Position numbers and translations under genes: made by a program
From: Escherichia coli
Lineage (GTDB): Bacteria; Pseudomonadota; Gammaproteobacteria; Enterobacterales; Enterobacteriaceae
DNA: 64,000 nucleotides
NCBI RefSeq assembly: GCF_036507355.1
Contig: NZ_AP027877.1
Reading direction: 5' to 3' (one strand)
Shown here: positions 1 to 64,000 of the stretch, piece by piece
How the letters are laid out: every line of letters begins with the position of its first letter
How positions within the stretch are numbered: position 1 is the stretch's first letter
Notes under the pieces: model-generated
Told to the model about the DNA's origin: nothing
Seen by the model: only the letters and a program-made list of their open reading frames with translations
Database searches by the model: none

Positions 1-10923: not shown

Positions 10924-11100
10924 TTAGCGACAGACATCTTCTGTATGCAGCAAGGCAAAAAATTCTGTAACTCCATTGTTATTAACCGCATTGGTTACTA
11001 ACACGTTGTGCGCTCCGGCTTCCCGTAACCAACATTTCACCAAAGATATTTGTTCCATGCTGGCTAAATCTGCTTTGGTGACTACTCCAATGATCGGACG
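10924..11100 (-). pseudogene. Possible C-terminal remnant of a small P-loop GTPase (EutP/PduV-like)
   Basis: 58-codon fragment RPIIGVVTKADLASMEQISLVKCWLREAGAHNVLVTNAVNNNGVTEFFALLH with TKxD G4 motif, immediately preceded by an in-frame stop. Confidence 0.3.
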
Positions 11101-11281
11101 TTAACACGAGGAAGTCTGGCTATTCCACAATGCCATCTTCTTTCGTAATGGATTGAGAATGCTGGATTTTTAATTATATTACGCGCAGTATTAATCGCGT
11201 AAATGTTTTGTGGTCAGCAACGGTGGGGGATCCATTGTTCTGTTCAATGAATACCATCATACAATTGAATCAGGAGTCGGT

Positions 11282-11827
11282 ATGATGATTTTGGTGACAG
11301 GTGGAGCACGGAGCGGGAAGAGTCGCCACGCAGAGGCGCTTATTGGGGACTCTTCACAGGTTCTGTATATCGCCACCTCGCAAATCCTTGATGATGAGAT
11401 GGCTGCACGGATAGAACATCATCGGCAAGGCCGCCCGGCGCACTGGCACACAGTGGAGCGCTGGCAACATCTTGATGAATTAATTCATGCAGACATTAAC
11501 CCGCATGAGGCTGTGTTGCTGGAATGCGTTACAACAATGGTGACTAATCTGTTGTTTGATTATGGCGGCGATAAAGACCCTGATGAATGGGATTATCAGG
11601 CGATGGAACAGGCGATTAATGCTGAGATTCAGTCGTTGATTGCTGCCTGCCAACGTTGCCCCGCAAAGGTTGTATTAGTGACTAACGAAGTGGGAATGGG
11701 GATTGTGCCGGAGAGTCGTCTGGCACGTCATTTTCGTGATATTGCCGGGCGGGTAAATCAGCAGCTGGCCGCTGCGGCTAATGAAGTATGGCTGGTGGTT
11801 TCGGGTATTGGAGTAAAAATCAAATGA
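11282..11827 (+). CDS. cobU: Adenosylcobinamide kinase / guanylyltransferase
   Basis: 181 aa from [14 protein letters not shown] (P-loop); ATGA overlap with cobS. Confidence 0.95.
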
Positions 11828-12567
11828 GTAAATTATTTTGGGCGATGCTCTCATTTATTACGCGTCTGCCTGTACCGCGTCGCTGGTCCCAGGGACTGGA
11901 TTTCGAGCATTATTCTCGCGGTATTATTACTTTTCCTTTAATTGGATTATTGCTTGGCGCGATTAGCGGGCTGGTCTTCATGGTGCTGCAGGCATGGTGT
12001 GGCGTACCACTGGCGGCACTGTTTAGCGTACTTGTGCTGGCGCTGATGACCGGGGGATTCCACCTGGACGGCCTCGCCGATACCTGTGATGGCGTATTTT
12101 CTGCACGTAGCCGCGATCGCATGTTGGAAATCATGCGTGATAGCCGTTTAGGCACCCACGGCGGTCTGGCATTGATTTTTGTTGTACTGGCAAAAATTCT
12201 GGTGTTAAGCGAGTTGGCTCTGCGTGGCGAACCGATCCTTGCATCGCTGGCGGCAGCATGTGCGGTCAGCCGCGGGACTGCCGCATTATTGATGTATCGT
12301 CATCGTTATGCCCGGGAAGAAGGGCTTGGCAATGTATTCATTGGCAAAATTGATGGGCGACAAACCTGCGTCACACTCGGCTTGGCCGCTATTTTTGCTG
12401 CCGTATTATTGCCGGGTATGCATGGTGTGGCTGCTATGGTGGTGACGATGGTGGCGATTTTCATCCTCGGTCAGCTTCTCAAACGTACGCTGGGCGGGCA
12501 AACCGGCGATACGCTGGGAGCTGCTATAGAGCTTGGTGAACTGGTCTTCCTGCTGGCACTGCTATAA
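11824..12567 (+). CDS. cobS: Cobalamin synthase
   Basis: 247-aa membrane protein; operon position. Confidence 0.95.
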
Positions 12568-12578
12568 AGAGACGTGAC

Positions 12579-13658
12579 ATGCAAACACTTGCCGATTTAC
12601 TGAATACGATCCCTGCTATCGATCCTGCCGCTATGTCGCGTGCACAACGGCATATTGACGGGTTACTCAAACCTGTTGGTAGCCTTGGAAGGCTGGAGGC
12701 GCTTGCCATACAACTGGCAGGAATGCCGGGGTTGAATGGCATACCGCATGTGGGCAAAAAAGCGGTACTGGTTATGTGTGCCGATCACGGCGTCTGGGAG
12801 GAAGGGGTCGCTATTTCCCCAAAAGAAGTGACAGCCATTCAGGCTGAAAATATGACCCGCGGAACAACCGGCGTGTGTGTGCTGGCAGCACAAGCGGGCG
12901 CTAACGTCCACGTAGTTGATGTTGGTATTGATACTGCTGAGCCTATCCCCGGGCTTATCAACATGCGTGTCGCACGAGGTAGCGGCAATATTGCTTCAGC
13001 TCCGGCAATGAGTCGCCGTCAGGCTGAAAAGTTGCTTTTGGACGTCATATGTTATACGCGGGAGCTGGCAAAAAACGGTGTCACGCTGTTTGGTGTAGGT
13101 GAACTGGGGATGGCAAACACGACACCGGCAGCAGCAATAGTCAGCACAATCACTGGCCGGGATCCTGAAGAAGTGGTTGGGATTGGCGCAAACCTGCCGA
13201 CAGATAAACTGGCTAATAAAATTGATGTTGTGCGCCGGGCGATTACGTTGAATCAACCAAATCCGCAGGATGGCGTTGATGTTCTGGCAAAAGTGGGTGG
13301 ATTTGATTTGGTCGGAATGGCTGGCGTGATGTTAGGCGCTGCTTCCTGCGGTTTACCCGTGTTGCTGGATGGATTTCTTTCTTATGCTGCTGCGCTCGCA
13401 GCCTGCCAGATGTCTCCTGCAATCAAACCGTATCTCATTCCTTCTCACCTGTCGGCAGAAAAAGGGGCGCGTATAGCGCTGTCGCATTTGGGGCTGGAGC
13501 CTTATCTCAATATGGAGATGCGTTTAGGTGAGGGGAGTGGCGCAGCTCTGGCGATGCCCATCATCGAAGCTGCCTGTGCGATATATAACAACATGGGCGA
13601 ACTTGCTGCCAGTAATATTGTTCTACCGGGGAATACGACTTCTGATTTGAACAGTTAA
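12579..13658 (+). CDS. cobT: Nicotinate-nucleotide:dimethylbenzimidazole phosphoribosyltransferase
   Basis: 359-aa ORF recognised as CobT. Confidence 0.95.
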
Positions 13659-13722
13659 AAACGAAAAGTCTGATAAAAGCTATACTTAACGGATAGCTTT
13701 CGCGACTTAGGAAAGGGACATG

Positions 13723-14655
13723 ATGCGTCGTGTAAATATTCTTTGCTCATTTGCTCTGCTTTTTGCCAGCCATACTAGCCTGGCGGTAACTTATCCATTA
13801 CCTCCAGAGGGTAGCCGTTTGGTGGGGCAGTCGCTTACTGTAACTGTTCCTGATCACAATACCCAGCCGCTGGAGACTTTTGCCGCACAATACGGGCAAG
13901 GGTTAAGTAACATGCTGGAAGCGAATCCGGGCGCTGATGTTTTCTTGCCGAAGTCTGGCTCGCAACTCACCATTCCGCAGCAACTGATTTTGCCCGCCAC
14001 TGTTCGTAAAGGGATTGTGGTTAACGTCGCTGAGATGCGTCTTTATTACTACCCGCCAGACAGTAATACTGTGGAAGTCTTTCCTATTGGTATCGGCCAG
14101 GCTGGGCGAGAAACCCCGCGTAACTGGGTGACTACCGTTGAACGTAAACAAGAAGCTCCAACCTGGACGCCAACGCCGAACACTCGGCGCGAATATGCGA
14201 AACGAGGGGAGAGTTTGCCCGCATTTGTTCCTGCGGGGCCCGATAATCCCATGGGGCTGTACGCGATTTATATTGGCAGGTTGTACGCCATCCACGGTAC
14301 CAATGCCAATTTTGGTATTGGGCTCCGGGTAAGTCAGGGCTGTATTCGTCTGCGCAACGACGATATCAAATATCTGTTTGATAATGTTCCTGTAGGTACT
14401 CGTGTACAAATTATTGATCAGCCAGTGAAATACACCACTGAACCTGATGGCTCGAACTGGCTGGAAGTTCATGAGCCGCTGTCGCGCAATCGTGCAGAAT
14501 ATGAGTCTGACCGAAAAGTGCCATTGCCGGTAACCCCATCTTTGCGGGCGTTTATCAACGGGCAAGAAGTTGATGTAAATCGCGCAAATGCTGCGTTGCA
14601 ACGTCGATCGGGAATGCCTGTGCAAATTAGTTCTGGTTCAAGACAGATGTTTTAA
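13723..14655 (+). CDS. ldtA: L,D-transpeptidase (ErfK)
   Basis: Signal peptide, YkuD-type domain with catalytic HGT...SQGCIRL motif. Confidence 0.9.
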
Positions 14656-14710
14656 GAGCGTTGGTAATTAGAAAGCAAAAAGCCTGCTAGAAAGCAGGCT
14701 TTTTTGAATT

Positions 14711-14786
14711 TGGCTCCTCTGACTGGACTCGAACCAGTGACATACGGATTAACAGTCCGCCGTTCTACCGACTGAACTACAGAGGA
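14711..14786 (-). tRNA. asnV: tRNA-Asn (GUU)
   Basis: 76-nt exact tRNA-Asn sequence (reverse complement), ends in CCA. Confidence 0.97.
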
Positions 14787-15040
14787 ATCGTGTGAACGGG
14801 GCGCATATTAATGGCAGTGCATGGTGATGTCAAAGGGTGAAATGCATTTTTTTGTTTGTTTGCTGTCAATTTCAACAAAGTGGTGAGCTTTCAATCTTAT
14901 TGGCAATGAACCATCGTGGTGCATACCCTCCTTTTATTGGGCAGGGGAACGCGACTGCTGATAAAAAGTACCTATGACGAATCTATCATAATCTCTTATT
15001 TGACAGTTGGTTAGCTTGTACATCAACGCCAAAGCAAAAC

Positions 15041-15056
15041 TGGCAAGCATCTTGCA
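15041..15056 (+). promoter_or_regulatory. Sigma-54 promoter of nac
   Basis: TGGCAagcatcTTGCA matches -24 GG / -12 GC spacing, 55 bp upstream of nac start. Confidence 0.6.
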
Positions 15057-15111
15057 GTCTGGTTGTAAGTAATGGCGGCACTTGGGCCGATTCTCAAAAA
15101 CCGGAGGCAAC

Positions 15112-16029
15112 ATGAACTTCAGACGCCTGAAATACTTCGTAAAAATTGTAGATATTGGTAGCCTGACTCAGGCTGCTGAAGTATTGCATATCGCACAACC
15201 AGCGCTCAGCCAGCAGGTTGCCACACTGGAAGGTGAGTTAAATCAACAACTTTTGATTCGCACAAAACGGGGCGTTACGCCAACAGACGCCGGAAAAATT
15301 CTCTATACCCATGCGCGGGCCATTTTACGTCAGTGTGAGCAGGCCCAACTGGCGGTGCATAACGTTGGTCAGGCATTATCGGGGCAAGTCTCGATTGGCT
15401 TTGCGCCAGGAACCGCTGCGTCATCTATCACCATGCCCTTATTACAAGCGGTTCGCGCTGAATTCCCGGAGATCGTTATCTATCTTCATGAAAATAGCGG
15501 TGCAGTGCTTAACGAAAAACTGATAAATCACCAACTCGATATGGCGGTGATTTATGAGCATTCCCCTGTGGCTGGTGTATCCAGTCAGGCTTTGCTGAAA
15601 GAAGAGCTTTTCCTGGTAGGAACTCAAGATTGCCCGGGGCAAAGCGTTGATGTTAATGCTATTGCGCAAATGAACCTCTTTCTCCCCAGTGATTACAGTG
15701 CTGTTAGACTTCGTGTTGATGAGGCGTTTTCCCTACGGCGACTCACGGCGAAAGTCATTGGTGAAATTGAGTCTATTGCCACGCTTACCGCAGCGATTGC
15801 CAGCGGCATGGGCGTTGCAGTATTACCCGAATCGGCCGCGCGTTCGTTATGTGGCGCAGTAAATGGGTGGATGTCACGCATTACCACGCCTTCCATGAGT
15901 CTCTCTTTGTCATTAAATTTACCCGCCAGAGCGAACTTATCGCCACAGGCACAGGCAGTGAAAGAGTTGTTAATGTCAGTGATTAGTTCTCCAGTGATGG
16001 AAAAAAGGCAGTGGCAATTGGTGTGCTAA
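15112..16029 (+). CDS. nac: Nitrogen assimilation control protein (LysR family)
   Basis: 305 aa from MNFRRLKYF with N-terminal HTH; SD ggagg upstream. Confidence 0.95.
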   Translation: MNFRRLKYFVKIVDIGSLTQAAEVLHIAQPALSQQVATLEGELNQQLLIRTKRGVTPTDAGKILYTHARAILRQCEQAQLAVHNVGQALSGQVSIGFAPGTAASSITMPLLQAVRAEFPEIVIYLHENSGAVLNEKLINHQLDMAVIYEHSPVAGVSSQALLKEELFLVGTQDCPGQSVDVNAIAQMNLFLPSDYSAVRLRVDEAFSLRRLTAKVIGEIESIATLTAAIASGMGVAVLPESAARSLCGAVNGWMSRITTPSMSLSLSLNLPARANLSPQAQAVKELLMSVISSPVMEKRQWQLVC

Positions 16030-16130
16030 GCGTTATATCGGGATGGAATAAGATGCGGGTTTTTATTATTTGTTATGCCGGGCGTTAGACTTTAACAATA
16101 ACGGGATATCAGAACTGCCCGGAGTTTACC

Positions 16131-17081
16131 GTGAATTTCCAACAACTAAAGATAATCCGCGAAGCTGCACGTCAGGATTACAACCTGACAGAGGTTGCGA
16201 ATATGCTTTTTACCTCACAGTCAGGCGTCAGCCGTCATATTCGGGAACTGGAGGATGAGCTTGGCATCGAAATATTTGTTCGACGAGGTAAGCGACTGCT
16301 GGGCATGACTGAACCGGGCAAAGCATTACTGGTCATTGCAGAACGTATTCTGAATGAAGCCAGTAATGTTCGTCGGCTTGCAGACCTGTTTACCAACGAT
16401 ACGTCTGGCGTTCTCACTATTGCAACGACGCATACTCAGGCACGTTATAGCTTGCCAGAGGTCATTAAAGCTTTTCGCGAACTTTTCCCGGAGGTTCGGC
16501 TCGAGCTAATCCAGGGGACGCCACAGGAAATTGCGACGTTGTTGCAAAATGGTGAAGCTGATATTGGTATCGCCAGCGAGCGTTTGAGTAATGACCCGCA
16601 GCTCGTCGCCTTCCCGTGGTTTCGTTGGCACCATAGTTTGCTTGTTCCACTCGATCATCCCTTGACGCAAATTACACCATTGACGCTGGAATCAATAGCG
16701 AAGTGGCCATTAATCACTTACCGACAGGGTATTACGGGGCGCTCACGCATTGATGACGCATTTGCCCGCAAAGGTTTGCTGGCAGATATTGTATTAAGTG
16801 CGCAGGATTCTGATGTCATTAAAACCTATGTTGCTCTTGGGCTTGGGATCGGAATAGTTGCCGAACAATCCAGCGGCGAACAAGAGGAAGAGAATTTAAT
16901 CCGCCTGGATACGCGGCATCTTTTCGATGCTAATACTGTCTGGTTGGGACTGAAGCGAGGACAACTTCAGCGTAACTATGTCTGGCGCTTTCTGGAACTT
17001 TGTAATGCAGGACTGTCAGTTGAGGATATCAAGCAGCAGGTGATGGAAAACAGTGAAGAGGAAATTGATTATCAGATATAG
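16131..17081 (+). CDS. cbl: CysB-like LysR-family regulator
   Basis: 316 aa, GTG start, N-terminal HTH; followed by stem-loop terminator. Confidence 0.9.
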   Translation: MNFQQLKIIREAARQDYNLTEVANMLFTSQSGVSRHIRELEDELGIEIFVRRGKRLLGMTEPGKALLVIAERILNEASNVRRLADLFTNDTSGVLTIATTHTQARYSLPEVIKAFRELFPEVRLELIQGTPQEIATLLQNGEADIGIASERLSNDPQLVAFPWFRWHHSLLVPLDHPLTQITPLTLESIAKWPLITYRQGITGRSRIDDAFARKGLLADIVLSAQDSDVIKTYVALGLGIGIVAEQSSGEQEEENLIRLDTRHLFDANTVWLGLKRGQLQRNYVWRFLELCNAGLSVEDIKQQVMENSEEEIDYQI

Positions 17082-17113
17082 CAAAAAGCCCGCTATAAAA
17101 GCGGGCTTTTCAG

Positions 17114-17135
17114 AAATCTGGCTCCTCTGACTGGA
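17114..17135. repeat. attL of asnU island: 22-nt direct repeat containing the tRNA-Asn 3' end
   Basis: aaatctggctcctctgactgga identical to 25212..25233; the tRNA body does not continue here. Confidence 0.8.
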
Positions 17136-17239
17136 TGCGGATTTTGTTGTAGTTTATTGAATTTAAATGATTTTTATGAGTAGAATAAAAATAAGGCCCT
17201 TAGAAAGGCCCCTCAGATATTTTTGCTTAAAAAGATGAT

Positions 17240-17500
17240 GTAAGTCACATTTTCAGGGGCTGTTACCTGGAGGTCTTAAAACCAACGAGAGGTCGTCATT
17301 CCTGGCGTATAGCGGGAATGCACCAGACATACAGAAACAGGGACTTGCACCAGCTTTAATATAGCTGGCTGCACCAGATCCTGGCGCTGCAAAAGTCCAT
17401 GATTGCGCCAGATTCTGAGGGATTACATCGATCTGAGCCAGAGTTGTCCCTTTGGGTTATAGCCTTTTCAGGTCAGGTGCTGTTACCCTTAGCTGGCCTT
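17240..17500 (+). ncRNA. Structured ORF-free leader upstream of the reverse transcriptase (candidate RT-associated ncRNA)
   Basis: Nested inverted repeats at 17341..17398, three copies of tgcaccag, direct repeat ttttcagg..gctgttacc at 17250 and 17465; no convincing ORF. Confidence 0.25.
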
Positions 17501-17793
17501 TACCCTTTTCCTTTTGACCGTCGGCTATGTGCCAAAAGCGGAATTCCAGTGGTTCTAGAAAAGCTATCATTCCATGGTCAAATTTTGTCGATCACTGCAC
17601 TTATGGAACCGCCATAACATAGGTAGATAGTTGAAGATAGCTAGAACGATGATAGATGATTTTCTTTACAGGGCTGACTTCTAGTCTATCTCATGTAATA
17701 CTCTATATTATATCTAATGTACAATATTAATAGCATTGTGATGTATCGACAACATGGATAGTCCACTGCTATTAAAACTATAATGACATTTAA

Positions 17794-18826
17794 TTGAGAA
17801 ATATAAAAATGACTCTATTAGAAAAATTGTTATCAAAAGGATACTTTCCTAAAGAAGCTCTCCCTCCTTTCTCTACGGAAAAATATGCACGCGCAATTGT
17901 GAATGGATACGATAATCTTCCCCAATTATTTAGAACCGGAAAATTCATAAGTAAGTGCGCTATTCATAATATTTCCAGAAAAGGTACATTACGGAGAAAA
18001 CTTGGAATACCTAATCCCATCAACTTCTTTAGATTAAGTGAGGCAATAACTGAAAATTGGTACGATATATATGAATGCGCAAGTGAATCAACAATATCGT
18101 TGACAACTCCAGACCCTGCCAGCAATGGCGGAAGAGCATTCAACCCAAAGCATTCATTAAATGAGCTTCCAGATATTCATGCAAAACTTAGAAGTAAACA
18201 TAAATATATACTTAAAACCGATATAAGCAGATTTTACCACTCAATATACACTCATAGTATTGCATGGACTTACCATACAAAAGATATTTCAAAAAGAAAC
18301 AGAAGCAATAGTTTATTTGGCAATGTATTAGACAAGCATTCGCAAGATTCGCAAGATGGACAAACAATAGGGCTCCCCATTGGTCCAGATACATCACTTA
18401 TCATAGCAGAGTCTCTGTTATCAAATATTGATCTTAAGCTTAGCGAAAAAGGCATTAGCAATGGCTTACGTTATATAGATGATTATTTCCTAGGGTTCAA
18501 TACAATTGGGGAAGCAGAATCTGCATTAACAATAATGCAGGAACTGTTAAACGAATATGAGTTAGCATTGAACCCCTTGAAAACAGAAATCATACAATTA
18601 CCAATTGAATTCGAGCCATTAGCAATTTCAGAACTAAGGGCATTTTCATTTAGAGATACAGCTGGCGGTCAGAAATCAGATTTAATGCATTATTTCAACA
18701 TAGCTTTCAAGGCAGCAAAAGATTTACCAACGGAACCAATATTAAAATATGCAGTATCAAGGACATTTGAAGTAAATGTTACTGCTGAAAACTATCCTGT
18801 TTTTGAAAATTTTATATTACAATGTG
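17794..18826 (+). pseudogene. Reverse transcriptase (stand-alone UG/DRT-like), 5' portion, interrupted by IS1
   Basis: RT motifs in order: RKLGIPNP (fingers), KTDISRFYHSI (motif A), GLPIGPDTSLIIAE (B'), LRYIDDYFLG (C, YxDD); TTG at 17794 or ATG at 17809; ORF runs into IS1. Confidence 0.8.
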
Positions 18827-18881
18827 GGTGATGCTGCCAACTTACTGATTTAGTGTATGATGGTGTTTTTGAGGTGCTCCA

Positions 18882-19157
18882 GTGGCTTCTGTTTCTATCA
18901 GCTGTCCCTCCTGTTCAGCTACTGACGGGGTGGTGCGTAACGGCAAAAGCACCGCCGGACATCAGCGCTATCTCTGCTCTCACTGTCGTAAAACATGGCA
19001 ACTGCAGTTCACTTACACCGCTTCTCAACCCGGTACGCACCAGAAAATCATTGATATGGCCATGAATGGCGTTGGATGCCGGGCAACAGCCCGCATTATG
19101 GGCGTTGGCCTCAACACGATTTTACGTCACTTAAAAAACTCAGGCCGCAGTCGGTAA
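18882..19157 (+). CDS. insA: IS1 protein InsA
   Basis: 91-aa ORF inside IS1. Confidence 0.95.
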
Positions 19158-19579
19158 CCTCGCGCATACAGCCGGGCAGTGACGTCATCGTCTGCGCGGA
19201 AATGGACGAACAGTGGGGCTATGTCGGGGCTAAATCGCGCCAGCGCTGGCTGTTTTACGCGTATGACAGGCTCCGGAAGACGGTTGTTGCGCACGTATTC
19301 GGTGAACGCACGATGGCGACGCTGGGGCGTCTTATGAGCCTGCTGTCACCCTTTGACGTGGTGATATGGATGACGGATGGCTGGCCGCTGTATGAATCCC
19401 GCCTGAAGGGAAAGCTGCACGTAATCAGCAAGCGATATACGCAGCGAATTGAGCGGCATAACCTGAATCTGAGGCAGCACCTGGCACGGCTGGGACGGAA
19501 GTCGCTGTCGTTCTCAAAATCGGTGGAGCTGCATGACAAAGTCATCGGGCATTATCTGAACATAAAACACTATCAATAA
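19076..19579 (+). CDS. insB: IS1 transposase InsB reading frame (made as InsAB' by frameshift)
   Basis: 167-aa ORF overlapping insA in the -1 frame. Confidence 0.9.
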
Positions 19580-19603
19580 GTTGGAGTCATTACCTACAAT
19601 GTG

Positions 19604-19881
19604 TTACAGCTGACAGTAGCACATTAAAATACACCGTCAATCAGCTTATAAAATACAAAAGAATAGGTTATGTTCAGAACGTTGAGAACATTTCGCATAT
19701 TTTGAGACAATTAGCAATAACTGAAAGCTCACTTGGCCATGGACACGAAGTTGCTTATTGCCTATGGCTTTATTTGATACTACGCATCCCCATACCAGAA
19801 GTCGTCGTTAAAAATGTGGTACCAATGAGAGATCCATTTGTTGCAATTTTGTTATGCGATTGCAGGCAAAAAACCTCATGA
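19604..19881 (+). pseudogene. Reverse transcriptase, 3' portion (C-terminal 92 codons)
   Basis: Reading frame of 17794..18826 resumes after IS1 minus one TSD copy and stays open to TGA at 19879..19881 (translated by hand). Confidence 0.7.
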
Positions 19882-20171
19882 CTTTTATACCTGATTTCTC
19901 AATTTATGAGCAAATGATGGTGATGGAAGAGCTATCGGGCGATATGTAGATTTTTGTCTATGAGATGCTTGCAAAAGGATGGTTTCAACCATTATCAAAC
20001 CAAAATCCAATTAGTCAAAATGAGTGTTATAGGTTCCTATTGAATTCAGGTGTTTTTTTCTATAATGAACATCTCTCATTAACTATTATGGCTGAAAGTC
20101 CAATTGATACAGATGGCTCGGCAGAGGGATTCAGTGGTTGAAATTAAAAATTATCTGTAAATAACTAACCC

Positions 20172-20201
20172 CCCTCCCTTTAATTTAATATTAAGGGAGG
20201 G
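20172..20201 (+). terminator. Stem-loop terminator downstream of RT region
   Basis: ccctccctt / aagggaggg inverted repeat with 12-nt loop, followed by ttgtgtttcg. Confidence 0.5.
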
Positions 20202-20449
20202 TTGTGTTTCGATATACATATATGGGCTTTGGTGAATAAATCAGATTTGGGATAAACATCCCTGGAGACAGTTGCAGCTGTCAGGTAATACGCACGCTTT
20301 TTGCTCAGAACCCCATCAATGCGCCGCCAGCACTTTTGCAGCCAGCCCAGTCGGGTTACGCCGTCTGGACTCCCAACTTTTGATGATATCGACGCTGGTT
20401 CCTTAGGGTTATTGCGTAACGATTTATTCTGCGCCAGTCATGAAAGCCG

Positions 20450-21409
20450 TTATTCCTTCTTCCATTCGTGCGCGTAAACCTGCTTCACCCAGCGACCGCG
20501 CCCGTCGCCATGCCCCAGGTCCATCGCCACCATTGCCAGCGCCTCTTTTTCGCTGAATCCCTGCGCCAGATACCGGCGAATATCGTCCTGCGCCAGATAC
20601 CGGCGAATATCGTCCTGCGCCCAGGCGTAACGCAGCGAATGTGGGGAGTATTTGCCCGTCAGCCCCATACGCAAAGTCTGGTTGCGCCAGTATTTCATTG
20701 CCTGTTTAAGGCTTGCCGCATCAATCAGCCTGCCGTTGCGCAGTCCTGCCACCACAATGGCATTATCGAGCGCCCGTTTAACTGCGCCAGCATTCTGAAT
20801 AAGGGTATCGCGGGGCCGCCCGCCTTTGGTGCCAAACACGATGGTTAGCCGGGTGGCTCCACGTTCAAGCGACTGCCGCCACGTCAGCAATGAACGTGAA
20901 CAGCGTACCGCCTCCTGTGAACGTAACCCCATCAGCCGCGCCAGCTCCAGCGCTGCCGCCAGTCCTGCGTCTTTCAGCCGGGCAGTCTCTGCCATCTGTT
21001 GATAATATTCCGGCGTGATGGCTTTCCGTGTACCATTGCGGGATACGCCAGCCAGCCCCAGCGATTTATTCGATATCCGCTCACTCTGCGCCAGTTTTTC
21101 GCGCCCGGCCTGCGTCAGTATTTTACGGATAGCCGCCGTTTCGTTATGCAGCGTCTGTTTCTGAATACCCTGCGCCAGTCGCATCTGAATATACGCCTCA
21201 ATATGCTTCGCCTTTAAATGATGGACATAGCGTATCTGAACGTTCAGTTCCGTCAGTCGTTCGCAGAACCGTTCTGCCATGGCGATACGGTCATGGACAG
21301 TCTTGTGCGCCCCGCCAGCCTGCCGCGCCAGGTTTTTCATCTCTCTTTCCAGCATACCCATTTTGCTTTTCCTCTTATCTCGCTCCTGATTTTCACAAAA
21401 CCACAACAC
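20450..21409 (-). CDS. Tyrosine recombinase-like protein (second recombinase of the island)
   Basis: 319 aa; box II-like HSLRYAWA and downstream LGHGDGRGRWVKQVYAH with candidate catalytic Tyr; contains in-frame 9-aa tandem duplication. Confidence 0.65.
   Translation of the reverse strand: MLWFCENQERDKRKSKMGMLEREMKNLARQAGGAHKTVHDRIAMAERFCERLTELNVQIRYVHHLKAKHIEAYIQMRLAQGIQKQTLHNETAAIRKILTQAGREKLAQSERISNKSLGLAGVSRNGTRKAITPEYYQQMAETARLKDAGLAAALELARLMGLRSQEAVRCSRSLLTWRQSLERGATRLTIVFGTKGGRPRDTLIQNAGAVKRALDNAIVVAGLRNGRLIDAASLKQAMKYWRNQTLRMGLTGKYSPHSLRYAWAQDDIRRYLAQDDIRRYLAQGFSEKEALAMVAMDLGHGDGRGRWVKQVYAHEWKKE
20565..20618. repeat. Perfect 27-bp tandem duplication inside the recombinase gene
   Basis: gccagataccggcgaatatcgtcctgc repeated twice, giving DDIRRYLAQ-DDIRRYLAQ. 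Confidence 0.9.
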
Positions 21410-22253
21410 ACAACGGATACAGCTTTCCCCGGCGCATAGGCCGATAGCCCCTGATTTTTGTCGGGGCTGCGAGCAGTACCTGAGCGCCGGGGCGACGGCT
21501 GTTGAGGTTTTGCGGGGTATCGGTTGTGCTCTCAGAGCAGCCGCCAGCGTGAGCTGGTCATCCCCCGGACCGTCCTGGTGGTCCCCCTCCGGTACTGGCT
21601 CATGTTCTCCTTTGGTGAATGAATGGTTGAAATAAATGCTGAAAAGCGACGTCAGAAGCTCGCCTGTGGCTGGAACAGTTGATATGACTGGTGCAGATGA
21701 AAATTTCTGCGGGCGTCAGTCTCTCACTCTGCGTGAGCGACTGACGCCCTGGTCTGGCGCAGGCGCTGAAAATTACACTCTGGTGCAGGATGGCGGCCAC
21801 GCGGCAGCAAATGCCTTCGGCAAATGCAGGCCGCAGCCCGTCATGTAAAGGGCGCTGGTAATCAGCAGGGTATAAGTGGGCCGGAGAAATTCCGGCAAAG
21901 AGAAACCGTGCAGCCGGTGAAGGCTGTTGCCGTTAAGCGATGACGATGAAGCCGTCCAGTGTATGTACTCTTAGCCTCAAACGCTTTCGCGTTCCGGTAT
22001 TGCGGAGGTCGTACCGGTAGCAGGGGGCTGGTCGTCCTGATAAATCAGGGGCTTCTTGCAGACCATGAAGCCAAAGGGGCTGTCAACCGACAGCTTATTG
22101 CAGGAGAGAGATTACACCGTAATTTCTGGCGCAGAAAGGGGAAACTCATTTTTCTGGAAATTGAGTTTCCCCCTGAATTTATGGAAAGTTTGTGAATGGA
22201 ACACTGCCGCGCTTCGCTTGTCGTCTCCCGGTGTGCGATTTGCTGTATCAGGA

Positions 22254-22502
22254 TCATCGCTTTCGCATGAACCTTTCCAGGCGATTACCTTTGCCGTCGA
22301 AGTATCTGGAAGGCCAGATGATCTCTGGAGCTATCTCCAGCGCATCTGCAATAAGTTTTTCTCCGCGCGGCCACGGGCGGGAAAGTGCATTTGCCAGTGT
22401 GGAAGAACTCAACCCTGCTTTACGCGATACCTCAGCCAGTGAGGTCCCTTTCTTTCTTAATCCGGCAATGATATCTGCCGGATGCCAGTCATCTTTATTC
22501 AT
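22254..22502 (-). CDS. Ner-like DNA-binding protein (Nlp/SfsB family)
   Basis: 82 aa; WHPADIIAGLRKKGTSLA...GLSSSTLANALSRPWP closely resembles Nlp/Ner. Confidence 0.8.
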   Translation of the reverse strand: MNKDDWHPADIIAGLRKKGTSLAEVSRKAGLSSSTLANALSRPWPRGEKLIADALEIAPEIIWPSRYFDGKGNRLERFMRKR

Positions 22503-22614
22503 TGTTTTCCCCTGTTTCCAAATCTGGTTTTTCTGACTTTAGGAACTCTAAAGGCAATGAATCTTAAGGAATGCTAAAGATGGTGTCAATGTAACTATTA
22601 ACCAAACAGGTTAT

Positions 22615-22914
22615 ATGATCCCTGAACGACTCAAGGCAGCGAGGTTGCGGGCTAATCTCACCCAGGAACAACTGGGCGTTCGTGCAGGCATCGCCGAAGA
22701 TACGGCCTGCTCCCGGCTTTCTCAGTACGAAAGTGGAACACACAAGCCCACATTCAAAATGGTTTGTGCCTTTGCTCGTGTTTTGCATGTTCCTGAATGT
22801 TACTTCTATGCACAGGAAGACACTTTCGCCGAAGCGATTTTAAGGCTGTATGACGGTGAAACTGTGCAGTGGAATATAAAAACAGAGATCGTTCATCATA
22901 CTGAACGGGTATAA
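22615..22914 (+). CDS. XRE-family HTH regulator (copy 1)
   Basis: 99 aa; HTH LTQEQLGVRAGI; paralogue of 23014..23283. Confidence 0.7.
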   Translation: MIPERLKAARLRANLTQEQLGVRAGIAEDTACSRLSQYESGTHKPTFKMVCAFARVLHVPECYFYAQEDTFAEAILRLYDGETVQWNIKTEIVHHTERV

Positions 22915-23013
22915 ACCTCTTGCCTCATCCATCCTCTTTATGAACTCTAAAGAAAAATGCTCTTGAGGAATGCTAAAGATTACCGTCATAAATTCAAACT
23001 GATGGTAATTTCA

Positions 23014-23283
23014 ATGATCCCCAAACGCTTAAAAGAAGCCAGATTGCGGGCTAAACTCACTCAGGAAAAATTGGGGGTACTGGCGGGTATTGAAGAAGCC
23101 ACGGCTTATTCGCGTCTGTCACATTACGAGAGTGGTACGCATAAACCAACTTTTGATCTCGTTTGTGAGTTTGCCCGAGTACTCAATGTACCAGAATGCT
23201 ATTTCTATACGGTGGATGATGATTTCGCGCAGGCGGTGTTGGATCTTCATGCCAGGTGGACAAAGAGAACTACGGAAAGATAG
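23014..23283 (+). CDS. XRE-family HTH regulator (copy 2)
   Basis: 89 aa from MIPKRLKEARL; about 70 percent identical to copy 1; similar upstream sequence. Confidence 0.7.
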   Translation: MIPKRLKEARLRAKLTQEKLGVLAGIEEATAYSRLSHYESGTHKPTFDLVCEFARVLNVPECYFYTVDDDFAQAVLDLHARWTKRTTER

Positions 23284-23299
23284 ATCGCAGAAAATAAAA

Positions 23300-23400
23300 A
23301 ACCCCGCTGGTGAGGCAGGGTTCTTTATTTTTCGTTCTCAGACTGCTTATAGCGACCTGAGCAACGTTGCGCGACAATACAATCCTAGCAGAATAAGTTT
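23300..23400 (-). ncRNA. Candidate antisense sRNA antitoxin (Orz-like) with 20-nt match to toxin 5' UTR
   Basis: gacaatacaatcctagcaga (23373..23392) repeats 19/20 at 23545..23564 in the toxin leader; stem-loop with flanking T-run near 23290..23330 could terminate a minus-strand transcript. Confidence 0.3.
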
Positions 23401-23634
23401 AACCCGCTTTGTTTCCCGTTGCAAACAAACGCTCCCGGTCTTTATAATGCCAGACGCTGGGTTTATCACGTTTCAGGCCAGACCGATTTCAAGCCCTGAC
23501 TGCCGGACGGGTGGTGCCGCAGGCAGTGCCCCGGTCTGGAGCGTGATAATACAATCCTAGCAGATGTGATCCTGCGCCGACAGGCAATGTAAGGGTAAGG
23601 TGCAGGCGTTGCGCTCCTTTCATAAGGAGAGCGG

Positions 23635-23724
23635 ATGGACATGTTGACGCGAAAGCTGATCGTGCTCATCGCCGTACTGGAGCTTTTGCTGGCTCTGCTG
23701 CGGTTGATTGATCTGTTGAAATAA
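23635..23724 (+). CDS. ShoB/ZorO-like type I toxin, 29-aa hydrophobic peptide
   Basis: MDMLTRKLIVLIAVLELLLALLRLIDLLK; SD aaggag 7 nt upstream; single TM helix; followed by terminator. Confidence 0.6.
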   Translation: MDMLTRKLIVLIAVLELLLALLRLIDLLK

Positions 23725-23744
23725 TTCTCAGATTGAAACGCACC

Positions 23745-23770
23745 AAAGGGGAAACACCCGTTTCCCCTTT
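23745..23770 (+). terminator. Rho-independent terminator after toxin ORF
   Basis: ggggaaac-accc-gtttcccc stem-loop followed by ttt. Confidence 0.6.
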
Positions 23771-23788
23771 AATAAATACGCTGCTTTG

Positions 23789-25066
23789 TTACGACGCCTG
23801 TTTCAGGCGGCGGGCATACTGGTAAGCTGAAACATACCCGTCACTGTTTGCATCAAGATAATCTGACCACCATTGCATCATCTCGATCCGCTCTTCCAGA
23901 TATTCAGCCTTGTGAATATACGCAGCGCGGACGCTGTTTCTTTCCTGGTGACTCATTTGTTTTTCAATCGCTTCTTTGCTCCACAGCCCCGATTCACTCA
24001 ACGCACTACATGCCATCGCCCGGAAGCCATGCCCGCAGACGTCTTTTTTGGTGTCATAGCCCATCACCCGCAGCGCTTTATTCACGGTGTTGTCGCTCAT
24101 GCACTTATCCTGGTCGTACTCGCCGGGAAAGATAAAGGCCAGATGACCGGAGAGGGCTTCGATCTGTTTCAGGATCGCAATTGCCTGATCCGACAGCGGC
24201 ACGATATGTTGAATTTTCATTTTCGACCCCCGGTAAGAGAAGCGCACATTTTCGATCTGCTCGCGTTCTTCCGCGATCACCCACAGCTTTTGCTGCCAGT
24301 CGATTTCACTCCAGCGAGCAAAGCGTAGCTCGCTGGAGCGCACAAAAAATATCAGTGACAACTTAAGGGCGTATTTCGTCAGCAGCCTGCCGCAGTAGTT
24401 ATCCGTACGGGTTAAAAGCTCTGGCAGCCTGTCCAGCGACAGGGCCGGGTAATGATTAGTCTCTGGCGCAGCAAATTCACCATCCAGATACAGCGCGGGG
24501 TTCGCTTTGAGCAACTGCTTTTTCATCGCGTAGTGCATGATGTCGGTGACATAGTTTTTCAGCCGGGCGGTGATCTCCAGAAAGCCTTTGCTCTCCACCT
24601 TACGCAGCGTGACCAGCAAATCCTCTGTTTCGATCTCCCCGATAAGGCGATCCCCGATATCCGGGAAAACATACATTTCCAGTCTGCGCATAACCGTTTT
24701 CGCGTAATGTTCAGACCAGCGTTTATGCTCGCCATGCCAGTTAGTGGCGACCTGGCTGAACGTCTGTCCGTTTTTCTTCTTCTGTTTCTCCGTCTGCTTC
24801 ACCGCAGCAGGATCGACGCCTGCATGAATGTTATTGCGTGCCGCTTCCCGTAAACGGCGAGCCTGCAACAGCGAGATCCCCGGGTAGGGGCCAAAGGCCA
24901 GCTTTTTCTCTTTCCCGTCGATACGGTACTTCATGTACCAGAGTTTTGAGCCATTAGGTTTGATCAACAGGTACAGTCCGGAACTGTCTGTCATTTTGAA
25001 AGGTTTGTCGGAGGGTTTGATCTTGCGAATCGTGGTATCTGTTAATGCCATAGCGGGGGGCTCCAT
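23789..25066 (-). CDS. P4-type tyrosine integrase
   Basis: 425 aa (or start at MALTDTTIRK, 25051); arm-binding N-terminus and C-terminal catalytic domain (HGFRAMA); adjacent to tRNA-Asn. Confidence 0.9.
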   Translation of the reverse strand: MEPPAMALTDTTIRKIKPSDKPFKMTDSSGLYLLIKPNGSKLWYMKYRIDGKEKKLAFGPYPGISLLQARRLREAARNNIHAGVDPAAVKQTEKQKKKNGQTFSQVATNWHGEHKRWSEHYAKTVMRRLEMYVFPDIGDRLIGEIETEDLLVTLRKVESKGFLEITARLKNYVTDIMHYAMKKQLLKANPALYLDGEFAAPETNHYPALSLDRLPELLTRTDNYCGRLLTKYALKLSLIFFVRSSELRFARWSEIDWQQKLWVIAEEREQIENVRFSYRGSKMKIQHIVPLSDQAIAILKQIEALSGHLAFIFPGEYDQDKCMSDNTVNKALRVMGYDTKKDVCGHGFRAMACSALSESGLWSKEAIEKQMSHQERNSVRAAYIHKAEYLEERIEMMQWWSDYLDANSDGYVSAYQYARRLKQAS

Positions 25067-25211
25067 TTGCTCACCGAACCGTGAGGCCCCCGATTAAGCC
25101 CACAAAAACTATGGATGTCAAGAAACCCGGTAGCCTCTTGTGAGACAACCGGGTAAAGATAAGTTCTTGTTTTTTAACTATCTCGAGACTCATAGAGATG
25201 TCTCAAAACTA

Positions 25212-25233
25212 AAATCTGGCTCCTCTGACTGGA
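25212..25233. repeat. attR of asnU island (overlaps 3' end of intact tRNA-Asn)
   Basis: 22-nt perfect match to 17114..17135. Confidence 0.8.
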
Positions 25234-25292
25234 CTCGAACCAGTGACATACGGATTAACAGTCCGCCGTTCTACCGACTGAACTACAGAGGA
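25217..25292 (-). tRNA. asnU: tRNA-Asn (GUU)
   Basis: 76-nt exact tRNA-Asn sequence; position between cbl and yeeO. Confidence 0.97.
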
Positions 25293-25452
25293 ATCGCTGT
25301 TGAGGCACATCTTAACGGCGAAAAATCTTTTGTCAAACCCGATTTTTAAATTCCCCAACTGTTTGCCGTTTCTATCAACAGTTTGTTGCATTTGCAGACA
25401 ATTTGTTGGCGAAAATCTTTGCAGCTTTGCTGATTCTCCCTCATTATTTGAA

Positions 25453-26940
25453 ATGTGGTTTCACTTTCTGCAATTAAGGTCGGCTTTGAATATCTCCTCT
25501 GCTTTACGCCAGGTTGTTCACGGCACTCGCTGGCACGCTAAACGCAAGAGCTACAAAGTGTTGTTCTGGCGCGAGATAACCCCGCTTGCTGTTCCTATCT
25601 TCATGGAGAATGCCTGTGTCCTGTTGATGGGGGTTCTGAGCACTTTTCTGGTCAGCTGGCTGGGAAAAGATGCGATGGCCGGCGTGGGATTGGCGGACAG
25701 CTTCAATATGGTCATTATGGCTTTTTTTGCTGCTATCGATCTTGGTACTACTGTCGTTGTGGCATTTAGTCTCGGTAAGCGGGATCGACGACGAGCGAGG
25801 GTGGCGACGCGGCAGTCATTGGTGATCATGACGTTGTTTGCCGTACTGTTGGCAACGCTTATTCATCATTTTGGCGAACAAATTATTGATTTCGTCGCGG
25901 GTGATGCCACGACAGAAGTTAAAGCACTGGCGTTGACTTATCTGGAGCTGACGGTACTCAGTTATCCAGCAGCTGCCATCACTTTGATTGGTAGCGGGGC
26001 ACTTCGTGGTGCAGGGAATACGAAAATACCGCTACTGATTAACGGTAGCCTGAATATTCTTAATATTATTATTAGCGGCATATTGATTTACGGCCTTTTC
26101 TCCTGGCCGGGACTGGGATTTGTCGGGGCTGGGTTGGGTTTAACCATTTCTCGTTATATTGGCGCAGTTGCAATTTTGTGGGTGCTGGCGATTGGTTTTA
26201 ATCCTGCGCTAAGGATTTCGTTAAAGAGCTATTTTAAACCGCTGAATTTTAGCATTATCTGGGAAGTCATGGGGATTGGTATTCCCACGAGTGTCGAATC
26301 AGTGTTATTTACCAGTGGTCGGTTATTAACCCAAATGTTCGTTGCCGGGATGGGGACCAGTGTTATTGCCGGAAATTTTATCGCGTTTTCAATTGCGGCT
26401 CTTATCAACTTACCCGGAAGTGCGCTCGGCTCTGCTTCTACGATCATTACAGGCCGAAGGTTGGGGGTAGGGCAGATAGCGCAAGCAGAGATTCAGTTGC
26501 GGCATGTGTTCTGGCTGTCCACTCTTGGATTAACGACCATCGCCTGGCTAACGGCTCCCTTTGCCGGGGTTATGGCATCGTTTTACACCCAGGATCCACA
26601 GGTTAAACATGTCGTTGTGATTCTGATTTGGCTAAATGCTTTATTTATGCCTATTTGGTCCGCCTCATGGGTGCTACCCGCTGGATTTAAAGGTGCTCGT
26701 GATGCCCGTTACGCCATGTGGGTTTCGATGTTGAGCATGTGGGGTTGTCGGGTTGTCGTCGGTTATGTGCTGGGAATCATGCTTGGCTGGGGTGTGGTTG
26801 GTGTCTGGATGGGAATGTTTGCCGACTGGGCTGTGCGGGCCGTGCTGTTTTACTGGCGAATGGTTACTGGACGTTGGCTATGGAAATACCCTCGATCCGA
26901 GCCGCAAAAGTGTGAAAAAAAGCCAGTTGTGTCGGAATAA
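25453..26940 (+). CDS. yeeO: MATE-family efflux transporter
   Basis: 495 aa from MWFHFLQ (ORF track opens at 25300); 12-TM hydrophobic profile. Confidence 0.85.
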   Translation: MWFHFLQLRSALNISSALRQVVHGTRWHAKRKSYKVLFWREITPLAVPIFMENACVLLMGVLSTFLVSWLGKDAMAGVGLADSFNMVIMAFFAAIDLGTTVVVAFSLGKRDRRRARVATRQSLVIMTLFAVLLATLIHHFGEQIIDFVAGDATTEVKALALTYLELTVLSYPAAAITLIGSGALRGAGNTKIPLLINGSLNILNIIISGILIYGLFSWPGLGFVGAGLGLTISRYIGAVAILWVLAIGFNPALRISLKSYFKPLNFSIIWEVMGIGIPTSVESVLFTSGRLLTQMFVAGMGTSVIAGNFIAFSIAALINLPGSALGSASTIITGRRLGVGQIAQAEIQLRHVFWLSTLGLTTIAWLTAPFAGVMASFYTQDPQVKHVVVILIWLNALFMPIWSASWVLPAGFKGARDARYAMWVSMLSMWGCRVVVGYVLGIMLGWGVVGVWMGMFADWAVRAVLFYWRMVTGRWLWKYPRSEPQKCEKKPVVSE

Positions 26941-27040
26941 ACGACAAAATGCAGATTATTTCAGCAAACGATTTCAAATTTAAAAAACAGGCTTTGACAT
27001 TGTGGGTGGGCATCGCTAATATTCGCCTCGTTCTCACGAT

Positions 27041-27116
27041 TCCTCTGTAGTTCAGTCGGTAGAACGGCGGACTGTTAATCCGTATGTCACTGGTTCGAGT
27101 CCAGTCAGAGGAGCCA
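27041..27116 (+). tRNA. asnW: tRNA-Asn (GUU)
   Basis: 76-nt exact tRNA-Asn sequence, plus strand. Confidence 0.97.
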
Positions 27117-27177
27117 AATTTTAGTTTTGAGACATCTCTATGAGTCTCAAGGCAGTTAAAAAATAAAAATTATTTTT

Positions 27178-27214
27178 ACCCGGTCACTTTGTAAAAAAGC
27201 GACCGGGTTTTTTG
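27178..27214 (+). terminator. Rho-independent terminator
   Basis: acccggtc / gaccgggt stem followed by tttttt. Confidence 0.6.
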
Positions 27215-27564
27215 ATATCTGTGTTTCGTGCGCTTAATCGAGCCTCACGCTTCAGTGAGCAAATTGCCCTCCCCAACAGACATCACGATTTGCAAGGTCA
27301 AAATCTCTGTTCCATGAAGTACCGTACAAAGATAAAGAGAACAATGCTTTATGCGGGATGTTGCTGTCGTGTCTTTATCGGGAAACTATACGTAATTACC
27401 ACTTGCCTTCTGTAATCAGAAAAAGAAGACCTGGAATTTTAATAAATATTATTTCTCTGGGGGAATTTTTATAATCAATATGACGAGTTGAATATTATAT
27501 TTTTTATAAGGATTATATGAGATTAAAGAAATCTGCCATAAAGACAGATTTCTTTAAAATATAA

Positions 27565-28281
27565 TTAGAGATTTGCGACGTTATGATAAACTTTTTGTAC
27601 ATCGTCGTCATCTTCAAGGGCATCAACAAGCCCTTCAAAGATTTCTAAATCTTCTGGGGAAAGCTCAACTTCTGATTGAGCAATCATTTCTAATTCTGTT
27701 GTTGAGAACTCAGTGATTCCAGCTGCTTTTAGAGCCGCGATTCCTTTATGAAGGTCAGTAGGTTCAGTATAAATAACAATGTTACCTTCTTCTTCAGTCA
27801 CATCACGAACATCAACTTCAGCTTCAAGTAAAATTTCAAAAATATGGTCAGGGTCTGTTCCTTTAAATACAATCACACCCGTATTGTCAAACATATAGCT
27901 GACAGAACCTGCCGCTCCGATATTGCCGCCTTTTTTATTGAAAATTGTGCGAACGTTAGCAATCGTACGGTTAACATTTGAAGTTAATGTCTCAGCGATA
28001 ATCATTGAGCCATTAGGACCAAAGCCTTCATAACGTCCCTGCACGAACGTTTCATCTCCGCCGCCTTTAGCTTTATCAATTGCTTTATCAATAACGTGCT
28101 TTGGAACTTGTGCCTGCTTTGCTCGTTCAATAACGAATTTTAAAGATGTGTTTAATTCTGGATCGGGTTCACCTTGTTTGGCAGCAGCATAGATTTCTAC
28201 ACCGAATTTTGCATAAATTTTAGACGTTGCACCGTCTTTAGCCGTTTTTTTAGCAACAATATTGGCCCATTTACGTCCCAC
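27565..28281 (-). CDS. yeeN: YebC/PmpR-family transcriptional regulator
   Basis: 238-aa ORF recognised as YeeN. Confidence 0.9.
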
Positions 28282-28623
28282 TGGAATGATCTCCTCGAAA
28301 ATTTATTTACATTACTGGTAAATCGTTAACATGTGTTAATTCGGCATATTATATCATAACAGGAAAAATCTCGTCTATTAGAAATAAAAATATTCTAAAG
28401 TCATAATCTCATATTTAATTTTATAAAAACTTATATTGTTGGCGGGATTTTTTATAATTGTGTTTTGAAAGCATACTTGCTTTTAATATGTGGAAATCAT
28501 TAAGACGATAATAAAACTCGTATCCGCCCAAGGAAGCAAACAGCCCGCGTTTATTGCGGGCTATTTGCCAGATGTCTTACTTAATCCTTCACATCTATTT
28601 TTGATAAGAAGGTTCAGAACTTA

Positions 28624-30078
28624 TTATCGGAACGGCGGCTCATTAAAGGTTCGTAATTTACGTGAATGCAGTCGGTCGCCTTCTGCGCGCAGCAAATCGA
28701 TCGCCCGAATGCCAATTTGCAGGTGTTCGGAAATAGCACCTTCATAAAAACGGTTAGCCTGGCCGGGAAGTTTAATCTCGCCATGCAACGGTTTATCTGA
28801 AACACACAGTAGTGTCCCGTATGGCACGCGGAAACGATATCCTTGCGCGGCAATGGTTGCACTTTCCATATCAATTGCTACGGCCCGGCTTAAGTTAAAA
28901 CGAAGTGCAGAAGCTGAGTAACGTAATTCCCAGTTCCTGTCATCAGTGGTTACTACAGTGCCAGTACGTAGCCGCTGTTTAACTTCCTCACCGGGCCTGC
29001 CGCTCACCAGCTTGGTGGCGTCATAAAGCGCACGTTGCACTTCAGCAATGCTCGGAATAGGAATATCGGGCGGCAGAACCGCATCAAGAACGTGGTCATC
29101 GCGTAAATAAGCGTGTGCAAGTACATAATCGCCAATGGCCTGACTTTCACGTAATCCGCCACAGTGACCAATCATCAACCAGACATCCGGGCGTAGCACT
29201 GCCAGATGATCGCAGATGGTTTTAGCATTTGACGGTCCCACGCCAATATTCACCAGAGTAATACCCTGACCATCGGCGGTAATTAAATGCCATGCTGGCA
29301 TCTGGTGTTTTTTCCATGCAAGGTCGGAAATGGCTTCTTCTGGCGCTTCGGTTTCGGCGGTGATCCAGTTCCCGCCAGCACAAGAAAGGGCAATGTAGGG
29401 ACTATCAGGATCGAGGATCTGGCTGCATCCCCAACGAACGAATTCATCCACATAACGTGTGTAGTTGGTAAACAAGACGAACGGCTGAAAATGTTCAACT
29501 GGCGTACCGGTATAATGGCGCAACCGTGCGAGGGAAAAATCGACGCGGCGCGCATCAAAATGCGATAGCGGGGAGAATTCAGTTGGATGATAAATGCCGT
29601 CTGCAGTTTCATCGCCAATTTGCGCCAGTTCTGTTGTCGGGAAGTAGCGAGTTAACCCAGCGCTCATTGAGCGATCAAGTGTCAATTCAGAGCCATCGAT
29701 GACATAAGGATAAGGGATTTCATGCTGCGAGGGTTGCACCGAGATATGCGCACCATAATCCTGATACAGCAACGTAAGTTGTTCATTAAGATACGAACGA
29801 AAGAGAGTAGGGCGAGTAATCGTGGTGGTGTAGCTGCCTGCGTGAGTAAAACGACCAAATGCGCGCGTTTTGGGGGGATTGGTTGTGCTACCGTCCCAGG
29901 TTACGGTCAGTGATGGATAGACAAAAAGACCTTGTTTGCGGGCGTTTTCATCAGGTAATTCGCCACTTGTAATATAGTTGCCAATGGCGTTGCGTAATGC
30001 GACTACAGATTGCTCATACAGCGCGTCGAGTTTATCCAGTGCCTGAGCTGGGGTCAGACCGGAGCCCTTATTATTCAT
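28624..30078 (-). CDS. amn: AMP nucleosidase
   Basis: 484 aa from MNNKGSGLTPAQ; ORF track opens further upstream. Confidence 0.95.
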   Translation of the reverse strand: MNNKGSGLTPAQALDKLDALYEQSVVALRNAIGNYITSGELPDENARKQGLFVYPSLTVTWDGSTTNPPKTRAFGRFTHAGSYTTTITRPTLFRSYLNEQLTLLYQDYGAHISVQPSQHEIPYPYVIDGSELTLDRSMSAGLTRYFPTTELAQIGDETADGIYHPTEFSPLSHFDARRVDFSLARLRHYTGTPVEHFQPFVLFTNYTRYVDEFVRWGCSQILDPDSPYIALSCAGGNWITAETEAPEEAISDLAWKKHQMPAWHLITADGQGITLVNIGVGPSNAKTICDHLAVLRPDVWLMIGHCGGLRESQAIGDYVLAHAYLRDDHVLDAVLPPDIPIPSIAEVQRALYDATKLVSGRPGEEVKQRLRTGTVVTTDDRNWELRYSASALRFNLSRAVAIDMESATIAAQGYRFRVPYGTLLCVSDKPLHGEIKLPGQANRFYEGAISEHLQIGIRAIDLLRAEGDRLHSRKLRTFNEPPFR

Positions 30079-30179
30079 GTGTGTCTCCTGTTCCATACAA
30101 TTACCGCACATCCGATAGTATGTCACAGGAATGTGAAACAAAAGTGTAAGGCGAAGATCGGATGATCTTCGCCAGGCTA

Positions 30180-31496
30180 TCAAGCGCGTTGATTGTCTTT
30201 CATCAACAAAGCGGTTATTGCGGAAATCAGGCATCCAGCCAGCAAATAAATGGCGACGCTATGCCAGTTCCCGGCAAAGTAAGTGATGAGTGCAGCGGCA
30301 ATAAAAGGTGTAAATCCACCACCAACCACACTGGCAACCTGATAACCGACTCCAGCGCCACTATAGCGATAACTGGCACCAAACATTTCGGTAAACATCG
30401 GTTGTTGCACACACACCACCATGTCATGCGCAATGTTTGCCAGCATTATGGAGAAGAAAACTATCCAGAAAATAGATTGTGCTTCAAGCGCCATAAAGAA
30501 AGGAAATGCGCTCAACGTTCCGATCAACGCGCCTGTGATATAAACCCTGCGGCGACCAAAACGATCGGCAAGCCAGGCAAAACAGGGAATTGTCAGGCAG
30601 CTTAATCCACCTACCAGCAAACCAATATTAAGGAAAAGTTCGCGCGGTAACCCCATATTCTGAGTTGAATAATTAAGTGCAAAGGCGGTAACGATGTACA
30701 TTGTCAGCAACTCGCACAGTCGTAGCGCAATAATCTTCAGGAAAGCACCGGGATGTCGTAACAGAGCTTCGATAACCGGGATACGTTTTTTCGCGGCCGC
30801 TTGATTATGTTGCTGTTGTTCGAATTCCGCGGACTCCTCCATGCCATTGCGCACCCACAATGCTCCCAGTACCAGTACGATGCTAAACAGGAAAGGAATA
30901 CGCCAGCCCCAGCTTAAAAACTGTTCGTCAGTCGTCATCATACTGATCAATGAAACTAGTCCGGTTGAAAGCAGTAAACCTACACCGTAGCCAACTTGTA
31001 CACCGCTACTGTAAAAGGCTTTTTTATTTTTTGGTGCACTTTCAACGGAAAGCAACGCCGCGCCTCCCCATTCGCCGCCGACGGCAAATCCCTGAATGGC
31101 ACGCAGCGTCACCAGTAAAATAGGTGCCCACCACCCAATGGTCGAGAATGAAGGAAGAATACCAATCAAGGCTGTCGCGATGCCCATCATCCAGACGGTC
31201 AGCATTAACATGCGCTTACGTCCCAGTCGGTCGCCAAAGTGACCGAAAATGACACCGCCGAGCGGACGGAAAAGGAATCCGACGCCAAAGGTAGCAAATG
31301 CGGCGAGCGTTCCCATCGCCGGGCTTACTTGCGGGAAAAACTCGCGATTAAACACCAGTGCGGCGGTAATGCCATAGAGTAAAAAATCATACCAGTCGAC
31401 GACGGCACCAGCGAAACTGCCTAACGCAGCTCGTCGGGCGCGACTTAACGAAACCGTCCTTTCATCGGGACGAGTGGAGATGAGCGTGGAGTCCAT
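30180..31496 (-). CDS. shiA: Shikimate:H+ symporter (MFS)
   Basis: 438-aa MFS transporter. Confidence 0.9.
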   Translation of the reverse strand: MDSTLISTRPDERTVSLSRARRAALGSFAGAVVDWYDFLLYGITAALVFNREFFPQVSPAMGTLAAFATFGVGFLFRPLGGVIFGHFGDRLGRKRMLMLTVWMMGIATALIGILPSFSTIGWWAPILLVTLRAIQGFAVGGEWGGAALLSVESAPKNKKAFYSSGVQVGYGVGLLLSTGLVSLISMMTTDEQFLSWGWRIPFLFSIVLVLGALWVRNGMEESAEFEQQQHNQAAAKKRIPVIEALLRHPGAFLKIIALRLCELLTMYIVTAFALNYSTQNMGLPRELFLNIGLLVGGLSCLTIPCFAWLADRFGRRRVYITGALIGTLSAFPFFMALEAQSIFWIVFFSIMLANIAHDMVVCVQQPMFTEMFGASYRYSGAGVGYQVASVVGGGFTPFIAAALITYFAGNWHSVAIYLLAGCLISAITALLMKDNQRA

Positions 31497-31587
31497 AATG
31501 ATCCTGTTTGTACTGTCTTTTTATAATTAGTATGGAAAAGGTAACTCACATTGCCGTCGATCTATAAACTGAATCGCCACGGATAAT

Positions 31588-32400
31588 CTAGACACTTCCG
31601 AGCCGTTGATAATACTGGTTTTCATATTCTGTCGGTGACATCTGATCGCTGGAACCATGCCGACGCTTACTGTTATAAAACATTTCGATGTAATCAAAAA
31701 TATCGCTGCGGGCTTCTTCCCGCGTTCCGTAGATCTTTTTCTTTATCCGTTCGCGTTTCAACAACTGGAAAAAGCTTTCTGCAACCGCATTATCATGGCA
31801 GTTACCGCGACGGCTCATGCTGCCCTCCAGGCCGTGTGATTTCAGGAACGACTGCCACTCATGGCTTGTGTACTGACTGCCCTGATCCGAATGAACCAGC
31901 ACCTGTTTTTGGGGATTACGGCGCCATACAGCCATCAGCAGTGCGTTCAGGACAATGTCCTTTGTCATCCGGGATTGCATGGACCAGCCGATAATTTTGC
32001 GTGAGAACAGATCAACAACCACGGCAAGATACAGCCAGCCTTCGTGGGTCCTGATGTAGGTTATGTCCGTTACCCAACGCTTATCCGGAGCATCCGGATT
32101 GAACTGTCGCTGGAGCCTGTTGGGCGACACGATACTGGCCTCGCCTTTACGTGCCCGCGGGCTCCGGTATCCGACCTGAGCCTTTATCCCGACACGTTTC
32201 ATCAGTCGCCAGACTCTGTTCACTCCGCACTGTTGCCCGCTGTCCCGCAGATCCAGATGGATTTTGCGATAACCATAGACGCATCCCGATTCCAGCCAGA
32301 ACTGTTTAATCTGCCCTGTCAGCCTCAGGTCTGCCTGATGGCGTTGTGAATGCGGCTGCTGAAGCCAGGCGTAAAAACCACTGGGATGAACATCCAGCAC
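31588..32400 (-). CDS. IS3-family transposase OrfB (DDE domain)
   Basis: 270-aa ORF with DITY...D...E integrase-core-like sequence. Confidence 0.85.
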   Translation of the reverse strand: MLDVHPSGFYAWLQQPHSQRHQADLRLTGQIKQFWLESGCVYGYRKIHLDLRDSGQQCGVNRVWRLMKRVGIKAQVGYRSPRARKGEASIVSPNRLQRQFNPDAPDKRWVTDITYIRTHEGWLYLAVVVDLFSRKIIGWSMQSRMTKDIVLNALLMAVWRRNPQKQVLVHSDQGSQYTSHEWQSFLKSHGLEGSMSRRGNCHDNAVAESFFQLLKRERIKKKIYGTREEARSDIFDYIEMFYNSKRRHGSSDQMSPTEYENQYYQRLGSV

Positions 32401-32456
32401 CCGACAGAGCAGGCGAACAGGCCAGCAACAGGTGTTGTCACGGATAAAGGCGTACC

Positions 32457-32741
32457 TCAGTCGGACAGCTTTGCGAAGTACGCCGCGGCTTTTTTTAATA
32501 TGTCCCGTTCGTCGGTAACCCGCTTCAGCTCTTTCTGGAGACGGCGGATCTCGGCCTGAGCATCTGACTGTTCTTTATTAGCGGAAGAATCCGGACCGTA
32601 CTTCTTTATCCAGGCGTAAAGGCTGTGGGTGGTGATATCGAGACGTGTTGCAACGCTGGCAACAGAATAACCGCGATCAACAACCTGTTTGACTGCTTCA
32701 ATTTTAAACTCTTCGGGATAACGCTTACCGCTCATGGGCAC
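32457..32741 (-). CDS. IS3-family transposase OrfA (HTH)
   Basis: 94-aa ORF with HTH and leucine-zipper-like C-terminus typical of IS3 OrfA. Confidence 0.85.
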   Translation of the reverse strand: MPMSGKRYPEEFKIEAVKQVVDRGYSVASVATRLDITTHSLYAWIKKYGPDSSANKEQSDAQAEIRRLQKELKRVTDERDILKKAAAYFAKLSD

Positions 32742-32798
32742 CTCTCTTTAAGCCATCTTAAATGACTCTGAGGTGTCTGTTAAACCCGTGGCGATTCA

Positions 32799-35114
<2,316 letters not shown>

Positions 35115-35427
35115 GCTTACCTTCCCTGAACGAGCTAACATAAATGCGCCCTTTCTAGCACAGCGAAAAAATGTAAATCCTGATAGCAATATGATTGAAA
35201 ATTAATAACTTTTCGTTAGGCAGTTTTGGGTGTGAGTTGCAAGAGGGGAGACTACTGAATAACTCAAGTTTTATAATCGAGGGGAAAATGGTGATGGCGT
35301 TCATAGCAAAACGCCCTCAACCATAAAGGTCGAGGGCGCTTAAGATGTTAAAAACCCGCTATCCGTTAAAAAACAATGTTCAACTAAGGTCAGTGACATT
35401 GCACTAAAAAAGCGAATTTTTAGAATT

Positions 35428-35503
35428 TGGCTCCTCTGACTGGACTCGAACCAGTGACATACGGATTAACAGTCCGCCGTTCTACCGACTGAACTACAGA
35501 GGA
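35428..35503 (-). tRNA. asnT: tRNA-Asn (GUU)
   Basis: 76-nt exact tRNA-Asn sequence. Confidence 0.97.
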
Positions 35504-35603
35504 ATCGTGTGAACGGGGCGCATATTACTTAGCGGTACCTTGTCTGTCAACACTAAATTTCATAAGTCATTTCAATTGGTTAATTAATCTGCAACGTTGT
35601 TAA

Positions 35604-36401
35604 TTAATGAACATTCGTCGCCGAAAACGAGTCTGTATCATTAGCGTGATGCAGTCTCTGCAAAGGATCTTGTTGATAAAATTGGCAGAAACGTTGCCAC
35701 AATGAAGGGAAACGAGGAGCAAAAAGTTCTGGGGCGCTAAAGAAATATTCAGAAAGTACGGCAAAACATTCAGCAGGATCACTGGCAGCATAAGCATCAA
35801 TGCTCGCCGCATTCTCGCCAACCAATTCGATTTCTTCCTGAATGTTGTTCATTGCAGCATGAAGATCGTGTTCCCAGCCAGCAACCTCACGCAACGGAAT
35901 AAAGGGAACTCCGCTGGCGCGATCGCCGTTACGGGTGTCCAGCTTATGAGCGACTTCATGAATAATCAGGTTAAAACCAGAAGCATCAAAAGAATCTTGT
36001 ATATCCAACCAGTTCAAAACGATAGGCCCTTGCTGCCAGCTCTGACCTGACTGAACAATACGTTGGTTATGCACCAGACCGATATCGTCTTCCCATTCAT
36101 CATCGACCACAAATGGCGCAGGATAAATTAAGACTTCATGAAAACCATACAGCCATTCCAGTCCTAACTCCAGAACGGGTAGGCAAAATAGAAGTGCTAT
36201 CCGGCAGCTTCTTAATGAATCCAGTTCAAAGCCCTGTAAAGGAACAAGCCGCTTTTGCTGTAAAAAACGTTCGGCAAGAGTGACTAATTTGCTTTGTTCC
36301 TGTTCCGTCAGACACGTTAAAAGGGGGATCGATAGTGCTTCCTGCCAGGGAAGGGCAGTTTGATGTGCTGATTCTTGTACTTTCCAGGGCCACTTAATCA
36401 T
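35604..36401 (-). CDS. mtfA: Mlc titration factor A (zinc aminopeptidase-like)
   Basis: 265 aa from MIKWPWK; HEVAH zinc motif. Confidence 0.9.
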
Positions 36402-36494
36402 CGTTTTGCTCGCAAACTCGTCACTTGAACAAAATTGCACGGACAGGGACTGTTAAAATGCCAAATTTCCTGGCATCATGGCAACCATCTGAAC

Positions 36495-36584
36495 GGAGAG
36501 ATGCCGGAGCGGCTGAACGGACCGGTCTCGAAAACCGGAGTAGGGGCAACTCTACCGGGGGTTCAAATCCCCCTCTCTCCGCCA
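36495..36584 (+). tRNA. serU: tRNA-Ser (CGA)
   Basis: 90-nt sequence GGAGAGATGCCGGAGCGGCTGAACGG...CTCTCCGCCA with long variable arm. Confidence 0.95.
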
Positions 36585-37153
36585 CTTTATCAATGACTTA
36601 TCTCCCGACTTCCCGCCTTGCTTTTCCTAAACAGAACAATCGTAGAATATTCTTGAAGGGTTAGATCGTCACTGTTTTCTGTTCGATACTGTGACATTCA
36701 GCACTTGATTCGCTATGGATCTGACAGGAAGCTTTCGAGCGAAAATGTGCAGTTATTCAGTCGTTTTCTTATCGCTCACCATTATTCTTTTAGACATTCA
36801 TCCTATGAAACTGCCGCAAAGTTGGTGGTGGGAACTGAAGTTGCGTAGAGAAGGGGTCAATAATTAAGTCAAAAAAGGAACGCGGCCGTCAGATTAAAGC
36901 CGCGGGACAAAGTCCATAATTTCCAAGAGTTGTTGAATTTCCCAGCTTTTTTGAAAGCCTTTGTATCATACTAACAAGTAAAAAAGGTTTAAATACCAAA
37001 ATTAACCTGTATTTTTGATAAGTCTTACCATTGTACGATTTACACAGTTTCTGCTCCTCCTTGTTGATAGTGGAAAGGGTGCATTGTGCACTTGCGTAAA
37101 CATTTATGACGCGTTGATGTCCATGGTTCACATTTCCTTGTCAGGGGATCGAC

Positions 37154-37684
37154 TTATTTGCGGCGAGGCATCATTCGTAACAGAGTATTATCTTTCTGAA
37201 TGTAGTGATGAAAGAGTGCTGCGCCAGCGTGAGCTGCGATTAAAAAGTAACCTATATTTGCCCAGGTTTCGTGAATATTTTTTATCAGTGCTTTAATTTC
37301 GCTGTTTGGGGTAACAAAGGGAGACACATTGAAACCAAGGAAACTCCACGATTTTCCACTGTAAGCCATCAAAGCAATCCCCAGCAGAGGAAGTGCAAGG
37401 AAGGTTATATAAAGCATGATGTGCATTAGCGAAGCCGCTTTCATTTGCCAGGCAGGTGGCGGTGGCACAATAGAAGGACCACTATAACGGTGTTTTATAA
37501 TCAGGCGTGGAAACATTAACACCCAAACGAATATACCCGCATTGTAATGTGTTTCTCGCATCAGCAGATAAGTACTACTACCTTTAGGAAACCAGCCACG
37601 GAGTTCCATCGCGGCATAGGTTATTGCAACGAAAAGCAGCGTTATCCAATGTAAATAAATTTGAGTTTTTGAGAATCGGTTCAT
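37154..37684 (-). CDS. yodB: Cytochrome b561 homologue
   Basis: 176 aa from MNRFSKTQ; four TM helices with conserved His. Confidence 0.85.
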   Translation of the reverse strand: MNRFSKTQIYLHWITLLFVAITYAAMELRGWFPKGSSTYLLMRETHYNAGIFVWVLMFPRLIIKHRYSGPSIVPPPPAWQMKAASLMHIMLYITFLALPLLGIALMAYSGKSWSFLGFNVSPFVTPNSEIKALIKNIHETWANIGYFLIAAHAGAALFHHYIQKDNTLLRMMPRRK

Positions 37685-38026
37685 TTTTGTAGCTCCTGTA
37701 ATTTTCACAGTCAAGCTATCCCACGAACCTTAAAAATTCCTTATACAGATGTGGTTTTAAGAATTTGTTATTTAAAAAATTGATAGTGCATATTGTAACC
37801 AGCCAATATAAGCAATGGCGTGAGCACAGGTATCTTTCTCTGTTGGCCGTATTGTGTATGGAATCCGTTATTGGTTAACTCAATGCGGGTTAGCTTATTA
37901 ATATACAGACACGTCATAGTGATGAGCGTGTCTGTAGCTAGCTTGCGTTCAGTGGCGTTTGTGGATGGACCAGTGGCAGTTATGATGACTTACTAAAGCG
38001 GCATCGAGGCGTTATCATGAGAATAC

Positions 38027-38698
38027 TCAATGAGACATCATTTCCTCGACCACTTCTTCGCTACTCAACTGATATGGATAATACGTTGGCCAGTTTTCCA
38101 TTTCATTTAATAAAGATTGCTGTGAATCATTACCCATAAAAATGTGAAAATGAGATGATTTTCGTGGTGCAATTATATGATCGCTAAATTGTATATATTT
38201 AGGGGCTTTGCTTTCAGGATCTTTACATTCGAATAAGTAACGAACGCCTTTCTTGCCTGATTTATAGGTGAGTATTTTGTATCCATCGTAATCATATTTA
38301 CAGGATGTTGTTTCATTATTTCTATGGAATTCAACAATGCCGTCCTCAATGCCAATCATCTCGATATCTGTTGCATAACCTTTGTGATAATAATCTTTAA
38401 TTTCAGCAAATGTTTTAGTTTTATCTGCATCCGCTTTCTTCTGAAAGACGGGGTCAAGTTTGCCACTTTGCAGTAAAGGATAAACGGATTGCCAGACTCC
38501 ATCCCAGTCACTGAGCGTTCGGTTTTGTACATTGGCATCATCAAAAACACCATTAGCAGCTTTTTGTTCGACCTCTGTTAAGGGTTTGCCGTGTGAGTGA
38601 TGACCATGCGAAAAGGCAGGAGCGCTAACAATAAAGACACCTAAAGCAACAGCCAGTTTGTGAAGACGAATCGCCAAAACAGTTTCCTCCAGAGTCAT
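38027..38698 (-). CDS. zinT: Periplasmic zinc/cadmium-binding protein
   Basis: His-rich N-terminus (HGHHSHG) after signal peptide; start ATG 38698 or TTG 38677. Confidence 0.9.
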
Positions 38699-38713
38699 TG
38701 TATATGATGTGTA

Positions 38714-38730
38714 ATGTTATATTGTAACAT
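38714..38730. promoter_or_regulatory. Putative Zur box in zinT promoter
   Basis: Palindrome atgttata-t-tgtaacat resembling Zur operator, 16 bp upstream of zinT start. Confidence 0.6.
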
Positions 38731-38865
38731 ATGACAAAATGCAACAACTCTTAGGAGATGAGAGCATAGTTTTCTCAGGTGTACTTATCTATCTTATTGA
38801 AATAAAATGAATTATGTTGATAATTTGAGGTTGATGACAAACGAAACATAACCTGATGTGATCTG

Positions 38866-38903
38866 CGTAGGCCGGATAGGGCGCTCGCGCCGCATCCGGC
38901 AGG
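38866..38903. repeat. REP (repetitive extragenic palindromic) element
   Basis: gtaggccggatagggcgctcgcgccgcatccggcagg, typical REP consensus. Confidence 0.6.
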
Positions 38904-38933
38904 GATAACGCGTACTTTGTCGGCAATATGAAG

Positions 38934-39569
38934 TTATAGAGATAATTTGTTGTGAACCTGCTTGCGTAACCGGTTGAAAAAGGAAAGCAACTTCTTATAC
39001 CGTAAGGCTAAAAGCAGTACCGCCAGCCCAGCGTAGATGAGTGGCTGCGGTGAAATAATCTTCACTGACCACAAATAATGTATTGGGGCCAGGATCGCGA
39101 CAAGATAGACGAAGTTATGCAACTGTTGCCAGTGCTTGCCGAGTTTTCGCTGCATCGCCTGGGTTGAAGTGAACGCTAAAGCAAGCAAAATTACCCAGCT
39201 GATAATACCTAACGTTAAATAAGGCCGGGTAATTAACTCCTTACCTAATAACGCCAGATTATTCACGCCCAGCTCCAGCAATGCGTAACTTGTTAAATGC
39301 AGTGTCGCCCAGGCAAAGCACCATAATCCTAACAGGCGGCGAGTGCGTATCAATAACGGCTGTTTTGCGTAGCGTGCCATAGGTGTGATTAACAAGGTCG
39401 CCAGCAAAAATTTCAGTGCAGTGCGACCGGTAAAATGCTGAATATCTTTCACCGGATCGGCACCCAGTCCACCGTGATTGATCGCCCAGACCAGCCAGAG
39501 AAACGGCAACAATCCGGCAAGATGCAGGCAAACTTTCAGCCATGTCACCTGTTTTGCTGTCAGACGCAT
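38934..39569 (-). CDS. msrQ: Methionine sulfoxide reductase haem-binding subunit
   Basis: 211-aa membrane protein downstream of msrP. Confidence 0.9.
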
Positions 39570-40580
<1,011 letters not shown>

Positions 40581-40682
40581 TCACACTTTTTTGTCGTTAG
40601 CCAGCAAGAGCCGTTTACTGTTAATCTGTCAGGGAGTGTCCTCCCTAACAGTAGCAGAGATCTGCTTTTACATATTTATGCA

Positions 40683-41096
40683 TTAACTGCCACGATAGGT
40701 TGAATACCCATATTGGCTAAGTAATAAAGGCACATGATAATGCTCGTTCACTTTATTAATATGAAATTCAACGGGGATCTCAGGGAAGAAACTTTCAAGA
40801 TTTTGTTTCTTGAAATAGTCCCCGGTTTTAAATACGACACGGTAATCGCCCGTAGTTGCAGTTTGCTCGGGCCACAGTGCCTTAATTCGTCCATCCTTAT
40901 CTGTTTTGGCGGTATTAAGTTGTAACCAGCCGTTGTCCGCTTTCTTTTCAAGAGTGACTGTCACGTCGGCAGCGGGTTTTCCTGTTTGCTGGTTCAAAAT
41001 GTGCACGCTAAGAATGTTTTGTTGTGCAGCATAGACCAAAGAAGGTAATGAAAATGCAGCCGTTACTACGGAGAGTACTAAATAACGCTTTAACAT
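40683..41096 (-). CDS. hiuH: 5-hydroxyisourate hydrolase (transthyretin-like)
   Basis: 137 aa, signal peptide, C-terminal YRGS motif. Confidence 0.9.
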
Positions 41097-41228
41097 GTTT
41101 ATATCCTTGTCATGTGAATGAGTTTTGAGGATAGCGAAAAAGCGTCCAGGGTAACCTTACAGCAGCATTACAATTTTGTAATGAACCAGGCTGTTTCTAT
41201 AACATATGATTTATGGCATATTATTTTC

Positions 41229-41900
41229 ATGAAGATTTTACTTATTGAAGATAATCAAAGGACCCAGGAGTGGGTAACGCAGGGGCTTTCCGAAGCGGGT
41301 TATGTCATTGATGCCGTTTCTGATGGCAGAGATGGGCTTTATCTTGCGCTGAAGGATGATTATGCATTGATCATTCTGGATATTATGCTTCCGGGTATGG
41401 ATGGCTGGCAGATCTTACAAACGTTAAGAACAGCAAAGCAAACCCCTGTTATTTGCCTTACTGCAAGGGATTCTGTCGATGACAGAGTCAGAGGGCTGGA
41501 CAGTGGGGCAAATGATTATCTGGTAAAACCTTTTTCATTTTCTGAGTTGCTGGCAAGGGTTCGGGCACAATTAAGGCAACATCACGCTTTGAATTCAACA
41601 TTAGAAATCAGCGGCTTAAGAATGGACTCTGTTAGTCAAAGTGTGAGCAGGGACAATGTCAGTATTACACTGACGCGCAAGGAGTTTCAGTTACTTTGGC
41701 TACTGGCCTCCAGAGCTGGCGAAATTATACCCAGAACGGTTATTGCGAGTGAAATTTGGGGAATCAACTTTGATAGTGATACCAATACGGTGGATGTCGC
41801 CATTCGCAGGCTCCGCGCAAAAGTTGATGATCCTTTTCCTGAAAAGCTAATTGCCACAATCCGGGGGATGGGGTATTCATTCGTAGCGGTAAAAAAATAA
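41229..41900 (+). CDS. hprR: OmpR-family response regulator
   Basis: 223 aa from MKILLIEDNQ; receiver plus winged-helix domain. Confidence 0.9.
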   Translation: MKILLIEDNQRTQEWVTQGLSEAGYVIDAVSDGRDGLYLALKDDYALIILDIMLPGMDGWQILQTLRTAKQTPVICLTARDSVDDRVRGLDSGANDYLVKPFSFSELLARVRAQLRQHHALNSTLEISGLRMDSVSQSVSRDNVSITLTRKEFQLLWLLASRAGEIIPRTVIASEIWGINFDSDTNTVDVAIRRLRAKVDDPFPEKLIATIRGMGYSFVAVKK

Positions 41901-43258
41901 TGAAAAGATTATCTATAACCGTCCGTTTAACCTTGCTTTTTATATTGCTGCTGTCTGTTGCTGGCGCCGGAATTGTCTGGACTCTCTATAATGGCCTGGC
42001 AAGTGAGTTGAAATGGCGCGATGATACAACACTCATTAACCGGACAGCGCAGATCAAGCAGTTGTTAATTGATGGGGTAAATCCAGATACGTTACCTGTA
42101 TACTTTAACCGGATGATGGATGTTAGTCAGGATATCTTGATCATTCATGGTGATAGCATCAATAAAATTGTTAACCGGACAAATGTCAGTGATGGCATGT
42201 TAAATAACATACCTGCTAGTGAGACAATCAGTGTAGCTGGCATTTACAGAAGCATTATTAATGATACAGAGATAGATGCTTTACGAATTAATATTGATGA
42301 AGTTTCGCCATCATTAACGGTTACTGTGGCTAAATTGGCTTCAGCCAGACATAACATGCTTGAACAGTATAAAATCAATAGCATTATAATTTGCATTGTC
42401 GCCATTATACTGTGCTCAGTATTAAGTCCGCTGTTAATCCGAACGGGGTTACGAGAGATCAAAAAGTTGAGTGGTGTAACGGAAGCGCTGAATTATAACG
42501 ATAGCCGAGAGCCTGTTGAGGTTAGCGCATTACCGAGAGAACTAAAACCTCTTGGGCAGGCGTTGAATAAAATGCATCATGCTTTAGTCAAAGATTTTGA
42601 GCGTCTAAGTCAGTTTGCTGACGATCTCGCTCATGAACTTAGAACGCCAATTAATGCATTACTGGGTCAGAATCAGGTTACGCTCAGTCAAACCAGAAGT
42701 ATCGCTGAATATCAAAAAACAATTGCCGGAAACATTGAAGAGCTGGAAAATATTTCGCGGTTAACAGAGAACATACTGTTTCTTGCCAGGGCAGATAAAA
42801 ACAATGTTTTGGTGAAGCTGGACTCGCTTTCTCTCAATAAGGAAGTCGAAAATTTGTTGGACTATCTTGAATATCTTTCAGACGAGAAAGAGATTTGCTT
42901 TAAGGTCGAGTGCAATCAGCAAATCTTTGCGGATAAAATTTTACTGCAACGAATGTTATCGAATCTTATTGTTAACGCTATTCGATATTCGCCAGAAAAA
43001 TCGCGTATTCATATAACCAGTTTTCTTGATACCAACGGATCTCTTAATATTGATATCGCCAGCCCTGGAACGAAAATTAATGAGCCTGAAAAACTCTTCC
43101 GTAGATTTTGGCGGGGAGATAATTCGCGTCATTCCGTAGGTCAGGGACTAGGCCTTTCTTTAGTCAAAGCGATTGCCGAATTACATGGGGGAAGTGCTAC
43201 GTATCACTATCTCAATAAGCATAATGTGTTCCGGATTACGTTGCCGCAAAGAAATTAA
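41900..43258 (+). CDS. hprS: Sensor histidine kinase
   Basis: 452 aa; two TM helices, H-box (LAHELRTPIN) and ATPase domain. Confidence 0.9.
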   Translation: MKRLSITVRLTLLFILLLSVAGAGIVWTLYNGLASELKWRDDTTLINRTAQIKQLLIDGVNPDTLPVYFNRMMDVSQDILIIHGDSINKIVNRTNVSDGMLNNIPASETISVAGIYRSIINDTEIDALRINIDEVSPSLTVTVAKLASARHNMLEQYKINSIIICIVAIILCSVLSPLLIRTGLREIKKLSGVTEALNYNDSREPVEVSALPRELKPLGQALNKMHHALVKDFERLSQFADDLAHELRTPINALLGQNQVTLSQTRSIAEYQKTIAGNIEELENISRLTENILFLARADKNNVLVKLDSLSLNKEVENLLDYLEYLSDEKEICFKVECNQQIFADKILLQRMLSNLIVNAIRYSPEKSRIHITSFLDTNGSLNIDIASPGTKINEPEKLFRRFWRGDNSRHSVGQGLGLSLVKAIAELHGGSATYHYLNKHNVFRITLPQRN

Positions 43259-43365
43259 CATAGGGCTTCAGTACGCCATAAATTAACCGTGAAAAAACGC
43301 AGCCACGTCGTTAATACTAACGCGGCTGCGATTGATTATGCGCTTACATTAAAACGTAACAGGGA

Positions 43366-44217
43366 TTAACCCGCGTAAGCTGCCAGCATTTCCTGCGCCG
43401 CCAGTTTACCCAACGCATTCGCTGCGAAAGGACTGTCGCCGGTGAGAAGTTTACGGTCCTTATGTACTCGCCCGGTGATGTCGTCATTAATGATGTTCAT
43501 GCCCATTTTCTTCAGTTCTTCGCCGAAGTACCAGGTGAGATGACCCGGCATATAGCCAATCTCTGGCGTTTGTTTGTCTGCGGCGTCTGGGAATGCGCAA
43601 ATGGAATAACCATTCAGTGGGTTATCGCCGTGGCGAAGCGCCAGAAAAGCCGCCGGGCCGTGGCAAAGGGAGATAACAAAACGGTCATTTTTGATTGCCC
43701 ACTGTAAAGCGGCAGCTACGTCCTGGCTTTCAGGTAAACCAATAAGTGCGCCATGACCACCAGGAACAAAGATTGCTGCATATTCGCTATCAGCGTTGAG
43801 GCTGGCGACAACCTCCGCGAGTTTCTTCGGATTGCGGAACAACGATTTATGCTGCTCAAAGAATGGCATTACTTTTTCATCTTTGTGCGGCATAGCCCAG
43901 TATTCAAACTTGGTCATCAGACCGGAAATGGTCGCCACTTCGAATTCGAAACCTGCAGCATGGAGATGATACAACGGCAGCAACGTTTCAATCGGATGGT
44001 TACCGGTCGAGAACAGTTTTCCGTTATCGGTCGGCAAATAACGTTCGTCCGCGGCGATCACCAGAATTTTATGTTTACCGCGATACGGTTTTGGATAGTC
44101 CACGCCATCAAGATCAGAGACAGGACTGGTATATTGGCTAAGCGAATATTCTGAAGGGAAGAATGCATTATCTTCAGCAATATCGACCTGCGGATTTTTA
44201 CTTGTTTGAACAGTCAT
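43366..44217 (-). CDS. hchA: Hsp31 glyoxalase / protein deglycase
   Basis: 283-aa DJ-1/PfpI-family protein with catalytic Cys (ISLCHGPAA). Confidence 0.95.
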   Translation of the reverse strand: MTVQTSKNPQVDIAEDNAFFPSEYSLSQYTSPVSDLDGVDYPKPYRGKHKILVIAADERYLPTDNGKLFSTGNHPIETLLPLYHLHAAGFEFEVATISGLMTKFEYWAMPHKDEKVMPFFEQHKSLFRNPKKLAEVVASLNADSEYAAIFVPGGHGALIGLPESQDVAAALQWAIKNDRFVISLCHGPAAFLALRHGDNPLNGYSICAFPDAADKQTPEIGYMPGHLTWYFGEELKKMGMNIINDDITGRVHKDRKLLTGDSPFAANALGKLAAQEMLAAYAG

Positions 44218-44808
44218 AGTGTATTCCTTATTGTTGCTTAGTTAGGGTAGTCACTATATTTGCGACTGAGCTGGTCGCTATTTTTAACCAGGCTAGAAAA
44301 TTGAGTCAATATATCGAAAGCGGTAGTCGGCGGGTGTAAGTATGTAATGATGATGCTGCACTGGTGTTGAATATTATTCACGCCAAATTTTCCTTATTGA
44401 GCAACGTCGTCGCAAGTGGCCTCAATGATTTTAGACCATTATCAAAGGTACGGGGCGGCGGGGAGAGATTTAGTGCTGTGGAATATTGTGGTGCTGATGA
44501 ATATTTATATCCAGGATTGGCAGAGAAAAAGCTTTTTTCATGCACTATTTTTGCAAATATTTCTATATGGGAGGCGGTTTTGTTGCAGATTAATTCATAA
44601 AGAAATGCATTTGGGTCTTGGTTTGAAGAGTAGCTGGTTGATGTTATTGTGCCAGGAGGTGCAGGATAAGGGGCTGTATCGATATGCTTTGGCAATTGCG
44701 CGTGCCGCAGAGGGAGATGAAATGCCAATAAAAAAGCCTGAGTTCGATGAGGGACGAACTCAGGCTAGTGTTAAGTTTTACAGTAACACGCCGCAGCGAG
44801 TTGGCTGA

Positions 44809-45996
44809 TTAGAACTGGTAGACTAAGCCCACAGCAACGATATCATCGGTAGCGATGCCGTTTTCTTTGTAGAAGTCGTCGTCGTTGTCCAGCAGGTTGA
44901 TTTTGTAATCAACATAAGTGGACATGTTTTTGTTGAAGTAGTAGGTCATACCAATATCAACATATTTAACCAGATCTTTGTTGGTGTAATGATGATTACC
45001 CTGGCTGTCGAAGTTATCACTATTTACACCGCCTAAATCCTTACCTTTAGATTGCAGGTAAGCGATGGACGGGCGCAGACCGAAGTCGAACTGATACTGA
45101 GCAACAACTTCAAAGTTTTGGGTTTTGTTAGCGATGGCATCAGCATCACCGTAACCAGTCATGTTACGGGTTTCAGCATACATAGCTGCTAAGTAAACGT
45201 TATTAGCGTCGTATTTAGCACCAACGGTCCATGCTTCTGCTGTTTCACCGCCAGCAGTTGCATCGAAGCGATCTCCATAACGAGTGTTATGAGTACCTTT
45301 GTGAACCTGATTGTCGGTACGGTCAGAGTTAGAGTAAGCAGCGCCCAGACTTAAACCAAAGTCAAAGTCATAGGAAGTGGACATACCGTAACCGTCGCCG
45401 TTCTCTTTAGCAAGTTTACGTCCATTACCGTTACCTGAACCTTCTTGATCAAATAATCCGCTTTTCTCGTTGTTACCCTGATACTGGAGTGCAAAGTTCA
45501 GACCATCAACTTGACCAAAGAAACCATTGTTACGATAGGTTGCTACGCTGTTAGCACGACCGTTCATGAAGTTGTCAGCGCCAGCATAGGTATCTCCACC
45601 AAATTCTGGCAGCATATCGGTCCATGCTTCTACGTCATATACGACACCGTAGTTACGACCATAGTCGAAAGTACCATTCTGACCAAAGCCGAAACCTGCA
45701 AATGCCAGACGCGTTGCGGTATTACCCTTGTCGCTTTCAGGACCGTTTGCGCCAATGTTAAATTCCCACTGACCATAACCAGTGAACTGGTCAGCGATCT
45801 GGGTTTCACCTTTGAAACCGATACGGGCATATGACATGTCGCCATCACTGCCAGAGTCATCAGAGAAGTAGTGCAGACCCGCTACTTTTCCGTACAAATC
45901 CAGTTTATTGCCATCTTTATTATAGACTTCAGCCGCATTTGCTGCGCCAGCAACTAATAACGCCGGGACCAGCATTGCCAGAACTTTTCTTTTCAT
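44809..45996 (-). CDS. yedS: OmpC/OmpF-family outer-membrane porin, apparently intact
   Basis: 395 aa from [21 protein letters not shown]; C-terminal ...VGLVYQF; uninterrupted reading frame. Confidence 0.8.
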
Positions 45997-46315
45997 TATG
46001 TATTCCCTTGTGATTATAATCTTCATGAATATATCAATAAGTGCCGTTATCCAAAAAAAAGCACATTTGGATACTATTCTATGAAGTTCATTTTATTTTA
46101 AAGATTACATGTAACAAATGTATTTAAAAGACTTCAAAATGTTTCTAATCTATTTAATATGATTCATAATTATGAATTCTAAATATAAATATTCATGAAA
46201 ATTATAAGTATATATCAATATGTTATGAGTTGAGCGGAAAGATAGGGAGTATCAATGATTGTTACGCCAAACACCTGGTGTGATCACGCGCACATTAATG
46301 AAGGCATAAAAAAAA

Positions 46316-46332
46316 GCCGGCATCATGCCGGC
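46316..46332 (-). terminator. Stem-loop terminator, possible 3' end of a small RNA between yedS and yedR
   Basis: gccggcatcatgccggc palindrome flanked by A-run (plus strand) and T-run (minus strand). Confidence 0.45.
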
Positions 46333-46562
46333 CCAAAAAATATAAACAAGACGATAAAAGGCTAATAACGGAAGCATCATGACACAGAATAATAAAAAGG
46401 TATAATTGTAATCAGTGCTAATATATTGATTGAATGAATTAATAAAGCCGATATCAAAGATAAATAAAATCGCTCAAAACGATTTTTCCTGTATTCACTG
46501 CCGTTGCGCAAAAATTATCTATTTGTTCAAAAAATGAGTGAGTCTTGACTGGCTCATTCAAT

Positions 46563-46928
46563 GTGGAAAAATGTGACTTTTATCACATAATAGTACTAAG
46601 TCTGAATTTTCCGGGTTATCTCAAAATGGAATACGGTTCGACAAAGATGGAAGAGAGACTCTCTCGCAGCCCTGGCGGCAAACTGGCTTTGTGGGCTTTC
46701 TATACATGGTGTGGCTATTTCGTCTGAGCAATGGCGCGTTACATCTGGGTGATGAGCCGGATCCCCGATGCCCCCGTGTCGGGATTTGAAAGCGATTTAG
46801 GCTCTACCGCGGGAAAGTGGTTAGGGGCACTGGTCGGATTTTTATTTATGGCTCTGGTCGGGGCATTGTTAGGCAGCATTGCCTGGTACACCCGACCTCG
46901 TCCCGCACGTAGCAGACGCTATGAATAA
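46563..46928 (+). pseudogene. yedR: Inner-membrane protein YedR interrupted by in-frame TGA
   Basis: Two same-frame ORFs separated only by TGA at 46725..46727; GTG 46563 to stop 46928 gives 121 codons. Confidence 0.55.
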
Positions 46929-46967
46929 AAACTGCTAAGGTTGCGACTCTTTGGCAACGGAGCGCGT

Positions 46968-47663
46968 ATGGACTTACAACACTGGCAGGCACAGTTCGAA
47001 AACTGGTTGAAAAACCATCATCAGCACCAGGACGCGGCCCATGACGTGTGTCATTTTCGCCGCGTCTGGGCTACGGCACAGAAGCTGGCGGCAGATGATG
47101 ACGTCGATATGCTGGTGATTTTAACCGCCTGTTATTTTCACGATATTGTGAGCCTGGCGAAAAATCATCCGCAAAGGCAGCGTTCTTCAATCCTGGCGGC
47201 AGAAGAGACGCGTCGCCTGCTCCGTGAAGAGTTCGTGCAATTTCCGGCGGAGAAAATTGAGGCCGTTTGTCATGCAATTGCCGCTCACAGTTTCAGCGCG
47301 CAAATTGCCCCCTTAACAACGGAAGCTAAAATCGTCCAGGATGCGGATCGGCTGGAAGCCCTGGGAGCGATTGGCCTGGCGCGCGTGTTTGCCGTTTCAG
47401 GGGCATTGGGCGTGGCGCTGTTTGATGGCGAAGATCCGTTCGCACAGCATCGCCCGCTTGATGATAAACGTTACGCGCTGGATCATTTCCAGACTAAGTT
47501 GCTGAAGCTACCGCAAACCATGCAAACCGTAAGAGGCAAGCAGCTGGCGCAGCACAACGCGCAATTTTTAGTCGAGTTTATGGCGAAGCTCAGTGCCGAA
47601 CTGGCGGGGGAGAATGAAGGTGTCGATCACAAGGTGATAGATGCGTTTTCACCTGCGGGCTGA
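46968..47663 (+). CDS. yedJ: HD-domain phosphohydrolase
   Basis: 231 aa from MDLQHWQ; HD motif (CYFHDIV). Confidence 0.85.
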
Positions 47664-47729
47664 GCGCGTGGCCCTAAATGGCTGTAATTATGTTAACCTG
47701 TCGGCCATCTCAGATGGCCGGTTAAATCT

Positions 47730-49148
47730 ATGCAGGAAAATATATCAGTAACCGATTCATACAGCACCGGGAATGCCGCACAGGCAATGCTGGAGAAACT
47801 GCTGCAAATTTATGATGTTAAAACGCTGGTGGCGCAGCTTAATGGTGTGGGTGAGAATCACTGGAGCGCGGCAATTTTAAAACGTGCGCTGGCGAATGAC
47901 TCGGCATGGCACCGTTTAAGTGAGAAAGAGTTCGCCCATCTGCAAACGTTGTTACCCAAACCACCGGCACATCATCCGCATTATGCGTTTCGCTTTATCG
48001 ATCTATTTGCCGGAATTGGCGGTATCCGTCGCGGTTTTGAATCGATTGGCGGACAGTGCGTGTTTACCAGCGAATGGAACAAACATGCGGTACGCACTTA
48101 TAAAGCCAACCATTATTGCGACCCGGCGACGCATCATTTTAATGAAGATATCCGCGACATCACCCTCAGCCATAAAGAAGGCGTGAGTGATGAGGCGGCG
48201 GCGGAACATATTCGTCAACACATTCCTGAACACGATGTTTTACTGGCCGGTTTCCCTTGTCAGCCATTTTCGCTGGCTGGCGTATCGAAAAAGAACTCGC
48301 TCGGGCGGGCGCACGGTTTTGCCTGCGATACTCAGGGCACGCTGTTCTTTGATGTGGTGCGCATTATCGACGCGCGTCATCCGGCGATGTTTGTGCTCGA
48401 AAACGTCAAAAACCTGAAAAGCCACGACCAGGGTAAAACGTTCCGCATCATCATGCAGACGCTGGACGAACTGGGCTATGACGTGGCTGATGCAGAAGAT
48501 AACGGGCCGGACGATCCGAAAATCATCGATGGTAAACATTTTCTGCCGCAGCACCGTGAACGCATCGTGCTGGTGGGTTTTCGTCGCGATCTTAATCTGA
48601 AAGCCGATTTTACTCTGCGTGATATCAGCGAATGTTTCCCTGCACAGCGAGTGACGCTGGCGCAGCTGCTGGACCCGATGGTCGAGGCGAAATATATCCT
48701 GACGCCGGTGCTGTGGAAGTACCTCTATCGTTATGCGAAAAAACATCAGGCGCGCGGTAACGGCTTCGGTTATGGAATGGTTTATCCGAACAATCCGCAA
48801 AGCGTCACGCGTACGCTGTCTGCGCGTTATTACAAAGATGGCGCGGAAATTTTAATCGATCGCGGCTGGGATATGGCCACGGGTGAGAAAGACTTTGACG
48901 ATCCGCTGAATCAGCAACATCGTCCACGTCGGTTAACGCCTCGGGAATGCGCGCGCTTAATGGGTTTTGAAGCGCCGGGAGAAGCGAAATTCCGCATTCC
49001 GGTTTCGGACACTCAGGCCTATCGCCAGTTCGGTAACTCGGTGGTCGTGCCGGTCTTTGCCGCGGTGGCAAAACTGCTTGAGCCAAAAATCAAACAGGCG
49101 GTGGCGTTGCGTCAGCAAGAGGCACAACATGGCCGACGTTCACGATAA
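47730..49148 (+). CDS. dcm: DNA cytosine-5 methyltransferase
   Basis: 472 aa; motifs FAGIGG and PCQPFS. Confidence 0.95.
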
Positions 49149-49599
49149 GGCCACTCGCAGCAAAAATATGCGCGCGATTGCCACGCGTGATACGGCGATT
49201 GAGAAGCGCCTCGCCAGTCTGTTAACCGGGCAGGGCCTGGCGTTTCGCGTTCAGGACGCCAGTCTGCCCGGACGCCCGGATTTTGTCGTTGATGAATATC
49301 GCTGCGTGATATTTACCCATGGCTGCTTCTGGCATCATCATCACTGCTATCTGTTTAAAGTGCCTGCGACTCGAAGCGAGTTCTGGCTGGAGAAGATAGG
49401 TAAAAATGTTGAGCGCGATCGCCGCGATATCAGTCGCTTGCAGGAACTCGGCTGGCGCGTATTGATTGTCTGGGAGTGCGCGTTACGTGGGCGCGAGAAG
49501 CTGACGGATGAAGCGCTTACCGAGCGTCTGGAAGAGTGGATCTGCGGCGAAGGTGCCAGCGCGCAGATCGACACGCAGGGGATACATTTACTCGCTTGA
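49129..49599 (+). CDS. vsr: Very-short-patch repair endonuclease
   Basis: 156 aa from [14 protein letters not shown]; overlaps 3' end of dcm. Confidence 0.95.
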
Positions 49600-50508
49600 T
49601 GCGTCCTGAATAACTGGCGCAACTACGGGTTTTGCCGGGAAGAGATATTTTCCCAACGTGACCAGTACCACCGCGAAGACAATTACGCCGAGCGCCAGCC
49701 ATTCAATCTTCGACAGCGTCTCTCCGCCCAGTCCCGTACCCAGCAAGACCGCGACCACCGGGTTAACGTAGGCGTAGCTGGTGGCGAGAGCCGGACTGAC
49801 ATTACGGATTAAATACATATAAGCGTTGATGGCGATAATCGAACCAAACAGCGCCAGATAGCCGACCGCAAGGAAGCCTGAAAGGGAAGGGAGCGCCGTC
49901 AGTTTTTCACCCGCAATCATCGACGCGATCATTAACACCACGCCTGCCGCCAGCATCTCAATCGCACCCGCCATCATCCCTACAGGTAAGGTAATGCGCG
50001 AGCCATAAACTGAGCCAAACGCCCAGCTAATCGAGCCGATTAAAATCAGAATCGCGCCCCACGGATTGCCGCTTAAATTTCCACCGCTATTGAGCATGAT
50101 GATTCCGGCAAGCCCAATGGCAATACCCACCCATTCCAGTTTGCGCGTTTTAATGCCAAACAGGCGGCTGAAGCACAGGGTAAAGAGGGGCACGGTTGCA
50201 ACCACTACGGCGGCGATGCCGGAAGGAACATTTTGATGTTCGGCAACCGTCACCATGCCATTACCGACAGCCAGCAATAACAGGCCAATCAGCGCGGCAT
50301 TGAGCAGCGGACGTAGCGGGGGGAGTTTGTGTCCGCGCAGTAGCAAAAATGCCAGCAATAAAATACCGGCTACCAGGAATCGAACGCCCGCCATCATTAA
50401 CGGAGGCCAGCTTTCCACGCCAATCCGAATGACAAAATAGGTTGAGCCCCAAATGATATACAACGCAAACAGCGCGCCAAAAAGCGGTAACAACTGGCGG
50501 AAACGCAT
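49588..50508 (-). CDS. yedA: EamA-family (DMT) transporter
   Basis: 306-aa 10-TM protein. Confidence 0.85.
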   Translation of the reverse strand: MRFRQLLPLFGALFALYIIWGSTYFVIRIGVESWPPLMMAGVRFLVAGILLLAFLLLRGHKLPPLRPLLNAALIGLLLLAVGNGMVTVAEHQNVPSGIAAVVVATVPLFTLCFSRLFGIKTRKLEWVGIAIGLAGIIMLNSGGNLSGNPWGAILILIGSISWAFGSVYGSRITLPVGMMAGAIEMLAAGVVLMIASMIAGEKLTALPSLSGFLAVGYLALFGSIIAINAYMYLIRNVSPALATSYAYVNPVVAVLLGTGLGGETLSKIEWLALGVIVFAVVLVTLGKYLFPAKPVVAPVIQDASSE

Positions 50509-50680
50509 AATCCCTCACGGTGGAAATAAAAAGGTGGTTCATAGTAAACGTGAAAATCATTCTGCTGGCGAGAGATATAATTGCACTTGATTGTTAAAAA
50601 AATGTTGACCTGTGAAGCAAGTATCAGAGCTGCCGTTTTTGCTTCATACTTACACCCTTCAACAATAAAAATGAGAGGGA

Positions 50681-51598
50681 ATGCTTTTGGCCGGGAGTAG
50701 TTTACTGACGTTGCTCGATGATATCGCCACACTGCTGGACGATATCTCCGTGATGGGCAAACTGGCGGCGAAGAAAACCGCCGGTGTATTAGGGGATGAC
50801 TTATCGCTCAATGCGCAACAAGTTTCAGGCGTGCGGGCCAACCGGGAACTTCCCGTGGTCTGGGGCGTGGCGAAAGGATCGCTGATTAATAAAGTGATTC
50901 TGGTGCCACTGGCGCTGATCATCAGTGCGTTTATCCCGTGGGCGATTACGCCTCTGTTGATGATTGGTGGCGCGTTTCTCTGCTTTGAAGGGGTAGAGAA
51001 AGTGCTGCATATGCTGGAGGCGCGTAAACATAAAGAAGATCCGGCGCAGAGTCAGCAGCGTCTGGAGAAGCTGGCGGCGCAGGATCCGCTGAAGTTTGAA
51101 AAGGACAAAATAAAAGGGGCGATTCGTACCGATTTTATATTGTCTGCCGAAATCGTCGCCATCACGCTGGGGATTGTGGCCGAAGCGCCGTTGCTTAATC
51201 AGGTGCTGGTGCTTTCAGGCATCGCGCTGGTAGTGACCGTGGGCGTCTACGGTCTGGTAGGGGTTATCGTTAAGATTGATGACCTGGGGTATTGGCTGGC
51301 GGAAAAATCCAGCGCGCTGATGCAGGCATTAGGTAAAGGGTTATTGATTATCGCGCCCTGGCTGATGAAAGCGTTATCGATTGTCGGCACGCTGGCGATG
51401 TTCCTCGTCGGCGGCGGGATTGTGGTACATGGTATTGCGCCGCTGCATCACGCCATTGAACATTTCGCCGGGCAGCAAAGTGCAGTGGTGGCGATGATAT
51501 TACCGACTGTTTTAAATCTGATTCTTGGATTTATCATCGGCGGCATCGTGGTGCTGGGAGTGAAAGCCGTAGCGAAAATGCGCGGTCAGGCACATTAA
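50681..51598 (+). CDS. yedI: DUF808 inner-membrane protein
   Basis: 305-aa ORF; synteny. Confidence 0.85.
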
Positions 51599-51676
51599 TA
51601 CTCGCACAGGCTATTATGCAAAATTCGCCATCTTCAACTAAGGTGAACAAGTTTCACTCGAAAAAAGGAGGCGAGT

Positions 51677-51859
51677 ATGAGCTTTATGGTTAGTGAGGAA
51701 GTTACGGTTAAAGAGGGCGGCCCGCGGATGATTGTCACTGGATACTCCAGCGGTATGGTTGAGTGTCGTTGGTATGACGGTTACGGGGTCAAGCGGGAAG
51801 CTTTTCATGAAACCGAGCTTGTTCCGGGGGAGGGGAGTCGTTCTGCGGAAGAAGTTTGA
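51677..51859 (+). CDS. yodC: Small protein YodC
   Basis: 60-aa ORF with SD; synteny. Confidence 0.8.
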   Translation: MSFMVSEEVTVKEGGPRMIVTGYSSGMVECRWYDGYGVKREAFHETELVPGEGSRSAEEV

Positions 51860-51875
51860 AAGGGAATCATTAACG

Positions 51876-51900
51876 CCAGGCCGGATCACATCCGGCCTGG
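51876..51900. terminator. Palindromic stem-loop after yodC (terminator or REP-like)
   Basis: ccaggccggat-cac-atccggcctgg perfect inverted repeat. Confidence 0.4.
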
Positions 51901-52029
51901 TGTGCCAATGCCTGAAATGAATGATAGTCGCGTCTTATCATGCCACCATTATAAAATTATCGCTGTTTTGCGGTACGCTATCGCCAGGTTATGCCAGAAT
52001 CATAAAAAAGCAGGTGGGGAGTCGTCAGG

Positions 52030-54555
<2,526 letters not shown>

Positions 54556-54734
54556 TTACCAGGATGATTCTCAAAACAGCACAAATTATCAAAGATGATT
54601 TTTTCGGGAGCGATCCCGCTGACGCCAGAGCCACCAAGGGGTGACGTGCGTCACATTTCTATTCATAAGTAGCGTTAATCATTCATATGGCGAATATTTT
54701 CTTGTCAGCGAAAAAAATTGCGGATAAGGTGATG

Positions 54735-54822
54735 AACACATCAGATTTCCTGGTGTAACGAATTTTTTAAGTGCTTCTTGCTTAAGCAAGTTTCATCCCG
54801 ACCCCCTCAGGGTCGGGATTTT
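54735..54822 (+). ncRNA. dsrA: DsrA small regulatory RNA
   Basis: AACACATCAGATTTCCTGGTGTAACGAATTTTTTAAGTGCTTCTTGCTTAAGCAAGTTTCATCCCGACCCCCTCAGGGTCGGGATTT matches DsrA including terminator hairpin. Confidence 0.9.
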
Positions 54823-54834
54823 TTTATTGTGCAT

Positions 54835-55062
54835 TCAACGATTCACTTCAGAGACGCTGAAGTCATGAATATCCAGTTCGAAGGCATCCGCCAATTCACG
54901 CCATGTATGATATTCACGTCCATCGACGCTAACGTGTTCAGAATCGTTCTGGCTGCGATGAACTTCGCTTTCGCTAATTTCATTGATCGCCGCCAGCAGG
55001 GCATCGACATCGACGCTGACCTCACGTTTTGCGGTATCGCTGTACTCTTTTGCGGTTTTCAT
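54835..55062 (-). CDS. yodD: Stress-induced small protein YodD
   Basis: 75 aa from MKTAKEYSDT. Confidence 0.8.
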   Translation of the reverse strand: MKTAKEYSDTAKREVSVDVDALLAAINEISESEVHRSQNDSEHVSVDGREYHTWRELADAFELDIHDFSVSEVNR

Positions 55063-55134
55063 CATCTTTCCTCGCAACCGTTACTCTGTTGTTGCCGCCA
55101 GTCGTTAAGTCCGCCTGGCATCTCTTAAGTATAG

Positions 55135-55413
<279 letters not shown>

Positions 55414-55456
55414 TCTAATTCAGCCTGACTGGTGGGAAACCACCAGTCAGAATGTG

Positions 55457-56080
55457 TTAGCGCATGTTGACAAAAATACCATTAGTCACATTATCCGTCA
55501 GTCGGACGACATGGTAGATAACCTGTTTATTATGCGTTTTGATCTTACGTTTAATATTACCTTTATGCGATGAAACGGTCTTGGCTTTGATATTCATTTG
55601 GTCGGAGATTTGAATGGTTCCCTGACCTGCCATCCACATTCGCAACATACTCGATTCGGTTCGGCTCAATGATAACGTCGGCATATTTAAAAACGAGGTT
55701 ATCGTTGTCTCTTTTTTCAGAATATCGCCAAGGATATCGTCGAGAGATTCCGGTTTAATCGATTTAGAACTTATCAATAAATTTTTTCTGACCAATAGAT
55801 ATTCATCAAAATGAACATTGGCAATTGCCATAAAAACGATAAATAACGTATTGGGATGTTGATTAATGATGAGCTTGATACGCTGACTGTTAGAAGCATC
55901 ATGGATGAAACAGTCCTCATTAATAAACACCACTGAAGGGCGCTGTGAATCACAAGCTATGGCAAGGTCATCAACGGTTTCAATGTCGTTGATTTCTCTT
56001 TTTTTAACCCCTCTACTCAACAGATACCCGGTTAAACCTAGTCGGGTGTAACTACATAAATCCATAATAATCGTTGACAT
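55457..56080 (-). CDS. rcsA: Capsule synthesis regulator RcsA (LuxR-type HTH)
   Basis: 207-aa ORF recognised as RcsA. Confidence 0.95.
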
Positions 56081-56369
56081 GGCATACCCTCACTCAATGC
56101 GTAACGATAATTCCCCTTACCTGAATATTTCATCATGACTAAACGGAACAACATGGGTCACCTAATGCGCCACTCTCGCGATTTTTCAGGCGGACTTACT
56201 ATCCCGTAAAGTGTTGTATAATTTGCCTGGAATTGTCTTAAAGTAAAGTAAATGTTGCGATATGTGAGTGAGCTTAAAACAAATATTTCGCTGCAGGAGT
56301 ATCCTGGAAGATGTTCGTAGGTATTATTTTTCGGATAATCCTTAGGATAACATGATAAACGTTACGGAA

Positions 56370-57155
56370 TTATATTAATGGCAATTCACTAATAATATCA
56401 GCCAGCAAATTAAAAATTTCACTGAATAAATGTTCGCAAAAAGGCGCAATTAACGGCATTAATGCCGCCATTAAAGAGATGCCGACAGTCAGAGTTAATG
56501 GAAATCCAATAACAAAAATGGATAATTGCGGGGCCATACGATTAAGTAAACCTAATGCCAGATTCAGTGTCAGCAGCAGAGTAATGAGCGGTAACGCCAG
56601 CATCAGCCCGTTAAGGAAAATCAAACTCCCTGCTTTGGTGAGTGCCAGAAACGCATTGCTGTTCAACGGTTCGCCACCAATCGGCAGGGTGTGAAAGGTA
56701 TCGACCAGCAGTGAAATCAACCATAAATGACCGTTAAATGTCAGGAACAGCAGTAACGCCAGCATATCCATGATACGCGCTAAAACGGGCATATTAAGAT
56801 GGCTGGCCGGATCGACAAATGTCGCAAATGACAGCCCCATTTGCAGACCGATAATTTCGCCAGCGGTTCGCACAGCGGCAAAGGCAAATTGCATGGTAAA
56901 ACCAAGCGCAATGCCGATCAGGATCTGCTGCACGGCCAGCCACAGAGCAAAGAACGAAAAAACAGGAACATCGTTGGCAGGTAATGATGGAGCAATGGCG
57001 AATGTGATCATCATTGCCAGACCCAGTTTTACCCGTTTCGGTACGCTGCGTTCGCTCAGAATCGGCGCGGTGGAGATCAGCGCCAGCACGCGCAGTAACG
57101 GCCAGAAGTACAGGCTTAACCAGGATAGCCATTGTTCGCTTGTCACCTGCAACAT
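56370..57155 (-). CDS. fliR: Flagellar export apparatus protein FliR
   Basis: 261 aa from MLQVTSEQ; polytopic membrane protein. Confidence 0.9.
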
Positions 57156-57162
57156 AGTACGG

Positions 57163-57432
57163 CTACCCGATGATATACGGCAGGTTAGTGAACAAGGTGC
57201 GGACGTAATCCAGCAACAGATTGAGCATCCACGGTCCGGCAATAATAATGGCGATAAATACGGCGATGATTTTCGGAATAAACGACAGCGTCATTTCGTT
57301 AATCTGCGTGGCGGCCTGCAAAATACTGATGATAAGGCCCGTGACCAACGCTACCAACAATAGCGGGGCAGCCAGTGCCAGCGCGACTTTCATCGCTTCA
57401 GTCCCCATCATCATGACCGATTCAGGTGTCAT
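57163..57432 (-). CDS. fliQ: Flagellar export apparatus protein FliQ
   Basis: 89-aa two-TM protein. Confidence 0.95.
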
Positions 57433-57441
57433 TTTGCCTCT

Positions 57442-58179
57442 CTAGCTGTAAAAGCTCTGCGCCAGCGAACCGACCAGCAATTGCCAGCCATCCACCAGTA
57501 CAAACAGCATCAGTTTAAAGGGCAGAGCAATGGTGGCTGGGGGAACCATCATCATCCCCAATGCCATCAACACGCTGGCTATCACCAGGTCGATAATCAA
57601 AAAAGGGATGAAAATCGTGAAGCCTATCTGAAATGCGGTTTTCAACTCGCTGGTCACGTAGGCCGGGAGCAAAATGCGCATCGGCACGGCTTCAGGTCCC
57701 TGCAACGGGCCGGTATTCGCCAGTCTGGCAAACAACCCTAAATCTGCCTCACGGGTCTGACGCAGCATAAACTCACGCAGCGGCTGCGCCCCTTTTTCCA
57801 GCGCCTCCTGCATTGATATTTTCTCTTCACTGAATGGCTGGTACGCATCGACATAAATTTTGTCGATCACTGGCGACATAATAAAAAAGGTCAAAAACAG
57901 TGCCAGCCCCAGCAATACCTGGTTAGGTGGCGCGGAGGGTGTTCCCAGTGCGTTACGCAATAAACCAAAAACAATGATGATGCGGGTGAAACTGGTCATC
58001 ATCAGTAAAATTGCCGGAATAAACGTCAACGAGGTGATGAACACCAGCGTCTGCACCGGGAGCGACCAGCTTTGTCCACCGCCAGGCAGCGGCTGGCTGG
58101 TGATACCCGGCAGTTGCGCGAAGGCGAGGGGCGTAATCAGCCAGAGAAGGACAGGTGCGACAGACAATAAACGACGCAT
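57442..58179 (-). CDS. fliP: Flagellar export apparatus protein FliP
   Basis: 245 aa with signal peptide. Confidence 0.95.
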
Positions 58180-58547
58180 CAGGATCTCCCACTACGCTTA
58201 AGCAAATTTTTCATGACCGACTGAAAATCGGTCTGCGGTATCTCTTCTGTTGGTGCTGAAGGGGGAAGTTTATGCAGCAGATTGATTTGCCCTGCGGTAA
58301 CGCCGAGCACCAGCCGTGCATCTTCCACATCGACCACCACAACCCGTTCACGCGCGCCCAGCGAAGCACTGGCGCTAATTTTCAGACCGTTAACGCCAGT
58401 GCGTTTAGGGGCAAATCCCAGCCGTTTTACCAGCCAGGCAGCAGCGAGGATCAGGGCAATAATGGCGATGAGTGCGCCGCTCACCTGCAGCAGTGGCGCA
58501 GCAGAAACCGGCGCGGAAGATTGCACAGTAGCGTGGTTATTCATCAC
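58179..58547 (-). CDS. fliO: Flagellar protein FliO
   Basis: 121-aa single-TM protein between fliN and fliP. Confidence 0.9.

Positions 58548-64000: not shown

Follow-up and report, generated by a model that had tools for sequence, protein, structure and literature searches.

The 3' ends of asn tRNA genes serve as attB sites for HPI/ICEKp1 and pks, whose P4-type integrase can use any of the four asn copies. In the PF12834/PF12835 protein family, transfer, nicking and excision have to our knowledge been shown for SGI1 only, in which MpsB is essential. The MpsA protein of SGI1 is experimentally needed for mobilisation, not for integration (PMC6414798), and its gene comes last in the order oriT, sgm-sRNA core, mpsA (PMC6414798, PMC9299015). 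PF12835 is the signature used by the Burrus group for MpsA-type relaxases (PMC10484663). MOB_M relaxases are reported to be common in chromosomes, where they lie close to integrases and sometimes bear that annotation themselves (bioRxiv 10.64898/2026.01.13.699239). 'Integrase-only' and 'multiple integrases' defence islands have already been catalogued in E. coli (PMC10121019).

We analysed a window of 64,000 nucleotides of E. coli DNA, in which 8.1 kb separate cbl from an intact asnU gene. The features of this segment, in window coordinates, are the following.

17114..17135, plus strand: distal att repeat, whose core (17119-17135) copies the last 17 nt of tRNA-Asn.
17136..17543, no strand assigned: conserved non-coding distal arm, ending in ...TATGTGCCA in three cargo variants.
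17809..20141, plus strand: pseudogene of a DRT6/DRT4-type (class 1 UG/Abi) reverse transcriptase (RT), from PADLOC and tblastn.
18827..19594, plus strand: IS1, 768 bp, with terminal repeats and a 9-bp target duplication, TACAATGTG, at 18818-18826 and 19595-19603.
20316..20402, minus strand: NadS-family gene fragment, a backbone relic, from the RefSeq annotation of the equivalent position in strains G4/9 and A30.
20450..21361, minus strand: MpsA-like protein of tyrosine-recombinase fold, 303 aa, putative MOB_M relaxase (Pfam, BLASTP, hhalign).
21470..21603, minus strand: EFASI RNA motif (Rfam RF02957), full length, 112.4 bits against a gathering score of 51.2.
21711..21842, minus strand: candidate oriT region, with a 17-bp inverted repeat (21711-21749) and a near-invariant block (21780-21842).
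22254..22502, minus strand: Ner/SfsB-like HTH_35 regulator (NCBIfam SfsB, 118.6 bits; PHROG 769 repressor, 2.7e-30).
22615..23283, plus strand: two tandem XRE/C-protein-like regulators (22615-22914 and 23014-23283; PADLOC Control_protein, 2e-22 and 8e-24).
23296..23724, no strand assigned: zorO-orzO-like type I toxin-antitoxin (Rfam, ORF, complementarity, promoter and terminator).
About 23392 to 23296, minus strand: Orz-like sRNA (Rfam OrzO-P at 47.8 bits and E 2.4e-5, short of the gathering score of 60), with a promoter-like site at 23419-23448 and its pairing target at 23548-23564.
23635-23724, plus strand: toxin ORF MDMLTRKLIVLIAVLELLLALLRLIDLLK, 29 aa, with a Shine-Dalgarno site.
23789..25051, minus strand: P4-type tyrosine integrase, 420 aa (Pfam and PHROG).
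25067..25233, plus strand: integrase-proximal arm with a terminator-like hairpin, then the proximal att core (25212-25233).
25217..25292, minus strand: intact tRNA-Asn (asnU), the integration target (ARAGORN; Rfam tRNA, 72.6 bits).

The segment is a real mobile island in the E. coli asnU tRNA gene. It is bracketed by a 22-nt direct repeat, AAATCTGGCTCCTCTGACTGGA, which the first-pass annotation had described and which occurs on the plus strand in exactly two copies with 0 mismatches (17114-17135 and 25212-25233); none was expected by chance in 100 dinucleotide shuffles. The right copy is made of the last 17 nt of tRNA-Asn and 5 nt downstream, and the P4-type integrase adjoins the tRNA. The left copy lies at the exact position of the asnU 3' end where cbl directly abuts asnU. 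The comparison with asnU loci lacking the insert, suggested earlier, revealed such empty cbl-asnU junctions in strains A30 (L002 14698) and A26 (L009 12399). The att core common to all members of the family is 17 nt long (TGGCTCCTCTGACTGGA), and the extra AAATC of the 22-nt repeat is due to similarity of the flanks, with one C contributed by the element; in the empty asnU site these positions read AAATT. The proximal arm shares 77% identity with the sequence that flanks asnW downstream. Identity in the distal arm is 85-88% for the A30 and AMSHJX01 islands, and CREC-2, SC477 and A26 match its first ~110-130 nt at 72-75%. It could be argued that the repeat matches by chance or is what remains of a degenerate tRNA, with ancestral genes between its copies, since the window holds four asn tRNA genes with an identical 3' end and copies of the 17-mer are therefore expected at tRNAs. 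However, the left copy lies outside any tRNA and matches over 17 nt only, after which comes element sequence conserved in relatives, and the base composition of the island is mosaic and foreign. The empty-site comparison refutes this explanation, to which we give practically no credence. The empty sites, the duplicated tRNA end and the integrase architecture bear out the proposal that an island with a P4-type integrase inserted itself site-specifically into the asnU 3' end.

The integrase matched Pfam Arm-DNA-bind_3 (7e-25), Phage_int_M (5e-23) and Phage_integrase (1e-17), as well as a PHROG profile (2.6e-63). The originally reported open reading frame (23789-25066) is real, and the RefSeq start in G4/9 is equivalent to position 25051. 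The Ner-like regulator and the two tandem XRE genes were likewise recovered by profile searches. The two XRE copies are ~70% identical in DNA; the HTH_35 gene is followed by a terminator-like hairpin (22138-22172) and is a conserved neighbour of the MpsA-like module in other genera too. No excisionase (RDF) was recognised on the island in NCBIfam and PHROG scans.

Searches for relatives placed the island in a family. The same island minus IS1 is present in strain G4/9 (99.9% identity, 5 SNPs apart). Among 5,426 complete E. coli genomes, only one contained the exact island, and 29 held the regulator module at a coverage of at least 80%. Related islands occupy asnV (A30, A26), asnT (CREC-2, AMSHJX01) and asnU (SC477). 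They have both ends and the backbone in common, namely int, zor-orz, two XRE regulators, the Ner-like regulator, the structured non-coding region and the MpsA-like gene. Their cargo differs, is mostly of defence type (Tmn-like, Gabija-like, DUF4297 and unknowns; an ATP-dependent nuclease with UvrD helicase is among the genes), and always occupies a single slot, bounded by the MpsA-like gene and the distal arm; in our island this slot spans ~17544-20304. The cargo had been called unusual; it is ordinary for an element family composed of a conserved backbone and an exchangeable defence slot. It is indeed neither that of a prophage nor that of a siderophore or toxin island, the latter being the cargo of the ten-fold larger HPI/ICEKp1 and pks. 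The P4-type integrase at a tRNA, the Ner/XRE-type repressors and the defence slot resemble P4/PICI hotspots and would fit a P4-like or PICI-like satellite that a helper phage packages. Such a satellite seems very improbable, as the element measures 7.3 kb without IS1, well under the size of P4, its PHROG matches are limited to the integrase and regulators, and neither primase/replicase, capsid-size or packaging genes nor AlpA were found among six-frame ORFs scanned with PHROG, NCBIfam and PADLOC.

The gene initially described as a second tyrosine recombinase does have the tyrosine-recombinase fold, but it belongs to the PF12834/PF12835 family, which includes the SGI1 relaxase MpsA. Its product matched Phage_int_SAM_2 (PF12834, 9e-34) and Integrase_1 (PF12835, 5.6e-58), the latter being also the best Pfam match of MpsA itself (1.3e-10). 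Using an MpsA reference sequence retrieved via a published primer, BLASTP aligned residues 10-301 with residues 18-311 of MpsA, that is, over the full length, at 24% identity only (E 3e-7; hhalign, 87%), and the catalytic R/K/H/R/Y residues are conserved. The gene also adjoins integrases in thrW, pheV and aspV islands and in other genera, which fits the MOB_M report (bioRxiv 10.64898/2026.01.13.699239). The "second recombinase" is most likely a transfer enzyme of relaxase type for hitch-hiking on conjugative elements. The island copy carries a 27-bp perfect tandem duplication (20560-20621) that adds 9 aa in frame inside the catalytic domain, adjoining the H-x-x-R motif.

The EFASI motif lies directly upstream of the MpsA-like gene, in the same orientation, and was found at this position in 13 of 13 related loci. 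The candidate oriT, whose 17-bp inverted repeat is GC-rich and 94% complementary, is located 300-400 nt upstream of the gene. A comparison of 8 sequence types belonging to 5 genera showed the repeat to covary, 130 of its 134 pair cells being complementary and 6 pairs having two-sided changes. The order candidate oriT, EFASI, MpsA-like gene parallels that of SGI1, in which a GC-rich inverted-repeat region is found at a similar distance and a co-oriented structured RNA element lies between it and the gene. However, the EFASI model did not match the SGI1-type upstream region, so the analogy with sgm-sRNA is one of position only. It is just as conceivable that the inverted repeat and the block act as a promoter/operator or belong to a longer RNA. 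Of the by-products of the analysis, the most useful is that EFASI, an orphan RNA motif, is linked to the MpsA-like gene.

Since the PF12834/PF12835 gene is collinear with MpsA and has EFASI and the inverted repeat upstream, the island is best read as an integrative mobilizable element. We consider that it is probably a small element of this kind, which the P4-type integrase placed within the last 17 nt of asnU. Once the element has been excised as a circle, the MpsA-like protein would nick the putative oriT, formed by the 17-bp inverted repeat and the invariant block, upstream of the gene that encodes it, EFASI RNA taking the role of the SGI1 sgm-sRNA. [quoted passage not shown] The zor-orz module would stabilise the element, while the cargo may formerly have provided abortive-infection defence by untemplated, protein-primed ssDNA synthesis. 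SGI1 is likewise integrative and without a T4SS of its own, and its MpsA is distinct from its integrase. In contrast to the island, SGI1 is 42 kb long, targets trmE, and has an AcaCD-type helper link, T4SS subunit genes and a resistance integron. The island also resembles the catalogued E. coli defence islands (PMC10121019) and iMOB elements with MOB_M relaxases (bioRxiv 10.64898/2026.01.13.699239), which are small, tRNA-associated, carry defence cargo and two genes annotated as integrases, and lack phage genes; the MOB_M assignment would account for the second 'integrase'.

Alternatively, the segment could be a decaying islet that entered asnU once by integrase-mediated recombination and moves between cells only passively (by transduction, by transformation or when the DNA around it recombines homologously), with the PF12835 protein acting as a site-specific recombinase or a regulator but not in conjugation. 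The three RT lesions, IS1 and the duplication in the second recombinase gene agree with this possibility, as does the restriction of the exact variant to two known strains. In addition, the island was found to have neither an MpsB homologue nor an RDF, a coupling protein or T4SS genes, and Hochhauser et al. were unable to assign a mobilisation route to such islands (PMC10121019). On the other hand, the backbone is found at three asn tRNA genes with an intact int and clean att cores, which presupposes repeated site-specific insertion. Moreover, the PF12835 gene is homologous to an experimentally required mobilisation protein (PMC6414798), and it is always accompanied by a conserved structured upstream region; no recombination-site pair belonging to it was found. 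We therefore regard a purely integrative islet as possible but unlikely, and retain the mobilizable element as the preferred reading.

The RT region has a GC content of 35-39%. PADLOC, one of the defence scans that had been suggested, matched it to Drt6 (1.3e-125) and Drt4 (4e-125). Intact relatives, of 518 aa and with the RT motif YIDD, match the Drt4 and Drt6 profiles end to end (569 and 557 bits, respectively). The score for the NCBIfam Drt4 equivalog was 209 bits, under the cut-off of 450. Of the solved relatives, the MBP-fused RT 9wy8, presumably DRT6 from its name, scored best (E 3.5e-72); UG15 entries gave 6e-21. DRT6 (UG12) and DRT4 (UG15) are single-gene antiviral RTs, for which untemplated, protein-primed ssDNA synthesis has been described (PMC12783706), whereas the window copy is a pseudogene. 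IS1 does split the gene, at codon ~339, as first noticed, but tblastn revealed that the frame also shifts at codon ~430 and meets a stop at 19948. IS1 is missing from the G4/9 island, which shares the frameshift; the stop is new, and what G4/9 has annotated as an '87-aa hypothetical' corresponds to the Drt C-terminus. To judge from these lesions, the anti-phage cargo of the present strain is dead. Together with the duplication in the putative relaxase, this suggests that the present copy may be decaying. The label of a small defence/addiction island holds for the presence of a defence gene and an addiction module; the defence RT is dead and a mobilizable element is favoured.

The addiction module, listed at first as a type I toxin candidate, proves to be homologous to zorO-orzO by its 29-aa ORF, its OrzO-P match and an exact 17-nt complementarity between the Orz-like sRNA and the toxin 5' UTR. 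As in zorO-orzO and zorP-orzP of O157:H7, a hydrophobic toxin of 29 aa is encoded divergently from an sRNA with a terminator. The described system has 18-19 nt of complementarity and a 174-nt 5' UTR (PMC3919570), against 17 nt and ~180 nt here; the island copy differs in being single, on a mobile island and next to int. Its DNA is ~80% identical to a locus present in 3,399 of 5,426 E. coli genomes, O157:H7 included. We take this locus to be the chromosomal zor-orz, no feature being annotated under the match.

The 22-mer AAATCTGGCTCCTCTGACTGGA was found exactly at both ends of the 8.1-kb island that lies between cbl and asnU, where chance expectation is none. The main features of the locus are as follows.

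17114-17135: left (distal) copy of the 22-mer
18827-19594: IS1, 768 bp, with a 9-bp target duplication, delimited by comparison with the island of strain G4/9
20450-21361, minus strand: gene for the MpsA-like protein
21470-21603: EFASI (Rfam RF02957)
21711-21749: 17-bp inverted repeat
21780-21842: near-invariant block of ~60 nt
23635-23724: 29-aa hydrophobic toxin ORF (MDMLTRKLIVLIAVLELLLALLRLIDLLK), between XRE2 and int, with the Shine-Dalgarno sequence AAGGAG upstream
25212-25233: right copy of the 22-mer
25217-25292, minus strand: asnU tRNA-Asn, intact (ARAGORN)

The right copy of the repeat comprises the final 17 nt of asnU plus 5 nt downstream; the tRNA 3' end is duplicated at the distal boundary of the island, and asnU itself is intact. 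ARAGORN detected four tRNA-Asn and one tRNA-Ser in the window, which identifies it as the E. coli asnV-nac-cbl-asnU-yeeO-asnW...asnT-serU region, and the three other near-matches of the 22-mer are the 3' ends of the remaining asn tRNA genes. In E. coli strains A30 and A26, cbl directly adjoins asnU, forming an unoccupied attB, and the left repeat stands at the exact place of the asnU 3' end in these empty sites. The 17-mer TGGCTCCTCTGACTGGA is the core common to all relatives of the island. Here the repeat reaches 22 nt since AAAT stands in both the asnU flank and the element, and the distal copy has the element's C in place of the chromosomal T. The integrase gene lies 150 nt from its target tRNA, and its product has the P4-type architecture (Arm-DNA-bind_3, Phage_int_M and Phage_integrase in Pfam). 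The first-pass annotation had described an exact 22-nt repeat with its right copy over the 3' end of an intact tRNA-Asn and a P4-type integrase beside it, and had proposed a comparison with strains lacking the insert; each of these points was confirmed. The island is thus almost certainly integrated at asnU, and the alternative that the two copies match by chance is not supported, its probability being very small.

We found no excisionase (RDF) of AlpA or Xis type in the NCBIfam or PHROGs scans; one of the three HTH proteins of the island might play this role. A 9-mer comparison of the two att arms revealed no common integrase arm-type repeats. An integrated satellite of the P4-like or PICI kind was also considered. 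Primase/replicase, capsid-redirecting and packaging genes and AlpA were all absent from the ORF list and from the PHROG, NCBIfam and PADLOC scans, and this reading is very improbable and not supported. Directly after the 17-nt core (window 17119-17160) the island sequence reads TGCGGATTTT, while CGGATT occurs in the intact tRNA 17 nt farther inward; we judged this short resemblance to be due to chance. The downstream flank of asnW (27100-27302) matches the integrase-proximal arm (25016-25233) at 77% identity across 219 bp, the similarity taking in the first ~50 nt of int and a terminator-like hairpin, and its first 30 nt also occur downstream of asnW in strains G4/9, SC477 and A26. This flank has the appearance of a relic left by an earlier integration at asnW, or of the sequence from which the element's attP arm was derived.

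The product of the 20450-21361 gene matched the Pfam models Phage_int_SAM_2 (1e-33) and Integrase_1 PF12835 (6e-58), and the generic Phage_integrase model at only 0.02. In Enterobacterales this protein has more than 1,600 relatives, 294-295 aa long, all of them annotated as "integrase domain-containing" or "DNA-binding". PF12835 is the signature used for MpsA, the atypical relaxase of SGI1 (PMC10484663). According to a 2026 preprint (10.64898/2026.01.13.699239), no type of relaxase is commoner in chromosomes than these MOB_M enzymes; 96% of them are reported to be near an integrase, and some to be annotated as integrases. Since MobK, TcpM and MpsA are not mutually alignable (PMC8152469), MpsA was taken as the sole reference, from the SGI1-type mpsA-mpsB locus of a Rheinheimera genome found via a primer from Kiss et al. 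The best Pfam match of this MpsA was again PF12835 (1.3e-10). BLASTP aligned its residues 18-311 with residues 10-301 of the window protein, that is over the full length, at 24% identity (E 3e-7), and hhalign of the pair gave 87%. The R, the K (GTKGGR), H-x-x-R, LGHG and the C-terminal Tyr are conserved in the MpsA-like protein, and R147, K179, H241, R244, Y245, H284 and Y296 are invariant across 15 family members. The alignment maps R147, H241, R244 and Y245 to R162, H247, R250 and H251 of MpsA, and is ambiguous by 3-5 residues in the Tyr region. This protein had been described as a second tyrosine recombinase: the recombinase fold and the R-K-H-R-Y residues are indeed there, but the PF12835, BLASTP and hhalign results make it a homologue of the relaxase MpsA. 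A tblastn search of the island with the accessory protein MpsB gave no match at E values up to 10. A perfect 27-bp tandem duplication (20560-20621, 2.3 copies) adds nine residues, AQDDIRRYL, just after H-x-x-R (R244); it is found only in the allele of the window and G4/9, and is absent from 14 other family members.

EFASI lies 109 nt upstream of the MpsA-like gene and is co-oriented with it. It scored 112.4 bits, against a gathering score of 51.2, over model positions 1-133 of 133. Rfam, as quoted in PMC12370729, gives no known function for EFASI and places it upstream of integrase genes. In all 13 loci examined, which come from five genera (the window, L002-L009 and L011-L014), the motif was located just upstream of a PF12834/PF12835 MpsA-like gene and in the same orientation. 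These loci include E. coli islands at thrW (Dnd) and at pheV and aspV (T6SS), other defence islands, and islands of Lonsdalea, Klebsiella, Serratia and Salmonella. About 110 nt upstream of EFASI lies the 17-bp inverted repeat, which is retained in all loci; complementarity holds in 130 of 134 pair cells, and both sides have changed in six pairs (8 sequence types compared). The near-invariant block adjoins it, and together they span a candidate oriT 350-480 nt upstream of the MpsA-like gene. In SGI1 the order is oriT, sgm-sRNA core, mpsA (PMC6414798, PMC9299015), and the island resembles it in having an inverted-repeat region, then a structured RNA, then the gene, in that same order. The EFASI model gave no match in the SGI1-type region, so the analogy with sgm-sRNA is positional. 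Two ORFs of this region were set aside: a small ORF starting at an ATG in the 5' part of EFASI was rejected, as it is not conserved in SC477 or A26, and the 60-aa "hypothetical protein" annotated across the inverted repeat matches no family and is probably spurious. STAXI was not found in the window by the Rfam scan. The Serratia-type locus L013 is the only one with any STAXI match, a sub-threshold one (5295-5421, 34 bits, E 1e-3) ~350 nt upstream of EFASI, which is the relative place of the inverted repeat and block; together with EFASI, STAXI may form a single oriT/sRNA region.

Judging from homology and conserved synteny, the island is probably an integrative mobilizable element with an MpsA-like relaxase. 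Its chief rival, an integration-only relic, is unlikely by comparison. More tentatively, and with a confidence just short of even, EFASI, the inverted repeat and the block could make up the RNA/oriT half of an MpsA-like (MOB_M) mobilization module that is widespread in enterobacteria, as the counterpart of sgm-sRNA and oriT of SGI1. If so, the EFASI-MpsA-like module would account for the cell-to-cell movement of many tRNA islands of the "integrase-only" kind in E. coli and related bacteria, among them Dnd, T6SS and defence islands and the ~5-9 kb asn-tRNA defence shuttles. Small E. coli tRNA islands with one defence gene and "two integrases" are common, and how they spread is an open point (PMC10121019). 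The present locus is a compact, easily manipulated example, in which ~1.8 kb (the MpsA-like relaxase gene, the EFASI motif and the conserved inverted repeat) likely holds the answer. As this module is compact, mobilization and a role for the orphan Rfam motif can both be put to a direct test, and the pairing of EFASI with the MpsA-like gene is the aspect most worth pursuing. In other respects the individual island has nothing out of the ordinary. All its components come from described families, and small E. coli tRNA islands with such content ("integrase-only" type) have already been catalogued (PMC10121019), so it is of an already known type.

Among 5,426 complete E. coli genomes, only G4/9, from human faeces, carries the same island at asnU (99.9% identity); 5 SNPs and the IS1, which G4/9 lacks, separate the two copies. 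The regulator module was found at ≥80% coverage in 29 of these genomes. Related islands occupy three asn tRNA genes with different cargo.

Cargo of the island and its relatives at asn tRNA genes
asnU, window and G4/9: DRT6/DRT4-type reverse transcriptase (RT) pseudogene
asnU, SC477: three unknown genes
asnV, A30: 1210-aa Tmn-like protein; HigBA-type pair near int
asnV, A26: ATP-dependent nuclease and UvrD helicase (Gabija-like)
asnT, CREC-2 and more than 20 similar genomes: 438-aa unknown protein
asnT, AMSHJX01: DUF4297 and an unknown protein

All relatives share the distal arm (17136-17543) and the part from ~20305 to the tRNA, which holds a NadS fragment, the MpsA-like gene, the non-coding region, the Ner-like gene, the XRE genes and int. 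The stretch between these two parts is the only variable one, and GC content is mosaic (35-39% in the RT, 54-60% in the mob module). Comparison of the variants revealed no repeats at the slot boundaries of the kind suggesting site-specific cassette exchange. The left breakpoint is sharp, but the right one is inconsistent between variants, and on these findings integron-like cargo capture was dropped. SC477 (L008 1-1362 and 3697-10402) holds two family members in one genome, at asnV and asnU, with integrases ~82% identical to that of the window; the integrase of the asnV member is frameshifted.

The RT matched RVT_1, with a visible YIDD (YxDD RT core), and the PADLOC run proposed by the first-pass annotation matched its N-terminal fragment to Drt6 and Drt4 (1e-125). 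The nearest intact relatives are single 518-aa ORFs with 92% identity, one of which (P0121) matched the Drt4 and Drt6 profiles end to end (569 and 557 bits). We aligned an intact relative to the IS1-free reconstruction in order to map the lesions. A frameshift at codon ~430 is common to the window and G4/9, in which RefSeq calls a 431-aa RT and an 87-aa hypothetical protein that matches the Drt C-terminus. A TGG-to-TGA stop at 19948 is present in the window and absent from G4/9. The RT had been described as split by IS1; the IS1 does lie within it, but with the frameshift and the stop codon the window RT carries three lesions. The uninterrupted ORF of ~510-540 aa expected of the DRT6/DRT4 class does not occur in the window, and this cargo is a dead pseudogene. 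Such defence shuttles decay: here the defence gene was hit three times, and the integrase and toxin-antitoxin are still intact. The closest solved structure was the MBP-fused RT 9wy8 (E 3.5e-72), ahead of UG15/DRT4 entries (6e-21) and AbiK (1e-16). Since the RT is closer to 9wy8 than to the UG15 structures and the 431-aa G4/9 product missed the NCBIfam Drt4 equivalog cut-off (209.6 against 450 bits), we use the label "DRT6/DRT4-type". DRT4/DRT6-type enzymes perform untemplated, protein-primed ssDNA synthesis and act by abortive infection (PMC12783706).

PADLOC returned nothing for the integrase, the MpsA-like protein, the Ner-like protein, the toxin peptide and two spurious ORFs, and no NCBIfam model matched the 29-aa toxin. 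Divergent from the toxin ORF is an Orz-like sRNA with a terminator (Rfam OrzO-P, 47.8 bits, E 2.4e-5, below the gathering score of 60). Its 5' region shows exact 17-nt complementarity to the toxin leader (23376-92 against 23548-64), and a promoter-like site gives this leader (5' UTR) a length of ~180 nt. In zor-orz systems the sRNA 5' end pairs over 18-19 nt with a long toxin 5' UTR (PMC3919570). The island module resembles zorO-orzO (PMC3919570) in its 29-aa toxin, divergent sRNA, leader pairing and long leader. The toxin-antitoxin DNA has ~80% identity to a locus that occurs in 3,399 genomes, including O157:H7, at two places per genome; no feature is annotated under the match, which we infer to be chromosomal zor-orz. 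Although the OrzO-P-like score is below the cut-off, this homology supports relatedness to zor-orz. The type I toxin candidate noticed earlier thus proved to be of zor-orz type, and the Ner-like and two tandem XRE regulators reported with it likewise stood, the Ner/SfsB-like HTH_35 protein and the two C-protein-like XRE proteins having regulator matches only. An OrzO-P-like sRNA (57 bits) was also seen in a Klebsiella island with the same mob module (L012 4103-4178); modules of the zor-orz type may be a recurrent part of what these elements carry.

In other genera as well, an HTH_35 gene is conserved next to the EFASI-mob module, on its upstream side. The two XRE genes and their upstream regions are a diverged tandem duplication (22537-22809 and 22936-23208, ~70% DNA identity). 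In related islands, isrK-like and C4 antisense-like RNAs and a 153-aa ORF precede the HTH_35 gene upstream of mob (L007 13830-13918, L011 3490-3680, L012 4245-4437 and L013 4217-4406). This set, absent from the island of the window, is a P1/Gifsy-style immunity cassette.

Follow-up and report, generated by a model that had tools for sequence, protein, structure and literature searches.

The window analysed here is a 64,000-nt stretch of an Escherichia coli contig (NZ_AP027877.1), in which a broken reverse transcriptase (RT) gene lies next to the distal end of an integrative element at tRNA-Asn. The features of the locus are as follows.

17114..17135, no strand assigned: distal att direct repeat of 22 nt, the last 17 nt being the tRNA-Asn 3' end (exact-repeat script)
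17136..17536, no strand assigned: backbone arm of the ~8-kb tRNA-Asn integrative element, non-coding and conserved
~17537..17808, plus strand: RT cassette 5' flank, AT-rich and unstructured
17809..18826, plus strand: RT gene 5' part, codons 1-339 and 1 nt (ORF list, Pfam RVT_1, PADLOC Drt4/Drt6)
18818-18826 and 19595-19603: 9-bp IS1 target duplication TACAATGTG (script check of the ends)
18827..19594, plus strand: IS1 insertion of 768 bp, with insA and insB' frames and canonical terminal inverted repeats
19604..19881, plus strand: RT gene middle part, codons 340-431, closed by a premature TGA (19879-19881) that is a product of the frameshift (reconstruction)
19868..19873, plus strand: frameshift site, A6 here versus A7 in intact alleles, a 1-nt deletion in a homopolymer
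19878..20141, plus strand: displaced RT C-terminal 87 codons in the -1 frame, with an ATG overlapping the premature TGA and a TAG at 19947-19949
20142..20300, plus strand: RT cassette 3' flank, which moves with the gene; homology to Yersinia and Enterobacter stops at 20298-20300

The most visible lesion is the insertion at codon 340 of the RT gene, identified as IS1 by its length, terminal inverted repeats, insA/insB' frames and 9-bp target duplication; its ORFs stand at 18882-19157 and 19076-19579 in the ORF list. The allele of strain G4/9 lacks the insertion and is otherwise 99.9% identical. Deletion of 18827..19603 gives one ORF running to the TGA at 19879-19881, with 431 codons from ATG 17809 or 436 from TTG 17794, and a 431-aa product is also found in the G4/9 annotation. 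The original prediction had reconstructed the insertion and its duplication exactly, and its single restored ORF does exist, but this ORF is not the whole gene, the intact alleles of which encode 518 aa in E. coli, Yersinia and Enterobacter. Comparison of the DNA placed the second lesion at the A-run, where the intact alleles (L011-L017) read CAAAAAAAC and both the window and G4/9 read CAAAAAAC. The third is a TGG to TAG nonsense change at 19947-19949, a codon that G4/9 keeps as TGG, encoding W455, a residue that never varies among the 37 aligned sequences of the RT family. Both had been overlooked, and the gene is more damaged than was thought. Mending one visible lesion, here IS1, can evidently mask others, and the frameshift and the nonsense codon were seen only against intact alleles.

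Sequencing error was ruled out as the source of the frameshift, as an identical allele is present on ~160 contigs from several sources. With its reading frame broken by IS1, the A6 frameshift and the TAG, the gene in the window is unable to make the 518-aa protein and is a pseudogene of the DRT6/UG12 family with three lesions. The A7 to A6 change, common to ~160 other E. coli contigs, was probably the first of these to arise; the loss of one nucleotide from the A-run removed the last 87 residues, and the TAG stop and IS1 followed in this lineage.

The 5' part of the gene encodes the fingers, the palm (motif A aspartate D138; YIDD at 222-225) and the start of a helical-repeat domain. Pfam RVT_1 matched residues 111-268 of the ORF at 17794/17809..18831 (E 2.4e-14), which together with the YIDD box confirms the RT domain that had been proposed; the catalytic aspartates are likewise retained, D138, D224 and D225 being invariant across the 37 aligned sequences. 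Y143 and Y147 are invariant in the clade, and in a phmmer alignment to a UG15 chain the priming Tyr125 of DRT4 stands opposite His115, in a stretch where the alignment is weak. The homologues all begin MTLLE at ATG 17809. The displaced 87-aa product matches positions 443-507 of 541 in the PADLOC Drt4 profile and 425-489 of 511 in the Drt6 profile. When the lesions are repaired, the resulting 518-aa fusion is identical to an intact allele (L013), and intact 518-aa alleles occupy the same E. coli island. The AlphaFold model of the 518-aa protein (pLDDT 91, pTM 0.90) is all-helical over residues ~285-500, and the C-terminal helical-repeat domain is accordingly predicted to span about residues 285-500. 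The description of the protein as an RT with a short helical C-terminus was an artefact of truncation, because the repaired ORF lacks the C-terminal part of the 518-aa alleles. The statement that there is no fused effector domain and no adjacent effector gene proved correct.

Profile, sequence and fold all place the protein in the UG12/DRT6 group of class 1 UG/Abi RTs. Among the UG-derived groups in PADLOC, the repaired 518-aa protein gave a full-length match to the Drt6 (UG12) model PDLC03748 (549.7 bits, E 1.8e-165; residues 3-505 against profile positions 3-489 of 511), exceeding UG15, labelled Drt4 (243 bits), UG30 (182) and UG14 (154). A separate Drt4 model, PDLC02177, scored higher still over the full length (569.5 bits, E 1.9e-171), and the top model therefore bears the label Drt4 and not Drt6; the subgroup name depends on the model set. 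Among solved structures, 9wy8 is the nearest in sequence (E 9.8e-69, residues 3-499), with UG15/DRT4 chains at 8e-20. In agreement, a fold search with the AlphaFold model returned 9wy8 as the best PDB match (TMq 0.89, TMt 0.93, rmsd 2.2 Å), its identity as a 'hexameric DRT6' being taken from the fold-search description, followed by DRT4/UG15 at ~0.80 and then AbiK and Abi-P2. Literature searches on 9wy8 and on a tRNA-Asn defence hotspot returned nothing useful.

Other assignments fell short. The 431-aa product scored 211.5 bits with NCBIfam Drt4 (NF041749) against a cut-off of 450. The retron St85 model gave 39.6 bits (cut-off 235) and the group II RT/maturase model TIGR04416 gave 44.2 (cut-off 300), with a fold TMq of only ~0.38 for the latter; Rfam scans at E <= 1 found no retron or group II intron RNA. 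These scores bear out the view that the gene is a stand-alone defence-associated RT, outside both the retrons and the group II introns. The DRT2/UG2-like label fared otherwise: no Drt2 model appeared among the NCBIfam matches at E <= 1 or among the best 25 PADLOC matches, the best matches being the class 1 Drt4/Drt6 models and the solved DRT6 structure. Nor is the system uncharacterised, as had been thought possible, since a mechanism and a structure have been published for UG12/DRT6.

The DNA upstream of the RT gene is a mosaic. The att repeat has an identical partner at 25212-25233, overlapping the tRNA-Asn gene at 25217-25292 on the minus strand (ARAGORN), and strain G4/9 has the same layout. 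The arm that follows, 17136-17536, recurs at 85-89% identity over its full length in 11 further complete E. coli genomes. There the adjoining gene is not an RT but Lamassu LmuA/LmuB or Tmn, and similarity to these Lamassu and Tmn arms stops at about 17536. The arm is the element's conserved end, kept whatever the cargo. Every repeat listed in the original prediction is real and lies within it: TGCACCAG occurs three times exactly, with TGCGCCAGA at 17404 (copies of TGCRCCAG(A) at 17319, 17346, 17370 and 17404), the direct repeat TCAGGxGCTGTTACC is found at 17253-17267 and 17473-17487, and the nested hairpin is present. The TGCRCCAG motifs are most likely putative binding sites of the element's recombination or regulatory proteins. 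A distant BLAST search of E. coli genomes with the arm gave only a 110-nt partial match (75% identity, 32 genomes), which in LF82 is an internal CTGCRCCAG repeat array in a related island, and a scan of species-representative genomes with the arm 21-mer ATGCACCAGACATACAGAAAC gave 0 matches. As predicted, 17136-17793 holds no convincing ORF. No conserved small ORF was accepted in the arm, where stop-free stretches differ in frame and length between variants, and a shared 25-codon minus-strand ORF was rejected as coding, its differences being all non-synonymous.

Separately, we observed that this small E. coli tRNA-Asn element has a cargo slot that holds alternately DRT6, Lamassu or Tmn.

The part of the upstream DNA that is linked to the RT is short. 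Homology with the Yersinia element begins at 17529 and that with the Enterobacter loci at 17711-17716 (the proximal ~97 bp are shared), leaving only 17529-17808 or 17711-17808, respectively. The segment ~17537-17808 looks like an ordinary AT-rich promoter region, in which TGGATA-18-TATAAT at 17755-17784 is a promoter-like consensus match only, poorly conserved in Yersinia and Enterobacter. In the Enterobacter alleles (91-92% identity) only 118 bp separate the RT from the end of a coding gene, GmrSD, that lies upstream of it; a coding gene at this place in homologous loci was among the findings that the original prediction had named as speaking against it. The homologous loci have 118-133 bp upstream of the RT, with gaps of ~130 bp in Vibrio and E. 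ludwigii; these 118-133-bp gaps hold no conserved element, and upstream similarity among the homologous loci is confined to close relatives. The neighbours of the RT differ by context (GmrSD, SLATT/HEPN, housekeeping genes or island backbone), and neither a partner gene nor an ncRNA is conserved beside it. Rather than a leader RNA, the upstream ~660 bp is mostly the conserved end of the small carrier mobile element.

RNA folding gave a matching division. The whole leader folded with z -2.4, a marginal value from only 20 shuffles. The plus strand of the arm (17136-17536) gave z -2.59, a stability equalled by 1 of 100 shuffles, and within it the nested hairpin at 17341-17398 gave -25.5 kcal/mol (z -2.87), whereas in orthologous arms the corresponding region forms no such hairpin (-9 and -10 kcal/mol, z +0.9 and +0.6). 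The RT-linked flank 17529-17808 showed no structure (z -0.03). The dense structure that had been noted is thus present in the arm and absent from the part linked to the RT, and the proposed upstream ncRNA partner fails, its arm being shared with Lamassu/Tmn islands and its hairpin not conserved in orthologous arms. In two Rfam scans at E <= 1 nothing reached any gathering score, and what lay below was no better than chance. One candidate, STnc430 (28.6 bits versus 47), was rejected as two terminator-like hairpins plus AT-rich sequence over the cbl terminator and the att site.

It is conceivable, although unlikely, that the arm encodes a small or cis-acting RNA that serves the element and not the RT, perhaps by regulating excision or the expression of cargo. 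Some 400 bp of non-coding DNA has been held at 85-89% identity while the adjoining cargo was swapped, its plus strand folds better than nearly all shuffles, and a terminator-like hairpin lies on the minus strand at 17193-17212. However, the arm has no Rfam match at gathering score, its best local structure is not shared by the arm variants, and changes in the outer stem are uncompensated, with three sequence variants being too few for covariation. An att arm with protein-binding repeats accounts for the conservation equally well.

The frameshifted A6 allele occurs on ~160 contigs versus ~43 for intact alleles, making it commoner than the intact DRT6 allele in public E. coli assemblies. This prevalence could mean that the frameshifted allele is tolerated or useful and not simply dead. 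For G4/9-like strains, and excluding the window copy, we therefore weighed the reading that A6 is the OFF state of a poly-A phase-variable switch, or that it encodes a working two-piece enzyme, made of a 431-aa RT and an 87-aa C-terminal fragment whose translation restarts at the overlapping ATGA. Besides the allele counts, the position of the frameshift in a homopolymer (A7 to A6) and the overlap of the premature TGA with an in-frame ATG of the downstream piece speak for it. On the other side, the A6 alleles are all on one amino-acid background and none was found on a second background, P0124, so that a single event and clonal spread suffice; the lineage decays further, through lost start codons and truncations and, in the window, through IS1 and a stop at the invariant W455; loss of 38 C-terminal residues kills DRT4 (PMC9226505); and 6-7 A make a short run for slippage to be efficient. 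Phase variation at the A-run is thus unsupported, and we judge that a living A6 allele is quite improbable. The corollary that E. coli could, through such a switch or two-piece enzyme, tune a potentially costly, constitutively DNA-synthesising defence is more doubtful yet. The window copy is dead even if the A6 allele family is switchable or two-piece.

Finally, the reading of the locus as a DRT2/UG2-like class 2 RT that uses a structured upstream ~660-bp ncRNA as scaffold or template for cDNA is almost certainly wrong: it could draw on the long ORF-free stretch, on the z values of the whole leader and of the nested hairpin, and on the 5' ncRNAs possessed by some UG/Abi groups (PMC9226505), but the protein is class 1 with a helical-repeat domain that class 2 lacks, the flagged repeats all lie in an arm common to RT-less Lamassu/Tmn islands, orthologous arms do not form the hairpin, the RT-linked part is unstructured, and the upstream space is taken by GmrSD in Enterobacter and reduced to ~130-bp gaps without similarity in Vibrio and E. 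ludwigii. A hairpin-bearing, ORF-free stretch before a stand-alone RT is not in itself evidence for a DRT2-like ncRNA; here it is the end of a carrier element.

Taken together, these results make us highly confident that the locus is a decayed single-gene DRT6-type anti-phage RT, carried as cargo of a ~8-kb integrative element at tRNA-Asn. UG12, which is DRT6, is active against T5 and ZL-19 and requires the RT active site, and DRT4 no longer confers immunity once its alpha-repeat domain has lost 38 C-terminal residues (PMC9226505). DNA synthesis by DRT4 and DRT6 is protein-primed, uses no template and needs no ncRNA; both enzymes are triggered by ORF55 and are toxic in sbcB-knockout cells (PMC12783706). 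Both this synthesis and RT-dependent phage defence were demonstrated with DRT6 from Sphingopyxis and DRT4 from E. coli (PMC12783706, PMC9226505). By homology alone (31-32% identity to the solved DRT6, TM 0.89), the intact 518-aa protein probably works like DRT6/DRT4. It would form a hexamer and continuously produce ssDNA of no defined sequence, untemplated and primed from one of its own residues, which a host 3'-5' exonuclease would clear. On infection, this ssDNA would be shielded by an ssDNA-binding protein of the phage, which in published work is ORF55 of T5. The shielded ssDNA would accumulate, and the accumulation would kill the cell before the phage cycle finishes. No RNA partner would take part. 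The locus adds little new biology, as existing defence-finder profiles recognise UG12/DRT6 at E ~1e-170 and its mechanism and structure are published. The points of minor interest are the alternating cargo slot at the tRNA-Asn element and the frameshifted allele that outnumbers the intact one.

Among known systems the likeness to DRT2 (UG2) is the most superficial: both are compact stand-alone UG/Abi defence RTs without a separate effector gene, but DRT2 is class 2, has no C-terminal repeat domain and reverse-transcribes a conserved, highly expressed upstream ncRNA, whereas the window RT has a class 1 fold and its upstream DNA holds no element conserved alongside the RT. AbiK (7r06/7r07) and Abi-P2 (7r08) share the class 1 architecture of an RT with a helical-repeat domain, and match by profile and by fold (TMq 0.56-0.69). 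They are themselves hexamers that carry out protein-primed, untemplated DNA synthesis, but differ in identity (16-19%), in the positions of the priming residues and in their hosts, lactococcal plasmids and P2 prophages. DRT4 (UG15) of E. coli 12-c8-a (9vdo, 9vdv, 9l9s) is nearer, being a single gene of the same class with a YIDD motif and the same overall fold (TMq ~0.80), and presumably shares the protein-primed, template-independent mechanism and an ORF55-type trigger (PMC12783706); it is set apart by 21-23% identity, by a UG15-derived PADLOC score of 243 bits versus 550 for the UG12 model and, as far as a weakly aligned stretch shows, by Tyr125 versus His115. The closest relative is DRT6 (UG12) of Sphingopyxis sp. 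(PHR10625.1, cryo-EM structure 9wy8), ~31-32% identical to the window RT over residues 3-499. The two share only about a third of their residues, the best PADLOC label of the window RT is Drt4, and the window copy is thrice inactivated. Yet both proteins belong to the same length class and consist of an RT with a C-terminal helical-repeat domain, both carry Y(I/V)DD at an equivalent position (222-225 here, D223/D224 in DRT6), and both are encoded by one gene found in defence or mobile-element settings.

The window is chromosomal DNA of E. coli (ldtA, tRNA-Asn, nac and cbl) and contains two copies of a 22-nt repeat. The DNA between these repeats constitutes an integrative element of ~8.1 kb, whose gene content was read by comparison with related loci and with the annotated, near-identical locus of E. 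coli strain G4/9, which lacks IS1.

Features of the integrative element
17114-17135, att repeat of 22 nt, AAATCTGGCTCCTCTGACTGGA, just past cbl
far end of the element, RT
element content, NadS-gene fragment
20450-21409, minus strand, second 'integrase-domain' gene (Phage_int_SAM_2 + Integrase_1)
element content, three small HTH genes
adjoining the tRNA, P4-type tyrosine integrase
25212-25233, exact second copy of the repeat, overlapping the 3' end of tRNA-Asn 25217-25292 (minus strand)

Because the RT occupies the far end of the element, the stretch singled out in the original prediction corresponds to a mobile element's distal end. The second integrase-domain gene contains a 27-bp in-frame tandem duplication at ~20560-20615 (DDIRRYLAQ twice), also found in G4/9; in another E. 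coli locus, L011, the orthologue has 9 residues fewer. Four tRNA-Asn genes and a tRNA-Ser(CGA) are found in the window (14711-14786, 25217-25292, 27041-27116, 35428-35503 and 36495-36584). Across strains the element family uses at least two Asn sites, one on the cbl side (the window element and E. coli loci L013-L015) and one on the ldtA side (L011/L012 and strain A30).

The RT motifs proved genuine (Pfam RVT_1, E 2.4e-14; YIDD at residues 222-225), and D138, D224 and D225 are invariant in 37 homologues. IS1 is exactly 768 bp (18827-19594), with canonical ends and the target duplication TACAATGTG. The excision coordinates proposed from the sequence were exact, leaving an ORF of 431 codons that begins at ATG 17809, where MTLLE is the start in all homologues; the whole gene, however, is longer, at 518 aa. 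When the 431-aa product was joined to the next small ORF, a database search returned proteins of exactly 518 aa that align over their full length, at 87–92% identity in Enterobacteriaceae and 67–70% in Vibrio. This 87-aa ORF (19878-20141) overlaps the premature TGA and aligns with the C-terminal part of both the Drt4 and the Drt6 profile. At a poly-A site, CAAAAAAAC is the sequence of the intact alleles (L011-L015 from E. coli, L016/17 from Yersinia), whereas that of the window and G4/9 is CAAAAAAC (19868-19873), a 1-nt loss from the A7 run. With the missing base restored, the window protein equals the intact L013 allele over all 518 residues. In the window, a change of TGG to TAG at 19947-19949 also destroys W455, an invariant residue. 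The gene damage had been ascribed to IS1 alone, the frameshift and nonsense codon having been missed; with IS1, the 1-nt loss and TAG, the window copy thus carries three inactivating lesions and is certainly inactive. Its own truncated product of 340 aa is present in NCBI (WP_338388290.1).

PADLOC profiles run on the repaired protein gave full-length matches to the Drt4 model PDLC02177 (569.5 bits) and the Drt6 (UG12) model PDLC03748 (549.7 bits), followed by the UG15-derived Drt4 model (243 bits), UG30 (182 bits), UG14 (154 bits) and AbiK (152 bits). With the NCBIfam Drt4 model, the 431-aa product scored 211 bits, below the cut-off of 450. In a sequence search of solved structures, 9wy8 was clearly the best match (E 9.8e-69, residues 3-499, ~32% identity), with UG15/DRT4 chains next at 8e-20. 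A confident AlphaFold model built from 37 homologues (pLDDT 91, pTM 0.90) predicts an RT followed by an all-helical domain at ~residues 285-500, and its top Foldseek match was again 9wy8, 'Cryo-EM structure of the hexameric DRT6' (TMq 0.89, rmsd 2.2 Å), ahead of DRT4/UG15 (TMq ~0.80), AbiK (0.65-0.69) and Abi-P2 (0.56-0.61). The protein had been described as DRT2-like by architecture, a reading that we abandon: no Drt2 model was among the NCBIfam matches at E <= 1, and the profiles, the sequence match to 9wy8 and the fold all point to UG12/DRT6. The exclusion of retrons and group II introns stands, as their NCBIfam models scored far under the cut-offs and the Foldseek matches to group II intron RTs, a retron and DRT9 had TMq of 0.40 or below. 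We assign the protein to the UG12/DRT6 group of class 1 UG/Abi RTs; all features that could be tested here place the locus in the DRT6 family, as a pseudogene in the window.

The ~660 bp upstream of the RT had been proposed as a candidate ncRNA leader. We searched 17100-18826 by megablast against 5,426 complete E. coli genomes. The RT part was matched only in G4/9, and the first ~435 nt were matched at 85–89% identity in 11 other genomes. There, a tRNA-Asn att fragment is followed by the arm sequence (the end of the element backbone) and then by different cargo, Lamassu LmuA and LmuB in AMSHJX01 and others and a Tmn protein of 1,210 aa in A30; beyond the cargo lies the same backbone of NadS fragment and integrase-domain gene. 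A three-way alignment of the arms is near-continuous to ~17536 of the window and collapses beyond. Similarity to the RT locus of the Yersinia element begins at 17529, that to the Enterobacter RT loci at 17711-17716, and both stop at ~20300. In the Enterobacter loci a GmrSD type IV restriction gene stops 118 bp before the RT start, and in the Vibrio and E. ludwigii homologues the upstream gaps of ~130 bp have no similarity. Since the arm is shared with other cargo and the RT similarity starts elsewhere, the 660 bp consist of the att repeat, a ~400-bp arm and a ~270-bp cassette flank. An ncRNA leader belonging to the RT is contradicted by the arm preceding Lamassu or Tmn elsewhere and by GmrSD lying upstream in Enterobacter; all the structures originally listed (17250-17487) fall within the arm. 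In this small tRNA-Asn integrative element one slot is a hotspot for defence cargo, holding the DRT6-type RT, Lamassu or Tmn. The cargo slot between arm and backbone spans ~17537-20300 in the window, 6746-10378 in locus L002 and 6830-9708 in L003.

The repeats within the arm are real: TGCACCAG occurs three times, a fourth copy, TGCGCCAGA, lies at 17404, and a 15-nt direct repeat is present at 17253 and 17473. Conservation extends to the first and fourth TGCRCCAG copies but not to the second and third. The nested hairpin at 17341-17398 does fold (-25.5 kcal/mol, z -2.87) but is lineage-specific: in the A30 and AMSHJX01 arms the orthologous stretches are less stable (-9 and -10 kcal/mol; z +0.9 and +0.6), and the outer-stem differences are uncompensated. 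The folding advantage of the arm over shuffled sequences is modest for its plus strand (z -2.59) and smaller for its minus strand (z -1.55), and the cassette flank shows none (z -0.03). No Rfam match reached any gathering score, and no conserved ORF was found in the arm. We consider it unlikely that the arm encodes an RNA of the element itself. A terminator-like hairpin, GGGGCCTTTCTAAGGGCCTT, with a T-run (17193-17212, minus strand), lies near the outer arm end; it is also conserved in the arms of A30 and AMSHJX01 and could terminate leftward transcription from the element.

We favour reading the arm repeats as putative binding sites for proteins, within an att arm or a regulatory region, because the motif is enriched, a related island carries an array of it, and an arm-type DNA-binding domain (PF13356) is present in the element integrase. 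The window contains 10 copies of TGCRCCAGA against ~1.2 expected per 64 kb, a count that 0 of 100 shuffles reached; nine of the copies lie inside the element, and the LF82 island (L018 4911-5172) has six or seven copies of CTGCRCCAG spaced by 27-34 bp. The TGCRCCAG(A) sites of the window, at 17319-17412, 20562-20597, 21753-21787, 22125 and 24462, may be bound by the element's recombinase or regulators.

Among public E. coli assemblies, the frameshifted (A6) allele is commoner than intact A7: the 431-aa product is found on ~160 contigs, the 87-aa product on 172, and intact alleles on ~43. Recurrence of the same allele on ~160 contigs rules out sequencing error as the source of the frameshift. 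The frameshifted alleles share one common amino-acid background and include further-decayed forms. One ancestral frameshift followed by clonal spread and decay fits these data, with IS1 and TAG as later, lineage-specific hits. That the A-run is a switch, or the split allele functional, seems very improbable, and would concern the allele family, not the dead window copy.

Intact RTs are present in Enterobacter-type loci (L004 3993-5882, L005 821-2710, L006 446-2335), another mobile defence context of the same RT cassette; the upstream GmrSD-family gene is a full-length match to PADLOC mREase_IV, and in L005 the RT adjoins a P4-type integrase and a DUF927 protein. In Vibrio parahaemolyticus (L007 4286-7293), a 69%-identical homologue lies between SLATT_5 and HEPN_AbiU2 genes, beside an integrase adjoining smpB, a defence-island context. 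No SLATT association was seen in the enterobacterial loci.

Class 1 is defined by a C-terminal alpha-repeat domain, and UG12 was named 'DRT6' once it had been shown to defend against T5 and ZL-19 in an RT-dependent way (Mestre et al. 2022, PMC9226505). DRT4 assembles as a hexamer and constitutively synthesizes random ssDNA without template or nucleic-acid primer, the DNA being covalently joined at Tyr125 and degraded by host ExoI; T5 ORF55 shields its 3' end, leading to toxic build-up and abortive infection, and no ncRNA is required (Wang et al. 2025, PMC12783706). DRT6 performs the same template-independent, protein-linked synthesis, is activated by ORF55, and is toxic in sbcB-knockout cells (PMC12783706). 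By homology, the intact 518-aa protein would share the DRT4/DRT6 mechanism. The A6 allele lacks the in-frame last 87 residues and is most likely inactive by analogy, because DRT4 immunity is abolished by loss of 38 C-terminal residues (Mestre et al. 2022, PMC9226505). Existing profiles recognise the RT, public databases contain the exact proteins, and both mechanism and structure have been published for the family; the RT system is therefore already known, with little new.

Follow-up and report, generated by a model that had tools for sequence, protein, structure and literature searches.

IS1 as the last of three lesions in a DRT6/UG12-type reverse transcriptase gene of Escherichia coli

The window, a stretch of 64,000 nucleotides of an Escherichia coli genome (contig NZ_AP027877.1), contains a reverse transcriptase (RT) gene that carries three lesions, the youngest of which is an inserted IS1. 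By an ordinary simple transposition, this IS1 entered codon 340 of a DRT6/UG12-type RT gene; in all likelihood the gene had already been disabled, and the insertion is a late hit of neutral decay. One A was first lost from an A7 run, and with it the last 89 residues of the alphaRep region; a stop was then acquired at Trp455; and an active IS1 copy finally transposed into codon 340. The RT gene is the sole cargo of an 8.1-kb island, which is integrated at a tRNA-Asn gene. Landing of the IS1 would have been favoured by the AT-rich target rather than by selection for loss of the RT. The IS1 came third, after two other lesions, and its presence can be explained without invoking selection for inactivation.

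The IS1 element and its target site

The insertion comprises the following features.
18827 to 19594, plus strand: IS1, IS1A-like, complete (99.9% IS1A identity; NF033558)
18818 to 18826, no strand: target-site duplication TACAATGTG, left copy (13 other loci have the empty site with one copy)
19595 to 19603, no strand: target-site duplication TACAATGTG, right copy (sequence check)
18882 to 19157, plus strand: IS1 insA, 91 aa (ORF and NF033558 model)
19076 to 19579, plus strand: IS1 insB' reading frame (ORF and NF033558, E=1.8e-42)

A script check on the window sequence showed one complete IS1 of 768 bp in the same orientation as the RT gene, and it was the only IS1 copy in the window. Over the full IS1 length it was 99.9% identical to annotated IS1A copies, which were found in 4,950 of 5,426 complete E. 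coli genomes. The ends of the element read GGTGATGCTGCC... and ...GGAGTCATTACC, and its termini are imperfect inverted repeats (GGTGATGCTGCCAACTTACTGAT / GGTAATGACTCCAACTTATTGAT) that agree in 18 of their first 23 positions. Both insA and insB' matched the NCBIfam IS1 transposase model NF033558, and the A6C frameshift motif AAAAAAC was located at 19133, inside the insA/insB' overlap. All features by which the IS1 family is recognised were present, i.e. the length and the inverted repeats, insA/insB' with the A6C motif, and a duplication of 8-9 bp. The 9-mer TACAATGTG flanks the element on both sides, and scanning of both strands of the window yielded no other copy; the probability of a 9/9 match by chance is ~4e-6. 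The sequence-only reading had described a complete 768-bp IS1 with canonical ends and this 9-bp duplication, and its description was exact.

Subtraction of the IS1 and one 9-mer left a sequence that agreed with E. coli G4/9 (NZ_CP060073.1) from end to end at 99.9%. An empty site with a single TACAATGTG was found in G4/9 and in 12 further loci in other assemblies, which proves a simple insertion with no adjacent deletion. The survey of related genomes for an uninterrupted allele, which had been suggested together with the claim of a simple transposition, therefore bore this claim out. The interrupted allele itself is known from one assembly only. The GC content was 35% in the RT gene and 27% in the 60 bp around the target, vs 48% in the window. 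AT-rich targets of 8-9 bp are favoured by IS1, and 9-bp duplications dominate (PMC10359306); the AT-rich cargo target fits this documented preference.

True length of the interrupted gene and order of its lesions

Parts of the RT gene could be assigned on both sides of the IS1.
17716 to 17808, plus strand: RT cassette ahead of the ATG, with homology in distant relatives (L002, beginning at 17716)
17809 to 18831, plus strand: RT 5' fragment, codons 1-339 followed by Gly and TGA from IS1; fingers/palm and first 3.5 alphaRep helices (ORF, alignment, AF2 model)
18472 to 18483, plus strand: YIDD catalytic motif, residues 222-225 (alignment)
19604 to 19881, plus strand: RT fragment past IS1, codons 340-429, then Thr-Ser-stop made by the frameshift (sequence comparison)
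19868 to 19873, plus strand: A6 run, 1 nt lost from ancestral A7, oldest lesion (common to G4/9, L011-L014, L016 and L017; intact alleles have A7)
19875 to 20141, plus strand: 3' end of the RT gene, read in the shifted frame, with codons 431-518 and original stop (collinear with intact 518-aa homologues)
19947 to 19949, plus strand: TAG in place of invariant Trp455, G->A at 19948, second lesion (without IS1 in L016 and L017)

The RT gene starts with an ATG at 17809, and the interrupted ORF encodes 339 native residues and a Gly before it ends at a TGA contributed by the IS1 end. This 340-aa product of the window is identical to WP_338388290.1. A promoter-like sequence upstream of the gene (17755-17784) is a consensus match only, not above chance. 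D224 and D225 of the catalytic YIDD motif are invariant. The IS1 falls in codon 340, so that the earlier placement within the RT coding sequence was right; it lies 114 residues past YIDD, and not about 50 residues after the YxDD motif as had been stated.

When the IS1 was removed in silico, the frame ran to the TGA at 19879-19881 and encoded 431 aa, and another frame carried protein-like sequence on to 20141, broken by one TAG. The joined frames yielded a protein of 518 aa, for which the match to the Drt4/Drt6 profiles of PADLOC covered the full length. The closest database relatives (87-92% identity) were every one exactly 518 aa long, and alignment to these intact homologues was collinear across the frame break, with Ile67, D425, L431, Trp455, Glu460, Trp466 and Phe492 invariant. 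The repaired 518-aa sequence was also present verbatim in public data (P0122, 14 contigs), and there the island and its chromosomal position, flanked by cbl and a tRNA-Asn, were those of the window. The intact RT product is thus 518 aa long and 179 native residues lie past the IS1. The loss of the C-terminal 92 residues proposed by the sequence-only reading holds against the 431-aa ORF (431-339), but not against the intact protein, from which 179 residues are lost. Both this number and the distance of 50 residues went wrong because the older frameshift had not been recognised: the most conspicuous lesion is not the one that inactivated the gene, and one missing A in a homopolymer had shortened the ORF and skewed the residue counts.

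The window allele without the IS1 differs from the intact allele L006 by two nucleotides only, i.e. A7->A6 (19868-19873) and G->A at 19948. The former truncates the RT at 429 native residues and removes the last 89; the latter turns the invariant Trp455 into TAG. Variants of the allele were surveyed through protein clusters, in which synonymous changes are invisible. The exact 431-aa frameshift product (P0121) was encoded by 151 contigs without IS1, the 87-aa ORF downstream of the frameshift by 172 contigs and the IS1-truncated 340-aa product by 1 contig, this genome alone; these counts follow clonal sampling and not independent events. Among the 5,426 complete E. coli genomes, only G4/9 carries this RT.

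All A6 loci examined (8/8) shared the flanking markers 16352G, 17446G and AACCCC at 20167-71, whereas all A7 loci at the same site (5/5) shared the alternative markers. This perfect linkage of the run length to the flanking haplotype shows that the A deletion arose once and was inherited. In two loci, L016 (Logan SRR21291491) and L017 (ENA ERZ27235528), the A6 run and W455* occur together with the SNP 17201T, which is otherwise specific for the window, yet the IS1 target is empty. The IS1 is therefore the last of the three lesions, and the order is intact, A7 to A6, W455* (with 17201T) and IS1. The same two loci speak against the earlier suggestion of inactivation by the IS1 as a plausible selective outcome, as both carry the frameshift and W455* without it.

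Private changes were also observed on the A6 background. These were I67M in G4/9, at an invariant residue, T99I in P0127 and Q338* in L013 and L014. On the A7 background, L015, a separate lineage in which the island occupies another asn tRNA, showed a 339-nt in-frame deletion by which codons 146-258 including YIDD are gone. The number of independent primary RT knockouts is at least two. The secondary changes found (I67M, T99I, Q338*, W455* and IS1) all alter the protein, a pattern that would also fit selection for further inactivation.

Protein family, predicted function and island context

Pfam analysis of the RT yielded RVT_1 only (E=2e-14). The AF2 model of the repaired RT (61-sequence alignment) reached a pLDDT of 91 and a pTM of 0.90, and it shows fingers/palm to about residue 265, followed by a stretch of ~14 helices (residues 271-487) with pLDDT values above 90. 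In a Foldseek search against the PDB, the first rank was taken by 9wy8, 'Cryo-EM structure of the hexameric DRT6' (TM 0.89/0.93, rmsd 2.2 A, 31% identity), followed by UG15/DRT4 (TM 0.81, rmsd 3.7 A, 22% identity) and then by AbiK and Abi-P2. A literature search on the PDB code 9WY8 yielded no relevant paper. With phmmer, 9wy8 (DRT6) was matched over its full length at 1e-68 and UG15 at 8e-20 over residues 5-361 only. Within one PADLOC accession series, Drt6 PDLC03748 scored 553 bits vs 242 bits for Drt4 PDLC03752. The top PADLOC profile was PADLOC's own Drt4 PDLC02177 with 573 bits, slightly above Drt6 PDLC03748. DRT4 identity, as suggested by the name of this top profile, was rejected, because the NCBIfam Drt4 equivalog reached 223.4 bits vs a cut-off of 450 bits, and both sequence and fold are nearer to DRT6. 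On sequence comparison and modelled fold, the RT is a DRT6/UG12-type class 1 UG/Abi RT of an enterobacterial/Vibrio subgroup, in line with the earlier reference to defence RT systems. YxDD fingers/palm, closer relation to UG12 than to other UG/Abi groups and a stand-alone gene were all found; an alphaRep in place of the thumb was found for the reconstructed ancestral protein only, as the window gene encodes it up to residue 339. The stand-alone state is apparent from the cassette homology to distant relatives, which spans 17716-20300 only, and from the neighbouring genes, which vary among relatives.

Two further candidates were tried and rejected. A retron or group II intron RT was ruled out, as no Rfam retron or intron family was found in the window, NCBIfam models were far below their cut-offs, and fold matches to such RTs spanned the RT core alone (TM 0.3-0.4). 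The Rfam search of the window yielded no family near the RT gene. For the GC-rich region 17400-17620 upstream, an ncRNA of the DRT2/DRT9 or retron kind was rejected because this region had no Rfam match, because cassette homology begins 93 nt before the ATG, and also because class 1 RTs need no ncRNA.

UG12, i.e. DRT6, protects against T5 and ZL-19 in an RT-dependent manner (PMC9226505). DRT4 and DRT6 synthesise protein-primed, template-independent ssDNA constitutively, which for DRT6 is known from the Sphingopyxis enzyme (PMC12783706). [quoted passage not shown] By homology to DRT6/DRT4, the intact 518-aa RT should form hexamers, make protein-primed untemplated ssDNA and kill infected cells once a phage protein shields this ssDNA from exonuclease I.

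On the AF2 model, residues 430-518 are lost through the A-run deletion; they contain five short helices, whose pLDDT exceeds 94 throughout as far as residue 500. W455* lies at the start of helix 455-464, and the IS1 cut is located inside helix 329-342, so that the thumb-mimicking start of the alphaRep alone remains. Polymerase activity and defence of DRT4 require oligomerisation via the alphaRep helices (PMC12783706), and removal of 38 C-terminal residues from UG15 abolished immunity (PMC9226505). By analogy with these proteins, the 431-aa frameshift product was very probably non-functional before the IS1 arrived; for the UG15 truncation, the analogy is with a protein only ~22% identical to the window RT. 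The 431-aa product still has its catalytic domain, along with roughly two thirds of the alphaRep, so that residual polymerase activity or toxicity is possible.

The RT gene lies in an island that is delimited by the following features.
17114 to 17135, no strand: distal att repeat AAATCTGGCTCCTCTGACTGGA (perfect 22-nt repeat of 25212-25233)
20450 to 21409, minus strand: Integrase_1-domain gene of the island backbone (domain search)
23789 to 25066, minus strand: P4-type tyrosine integrase of the island (domain search)
25212 to 25233, no strand: proximal att repeat, overlapping the tRNA-Asn 3' end (repeat search)
25217 to 25292, minus strand: tRNA-Asn (GTT), integration site of the island (RNA annotation)

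The perfect 22-nt direct repeat AAATCTGGCTCCTCTGACTGGA brackets 8.1 kb. The backbone consists of the P4-type integrase, three HTH genes, the EFASI RNA and the Integrase_1-domain gene, and the cargo is the RT alone. This backbone was found in many E. coli genomes with ~92.7% identity, at varied asn tRNA copies and with varied single-gene cargo, e.g. genes for hypothetical proteins of 438 aa or 1,210 aa. The RT cassette (17716-20300) has counterparts with ~90% identity in elements of the Enterobacter type, in which its neighbour is a GmrSD restriction gene.

The window also contains sbcB. Its ORF is intact and 99% identical, and its first 8 codons and the promoter/upstream DNA are replaced by a gtrABC prophage remnant. 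The extra DNA at sbcB amounts to 4.7 kb and is not present in G4/9. As G4/9 carries the frameshift without this insert, the frameshift predates the insert. The possibility that the 4.7 kb had disabled exonuclease I and made the RT toxic was ruled out by the intact sbcB ORF and by the frameshift of G4/9 in the absence of the insert. The replacement of the sbcB promoter is noteworthy given the SbcB dependence of DRT4/DRT6 toxicity.

Alternative readings and comparison with known systems

If the IS1 itself had disabled a functional, costly or toxic RT, it might have been kept because inactivation was advantageous. This reading is distinctly improbable, as the IS1 entered after the frameshift and W455* and was not the primary inactivation. 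It draws on the constitutive ssDNA synthesis of DRT4/DRT6, which is toxic without exonuclease I (sbcB) (PMC12783706), and on CRISPR-Cas genes, which are hit by IS elements under self-toxicity, with IS1 dominant in E. coli (PMC10359306); the sbcB ORF in the window is, however, intact. Repeated damage to the RT in E. coli (the A-run deletion, the 339-nt palm deletion of L015, Q338*, W455* and IS1) also speaks for it, but neutral decay predicts a single clonal frameshift followed by private secondary lesions. By contig count, the ratio of disrupted to intact alleles is ~4:1, which reflects clone sampling. In a broader form, all RT lesions might result from recurrent selection in E. coli against costly constitutive DRT6-type ssDNA synthesis, aggravated here by replacement of the sbcB promoter and first 8 codons. 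This was considered unlikely; it draws on the majority frameshift allele, the independent palm deletion, Q338*, W455*, the IS1 and two missense changes at invariant residues.

Alternatively, the A run could be a phase-variable on/off switch operated by slipped-strand mispairing or transcriptional slippage, with the IS1 as the first irreversible knockout. The lesion does lie in a homopolymer (A7/A6), a classic substrate of slippage, and A6 and A7 both circulate in E. coli at the same locus. Among the 13 loci (8 A6, 5 A7), however, run length was perfectly linked to the flanking markers, with no recombinant or revertant, and on this linkage phase variation at the A run was rejected as a candidate. 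Moreover, distant intact relatives carry AAAAAGGG at this position and not a long A run, so that the run is not conserved, and W455* preceded the IS1, so that a restored frame would still end at residue 454. A switch of this kind is therefore very unlikely. It is barely credible that the IS1 copy is an assembly artefact, such as a collapsed repeat or one wrongly placed in the RT gene. The interrupted allele was confined to one assembly, gene-level look-up gave no second record, and a median of 11 IS1-matching places per E. coli genome complicates assembly; but a misassembly would not produce a perfect 9-bp duplication of a sequence that is single at the empty site, and the flanks are otherwise collinear with related contigs and 100% identical to them (L018). 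A late insertion by neutral decay into an already disabled gene remains the preferred reading.

Taken alone, the insertion matters little, as IS1 insertions and decaying defence genes are routine in E. coli. The locus is, at one chromosomal site, a natural series from intact to frameshift, nonsense and IS alleles. The series could be used to probe to what extent polymerase activity, toxicity and defence of a DRT6-type enzyme depend on the length of its alphaRep, and the locus could serve to test neutral vs selected loss of single-gene defence cargo.

The element in the window shares with IS1A of E. coli the length of 768 bp, insA/insB' with the A6C site, the imperfect inverted repeats and a 9-bp duplication in AT-rich DNA; it differs by one base from the listed IS1A copies and in nothing else of note. 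With the IS1/IS10 insertions into cas genes (PMC10359306) it has in common an IS1 with a 9-bp duplication inside an E. coli defence gene. In those cases, however, the IS was the selected inactivating event under self-targeting, whereas the IS1 of the window entered a gene in which a frameshift and a nonsense mutation were already present.

Like DRT6 (UG12, 9wy8), the RT is encoded by a single gene and, in the repaired protein, has YIDD fingers/palm followed by a helical alphaRep that replaces the thumb. Characterised DRT6 is only ~31% identical, and the window copy is a pseudogene with three lesions; its subgroup is annotated only as 'RNA-directed DNA polymerase', unlike characterised DRT6. 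The domain plan is also shared with DRT4 (UG15), from which the window RT differs by a score below the Drt4 cut-off, a weaker sequence match and a weaker fold match. Its chemistry was probably the same as that of DRT4, i.e. protein-primed untemplated ssDNA synthesis by a hexamer with activation by phage T5 ORF55, as far as can be judged by analogy. The window RT is thus a new, unremarkable member of DRT6/UG12, the IS1 is a known element, and disruption of defence genes by IS elements has already been described.

The island backbone and its variable cargo

The backbone of the island, which lies at 20466-25300 and comprises two integrase-type genes and three HTH genes, was found again in many E. 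coli genomes (including loci L004, L005 and L015), where it was ~92.7% identical and inserted at differing tRNA-Asn copies. The content of the cargo slot varied between versions of the island: the window carries the reverse transcriptase (RT) gene, the CREC-2 version carries a gene for a 438-aa hypothetical protein, and the A30 version carries a gene for a 1,210-aa hypothetical protein together with a RelE/ParE pair. The backbone and its variable slot look like a family of small islands with exchangeable single-gene cargo, and this cargo is probably defensive.

The RT cassette was also detected outside this backbone. In the contigs L002 (821-2710) and L003 (446-2335), a restriction gene of the GmrSD type (DUF262/DUF1524) was followed directly downstream by an RT cassette with ~90% DNA identity to that of the window, and integrases adjoined it. 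The cassette there belongs to another mobile element, whose defence cargo comprises two genes.

At 17399-17617, a GC-rich tract separates the RT cassette from the att repeat. The 72-aa ORF inside it gave no Pfam match. The initial 135 nt of the tract were 82% identical to unannotated regions of 10 other E. coli genomes, and the tract may therefore represent a conserved end of the island.

Variation within the backbone

An Rfam match was located in the backbone, directly upstream of the Integrase_1-domain gene:

21470-21603, (-) strand, EFASI RNA (Rfam RF02957), full-length match, 112 bits

The Integrase_1-domain gene itself contains a perfect 27-bp tandem duplication (20560-20613), giving an in-frame 9-aa repeat (AQDDIRRYL), and the number of repeat copies differed from strain to strain. 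An 11-bp indel after position 21188 separated the two haplotypes and altered the length of the called ORF (235 vs 303 aa). In L007, from a strain with the intact RT allele, an IS21-type element encoding IstA/IstB (11917-14219) had inserted into the backbone, separating the Integrase_1 gene from the HTH genes, a further IS hit on the same small island.

tRNA-Asn sites and the surrounding chromosome

Four tRNA-Asn (GTT) genes are present within a 21-kb stretch of the window (at 14711, 25217, 27041 and 35428); only that at 25217 bears the RT island, and the other copies are occupied by related islands in other strains. Collinearity with the E. coli genome G4/9 stopped at 31582. Beyond this breakpoint, an IS3-family transposase segment (32104-32799) was 100% identical to G4/9 in reversed orientation, which suggests an IS-associated rearrangement in this region (31582-32799).

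A 4.7-kb prophage remnant that G4/9 lacks was observed at 2360-7050, flanked by att-like repeats:

2330-2359, att-like repeat
7051-7080, att-like repeat

In addition to a truncated integrase gene and a tail-fibre-like ORF, the remnant contains gtrA/gtrB/gtrC-like genes for O-antigen modification. The 5′ end of sbcB (exonuclease I) is its insertion site, and codons 1-8 of that gene have been replaced along with the upstream region; the remaining ORF is 99% identical. This insertion may be relevant, since DRT4/DRT6 have been reported to be toxic in the absence of SbcB (PMC12783706).

Follow-up and report, generated by a model that had tools for sequence, protein, structure and literature searches.

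The minus-strand gene at 20450–21361 of the window (the whole 64,000 nt stretch of Escherichia coli DNA analysed here) carries a perfect in-frame 27 bp tandem repeat that exists in one, two or three copies. Its 303 amino acid product is related to MpsA, a recombinase-like protein without which Salmonella genomic island 1 (SGI1) is not mobilized, and is thus probably not a second integrase. The gene lies on an island integrated at a tRNA-Asn gene, and is preceded by a long conserved leader that contains the EFASI RNA and a hairpin. By analogy with SGI1, we propose with moderate confidence that the protein most likely serves a small integrative mobilizable island as its own atypical relaxase (MOB_M type).

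The gene product has a complete tyrosine recombinase catalytic set

The earlier note had described the gene as a 319-codon ORF (20450–21409, minus strand), which begins with GTG at 21409 and adds 16 codons. However, MGMLEREM is the N-terminus in all orthologues and in the RefSeq annotation of E. coli G4/9, where the locus is a 100 % identical copy (CDS WP_021570843.1), and this N-terminus matches the ATG at 21361. The likely true gene, judged from Pfam, from the RefSeq protein and from the orthologue N-termini, thus encodes 303 amino acids from an ATG start, and the 16-codon GTG extension is probably untranslated. The minus-strand frame is the real gene. Its product has hundreds of homologues and matches PF12835 (E 5.6e-58) and PF12834 (E 4.7e-34), so the suggestion that the plus-strand frame could be the real gene was not upheld, although a 126-codon plus-strand ORF (20468–20848) overlaps the region.

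PF12834 (Phage_int_SAM_2) is the N-terminal domain and PF12835 (Integrase_1) the catalytic domain of this family. The scores for the two models were 195.5 bits (cut-off 23) and 117.2 bits (cut-off 22), both above gathering, and the PF12834/PF12835 models were matched by 136/136 and 134/136 of the relatives. Family alignment placed the first catalytic arginine at R147 (motif GLRSQE, codon 20921–20923), the catalytic lysine at K179 (GTKGGRPR, 20825–20827), box II at H241-S-L-R244 (20630–20641), the third-box histidine at H284 (LGHGDGRGR, 20510–20512) and the nucleophilic tyrosine at Y296 (QVYAH, 20474–20476), all on the minus strand. Among 137 members sharing 30–95 % identity, R108, G145, R244 and Y296 are invariant, and R147, K179, H241 and H284 are at least 90 % conserved. 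The box II (HSLRYAWA) and C-terminal VYAH that had been noticed at the outset are therefore present, with H241, R244 and Y296 aligned to invariant or near-invariant columns, and the set R147, K179, H241, R244, H284 and Y296 is complete and in tyrosine recombinase order.

The fold points the same way. An AF2 model of the single-copy allele (pLDDT 95.8) has two domains, core-binding and catalytic, and its best Foldseek matches were lambda Int, XerA, XerH and Cre (probability 1.00, TM-score ~0.5–0.6). The description of the protein as tyrosine-recombinase-like is thus sound as regards both fold and catalytic residues. Sequence similarity to characterized recombinases is low: PF00589 did not match this protein above the gathering score, and reached E≤1e-3 in only 8/136 family members; phmmer searches of PDB sequences returned no match even at E≤10; and identity to solved tyrosine recombinase structures is 10–21 %. 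NCBIfam yielded only a sub-threshold XerC match and PHROGs only a weak match to a generic integrase family.

The island, the conserved leader and the relationship to MpsA

Two perfect 22 bp att direct repeats bound the island. [quoted passage not shown] The island encodes an intact 420 amino acid P4-type tyrosine integrase (23789–25051, minus strand). Its cargo is a DRT4/DRT6-like defence reverse transcriptase pseudogene (17809–20141, plus strand), which carries a 1 bp deletion near 19874 and is interrupted by an IS1 insertion (18827–19603, plus strand; 777 bp including the target duplication) that is unique to this window. A NadS-family pseudogene remnant (20316–20402, minus strand; RefSeq annotation transferred by coordinates) lies directly downstream of the mpsA-like gene. 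In this lineage the remainder of the island is in decay, as seen in the reverse transcriptase frameshift, the IS1 insertion and the NadS remnant. Between two chromosomal backgrounds there are 4 fixed SNPs in the 7.3 kb of the island, whereas the flanks differ by ~1–1.4 %, and this contrast, like the perfect att repeats, favours mobility of the island. We envisage a ~7.3 kb island that would have been integrated at tRNA-Asn by the separate P4-type integrase, with a decayed DRT4-like reverse transcriptase as its cargo.

The possibility that the gene is part of the reverse transcriptase system had been raised, and our data speak against it. Homologues adjoin genes for Tmn, a HEPN/PDC-S58 protein, Lamassu, Dnd or T6SS instead of the reverse transcriptase. 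Of 5426 complete E. coli genomes, 171 contain homologues of the gene and only 1 contains the reverse transcriptase; no PADLOC model matched the protein. Because homologues lie beside differing defence cargo, the gene belongs to the island backbone and not to the reverse transcriptase system.

For comparison with SGI1, the MpsA sequence was taken from PLSDB record OX345320.1, an SGI1 fragment found by the approach of searching with a primer-derived 52-mer; in complete E. coli genomes this approach gave no match. SGI1 MpsA matches PF12835 (E 4e-11) above the gathering score, and this domain has been used as a relaxase-like signature for MpsA (PMC10484663). In a profile comparison (hhalign), MpsA aligned to the family with a probability of 99.1 % (E 4.8e-19) over 241 columns spanning both domains. 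Identity between MpsA and the 303 amino acid protein is ~25 %, and the pairwise BLASTP match is weak (E 0.003). MpsA, an atypical relaxase, is the one relative of the PF12834/PF12835 family to have been characterized. It was the supported MOB_M member with which homology was assessed, and PF12835 is the Pfam family that the two proteins share. In contrast, the island's own P4-type integrase matched the family profile with a probability of only 1 %.

Upstream of the start codon is a non-coding leader (21362–22200, minus strand) that is conserved as much as the CDS or more. Its 830 bp are nearly invariant among seven E. coli loci whose CDSs differ by 7–12 %, and it shares 69 % identity with the Klebsiella leader, compared with 70 % for the CDS. 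Protein-coding readings of the leader (a 60 amino acid ORF called by PGAP, and ORFs of 89–158 amino acids in other genera) were rejected, as the leader, unlike the CDS, lacks codon periodicity. The next gene upstream (22254–22502, minus strand) encodes a Ner-like HTH_35 regulator, and is a conserved neighbour in Klebsiella and Serratia loci too. Simple promoter and terminator scans performed at or below chance, with the exception of one promoter-like site (22589–22561) upstream of the HTH_35 gene.

The leader contains a full-length match to the EFASI RNA (Rfam RF02957; 21470–21603, minus strand) that scored 112.4 bits against a gathering score of 51.2. EFASI is on the same strand as the gene, 109–242 nt upstream of the start codon, and is also found upstream of homologues in E. 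coli, Klebsiella and Serratia and of one 50 % identical member. The Rfam text expands the name as 'Enterobacteriaceae, Frequently Around STAXI and Integrases', and places the motif upstream of integrase genes and downstream of STAXI (PMC12370729); Rfam detected no STAXI above threshold in the window. Further upstream, a conserved hairpin with 17 bp arms (21711–21749; DNA dG −21.8 kcal/mol, z −6.9) carries five compensatory pairs, and is a candidate oriT or processing element. The hairpin is 350–388 nt upstream of the ATG, and the SGI1 oriT is at 304–428 nt (PMC6414798). In SGI1, the core of the sgm-sRNA lies between oriT and mpsA (PMC9299015). The order of hairpin, EFASI and gene thus appears to mirror that of oriT, sgm-sRNA and mpsA, with the hairpin as candidate oriT and with EFASI in what would be the position of sgm-sRNA. 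The finding that the 'integrase' beside EFASI is MpsA-like suggests a role for EFASI similar to that of sgm-sRNA. It should be noted that no similarity between EFASI and the SGI1 leader could be detected, and that Rfam found neither EFASI nor another shared RNA in that leader.

By analogy with SGI1, in which mpsA is essential for transfer (PMC6414798), Y296 would nick an origin of transfer within the conserved leader, for which the hairpin at 21711–21749 is the candidate, and the excised island would then leave the cell through a co-resident conjugative element. Genes of the MOB_M type have been described as mostly chromosomal, adjoining integrases and often annotated as integrases (bioRxiv 10.64898/2026.01.13.699239). 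This description fits the present gene. A tblastn search found the family on only 51 of 72,556 plasmids; pIGRK, which encodes MobK, was not among the plasmid matches.

We also considered that the gene encodes a true site-specific recombinase, be it a resolvase, an invertase or an enzyme that assists the P4-type integrase in excision or integration, in which case the repeat would be a length polymorphism in that enzyme. Such a function would suit the complete catalytic set, the two-domain fold shared with lambda Int, Cre and Xer and the weak PHROG integrase and XerC matches; both RefSeq and Rfam (PMC12370729) name the gene an integrase, and the relaxase role of this subfamily is itself a prediction. 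Nevertheless, the profile similarity is specific to MpsA and does not extend to the integrase of the island; an intact integrase and perfect att sites are already in place there; at some loci the gene adjoins a tRNA and no second integrase is present; and the gene retains, as in the SGI1 mobilization module, an extended conserved leader that contains a hairpin and a structured RNA. Nor did we find convincing inverted repeats around any segment: the best pair within 17000–25400 has 22 nt arms with 77 % complementarity. A recombinase of this kind is accordingly unlikely in our judgement, and the earlier designation of the gene as a second tyrosine recombinase, if taken to mean an integrase, excision helper or invertase, was not supported.

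Copy number of the 27 bp repeat and its effect on the protein

The repeat array (20560–20621, minus strand) consists of two perfect 27 bp copies plus the 8 nt microhomology GGCGCAGG, and was reported as one array by Tandem Repeats Finder (period 27, 2.3 copies, 100 % matches, no indels). A separate repeat search placed the two perfect copies at 20560–20586 and 20587–20613. In codon register, copy 1 corresponds to A248–L256 (20594–20620) and copy 2 to A257–L265 (20567–20593), and the product across the array reads HSLRYAW AQDDIRRYL AQDDIRRYL AQGF. The exact duplication first noticed as DDIRRYLAQ×2 is therefore genuine and equals AQDDIRRYL×2 in another register. By our own arithmetic, the chance of a perfect 27-mer tandem repeat in 64 kb is ~1e-11.

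Single-copy alleles were sought and found among the orthologues, so the duplication is not universal. Alleles otherwise identical in protein sequence have one copy on 29 contigs, two copies on 158 (among them a complete genome) and three copies on 1, and all sit in near-identical versions of the same island; four- and five-copy alleles are not on record. The proposal that errors of sequencing or assembly produced the repeat, or that the gene is in fact the plus-strand ORF, is exceedingly improbable. Short perfect tandem repeats are prone to mis-assembly, but the 54 bp array is shorter than typical reads, the identical two-copy sequence occurs in the complete genome of G4/9 as well as on the 158 contigs, and the one-copy form is present in a polished long-read assembly. 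Together with the homologues of the minus-strand product, these observations have already effectively refuted it.

The duplication had been attributed to a recent slipped-strand event. The 8 nt direct repeat GGCGCAGG, with a spacing of 27 nt, is present already in single-copy alleles, and this microhomology, along with the existence of an otherwise identical one-copy allele, supports recent slippage; a single fixed event does not agree with the one-, two- and three-copy alleles or with the SNP data. The window (two copies) has 4 derived SNPs in common with two one-copy loci (L014 and L019), and another two-copy locus (L009) differs from a one-copy locus (L021) by 0 SNPs. In our parsimony count over 16 loci, a small sample of mostly short-read assemblies, copy number conflicts with the SNP tree and requires at least five changes under either ancestral state. 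Since copy number does not follow the SNP tree, the repeat, by this phylogenetic evidence, expands and contracts, and the 27 bp duplication is one state of an unstable in-frame repeat.

We suggest that the duplication arose once, by replication slippage or misalignment between the two 8 nt repeats 27 nt apart, and that the resulting perfect tandem repeat would then change length by slipped-strand mispairing to give the one-, two- and three-copy alleles. Recurrent independent duplication from one copy to two is less likely, as synthetic two-copy versions of two other abundant alleles (found on 814 and 50 contigs) are not on record. Of the alleles in the 90 %-identity protein cluster to which the product belongs, one is recorded on 814 contigs and another on at least 1000; Salmonella, Klebsiella and other Enterobacterales also harbour homologues.

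Residue mapping by profile and alignment confirmed that the duplication lies between box II and the catalytic tyrosine. The nine inserted residues (AQDDIRRYL) follow just after box II, which ends four residues upstream, and extend the segment between the second catalytic arginine (Arg-II) and the third-box histidine (His-III) from 31 to 40 residues. The corresponding segment, from Arg-II to His/Trp-III, is 22–23 residues long in Int, Cre and XerD.

The duplicated allele could be a dead gene, whatever its ancestral function, in which the nine-residue insertion has inactivated the enzyme and the island of this lineage is a decaying, immobile remnant. The spacing from the box II histidine to His-III is strictly conserved, at 34 residues in 229/243 relatives and 33–36 in 240/243, and the duplicated residues are invariant or nearly so among close orthologues. 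When the duplicated allele was modelled with AF2, residues 245–255 looped out (pLDDT <50), the box II helix was broken and, by comparison with the single-copy model, confidence collapsed locally at 241–260. Inactivation would also be in keeping with a lineage that has a frameshifted reverse transcriptase, to which the window adds an IS1 insertion in the same gene, and a NadS remnant. Several points weigh against this explanation. The change is in-frame, at least 158 contigs carry it in an intact ORF, the island retains an intact integrase and att sites, and AlphaFold is an unreliable predictor of mutational effects. The tandem repeat can also be read in a register that leaves the sequence of the box II helix native and places the extra nine residues in the connector. 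The functional relative MpsA has 60 residues between Arg-II and His-III compared with 31 here, with its 29 extra residues at the same junction. Furthermore, the protein that results from contraction to a single copy is exactly the ancestral one, so any inactivation would be reversible. We regard a dead gene as possible, though doubtful, and our best guess is that the duplication weakens rather than abolishes activity. A weakened allele would persist if, as we envisage, selection does not act on the gene in the intervals between transfers.

A more speculative extension, in which we place little confidence, is that the HTH_35 gene, hairpin, EFASI and PF12835 gene form a self-contained mobilization module (oriT, required sRNA and recombinase-type relaxase) of widespread small tRNA-integrated defence islands in Enterobacterales, and that the 27 bp repeat, at one, two or three copies, is a reversible length switch that tunes or disables mobilization in this E. 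coli lineage. If this reading is true, EFASI, an orphan motif, would have a function comparable to that of the SGI1 sgm-sRNA.

Comparison with known systems

The routine annotation for genes of this family is 'integrase domain-containing protein'. If they encode MpsA-type relaxases, many small anti-phage islands (with DRT, Lamassu, Tmn, Dnd or HEPN cargo) would be mobilizable with their own oriT, and such mobilizability would explain their spread. The duplication itself is a modest result, but it provides natural one-, two- and three-copy alleles for structure–function tests, and illustrates that what looks like a 'perfect duplication' can be one state of a polymorphism and not a single event. 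It resembles bacterial in-frame VNTRs in its perfect head-to-tail units, in the microhomology at its origin, in its variation among near-identical strains and in a copy number incongruent with SNPs. It differs in that only 1–3 copies are seen, and in that it affects a DNA-processing enzyme, within the catalytic domain, and not a promoter or a surface protein.

The window copy of EFASI is a full-length, high-scoring example of the Rfam motif upstream of an 'integrase', as in the Rfam text. The text gives no function for the motif, and the 'integrase' here is an MpsA-like protein. The link to MpsA therefore provides a concrete, testable hypothesis for an Rfam motif of no known function. If it is correct, SGI1 would no longer be the only case in which a self-encoded sRNA is required, as a second family would share this requirement.

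At the level of the protein, fold, domain order and the catalytic R-K-H-R-H-Y set are shared with lambda Int, Cre, XerC/D/H and XerA. MobK of pIGRK and TcpM of pCW3 are the other described tyrosine-recombinase-type relaxases (MOB_M; PMC8152469, bioRxiv 10.64898/2026.01.13.699239). They have recombinase-type catalytic residues with a nucleophilic tyrosine, as here, but are plasmid-borne; MobK, TcpM and MpsA have no significant similarity to one another (PMC8152469). MpsA of SGI1 (S020; PMC6414798, PMC9299015) shares PF12835 with the present protein, together with the motifs GLRxxE, GTKGGRxR, HxxR and LGHG. Both genes are on integrative islands that carry a separate integrase, and both follow a long conserved leader with a GC-rich hairpin 300–430 nt upstream and an RNA element between hairpin and gene. 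MpsA differs in requiring a separate small protein, MpsB, whereas we found no MpsB-like gene downstream of the present gene, where the NadS remnant is followed by cargo. In contrast to MpsA as described in PMC8152469, the present protein has a full core-binding-like domain (PF12834) at its N-terminus. With this domain and no MpsB, it looks more like a complete recombinase, which counts against the relaxase reading.

The repeated segment and the encoded protein

The array at 20560-20621 was the sole one found by Tandem Repeats Finder (period 27, 2.3 copies, 100% matches, no indels), and a separate repeat search of the window recovered the same two perfect copies, bearing out the perfect 27-bp tandem duplication described in an earlier note. 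Translated on the minus strand, the array reads HSLRYAW-AQDDIRRYL-AQDDIRRYL-AQGF. The note had placed the duplication in a 319-codon ORF. Judged from the Pfam matches of its product (PF12835, E 5.6e-58; PF12834, E 4.7e-34), the minus-strand frame is the real gene, but its start requires correction. The mechanically listed ORF (20450-21409) begins with GTG, whereas all orthologues begin with MGMLEREM, as does the RefSeq CDS of the E. coli G4/9 locus, which is 100% identical; this start corresponds to the ATG at 21361 in the window and gives a product of 303 aa.

A sequence search of the PDB with this protein returned no match. The AlphaFold model of P0001, a single-copy relative with 95% identity, was confident (pLDDT 95.8), and was matched by Foldseek to lambda integrase, XerA, XerH and Cre over both domains. 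In an alignment of 137 family members (30-95% identity), R108, G145, R244 and Y296 were invariant, and R147, K179, H241 and H284 were at least 90% conserved. Conservation of the full tyrosine-recombinase catalytic set across the 137 members argues that it is under selection. The original description of the gene as a tyrosine recombinase therefore stands for fold and catalytic residues, but as a functional label we have revised it to putative relaxase resembling MpsA, the recombinase-like atypical relaxase of Salmonella genomic island 1 (SGI1). The family to which the gene belongs is of modest size, with 815 representatives at 50% identity (E<=1e-3).

The nine added residues come after W247. 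This puts them four residues past Arg-II (R244), with His-III (H284) and Y296 still to follow. Of 243 relatives, 229 have a spacing of 34 residues between the box II His and His-III, and in 240 it falls within 33-36; only the two-copy allele has 43. The duplicated residues are invariant in close orthologues. The single-copy model has one helix over 241-257; for the duplicated allele, AlphaFold keeps the global fold (pLDDT 91.3, pTM 0.82) but predicts an outward loop at residues 245-255 (pLDDT <50). The conserved spacing, the invariant residues and the predicted loop are evidence that the insertion may be harmful. Alternatively, by analogy with MpsA, it may be tolerated: MpsA is needed for SGI1 to transfer, and at this junction it is longer by 29 residues, with 60 residues from Arg-II to His-III compared with 31 here. 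Additionally, the tandem nature of the insert permits a register in which the box II helix stays native and the connector takes up the extra nine residues.

Copy-number change at the repeat

Single-copy alleles hold GGCGCAGG twice, spaced 27 nt apart, and a microhomology pair of this kind is a classic slippage substrate. Removal of one repeat copy from the window protein gives database protein P0125 exactly, which is encoded on 29 contigs. The inference of a recent slippage event in the earlier note was correct, and the single-copy orthologues proposed there for comparison do exist. The two-copy protein was found on 158 contigs and a three-copy version on one; four- and five-copy versions were absent from the database proteins searched.

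The one-, two- and three-copy alleles all occupy one and the same island at the same site. In a 21-kb alignment of 16 loci, two chromosomal backgrounds were distinguished, with flanks differing by ~1-1.4% and the island at only four fixed positions in 7.3 kb; this disparity indicates that the island spread horizontally and recently, and implies that the transferred unit was the island or a slightly larger segment. Background B carries one repeat copy, with an intact 518-aa reverse transcriptase (RT) in loci L017 and L018. In background A, the RT is split by a 1-bp deletion and the repeat is present in one, two or three copies. Within background A, the two-copy window has four derived SNPs in common with the one-copy loci L014 and L019, and no SNP separates L009 (two copies) from L021 (one copy). 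Parsimony on these 16 loci, by our count, requires at least five changes of copy number. Two sister alleles are abundant (814 and 50 contigs), yet neither has a two-copy counterpart among recorded sequences, so the first duplication was probably a single rare event. After this origin, the perfect repeat has probably contracted and expanded frequently. The two copies in the window represent one state of a repeat that is in frame and unstable.

Island backbone and cargo

The island is bounded by perfect 22-bp att-like direct repeats at 17114-17135 and 25212-25233, the latter overlapping the 3' end of a tRNA-Asn gene. The window contains four tRNA-Asn genes (14711-14786, 25217-25292, 27041-27116 and 35428-35503), and the analysis of integration sites covered the one at 25217. 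A third, imperfect (77%) copy of the att repeat at 22520-22541, between the HTH_35 gene and the first XRE gene, may be due to chance or be the relic of an older junction.

Island genes encode a P4-type integrase, two paralogous XRE regulators, a Ner-like HTH_35 protein, the gene of interest, a NadS remnant and a DRT4/DRT6-like RT. The XRE-type HTH genes lie in tandem (22615-22914 and 23014-23283), preceded by 45-nt repeat copies (22537-22581 and 22936-22980; 82% identical) that are probably duplicated promoter or operator regions. Near them is a sub-threshold OrzO-P/ohsC-like RNA match (23296-23371, minus strand; 47.8 bits, gathering threshold 60).

The earlier note had raised the possibility that the gene is part of the RT system. 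Homologues with 88-93% DNA identity in other E. coli, at tRNA-Asn, tRNA-Thr, tRNA-Asp or other sites, adjoin different cargo (Tmn, HEPN/PDC-S58, Lamassu, Dnd and T6SS), and this RT occurs in only 1 of 5426 complete genomes, compared with 171 for the gene family. The gene is therefore island backbone, and the proposed membership of an RT system was not upheld. The order of HTH_35 gene, ~860-bp gap and gene is retained in Klebsiella and Serratia, where protein identity is 70%, and in the Serratia locus a P4-type integrase adjoins this unit. Above-threshold isrK and C4 antisense RNA matches lie 5' of the HTH_35 gene in the Klebsiella and Serratia islands (L023 4245-4437, L025 4204-4406), which suggests that the island backbone includes an immunity or regulatory region of phage type.

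An intact integrase is lacking at some E. coli loci, where the MpsA-like gene, with its leader, adjoins a tRNA. L004 and L007 show tRNA-Thr, the MpsA-like gene and dndBCDE; L006 shows tRNA-Asp, a disrupted integrase, the gene and T6SS; in Ecol_316 the MpsA-like gene itself is frameshifted. These loci resemble fixed remnants of that same backbone, with large cargo alongside.

Decay of the RT defence cargo is a repeated occurrence. In the window, the DRT4-like RT is interrupted by IS1 (18827-19603; 777 bp with the target duplication). None of the 15 related loci used for comparison has this insertion, not even that of E. coli G4/9, which is otherwise identical. Through the 1-bp deletion at ~19874, one chromosomal background has the RT as two ORFs of 431 aa and 87 aa; in another it is intact (518 aa; L017 11193-12749). 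Further independent frameshifts were found in L013, L015 and L016.

The upstream leader and kinship with MpsA

Upstream of the gene lies a leader of ~830 bp that is almost invariant in seven E. coli loci, where coding sequences differ by 7-12%; identity to Klebsiella is 69% for the leader and 70% for the CDS. The CDS shows 139-149 third-position differences against about 60 at other positions, and the leader shows no third-position excess, which marks it as conserved non-coding sequence. Within the leader, positions 21470-21603 match the Rfam motif EFASI (RF02957) over its full length, in the same orientation as the gene (minus strand; 112.4 bits, gathering threshold 51.2). EFASI was found ~100-240 nt 5' of every PF12835 gene examined, from E. 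coli, Klebsiella, Serratia and one 50%-identical member (related loci L002 7037-7170, L004 7036-7169, L006 7044-7177, L023 5778-5908, L025 5765-5895 and L027 491-640). EFASI opens with an SD-ATG, and a 21-codon ORF comes next. The Rfam text, as quoted in PMC12370729, places EFASI upstream of integrase genes, with unknown function, and downstream of STAXI. The RNA-family search found no STAXI in the window; a sub-threshold match 5' of EFASI in the Serratia locus (L025 5295-5421; 34.1 bits, gathering threshold 40.5, E 5.5e-4) is consistent with that remark. In the literature searched, EFASI is mentioned by two papers only, and neither connects it with MpsA-like genes; both this link and the repeat polymorphism appear to be undescribed there.

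Further upstream, a GC-rich hairpin with 17-bp arms (21711-21749; DNA dG -21.8 kcal/mol, z -6.9) is invariant across the seven E. coli loci, and in Klebsiella and Serratia five of its pairs are altered on both sides and still paired. We regard it as a candidate for either an oriT or an RNA-processing element. In SGI1, the 125-bp oriT lies 304-428 nt upstream of mpsA (PMC6414798), with the essential core of the small RNA sgm-sRNA between the two (PMC9299015). The same order is seen here: reading towards the gene, the hairpin comes first (350-388 nt upstream) and EFASI second (109-242 nt upstream). The two leaders share no detectable sequence similarity, and we regard the parallel as suggestive, not proof, of a putative oriT and a corresponding role for EFASI.

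PF12835 serves as the relaxase-like signature for SGI1 MpsA in PMC10484663. With primer sequences published in PMC6414798, we located the mob region of SGI1 in PLSDB record OX345320.1; the 321-aa product of the recovered gene has the published MpsA landmarks R162, H247, R250, H251 and Y319. MpsA matched PF12835 above threshold (E 4e-11), and the family profile with 99.1% probability (E 4.8e-19, 241 columns, both domains), compared with 1% for the island's P4-type integrase against the identical profile. Pairwise BLASTP between MpsA and P0001 was weak (25% identity, E 0.003). These profile comparisons point to a kinship that is real but distant, and to an MpsA-like rather than an ordinary integrase family. 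According to a 2026 preprint (10.64898/2026.01.13.699239), recombinase-type (MOB_M) relaxases are the commonest relaxases in enterobacterial chromosomes, lie near an integrase in 96% of cases and are often annotated as integrases, a description that the gene of interest fits. Our preferred reading of the gene is that of a putative MpsA-like relaxase belonging to a small, mobilisable defence island. The kind to which it belongs is already known, though recognised only recently.

Follow-up and report, generated by a model that had tools for sequence, protein, structure and literature searches.

The window, i.e., the 64,000-nucleotide (64-kb) stretch of Escherichia coli DNA analyzed here, contains a small island that adjoins a tRNA-Asn gene, and within this island a gap of 892 bp (21362-22253, taking ATG at 21361, the start codon given by RefSeq, as the start of the downstream gene) separates a Ner/SfsB-like gene from a gene for an MpsA-like putative relaxase. 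The initial annotation had delimited an ORF-poor segment at 21410-22253; the ORF-poor character was borne out, whereas the segment begins at 21362 once the RefSeq start codon is adopted. Across Enterobacterales the gap consists of a conserved series of elements, namely a terminator-like hairpin, STAXI-like hairpins, a near-invariant block, a palindrome and EFASI. The features of the locus are as follows, from the highest coordinate to the lowest:

23789..25066, minus strand: P4-type integrase, the island's own integration module (Pfam; RefSeq annotation of strain G4/9)
22254..22502, minus strand: Ner/SfsB-like winged-helix gene (HTH_35; Pfam PF13693, E = 9e-34)
22138-22152 and 22158-22172, minus strand: arms of the terminator-like hairpin (15-nt arms, 14/15 paired, weak U-tract UUUCUG)
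22126..22134, minus strand: direct repeat copy CTGCRCCAG (CTGCGCCAG), with flanking TTTCTGCRCCAG conserved in relatives
21945..22100, minus strand: STAXI-like region of tandem small hairpins, homologous to a Klebsiella STAXI match and sub-threshold in the window
21794..21841, minus strand: near-invariant block of approximately 50 nt, ACGGGCTGCGGCCTGCA...TTTGCTGCCGCGTGRCCGT, with a possible imperfect stem-loop on this strand
21780..21788, minus strand: CTGCACCAG repeat directly after the block, the best conserved copy
21754..21762, minus strand: CTGCGCCAG repeat just before the palindrome
21711..21749, minus strand: palindrome with a conserved stem base (GCGTCA.../...TGACGC) and a variable upper stem with compensatory changes
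21692..21710, minus strand: A+T-rich tract flanked by a 5-bp inverted repeat (GCAGA AATTTTCA TCTGC)
21470-21603, minus strand: EFASI RNA (Rfam RF02957; full-length model match, 112.4 bits against a gathering score of 51.2)
21427..21492, minus strand: long-range helix in which the 3′ single-stranded tail of EFASI, CCCCGGCGC (21484-21492), pairs with GCGCCGGGG (21427-21435)
20450..21361, minus strand: MpsA-like putative relaxase of the tyrosine-recombinase type (PF12834 and PF12835; 'MOB_M'), directly downstream of the gap

The two domains of the relaxase-like protein are reported by Pfam at 195.7 and 117.4 bits, the former score being that of PF12835, and the catalytic residues R147, K179, H241, R244, and H284 are conserved together with the C-terminal Tyr. 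MpsA of Salmonella Genomic Island 1 (SGI1), a tyrosine-recombinase-like relaxase acting in mobilization, is the sole characterized member of PF12835 (PMC6414798), and the domain has been used as the signature of MpsA-type relaxases (PMC10484663). A metagenome scan recovered two SGI1-type loci, of which one (L031) was analyzed; the SGI1-type MpsA from the metagenome matches PF12835 at 42.7 bits and is 24% identical to the window protein over 294 aa (E = 7e-7). Searches of PHROGs, NCBIfam, and PDB sequences with the window protein returned generic matches at the level of integrases or XerC, or nothing. The gene contains a 27-bp in-frame tandem duplication (9 aa, approximately 20567-20620) and is frameshifted in several E. 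coli relatives, so that many copies may be decaying. Furthermore, the PF12835-type family is rare on plasmids (50 of 72,556 records), which indicates that the region is not a typical plasmid leading region.

On the other side of the gap, the Ner/SfsB-like gene scores 118.6 bits with the NCBIfam SfsB model, below the cut-off of 150, and a promoter-like site (TTGACA-17-TAAGAT) is located by this gene on the minus strand at 22589-22561; an HTH_35 gene also precedes the gap in the relatives. The P4-type integrase adjoins tRNA-Asn (25220-25292). The module is found in Escherichia, Citrobacter, Salmonella, Klebsiella, Serratia, Pantoea, Brenneria, Pectobacterium, and Tatumella, where it occupies the ends of islands that differ in cargo; this is the distribution anticipated for an element that spreads horizontally. 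Related sequence is present in approximately 15% of complete E. coli genomes (799/5426). Among the loci inspected (Citrobacter, Pectobacterium, Serratia, Tatumella, Lonsdalea, and P0091), none showed genes for type IV secretion or coupling proteins in the neighborhood of the module.

The absence of a convincing ORF from the gap, noted in the initial annotation, was confirmed: the longest ORFs are 70-78 aa, and no frame of the six remains open through the conserved core across 27 related loci, the open stretch per frame having a minimum of 9-34 codons and a median of 28-65 codons. In some genomes RefSeq annotates short "hypothetical proteins" here, which might hint at a decayed protein-coding gene with a palindrome arising by chance, the scenario named at the outset as the one that would undo the observation; these ORFs lie in differing frames and have no Pfam match, however, and the stem of the palindrome shows compensatory changes and has no equivalent in shuffled sequence. 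The reading as coding sequence or pseudogene was rejected on these grounds, and its probability is close to negligible.

At the 5′ end of the gap, the 11-bp perfect stem first recognized at 22138..22172 proved to be the core of a longer hairpin (-20.1 kcal/mol, z = -4.0). The earlier view that it terminates the Ner-like gene is plausible though weak, as the U-tract is only UUUCUG, the terminator scan gives no call and the hairpin is kept in some relatives only; at the start of a long non-coding transcript it may act as a leaky terminator or be processed. The STAXI-like hairpins follow. The window has no match to STAXI (RF01728), a motif of tandem pseudoknotted hairpins, even at E ≤ 10; positions 3126-3266 of the Klebsiella locus L020 match STAXI at 42 bits and pass the Rfam threshold, and 21945-22100 of the window aligns to this match with compensatory changes, e.g., UGGUC/GACCA versus CAACC/GGUUG, which identifies the window region as a diverged relative of STAXI. 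EFASI is located at the other end, 109-242 bp upstream of the relaxase-like start codon, and occurs at the equal position in every related locus with enough sequence. The GCGCCGGGG arm of the long-range helix, in the stretch that precedes the relaxase ribosome-binding site, lies approximately 66 nt before this start codon, and the helix is an inverted repeat with three covarying haplotypes in 20 loci. The Rfam description quoted in PMC12370729 places EFASI upstream of integrase genes and several hundred bp downstream of STAXI, a layout that the window matches exactly. STAXI has been seen by RNA-seq in Pectobacterium (PMC4710047) and EFASI by RT-PCR in E. coli vesicles (PMC12370729), and the authors of STAXI considered a possible single-stranded DNA role near DNA-handling genes (PMC2864571). 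No link of EFASI or STAXI to MpsA-type relaxases was found in the papers searched.

The palindrome and the near-invariant block sit between the STAXI-like and EFASI elements and belong to neither Rfam model. The block, 433-480 bp upstream of the relaxase-like start codon, was recovered by an exact-pattern scan in 21 loci from many genera, and with a few substitutions it is also present in loci gathered by protein only. Its minus strand folds better by 5.4 kcal/mol on average; in its helix a U·G pair is invariant, and the rare changes yield G·U pairs. The block is a candidate sequence-specific recognition site, possibly an oriT core. An A+T-rich spacer, TAATTTTCAG, separates the repeat copy at 21780..21788 from that at 21754..21762, and the A+T-rich tract at 21692..21710, specific to the subtype of the window, overlaps a further CTGCACCAG copy at 21688-21696. 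In the gap CTGCRCCAG has four exact copies; each is on the minus strand, and only the first is well conserved. The 9-mer occurs 20 times in the window, CTG-GCG-CAG being common codons, and its enrichment statistic is therefore unreliable; as it is common in E. coli coding DNA, the significance of the repeats is uncertain, and they were kept as a weak lead to iterons or binding sites.

The palindrome itself was reproduced exactly by an inverted-repeat search, with 17-nt arms at 21711-21727 and 21733-21749 that are 94% complementary (16/17 paired) around a 5-nt loop. It is the sole inverted repeat of such quality when the whole 64-kb window is scanned for 17-nt arms with at most one mismatch and a loop of 3-10 nt, and no equivalent was found in 20 shuffled windows. 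As minus-strand RNA it folds at -32.7 kcal/mol (z = -6.8; 0/200 shuffles equally good), and as DNA at -20.3 kcal/mol. It is positioned 350-388 bp upstream of the relaxase-like start codon and 108 nt upstream of the EFASI match, outside the EFASI model. That the hairpin is GC-rich and very stable on the sense strand might suggest a terminator or attenuator dividing the Ner-like transcript from the relaxase-like gene. The U-tract, however, already reported as missing beside the palindrome, is absent in the window and in all relatives, and the palindrome is not called by the terminator scan; it is thus not an intrinsic terminator. Since it also lies approximately 500 nt after the Ner-like stop codon, with conserved elements on either side, a role in dividing the two transcripts is very unlikely.

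Conservation in related islands was among the checks recommended in the initial annotation. The palindrome is kept in 26/26 distinct relatives gathered by DNA pattern, and also in all eight loci that were gathered via protein only (six proteins, approximately 70% identical to the window protein), where it lies 325-372 bp upstream of the start codon; over every relative checked the distance is 325-388 bp. Compensatory, i.e., both-side, changes are found in 7/16 stem pairs, with 93.4% of cells paired. Covariation scores 0.142 versus 0.068 in shuffles (0/500 reach 0.142), and slid controls give at most 0.064. Upper-stem variants include CTCAC/GTGAG, GTCGC/GCGAC, CCGC/GCGG, and CCCG/CGGG. As a stem-loop, the palindrome is real and conserved in evolution; it belongs to a non-coding control region that directly precedes the relaxase-like gene. 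In most relatives the conserved arms are 16 nt apart, and these 16 nt form a covarying stem of their own, unlike the duplex core expected if the palindrome were a site-specific recombination site. In that explanation the PF12835 protein would be a true recombinase, acting in resolution, inversion, or cassette capture with the palindrome as its core site, and the complete tyrosine-recombinase catalytic signature, the nearness of the palindrome to the gene and the variable cargo beside the module are in keeping with it. However, a core site of the lox, dif, or att type (inverted arms of approximately 11-13 bp around a spacer of 6-8 bp) needs two or more copies, and the palindrome occurs only once in the 64 kb. 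In addition, the island already has its own P4-type integrase at the tRNA, and the one characterized PF12835 member works in mobilization, not recombination (PMC6414798). Such a recombination site is accordingly improbable.

The folding of the palindrome is strand-biased: G·U pairs favor the minus (sense) strand by 10 versus 1, and the minus strand is the more stable in 26/26 sequences, the pattern expected of an RNA element transcribed with the gene. Selection at the RNA level alone could account for all of the palindrome covariation. As the main alternative to a part in mobilization, it is possible, albeit doubtful, that the role of the hairpin is purely at the RNA level and involves no DNA function, the hairpin being a structural or processing module (e.g., an RNase III/E entry site or a folding clamp) within one modular non-coding RNA or 5′ leader that would run from the Ner-like to the relaxase-like gene and yield the STAXI and EFASI RNAs. 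The strand shared with EFASI, the place of the hairpin between two RNA motifs, the invariant U·G pair of the block helix and the detection of both STAXI (PMC4710047) and EFASI (PMC12370729) as RNA are consistent with this explanation, as is the inclusion of the oriT hairpins of SGI1 in a primary transcript (PMC9299015). By contrast, the conserved stem base and the near-invariant 50-nt block resemble sequence-specific recognition by protein, and the fixed placement ahead of a relaxase-family gene is that of a classic oriT; moreover, RNA and DNA functions can coexist, as in SGI1. Whatever its role, the evidence for the hairpin as a conserved structured element is good, and an extended EFASI/STAXI model should include it. 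The two functions first offered for it, a recombinase or regulator binding site and a part of a structured RNA, agree with a conserved covarying hairpin that lies between two RNA motifs and upstream of a tyrosine-recombinase-like gene, although that choice had overlooked the MpsA family of the gene, the EFASI match and the unity of the gap as one multi-part element.

To our knowledge, the sgm-sRNA of SGI1 is the only small RNA required for conjugative mobilization. In SGI1, mpsA starts at 17712, and the oriT, a GC-rich stretch of 125 bp that contains three inverted repeats, occupies 18016-18140, 304-428 bp upstream of that start (PMC6414798). The core of sgm-sRNA, which is essential for mobilization, lies between oriT and mpsA, and the small RNA is cut from an RNA of 650-700 nt running in the direction of mpsA; this primary RNA carries a GC-rich 11-bp terminator-like repeat 66 nt after the transcription start, contains the oriT hairpins themselves and has a hairpin adjoining the mpsA start codon (PMC9299015). 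SGI1 and the window share a PF12835 tyrosine-recombinase-like relaxase gene preceded by a long ORF-poor region that was formerly mis-annotated with small ORFs, a GC-rich multi-hairpin element approximately 300-430 bp upstream whose structure is kept by compensatory changes, and a small-RNA region between this element and the gene, all co-directional with the gene (PMC6414798, PMC9299015, PMC8409611). A terminator-like hairpin is likewise found at the 5′ end of both regions, and the window also has a helix near the start codon. The positional match is a direct observation, as are the gene family and the conservation, covariation, and strand bias of the elements.

The two systems also differ. 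The proteins are only 24% identical and the DNA and RNA elements cannot be aligned; sequence similarity between the gap and the oriT/sgm region of SGI1 was not detectable, the SGI1-type locus has no EFASI and its mobilization region no Rfam match above threshold, and oriT_SGI1 rebuilt from the published primers had no match in E. coli genomes. As the cis elements lack similarity to those of SGI1, the argument rests on position and architecture, not on homology. Furthermore, the window protein has an N-terminal PF12834 domain that is missing from MpsA, whereas mpsB has no counterpart: no MpsB-like accessory ORF follows 20450, and MpsB has no similarity to the window protein. The fused PF12834 domain might replace MpsB. 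The island of the window is tiny, without tra genes or a replication module, and the helpers of SGI1 are IncA and IncC plasmids.

Two further systems resemble the window by architecture or location. The oriT of pIGRK, upstream of the gene for the tyrosine-recombinase-like relaxase MobK, contains three imperfect inverted repeats and direct repeats (PMC8152469), and the window also combines hairpins with repeated CTGCRCCAG motifs; MobK, by contrast, has no N-terminal domain and its setting is a plasmid, whereas that of the window is an island. Chromosomes are reported to hold many MOB_M relaxases, which frequently carry an annotation as integrases and have an integrase nearby in 96% of cases, and for the oriT_rM families, which cover E. 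coli, Salmonella, and Klebsiella chromosomes, the oriT region was taken as the first intergenic region upstream of the relaxase gene (preprint 10.64898/2026.01.13.699239). The window fits each of these points as well as the definition, with a large intergenic region upstream of a chromosomal MOB_M gene near an integrase; unlike in the present analysis, internal hairpins were not dissected and Rfam motifs are not mentioned in that preprint (10.64898/2026.01.13.699239).

Taken together, the gap may be the cis-acting and RNA-coding part of a conjugative mobilization module on a small tRNA-Asn island, to which a probability of approximately 0.55 is assigned, and the palindrome is most likely, by analogy with SGI1, a part of the site, or of the RNA, through which the island can move between cells by conjugation. 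The proposed placement of an oriT is based on the position of the palindrome and the block, 350-480 bp upstream of the relaxase-like gene, and on their covarying multi-hairpin architecture, both of which match the layout of SGI1. We infer nicking, transfer, RNA processing, and the existence of a helper element from the same analogy. In such a module the near-invariant block and the palindrome (approximately 21690-21850) would be the origin-of-transfer core, where the relaxase would recognize the conserved stem base and the flanks of the extruded hairpin and nick nearby, and nicking would let a helper conjugative element export the excised island. The whole region would also be transcribed, with or after the Ner-like gene, as a long RNA, and trimming of this RNA would leave the EFASI small RNA, whose position corresponds to that of sgm-sRNA.

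A bolder and more tentative form of the mobilization reading holds that the block and the palindrome might be the oriT of a family of small and very widespread enterobacterial islands, nicked by the relaxase on the sense strand, with EFASI and STAXI as relaxosome RNAs and EFASI as the analogue of sgm-sRNA; a sense-strand nick would fit a 3′-phosphotyrosyl linkage and would thus imply, within this form, a polarity of transfer opposite to that of classical relaxases. In this bolder form the orphan motifs EFASI and STAXI would gain a function, and RNA-dependent mobilization would be generalized beyond SGI1. If the mobilization reading is true, an "integrase domain-containing protein" beside EFASI or STAXI motifs probably marks a mobilization module, not an integration module, the two motifs would be tied to MpsA-type relaxases and to the SGI1-type mobilization sRNA, and a candidate oriT of approximately 150 bp would be available for small defense- and cargo-carrying islands in E. 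coli and many Enterobacterales.

The gap between the Ner/SfsB-like HTH_35 gene and the relaxase-like gene spans 21362-22253 when the ATG at 21361 given by RefSeq is taken as the start of the relaxase-like gene, and contains only short ORFs, in agreement with its initial annotation as ORF-poor. The palindrome reported there as a 17-bp stem with a 5-nt loop is confirmed, with 17-nt arms (21711-21727 and 21733-21749) paired at 16 of 17 positions. Its minus-strand RNA fold has an energy of -32.7 kcal/mol (z = -6.8; 0 of 200 shuffles equally stable), and as DNA its folding energy is -20.3 kcal/mol. No second inverted repeat of this quality was found in the 64-kb window, and none occurred in 20 shuffled windows. 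The previously described 11-bp perfect stem is part of a longer hairpin with 15-nt arms paired at 14 of 15 positions, and the reported absence of a U-tract adjacent to the palindrome extends to every relative, none of which has one 3′ of the hairpin. The features of the region are as follows:

22254-22502, minus strand, Ner/SfsB-like HTH_35 gene
22138-22172, second hairpin, terminator-like, at the distal end of the gap
21794-21841, minus strand, near-invariant block of approximately 50 nt
21711-21749, minus strand, palindrome (hairpin)
21470-21603, minus strand, EFASI RNA (RF02957)
[quoted passage not shown]
20450-21361, minus strand, relaxase-like gene labeled "integrase domain-containing"

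Furthermore, the motif CTGCRCCAG has four exact copies in the gap in one orientation (minus; 22126-22134, 21780-21788, 21754-21762, and 21688-21696), two of which bracket an A+T-rich spacer just ahead of the palindrome and one of which lies directly past it; this 9-mer is also frequent in coding DNA (CTG-GCG-CAG on the opposite strand), which makes its significance uncertain.

E. coli strain G4/9 matches the window at 99.9% identity. The gap forms part of a small island at a tRNA-Asn locus, which reads along the minus strand as tRNA-Asn, a P4-type integrase, two XRE regulator genes (opposite strand), the HTH_35 gene, the gap, the "integrase domain-containing" gene, and cargo (a reverse transcriptase gene in G4/9). 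Relative to G4/9, the window carries an extra IS1 at about 18850-19620 (insA/insB ORFs 18882-19579) in the region of about 17800-19900; by coordinate offset, it falls inside the retron-type reverse-transcriptase cargo gene, which is probably disrupted. At 23296-23371 on the minus strand, in the interval separating the P4-type integrase from the second XRE gene, Rfam gives two matches below threshold, both to type I antitoxin small RNAs: OrzO-P at 47.8 bits (threshold, 60) and ohsC at 32 bits. Four identical-scoring tRNA genes occur in the window (14714-14786, 25220-25292, 27041-27113, and 35431-35503), three of which have counterparts annotated as tRNA-Asn in G4/9; together they make up the asn tRNA cluster, where islands are known to insert frequently.

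Of 5426 complete E. coli genomes, 219 have a near match to the gap and 799 a distant one. A near-invariant core seen in the first alignment was then used as the query of an exact-pattern scan, which yielded 21 loci (Citrobacter, Salmonella, Klebsiella, Cedecea, Mixta, Pantoea, Brenneria, and other genera). Pattern bias was countered by two further collections, one anchored on EFASI in viral contigs and the other on the protein alone, in which six proteins approximately 70% identical to the window protein led to eight loci. Every locus with sufficient sequence displays one order on one strand: the HTH_35 gene (in some cases with a toxin-antitoxin pair after it), optional STAXI or STAXI-like hairpins, the block, the hairpin, EFASI, and the PF12834 + PF12835 gene. 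The distance from the hairpin to the downstream start codon is 325-372 bp in the protein-anchored loci and 350-388 bp in the window. The block is immediately preceded by an unrelated gene in some loci, and the minimal unit thus comprises the block, hairpin, EFASI, and gene. In four E. coli loci (L002, L003, L004, and L006) the annotation shows a frameshift or an internal stop in the PF12835 gene, and the block, hairpin, and EFASI are intact upstream; these could be decaying elements or islands retaining the cis site only. In most relatives, some or all of sRNA-Xcc1, isrK, and C4 antisense RNA on the same strand (L003, L009-L011, L016-L018, L020, L022, L032, L035-L037, L039, and L040; sRNA-Xcc1 alone in L041-L043) precede a protein of 153-171 aa without a family match and then the HTH_35 gene, an arrangement resembling a phage P1/P7 immunity-type cassette; it is absent from the window, which has the two XRE genes in its place. 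The plus-strand "hypothetical proteins" annotated in some genomes have no Pfam match and differ in frame between genomes, and none of the six frames is conserved as open over the core in 27 loci. A palindrome arising by chance in a pseudogene, as the initial annotation had considered, is excluded.

The base of the hairpin stem is kept across relatives as G[U/G]GCGUCA... / ...UGACGC[A/C]C, and the upper stem varies by lineage with pairing kept (CTCAC/GTGAG, GTCGC/GCGAC, CCGC/GCGG, CCCG/CGGG, CCCGC/GTGGG, and TCGC/GCGA). In an alignment of 26 sequences, 7 of 16 pairs show changes on both sides and 93.4% of cells are paired; the whole-structure covariation score is 0.142, whereas column shuffles give 0.068, with none of 500 reaching the observed value, and partners slid by 1-3 columns score ≤0.064. 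The stem is also predicted independently by RNAalifold. These results show selection on the structure of the hairpin. The helix of the block displays no covariation because it is almost invariant, and its rare changes yield G·U pairs or, in protein-anchored loci, broken pairs, which suggests that the block is constrained mainly as sequence. Both elements are outside every Rfam model. The minus strand folds better in all 26 sequences and contains 10 G·U pairs against 1 on the plus strand, and within the hairpin the window and G4/9 differ only by a change that replaces C-G with U·G on the minus strand, although a minus-strand C·A mismatch in two loci (L033 and L034) is a counter-example. This sense-strand G·U bias favors the main rival explanation, that the hairpin acts only in RNA; RNA and DNA roles are nevertheless compatible, since the oriT hairpins of Salmonella Genomic Island 1 (SGI1) belong to a primary transcript.

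EFASI, absent from the initial annotation, scores 112.4 bits against an Rfam threshold of 51.2. Its name denotes "Enterobacteriaceae, Frequently Around STAXI and Integrases", and Rfam places it several hundred bp 3′ of STAXI motifs and 5′ of integrase genes, with no assigned function (PMC12370729). One Klebsiella locus has a STAXI match above the Rfam threshold directly upstream of the block; window 21945-22100 aligns to this match with compensatory changes and is itself below the threshold. A 175-bp piece matching window 21827-22002 (the STAXI-like part) at approximately 80% identity occurs in E. coli ECONIH1 (L005), where it is near STnc100, a tRNA-like remnant, and the iro genes, and in approximately 400 other E. 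coli genomes, in islands without EFASI or the PF12835 gene. The long-range helix, which is absent from the Rfam EFASI model, has three covarying haplotypes in 20 loci (CCCCGGCGC/GCGCCGGGG, CTCCGGCGT/ACGCCGGAG, and CCCCGGCGT/ACGCCGGGG); because it encloses the 3′ half of the EFASI outer stem, it must be either a pseudoknot or an alternative fold.

The product of the relaxase-like gene (303 aa) matches PF12834 and PF12835, the latter serving as the signature of MpsA-type relaxases (PMC10484663); MpsA is the tyrosine-recombinase-like "atypical relaxase" of SGI1 (PMC6414798). An in-frame 27-bp tandem duplication at about 20567-20620 (minus strand) encodes AQDDIRRYL twice, the family-typical length being 294 aa, and equal gene length indicates that G4/9 probably carries it as well. 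A partial oriT_SGI1, rebuilt from primers in the supplement of PMC6414798, led to a metagenomic mob region of the SGI1 type (L031), whose MpsA scores 42.7 bits against PF12835, is 24% identical to the window protein over 294 residues (E = 7e-7), and shares with it the catalytic Arg, Lys, His-x-x-Arg, and His residues and a C-terminal Tyr. According to a recent preprint (10.64898/2026.01.13.699239), this relaxase class, MOB_M, is the commonest in chromosomes; its genes are frequently labeled integrase, a true integrase is nearby in 96% of cases, and the oriT-holding region is taken as the first intergenic region 5′ of the relaxase gene.

In SGI1, mpsA starts at 17712 and the minimal oriT occupies 18016-18140, 304-428 bp upstream, within DNA formerly annotated as small ORFs; this GC-rich 125-bp segment contains three inverted repeats (PMC6414798). 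The window palindrome and block lie 350-388 bp and 433-480 bp upstream of the start codon, respectively. The three-hairpin structure is kept by compensatory changes in distant relatives (PMC8409611), as is the window hairpin with its seven doubly changed pairs, and the oriT region of L031 likewise folds into three hairpins, in line with the published structure. Between oriT and mpsA, SGI1 has an essential sgm-sRNA core; cleavage of a 650-700 nt RNA co-directional with mpsA releases sgm-sRNA from its 3′ end (PMC9299015). EFASI occupies the corresponding place in the window, 109-242 bp upstream of the start codon. A terminator-like repeat follows the SGI1 transcription start by approximately 66 nt, where the window has its second hairpin, and a hairpin stands beside the SGI1 start codon, where the window has the covarying helix. 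By contrast, the cis elements of the two systems are not alignable, Rfam detects no EFASI in the SGI1-type locus, the window lacks an mpsB counterpart, and MpsA lacks the N-terminal PF12834 domain of the window protein.

By analogy with SGI1, the gap is best read as comprising the cis and RNA components of an MpsA (MOB_M)-type mobilization module, in which the block and palindrome would form a candidate oriT-like core and EFASI would be the positional counterpart of sgm-sRNA. The element is thereby predicted to belong to a known type, the mobilization module of a MOB_M island. The initial proposal of a recombinase or regulator binding site or part of a structured RNA is supported in part. More speculatively, enzymes of the tyrosine-recombinase type should become linked to the nicked strand at its 3′ end, and a sense-strand hairpin would in that case fit with transfer in which the relaxase gene comes last. 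The association of EFASI and STAXI with MpsA-type relaxases has apparently not been made before in the literature searched. STAXI had been observed near "XerDC integrases" and single-strand binding protein, topoisomerase, and antirestriction genes by authors who wondered about a role as single-stranded DNA (PMC2864571); a mobilization module would explain both these gene neighbors and their idea.

Follow-up and report, generated by a model that had tools for sequence, protein, structure and literature searches.

The window (the whole stretch of DNA that was analysed, 64,000 nucleotides from Escherichia coli) contains an 8-kb mobile island (17136-25233) integrated at tRNA-Asn, which encodes a Drt4 reverse transcriptase, a short integrase, a Ner-like protein, the regulators XRE1 and XRE2, a zorO-like toxin and an integrase. 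The three small DNA-binding genes, ner, XRE1 and XRE2, make up the module described here. No restriction-modification genes were identified among the island genes, leaving XRE1 and XRE2 without a linked endonuclease or methyltransferase, and the island has no phage genes, including those of transposable (Mu-type) phages. Across 22100-23400 the window is the same as strain G4/9; the mismatch upstream of 22100 is due to an IS1 insertion. The reverse transcriptase, which is cargo, is already split in strain G4/9, and in the window IS1 has broken it further. A retron interpretation of this enzyme was discarded, as Rfam yielded no retron RNA and the enzyme is of the Drt4 type instead. That the short integrase might be a relaxase of the MpsA/MobK type, with EFASI as its origin of transfer, is a tentative idea that was set aside. 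It has no sequence match to any solved structure; its homologues are present in only 50 plasmid records, mostly large and typed as non-mobilizable, with varied contexts. Between ner and EFASI, no sigma-70 promoter matching at least 8 of 12 consensus positions was found.

The XRE1 gene (copy A; 22615-22914, plus strand; 99 aa; Pfam HTH_3/HTH_31) and the XRE2 gene (copy B; 23014-23283, plus strand; 89 aa) had been noticed previously as tandem helix-turn-helix genes with about 70% protein identity, and indeed their products are identical at 60 of 90 positions (67%; E = 3e-43). Each is about 50% identical to the controller protein C.Csp231I over residues 1-77 (39 of 77 residues for XRE1 and 41 of 77 for XRE2), and over these residues XRE2 matches the C.Csp231I structure (PDB 3LFP) with E = 4.8e-23. 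Both also match the PADLOC Control_protein model (E = 2.4e-22 for XRE1 and 4.3e-24 for XRE2). Judged by this homology, the label XRE of the earlier note can be refined: these are controller proteins of the C.Csp231I/EcoO109I class without a restriction-modification system. In an alignment of 16 sequences, T16, Q17 and E18 are invariant at the place of the sigma-70 patch of C.Csp231I (S16-Q17-E18) and may keep the contact in spite of the change from S to T; H43 is likewise constant throughout the two main classes distinguished by their operators. Residue 32 is C in XRE1 and Y in XRE2, and residue 37 is Q or H.

Upstream of the two genes is a 45-nt direct repeat (22537-22581 and 22936-22980) that is 82% identical between copies, with a start-to-start spacing of 399 bp. 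The earlier note had given similar sequences of about 45 bp (22543-22583 and 22942-22980) and a tandemly duplicated unit of roughly 400 bp; both observations are borne out, the repeat starting 6 nt earlier than was thought. The duplication is ancient and has been maintained, rather than being recent: synonymous sites between XRE1 and XRE2 are saturated (pS = 0.82), which indicates its age, while the non-coding 45-nt block is still 82% identical. Both genes are intact, orthologues have dN/dS values of 0.01-0.05, and purifying selection acts on both copies. Concerning the possibility, raised in the earlier note, that related islands might have only one copy, all islands with the same backbone (short integrase and P4-type integrase) carry both; single-copy forms are confined to other contexts, namely Rahnella chromosomes and plasmids.

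Each 45-nt block consists of two 17-bp palindromes of the form CTTWAG-N5-CTAAAG, 9 bp apart, that end 35 nt before the ATG. In unit A, which precedes XRE1, the distal site (site 1; CTTTAGGAACTCTAAAG, 22537-22553) is a perfect palindrome conserved across all class-1 loci (operator classes are described below), and the proximal site (site 2) is CTTAAGGAATGCTAAAG (22563-22579). In unit B, which precedes XRE2, the distal site (CTTTATGAACTCTAAAG, 22936-22952) has one deviant half-site, TTTAT, and this deviation is kept in the unit-B copies of class-1 tandem loci; the left half of the proximal site (CTTGAGGAATGCTAAAG, 22962-22978) yields a better -35 hexamer, TTGAGG. One pair of palindromes per gene is the paired-operator layout of controller proteins, and the four sites are candidate operators. 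A degenerate pattern, CTTWAGGAAYKCTAAAG, matched the four sites of the module in the 64-kb window with 0-1 mismatch and one sequence elsewhere with 3 mismatches; the chance expectation was 0.70, and five matches were reached in none of 100 shuffles. No further good operator sites were found in the 64-kb window, nor were there sites beyond own promoters on the whole plasmid pM1-5_30 or in loci L020 and L021.

The layout of paired palindromes is found throughout approximately 55 loci of Enterobacterales, with two operator sequence classes, 1 and 2, of which the respective sites are CTTTAG...CTAAAG and GTTCAG...CTAAAC. Among 83 copies of the regulator gene, the 73 with an aligned upstream region have the arrangement site 1-N9-site 2 located 31-36 nt upstream of the ATG, and the spacer between operators is 9-11 bp. 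Residue 32 tracks the operator class, being Y, C or S in 23 of 23 copies with sites ending in CTAAAG and R in 50 of 50 copies with sites ending in CTAAAC, although these counts include related sequences and the classes correspond approximately to two clades, so that few independent events are represented. Three lines of evidence thus strengthen the earlier suggestion that the upstream motifs are candidate operators: a homologue with solved operators, the persistence of the sites at about 55 loci, and the covariation between operator sequence and a residue that contacts bases.

Divergent from XRE1 is the Ner-like gene (22254-22502, minus strand; 82 aa), correctly recognized in the earlier note: its product matches Pfam HTH_35 with 115.7 bits (cut-off 25; E = 9e-34), Mu Ner (1NEQ; E = 1.2e-23) and the structure of EnrR (7F9H; E = 2.5e-20). 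By the NCBIfam equivalog model NF007670 it is not an SfsB orthologue (118.6 bits versus a cut-off of 150). A promoter for ner is predicted at 22561-22589 on the minus strand, with a -35 hexamer TTGACA (22589-22584), a 17-nt spacer and a -10 hexamer TAAGAT (22566-22561), matching 10 of 12 consensus positions. The same scan found TTGACT-17-TAACAT at the equivalent relative position in L012 and L021, and an equivalent ner promoter is visible in all unit-A upstream regions; the antisense -10 of unit A is lost in unit B. Promoter positions for the XRE genes are uncertain, as the hexamers that might serve are weak (TTAAGG/CAATGT and TTGAGG/TCATAA). As predicted from the sequence, the -35 and -10 elements of ner overlap site 2 and the candidate -35 (TTAAGG, 22564-22569) and -10 of XRE1; the ner -10 and the XRE1 -35 both lie on site 2, and site 1 would occupy approximately +1 to +17 of the ner transcript.

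Two inverted repeats flank the module. About 80 nt past the ner stop, a strong hairpin (22138-22172, minus strand; 93% complementary) followed by UUUCU is a candidate terminator or attenuator and may insulate the downstream short integrase. This hairpin is present in both the minimum-free-energy and the centroid folds, and is within a 175-nt element conserved in approximately 217 E. coli genomes. At the other end, a G+C-rich inverted repeat flanked by A/T runs (23291-23331), called as a terminator on the minus strand, is likely to be a bidirectional terminator that ends the XRE1-XRE2 transcript; it coincides with the 3' stem of an OrzO-like match. No intrinsic terminator was detected upstream of XRE2.

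Comparison of the window with another island, L002, revealed 92-99% nucleotide identity on the flanks (20778-22500 and 23609-25200), only 45-75% across 22500-23300, and an intermediate 74-90% at 23309-23608. The operators and both XRE genes have therefore been swapped as a block of approximately 800 bp between otherwise near-identical islands, an exchangeable cassette (22500-23300) that comprises the 5' untranslated region and promoter of ner, four operators, XRE1 and XRE2. Three genomes possess two such islands each, and in each genome the paired islands differ in operator class. The Ner-like protein shows no covariation with operator class: its helix-turn-helix is invariant in both classes, and it is 94% identical between one class-1 and one class-2 island. 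This invariance indicates that Ner does not read the class-specific bases, and a role for Ner as an antagonist at the XRE operators is unsupported.

The arrangement of the module is retained in 20 loci of at least 11 genera. The XRE family had one weak match in 50,697 phage records and is common on plasmids; its near-absence from phages led to the rejection of an interpretation of the island as a phage satellite. Single copies with the same operators, which by their sequence would be autoregulated, are present in 418 plasmid records, 204 of them conjugative. In ten species of Rahnella, a pair consisting of ner and a single XRE gene is fixed between a HAD phosphatase gene and modC, with no integrase nearby.

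The closest known system is that of C.Csp231I and C.EcoO109I (Sorokin's 'motif 8' class), with which the XRE proteins share a small HTH_3 fold besides their identity over residues 1-77. C.Csp231I binds two CTAAG-N5-CTTAG palindromes, 18-25 bp apart, upstream of its own gene, through contacts made by Ser32, Gln37 and His43 (PMC4321490); the distal site activates by means of the S16-Q17-E18 patch, and the proximal site overlaps the -35 element and represses (PMC4824078). The module likewise has two palindromic operators with 5-bp centres upstream of each regulator gene, the proximal one at the -35 position, has a putative activation patch (TQE for SQE) and retains His43. Unlike C.Csp231I, it has no endonuclease or methyltransferase gene, its half-sites are TTnAG/CTAAA with a class-specific outer base rather than CTAAG/CTTAG, Y/C or R stands in place of Ser32, the operators are 9-11 bp apart, and there are two tandem copies with operators that double as the control region of divergent ner. 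According to a review, C.Kpn2I promotes its own production not through activation of the classical kind but through interference with a divergent promoter that competes with its own (PMC12707154). The face-to-face promoters predicted for ner and XRE1 resemble this arrangement; in Kpn2I, the competing promoter is that of the methyltransferase gene and the controller acts as an elongation roadblock, whereas here the partner is a Ner-like regulator.

The ner gene of phage Mu is divergent from that of the repressor, and its product behaves like Cro. The Ner-like protein belongs to the same family, HTH_35, as Mu Ner and EnrR, with a strongly conserved DNA-binding region, and EnrR is also encoded on an island; in contrast to Mu, the island lacks a Mu-type transposase and any phage context and the partner repressor is of the controller type, not Mu c, and in contrast to EnrR this Ner is shorter at the N-terminus. 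In temperate phages and satellites, the immunity regions (lambda cI/cro; SaPI stl/str) also consist of divergent regulators with overlapping promoters and operators. Like them, the module adjoins an integrase, its regulators and operators are exchanged as a unit, and co-resident islands carry different specificities; unlike them, it uses a family that plasmids often carry and phages almost never do, its island lacks genes for replication or packaging, and the Ner partner lies outside the exchanged block.

With slightly more confidence than doubt, the three genes may be regarded as an autonomous, autoregulated transcriptional switch of a small island that shuts off ner. [quoted passage not shown] Because the spacer (9-11 bp) and the half-sites differ from those of C.Csp231I, the activation step may not carry over. 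The unit A sites appear to sit on the near-consensus divergent promoter of ner, which would face and overlap the weak XRE1 promoter; with XRE bound, ner should therefore be shut off, and the removal of this competing promoter should also help XRE1. XRE2, with its own slightly degenerate operator pair and no antisense promoter, would add another feedback loop with identical DNA specificity. Ner would be the output, possibly as a Cro-like antagonist. Binding, the signs of regulation and the promoter positions are predictions of this model, an influence on the cargo or on either integrase gene would be conjectural, and so would any control beyond ner.

An alternative that is unlikely, but by no means negligible, is that the XRE genes time or limit the expression of toxic anti-phage cargo after island entry into a new cell, much as controller proteins govern their restriction enzymes, with Ner as a side player. 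In four tandem loci (L008, L018, L021 and L030) a cargo gene on the same strand lies within 60 bp downstream of copy B, no terminator-like site is found past copy B in L012 or L021, and the cargo adjacent to such modules is defence-like (Drt4, ThsB-TIR, PDC-S19, a ResIII helicase and type I restriction-modification). In the window, however, XRE2 ends at a strong terminator-like hairpin, and the Drt4 cargo lies at a distance of 3 kb, on the far side of ner and the short integrase, and is transcribed from the other end of the island with no operator nearby; in nine other tandem loci, copy B and the integrase gene converge, 5-82 bp apart.

More doubtful is the possibility that the Ner-like protein acts genome-wide on the host, with the XRE pair only setting its dose. 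Its model would be EnrR, a Ner homologue encoded on an island of Edwardsiella, which acts against H-NS and binds to numerous AT-rich sites (PMC9023278). The EnrR match, the fixation of ner with a single XRE gene at one chromosomal site in Rahnella and the invariance of the DNA-binding region of Ner while the XRE cassette varies all favour such a role, which is compatible with the switch and not exclusive of it; but the longer N-terminus of EnrR, which contributes to competition with H-NS (PMC9023278), is missing from this Ner.

It is improbable that the orphan controllers serve as decoys or exclusion factors that mis-time or repress restriction-modification systems with the same operator type. 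Cross-complementation among related controller proteins is known, and one that is already resident can keep out a new system (PMC12707154); the numerous single copies on plasmids and the finding of only an own-promoter target on one whole plasmid would be in keeping with this. Nevertheless, the TTnAG-N5-CTAAA operators differ from the known CTAAG-N5-CTTAG boxes, no restriction-modification system with class-1 or class-2 boxes was found, the single copy in L020 lies next to a type I system that has no additional site, and the coupling to ner and the tandem pair would be left unexplained. That the module is a functionless, decaying remnant of a lost restriction-modification control region, as the lack of such genes on the island and the IS1-broken reverse transcriptase might suggest, is extremely improbable, being already contradicted by the intact, selected XRE genes, by operators conserved far above synonymous sites, and by the retention of the arrangement in so many genera.

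Controller proteins are textbook regulators of restriction-modification systems. The literature searched contained no description of them as tandem regulators that stand on their own and are coupled to a Ner-like gene, and nothing describing the XRE1-XRE2-ner module was found in the literature on orphan controller proteins and yeeO hotspots. No new principle of regulation is involved. If the proposed switch is real, the feedback circuit of controller proteins would be a reusable part for islands and conjugative plasmids outside restriction-modification, with a DNA specificity that is swappable and decided largely by residue 32 according to a compact code in which Y/C goes with the outer bases C...G and R with G...C. 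It is a speculative and rather unlikely further step that orphan controllers and their operators are an exchangeable determinant of specificity (immunity or incompatibility) for small tRNA-integrating defence islands, in which the existence of at least two specificities would allow islands to share a cell without cross-regulation, operators of these types on conjugative plasmids would enable mutual sensing or interference between islands and plasmids, and copy B would be, in some islands, a generic controller of non-restriction defence cargo. The switch itself would offer a handle on the regulation of very small defence islands, of approximately 7 kb and seven genes.

The tandem helix-turn-helix genes XRE1 (copy A, 22615-22914, 99 aa) and XRE2 (copy B, 23014-23283, 89 aa) encode paralogues that are 67% identical over 90 aligned residues (E=3e-43), as the earlier note had claimed. 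The divergent gene that it had called Ner-like (22254-22502, on the opposite strand) indeed encodes an 82-aa protein with hits to Pfam HTH_35 (E=9e-34) and to the structure of Mu Ner (E=1.2e-23); it is neither an SfsB orthologue nor in a Mu context. The similar sequences reported upstream of each XRE gene proved to be a 45-nt direct repeat (22537-22581 and 22936-22980, 82% identical, 399 bp apart), the sole long direct repeat returned by a repeat finder for the region, each copy of which stops 35 nt 5' of the ATG of its gene. The note had left room for related islands with a single copy; both copies are present in all islands that have a short integrase and P4-type integrase backbone.

XRE1 and XRE2 are homologous to, and predicted to work like, controller proteins of the C.Csp231I class. 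Only two hits were found when XRE2 was compared with all PDB sequences, the best being the restriction-modification controller protein C.Csp231I (E=4.8e-23, residues 1-77; 3LFP plus four further entries), with which XRE1 shares 39 and XRE2 shares 41 of 77 residues. The PADLOC 'Control_protein' model for restriction-modification systems also matches both (E=2.4e-22 and 4.3e-24, respectively). An alternative 108-aa open reading frame for XRE2 is unsupported: all homologues and C.Csp231I begin at an MIPKRLK-type N-terminus. C.Csp231I, the type member of an unusual controller protein class, binds a pair of CTAAG-N5-CTTAG palindromes that precede its own gene and contacts bases through Ser32, Gln37 and His43 (PMC4321490); it activates from the distal operator via an S16-Q17-E18 patch and represses at the proximal operator, which overlaps the -35 element (PMC4824078). 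In the XRE family, T16, Q17 and E18 are invariant, and H43 is invariant within the two main operator classes. The layout of two palindromes with a 5-bp centre upstream of the controller's own gene is the same, but the half-site sequence and inter-site distance differ, and the restriction-modification linkage that defines the class is absent: because the island has no restriction or modification gene, XRE1 and XRE2 are orphan controller-type regulators. The overall design is also like that of a phage immunity region, although the element is not a phage.

Each 45-nt block consists of two 17-bp palindromes with 9 bp between them, which are predicted operators: distal site 1 and proximal site 2 of unit A (CTTTAGGAACTCTAAAG, 22537-22553; CTTAAGGAATGCTAAAG, 22563-22579) and of unit B (CTTTATGAACTCTAAAG, 22936-22952; CTTGAGGAATGCTAAAG, 22962-22978). 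A degenerate pattern matched the four module sites with 0-1 mismatch and one other location in the 64 kb with three mismatches, against a chance expectation of 0.70; five matches were reached in 0 of 100 shuffles. Exact occurrences of the core TTNAG-N5-CTAAA in the window are limited to three of the four sites in the module. The arrangement site 1-N9-site 2 ends 31-36 nt 5' of the ATG in all 73 copies with an alignable upstream region. Two operator classes were distinguished: class 1, found in the window (CTTTAG-N5-CTAAAG), and class 2 (TGTTCAG-N5-CTAAACA). Residue 32, which in C.Csp231I is the base-contacting Ser32, is Y, C or S in 23/23 copies with class 1 operators and R in 50/50 copies with class 2 operators; this covariation represents few independent events, as the copies are relatives and each class is roughly a clade, yet the residue involved is the one that the crystal structure would lead one to expect. 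Paralogues within one island always have the same operator class, and unit B operators have conserved deviations of their own (TTTAT and TTGAG in class 1, CTAAGC and TGTAAAG in class 2).

On the minus strand, the one strong site of a consensus scan is the predicted ner promoter (22589-22561, TTGACA-17-TAAGAT, 10/12), with its -10 within the left half of unit A site 2 and its predicted start, which lies 52 nt ahead of the ner ATG, at the edge of site 1. Its hexamers are visible in all unit A upstream regions, and the same scan found an equivalent TTGACT-17-TAACAT in two class 2 loci. The predicted XRE1 promoter is weak by consensus; the -35 and -10 of its best candidate (TTAAGG, 22564-22569, in site 2, and CAATGT, 22587-22592) would overlap the -10 and -35 of ner, respectively, and the two promoters would therefore be mutually exclusive. 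In unit B the -35 is better (TTGAGG), and the antisense -10 is gone. This predicted geometry would fit proximal-operator repression as in C.Csp231I, and also control via competing divergent promoters, as in another controller protein (review PMC12707154).

Comparison with another E. coli island (L002), which is of class 2, indicates cassette exchange: identity is 92-99% on the two flanks (20778 to about 22500, and about 23609 to 25200), intermediate (74-90%) at 23309-23608, and down to 45-75% at about 22500-23300, a stretch that takes in the ner leader and promoter, the four operators and both XRE genes. The Ner proteins of the two islands are 94% identical, and the DNA-binding region of Ner is invariant across both classes. 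In all three genomes with two such islands (E. coli SC477, L003; Pectobacterium betavasculorum, L006 and L012; Brenneria sp. 4F2, L007 and L014), the islands are of different class, which is suggestive but not significant. Photorhabdus genomes have several copies of one further type.

By protein search, the XRE family is spread across Enterobacterales, everywhere without a name. Scanning one genome per species gave ~55 related loci: 20 tandem loci (8 class 1, 12 class 2), all with divergent ner, 15 further loci with ner and a single XRE copy, and about 16 loci in which copies have no adjacent ner. XRE1 and XRE2 have reached saturation at synonymous sites (pS=0.82) while their operator blocks are 82% identical, so the non-coding block is conserved far above neutral sites; differences between orthologues are mostly synonymous (dN/dS 0.01-0.05). 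A neighbour-joining tree has a copy A clade and a copy B clade inside each class, with single-copy forms grouping with copy B, which implies either duplication in each class or one old duplication followed by co-evolution. The pair is rare in E. coli (38/5426 complete genomes), and the family is essentially absent from phages (one weak match in 50,697 records). On plasmids (418 records, of which half are conjugative) it occurs as a lone gene preceded by the same pair of operators. Homologues on the conjugative plasmids pYE854 (L075), a Serratia plasmid (L076) and E. coli pM1-5_30 (L071/L077) are 64-71% identical and have a class 2 operator pair upstream of their own gene; since they share a DNA specificity with class 2 islands, cross-talk is conceivable. 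Searching all of pM1-5_30 located no operator site beyond this pair. Ten Rahnella species (L032, L035-L037, L040, L044-L046, L048, L057) have ner and a single class 2 XRE gene at the same place in the chromosome, flanked by a HAD-type phosphatase gene and modC with no integrase nearby, apparently by vertical inheritance.

The 3' end of tRNA-Asn, present as a direct repeat of 22 bp (AAATCTGGCTCCTCTGACTGGA, 17114-17135 and 25212-25233), bounds the island, which is about 8.1 kb long (about 7.3 kb without the insertion element IS1). In order, the island contains a Drt4-type reverse transcriptase interrupted by IS1, a short tyrosine recombinase (the short integrase) preceded by the Rfam motif EFASI, ner, XRE1, XRE2, a zorO/orzO-like toxin locus and a P4-type integrase. 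The cargo is this reverse transcriptase, a defence enzyme of Drt4 type (the copy in E. coli strain G4/9 matches in PADLOC with E=2e-148); its interrupted region spans 17809-18831, 18827-~19594 and on to ~20141, with the IS1 left inverted repeat at 18827-18849 and InsA and InsB reading frames. In G4/9 the reverse transcriptase is already in two reading frames (431 aa and 87 aa), and owing to IS1 the window differs from G4/9 upstream of about 19600.

EFASI (21470-21603, minus strand, 112 bits versus a gathering score of 51) lies directly 5' of the short recombinase (20450-21409, minus strand, Pfam Integrase_1 and Phage_int_SAM_2), a pairing also found in L002-L005 and L007, and may function as an RNA or else be a site on the DNA for the recombinase. 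Near its C-terminal third, within 20450-21361 (minus strand) and just past the H-x-x-R motif, the recombinase has an in-frame 27-bp tandem duplication (DDIRRYLAQ twice) that is single in homologues of other species. About 217 E. coli genomes contain the short integrase with its upstream non-coding elements, in many cases next to type VI secretion or dnd islands without the module. One such element, of 175 nt (22030-22205, containing a hairpin at 22138-22172), is 86-93% conserved in about 217 E. coli genomes; in three inspected loci its neighbour is the short recombinase, in tRNA-Asp, tRNA-Thr and tRNA-Asn islands with type VI secretion or dnd genes and without ner and XRE genes. The Brenneria island at tmRNA (L007) has a radC RNA motif in this place, between EFASI and ner (6726-6862, minus strand, 59.5 bits). 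A 39-bp self-complementary stretch (21711-21749) inside a block about 77% conserved in related islands coincides with a RefSeq-annotated 60-aa hypothetical protein without family match (21666-21848, plus strand); the annotated feature may be a non-coding element instead of a gene. A type I toxin-antitoxin-like locus, probably the toxin named in the earlier note, separates XRE2 from the integrase and has a hydrophobic 29-aa reading frame (23635-23724, plus strand, MDMLTRKLIVLIAVLELLLALLRLIDLLK) that we take to be ZorO-like, an OrzO-like sRNA match (23296-23371, minus strand, 47.8 bits, under the Rfam threshold of 60), a promoter-like site (23419-23448, plus strand), and a 17-nt repeat (aatacaatcctagcaga, 23376-23392 and 23548-23564) through which the sRNA could base-pair with the leader of the toxin.

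From homology, anatomy, conservation, covariation and cassette exchange, we infer binding, the signs of regulation and transcription starts as follows. XRE1 and XRE2 would bind the four palindromes as dimers, each limiting its own expression via its proximal site, and both would act through unit A to silence ner. The module would thus be a self-contained switch with Ner as its regulated output. Output beyond ner is possible by read-through into EFASI and the short integrase, an interval with a strong hairpin and no other promoter of at least 8/12. It is also possible by convergent transcription into the integrase gene (copy B is convergent with integrase at 5-82 bp in nine loci) or, in other island types, by co-transcription of cargo with copy B, which in four loci has a cargo gene on the same strand no more than 60 bp after it; cargo adjoining modules elsewhere is defence-like. 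Within the limits of the library searched, we found no paper on this arrangement of an XRE pair with ner, which is of relevance to restriction-modification control, defence islands and the regulation of mobile elements.

Follow-up and report, generated by a model that had tools for sequence, protein, structure and literature searches.

Predicted toxin gene, sRNA gene and divergent promoters

In the window (the whole 64,000-nucleotide stretch of Escherichia coli DNA that was analysed), we found a 29-codon ORF and, upstream of it, a divergent and non-overlapping gene for a predicted small RNA (sRNA), with both genes being situated next to an integrase gene (Table 1). Here, the entire 500-bp locus proved collinear from end to end, by multiple alignment, with the zorO-orzO and zorP-orzP type I toxin-antitoxin loci of E. 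coli O157:H7, for which strain 8368 (locus between yehL and yehK) served as the reference. Common to the window and both O157 copies are the terminator and body of the sRNA, the divergent promoters, the leader (including the block TGTAAGGGTAAGGTGC), the anti-SD/SD hairpin, the ORF, and the mRNA terminator. The initial annotation had pointed to the ORF, its SD, the terminator behind it, and a direct repeat matched at 19 of 20 positions, and all of these are in place; the RefSeq/PGAP annotation has nothing annotated at the locus.

Table 1. Positions in the window of the predicted features of the module, and of the repeat that bounds its island.
Feature	Position	Strand	Remarks
Predicted Orz-like antitoxin sRNA	23296..23389	-	~94 nt; from Rfam match and promoter geometry
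sRNA recognition region, +1..+21 (repeat copy 1)	23369..23389	-	GCUAGGAUUGUAUUGUCGCGC; predicted duplex with mRNA +86..+106
Predicted orz -10, TAAACT	23396..23401	-	aligns with canonical orz -10; 17 bp from shared -35
Palindromic -35 common to both divergent promoters, TTGCAA	23419..23424		invariant in all aligned loci
zor -10, TATAAT	23443..23448	+	18-bp spacer from TTGCAA; promoter scan 10/12
Predicted zor transcription start	G at 23456	+	from the geometry of the canonical locus
Predicted toxin-mRNA 5' UTR	23456..23634	+	179 nt; ~79% identity to canonical zorO UTR from 23481 onward
5' leader segment, +1..+24	23456..23479	+	predicted pairing with +78..+106, hiding sRNA target and standby region
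Predicted sRNA target site in leader, +86..+106 (repeat copy 2)	23541..23561	+	pairs with sRNA 5' end
SD-sequestering hairpin	23611..23632	+	fold of 23605..23640, -12.7 kcal/mol
SD, AAGGAG	23624..23629	+	5 nt before ATG
Toxin ORF	23635..23724	+	29 codons; product MDMLTRKLIVLIAVLELLLALLRLIDLLK
Toxin mRNA terminator hairpin	23745..23770	+	11-bp G+C-rich stem; -16.4 kcal/mol; z = -6.0
Island boundary repeat, 17 nt	17119..17135 and 3' end of tRNA-Asn (25217..25292)		TCCAGTCAGAGGAGCCA

The encoded peptide is identical to ZorO of E. coli O157:H7 (MDTLTQKLTVLIAVLELLVALLRLIDLLK) at 25 of 29 residues (86%, with 27/29 positives) and departs from it by T3M, Q6R, T9I, and V19L (the ZorP of the same reference locus begins MDSLTQ...). 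Moreover, the six charged residues that were mutated or analysed in ZorO (D2, K7, E16, R23, D26, and K29; Bogati et al., PMC9860968) are all kept, and at the nucleotide level the ORF differs from O157 zorO by 12 synonymous changes along with the four changed codons. In UniRef, the exact window peptide carries the label 'Small toxic protein ZorP'. An NCBIfam scan of the peptide matched no family, and a tblastn search against plasmids and phages returned no match, the Leu-rich query having almost certainly been masked by the low-complexity filter. Downstream of the ORF, conservation with the canonical loci extends to the terminator hairpin of the toxin mRNA, and upstream of it the base pairs of the hairpin that holds the ribosome-binding site (RBS) are invariant in all loci compared (RNAalifold consensus fold), in line with the published account of zorO, in which the RBS is occluded (PMC5397157).

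The divergent promoters of the aligned loci are centred on the invariant CCGTTGCAA, and zor and orz have both been described as having TTGCAA for their -35 (PMC11264685, Table 3). To place the transcription starts, we took the geometry of the canonical locus, i.e., one TTGCAA for both directions and a G at +1, 6-7 nt after the -10 hexamer. When applied to the O157 locus, this rule gives the published 174-nt UTR of zorO (PMC5397157) and an OrzO that starts with its 18-nt complementary stretch (PMC3919570), and because it reproduces both, we regard the start-site assignment as validated. For the window, it predicts a toxin mRNA of ~317 nt. Unlike the canonical orz -10, which is TATAAT in ~99% of orz genes (PMC11264685), the hexamer at the corresponding site of the window is TAAACT, scores 8/12 against the consensus, and is too weak to be reported by the promoter scan, while in a second allele of the same locus (D7-type) it is TACACT. 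Since this -10 departs from the canonical hexamer, the output of the antitoxin could be low or differently regulated.

The initial annotation had placed a divergent antitoxin sRNA gene on the minus strand upstream of the toxin, and an OrzO-P-like match indeed lies there. The Rfam OrzO-P model (RF02083) matches 23296..23371 of the minus strand along its whole length, with 47.8 bits and an E value of 2e-5. As this is less than the gathering threshold of 60, no OrzO-P match is reported at that threshold; the two O157 copies score 99.9 and 88.8 bits on the same model. The sRNA is predicted to fold (-29.9 kcal/mol, z = -2.5) with its 5' recognition region mostly open, a hairpin at its centre, and, ahead of a U6 run, a terminator hairpin of 12 bp that was found both by scan and by folding. 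At ~94 nt, it would be 11-13 nt longer than the canonical OrzO and OrzP (81-83 nt), owing to an 11-nt insertion beside a remnant of the ancestral recognition segment (CAACGUUGC).

Besides ZorO, the initial annotation had likened the peptide to ShoB, and the locus could then belong to the ShoB-OhsC family rather than to zor-orz, with which that family shares its architecture of a divergent sRNA that pairs far upstream in a long leader. A weak match to the Rfam ohsC_RNA model (32.1 bits, E 0.066) also points that way, but this falls below the threshold of 50, takes in just the terminator-like 3' part, and is overlapped by the better OrzO-P match. Moreover, BLASTP gave no alignment between the window peptide and the ShoB sequence used for comparison, and the DNA is collinear with zor-orz. 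While the likeness to ZorO holds, kinship with ShoB is thus refuted at the sequence level, leaving an analogue in architecture, and we consider membership in the ShoB-OhsC family to have a negligible probability.

The direct repeat and the folding of the leader

The two copies of the repeat, 23373..23392 (GACAATACAATCCTAGCAGA) and 23545..23564 (GATAATACAATCCTAGCAGA), contain an exact match of 17 nt; when 23290..23790 was subjected to 300 dinucleotide shuffles, the longest exact direct repeat to arise had 11 nt. Leftwards, the repeat extends to 24 nt (23369..23392 versus 23541..23564) with two differences, and since at both of these the copy in the sRNA gene has C and the copy in the leader has T, they would appear as two G:U wobbles in the sRNA:mRNA duplex. 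With the sRNA predicted to start at 23389, the repeat bases 23390..23392 fall upstream of the transcript, and the resulting duplex has 21 bp, of which 19 are Watson-Crick and two are G:U. The predicted target lies 74-94 nt upstream of the ATG, compared with 72-92 nt for the canonical zor target (Fozo et al. 2010, PMC2887945), in keeping with the proposal of the initial annotation that the repeat represents an sRNA/5'-UTR pairing module.

In all nine distinct loci that were compared, the best duplex starts at +1 of the sRNA and ends at an equivalent position of the leader. For the D7-type island allele, this amounts to 20/20 Watson-Crick pairs with leader +86..+105, and for the O157 copies to a 20-nt register with leader +83..+102, in which the ZorP-type duplex has one mismatch and the ZorO-type duplex one G:U and one mismatch (the zorO-type pair of O157 strain 8368 also has one G:U). 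Compensatory changes in related loci had been named in the initial annotation as a test of the pairing, and such changes are seen at two levels. Across four recognition classes, the type of base pair differs at 16 of the first 18 duplex positions, with pairing kept at all 18 except for an A/G mismatch at position 7 in the ZorP-type copies. Between the D7-type and window alleles, both copies of the repeat show the same 1-nt indel and the same C/T change, though this covariation within the island lineage involves only two alleles and few events, and could have arisen by gene conversion between the repeat copies.

Alternatively, the repeat might be no more than a structural by-product without a part in RNA pairing, for instance the scar of a duplication or insertion, or a pair of sites bound by the neighbouring HTH regulators. 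Direct repeats beside integrase genes often serve in recombination or as targets of regulators, and three HTH genes lie directly upstream of the module. Nonetheless, one copy starts at the predicted 5' end of the sRNA and the other at the leader position equivalent to the OrzO/zorO pairing site (PMC3919570), the sequence of the repeat has been swapped wholesale and is yet matched in each recognition class, and islands in Salmonella, E. coli, and Escherichia marmotae keep the HTH and integrase genes while having neither module nor repeat. A by-product of this kind therefore seems highly improbable to us, and we favour a pairing module.

Repression by OrzO was found to need no more than 15 contiguous pairs, or 17 if one of them is a mismatch (Wen et al. 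2014, PMC3919570). From the predicted +1, the window duplex has 14 contiguous Watson-Crick pairs, which is fewer than this unless G:U pairs are counted, and which become 15-17 if the sRNA starts 1-3 nt further upstream (17 for a start at 23392); these pairs are flanked by G:U-bridged extensions. Judged by base-pair counts, the pairing in the window thus probably, though not clearly, reaches the published threshold. The recognition sequence itself is unrelated to those of the canonical OrzO and OrzP (GCUAGGAUUGUAUUGUCGCGC versus GUUGGUACGAAAUGUUGC), which should keep the window pair insulated from its canonical counterparts. Counting G:U pairs as allowed, OrzO and OrzP of O157 form at most 7 contiguous pairs with the island leaders, and the island sRNAs at most 11 with the O157 leaders; the two island alleles overlap in part, with 14 pairs between the window sRNA and the D7 leader.

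The target is also predicted to pair within its own mRNA. MFE folding of four full-length leaders (window, D7 allele, and the two O157 copies) places the first ~24 nt of each in a helix with +78..+106, a region that includes the sRNA target and corresponds to the one published as 'exposed after processing', and this helix is gone in the predicted folds of RNAs without their first 28 nt. Moreover, an RNAalifold analysis of eight distinct leaders recovered both the 5' helix and the SD hairpin, along with six pairs that show compensatory double changes, those in the 5'-end/standby helix being columns 2:105, 4:103, 14:90, 20:82, and 23:79. [quoted passage not shown] From these matched changes, it follows that the target co-evolves with two partners at once, namely the sRNA and the 5' end of the mRNA. 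The AU-rich processing site of zorO, ACCAA/UUUUAAG, is kept in the window as ACCGA/UUUCAAG, and by alignment the 5' end of the processed mRNA is predicted to lie near 23487, which would leave an RNA of ~286 nt. The D7 allele has GGGG in place of GGAG, a motif needed for full zorO toxicity (PMC11264685).

The tRNA-Asn island and the distribution of its alleles

The module resides in an integrative island of ~8.1 kb at tRNA-Asn (asnU), between cbl and yeeO, that is bounded by the 17-nt repeat listed in Table 1. Also within the island are a gene for a Drt4/Drt6-like defence reverse transcriptase (RT; PADLOC E 2.4e-148), an integrase-domain gene, an EFASI RNA (112 bits), a Ner/SfsB-like HTH gene, and two XRE-type HTH genes, after which come the orz-zor module and a P4-type integrase gene, so that the module is flanked by the last regulator gene (XRE-type HTH) and the P4-type integrase gene. 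The Drt4-like RT gene is split in strain G4/9, and in the window it is also broken by a 768-bp, IS1-sized insertion at 18827..19594; with its RT gene both split and interrupted, the island is decaying. The adjacent HTH protein has widespread homologues in Enterobacterales, and near those examined in Salmonella, Klebsiella, Yersinia, E. coli, E. marmotae, and E. albertii, no zor-like ORF or motif was found. Moreover, at the loci where an integrase gene comes after the HTH gene (in Salmonella, E. coli, E. marmotae, and one E. albertii place), the two genes are separated by only ~80 bp, measured from stop codon to stop codon in the first three. Because related islands have this short gap and no zor, we regard the 500-bp module as an insertion specific to a minority of islands.

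The window is from E. coli, and as a 501-bp query the locus is 100% identical to strain G4/9. By megablast, the island locus occurs in 25 of 5426 complete E. coli genomes, one of which has the window/G4-9 allele and 24 the D7 allele (a 26th match, in strain A30, was set aside, as it comprises just 38 nt of the orz terminator). The D7 allele was also found in three metagenome contigs and in one contig that is mis-binned as a Bacillota MAG. In the data analysed, there are two island alleles in all, which encode the same peptide and whose ORFs differ by three synonymous and no non-synonymous changes. A metagenome scan with an island-specific 26-mer yielded the three contigs, all identical to the D7 allele, and no further alleles. 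A scan of genome contigs with TGTAAGGGTAAGGTGCNGG found eight contigs and no further genus: three were Escherichia genomes with a canonical-type zor, one was the contig binned as a Bacillota MAG, which is identical to the E. coli D7-type island, and the other four were dismissed, since they have no zor-like ORF and look like chance matches.

With a sensitive blastn search, the leader, ORF, and terminator were detected at ~79% DNA identity in 3399 of 5426 complete E. coli genomes, and a DNA search of a plasmid collection found canonical zor in 8 records, several of them chromosome-sized. Genomes of the D7 type have three zor-like places each (two in one genome), of which those outside the island are presumably canonical yehI-yehL copies, while G4/9 has the island copy only. 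The co-residence of island and other zor places in D7-type genomes fits a need for an orthogonal recognition sequence.

Some of what is observed of the promoter and the island would also fit a decaying, non-functional relic that was carried into the island, with an sRNA that is poorly expressed or silent and a toxin that is not made. Thus, the -10 of orz is degenerate in both alleles and unreported by the promoter scan, the sRNA scores under the curated threshold of its Rfam model, the cargo of the island is pseudogenised, with the Drt4-like RT gene split and carrying an IS1-sized insertion, and the locus is rare. On the other hand, the ORF, SD, RBS hairpin, both terminators, zor promoter, and pairing module are all intact, the ORFs of the two alleles are separated by synonymous changes only, and complementarity has been preserved through changes on both sides. 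Moreover, an intact toxin gene together with a silent antitoxin would be counter-selected. We therefore consider a relic unlikely.

Proposed mode of action and comparison with known systems

Taken together, the homology, collinearity, and matched pairing described above lead us to view 23296..23770 as very probably a complete type I toxin-antitoxin module of the zor-orz family. By analogy with its characterized relatives, a sigma-70 promoter (TTGCAA, 18 bp, TATAAT) would produce the ~317-nt mRNA from ~23456 with its 179-nt leader, and the 29-codon ORF of this mRNA would encode a ZorO-like inner-membrane peptide. As judged from zorO, the full-length mRNA would be translationally poor, with its RBS held in a hairpin and its first ~24 nt paired with +78..+106, until 5' processing near ACCGA/UUUCAAG frees this standby region and allows the toxin to be translated. 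A weaker promoter that uses the same palindromic -35 would direct synthesis of an Orz-like sRNA of ~94 nt (23389 to 23296), whose first 21 nt are predicted to bind leader +86..+106, i.e., the 3' part of the standby region. Once bound, the sRNA, if it acts like OrzO (PMC3919570, PMC5397157), would block standby loading and trigger cleavage by RNase III. The toxin, when made, may behave as does ZorO, for which insertion in the inner membrane, membrane depolarisation, and depletion of ATP have been described (PMC9860968).

As for its role, the module plausibly stabilises the island, although this is speculative. Going further, the locus might represent the first mobile-element lineage of zor-orz, captured by or born on the island and equipped with an orthogonal recognition sequence, which would act either in stabilisation (post-segregational) or, together with the Drt4-like RT, in phage-triggered abortive infection, but as a whole we hold this account to be rather doubtful. 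The function of zor-orz is still debated, and the island copy provides a natural test of a role in mobile-element stabilisation or in association with defence. Likewise, it offers a natural experiment in specificity, in which the 5' end of the sRNA, the leader target, and the 5' end of the mRNA have changed together while the architecture was kept. Moreover, that PGAP misses the locus and that its Rfam score is sub-threshold suggest that the OrzO-P model and small-ORF annotation could be broadened.

Among systems with a similar arrangement, hok-sok likewise combines a small membrane toxin with an antisense RNA on a mobile element and is able to stabilise its carrier, but it differs by its overlapping cis-antisense RNA, 3'-end processing, and unrelated peptide family. 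A closer resemblance is found with shoB-ohsC, tisB-istR-1, and dinQ-agrB, where a divergent and non-overlapping sRNA pairs far upstream of the RBS, and the toxin mRNA is activated by 5' processing according to a standby-site logic (PMC5397157), although neither the peptide nor the DNA of the module is homologous to these systems. Closest of all is the zor-orz family, which was described in 2010, occurs in E. coli O157:H7 and most other E. coli and Shigella (PMC2887945, PMC3919570, PMC5397157, PMC11264685), and has its ZorO, ZorP, and ZorQ copies all in the yehI-yehL region (PMC2887945, PMC11264685). With zorO-orzO and zorP-orzP, the window module has in common a 29-residue toxin, the shared TTGCAA -35, a leader of ~175 nt, the occluded RBS, the same terminator hairpins, the 5'-end/standby helix, and an sRNA whose extreme 5' end pairs ~75-95 nt upstream of the ATG. 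It differs in its location, which is beside an integrase gene in the tRNA-Asn (asnU) island instead of the canonical yehI-yehL intergenic region, as well as in its recognition sequence and orz -10. In the portions of the zor-orz literature and of the PMC11264685 supplement that were searched, there is no mention of an island-borne copy, of the window peptide, or of the strains that carry it. While the family itself is already known and well studied, what is new here is the recognition class, the mobile context, and the sub-threshold sRNA.

Island borders, cargo and relatives

The zor-orz module lies in an integrative island (see table), which is bordered by a 17-nt direct repeat, TCCAGTCAGAGGAGCCA, with one copy at 17119..17135 and the other at the tRNA 3' end. 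Altogether, four tRNA-Asn copies are found in the window, with 3' ends at 14711, 25217, 27116, and 35428. Just upstream of an integrase-domain gene (20450..21409), and within the same island backbone, is a strong match to the EFASI RNA motif. This motif has no known function.

As cargo, the island carries a Drt4/Drt6-like reverse transcriptase gene. In G4/9, an E. coli strain identical to the window around the module, this gene is broken into ORFs of 431 and 87 aa. The window copy is additionally interrupted by a 768-bp, IS1-sized insertion (18827..19594) that G4/9 lacks, and the window strain is therefore distinct from G4/9.

The island backbone, made up of the integrase-domain gene, three HTH genes (one Ner-like, two XRE), and a P4-type integrase, is shared by the islands of comparison loci L016, L017, L022, L023, L025, L026, and L029-L031, whose hosts are Enterobacteriaceae, among them Salmonella, E. 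coli, and E. marmotae. The cargo of these islands differs from that in the window, and the zor-orz module is absent from all of them, with the gap between the HTH and integrase genes being only ~80 bp.

As for the second island zor-orz allele (D7-type), a 6-kb contig from a MAG labelled 'Bacillota bacterium' (L009; JAEWTL010000060.1) is identical to the E. coli D7-type island over the extracted zor-orz locus (~530 bp). Most likely, this is an Enterobacteriaceae contig that was mis-binned into that MAG.

Features of the island and other sRNA genes in the window
Feature	Position	Strand	Remarks
Integrative island, ~8.1 kb	17119..25292		At tRNA-Asn (asnU); cbl on one side, yeeO on the other
Drt4/Drt6-like defence reverse transcriptase	17809..19881		PADLOC E 2.4e-148; island cargo
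EFASI RNA (Rfam RF02957)	21470..21603	-	112 bits (threshold 51)
XRE/RstR-like HTH genes, two tandem paralogues	22615..22914, 22957..23283	+	Directly upstream of orz terminator
Palindromic TTGCAA, one copy	23419..23424 (L003, comparison locus: 2444..2449)		Placed as -35 of zor and orz promoters
rseX	46309..46398	-	Ordinary chromosomal sRNA gene; Rfam gathering threshold
dsrA	54735..54821	+	Ordinary chromosomal sRNA gene; Rfam gathering threshold

Divergent promoters and the orz terminator

In every aligned locus, a single TTGCAA is positioned for both of the divergent promoters, and since one -35 hexamer would serve the two, zor and orz may compete for RNA polymerase. At the other end of orz, the terminator is bidirectional in appearance, and it may also end the transcript of the two XRE/RstR-like HTH genes.

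Likeness to OhsC

The loop of the Orz terminator (23296..23330, minus strand), CCUCACCAG, is similar to that of OhsC in the Rfam consensus, CCUUACCAG, and this likeness accounts for the sub-threshold ohsC match in the module. The resemblance of the terminator loops might be a hint that the orz and ohsC sRNAs are of common ancestry.
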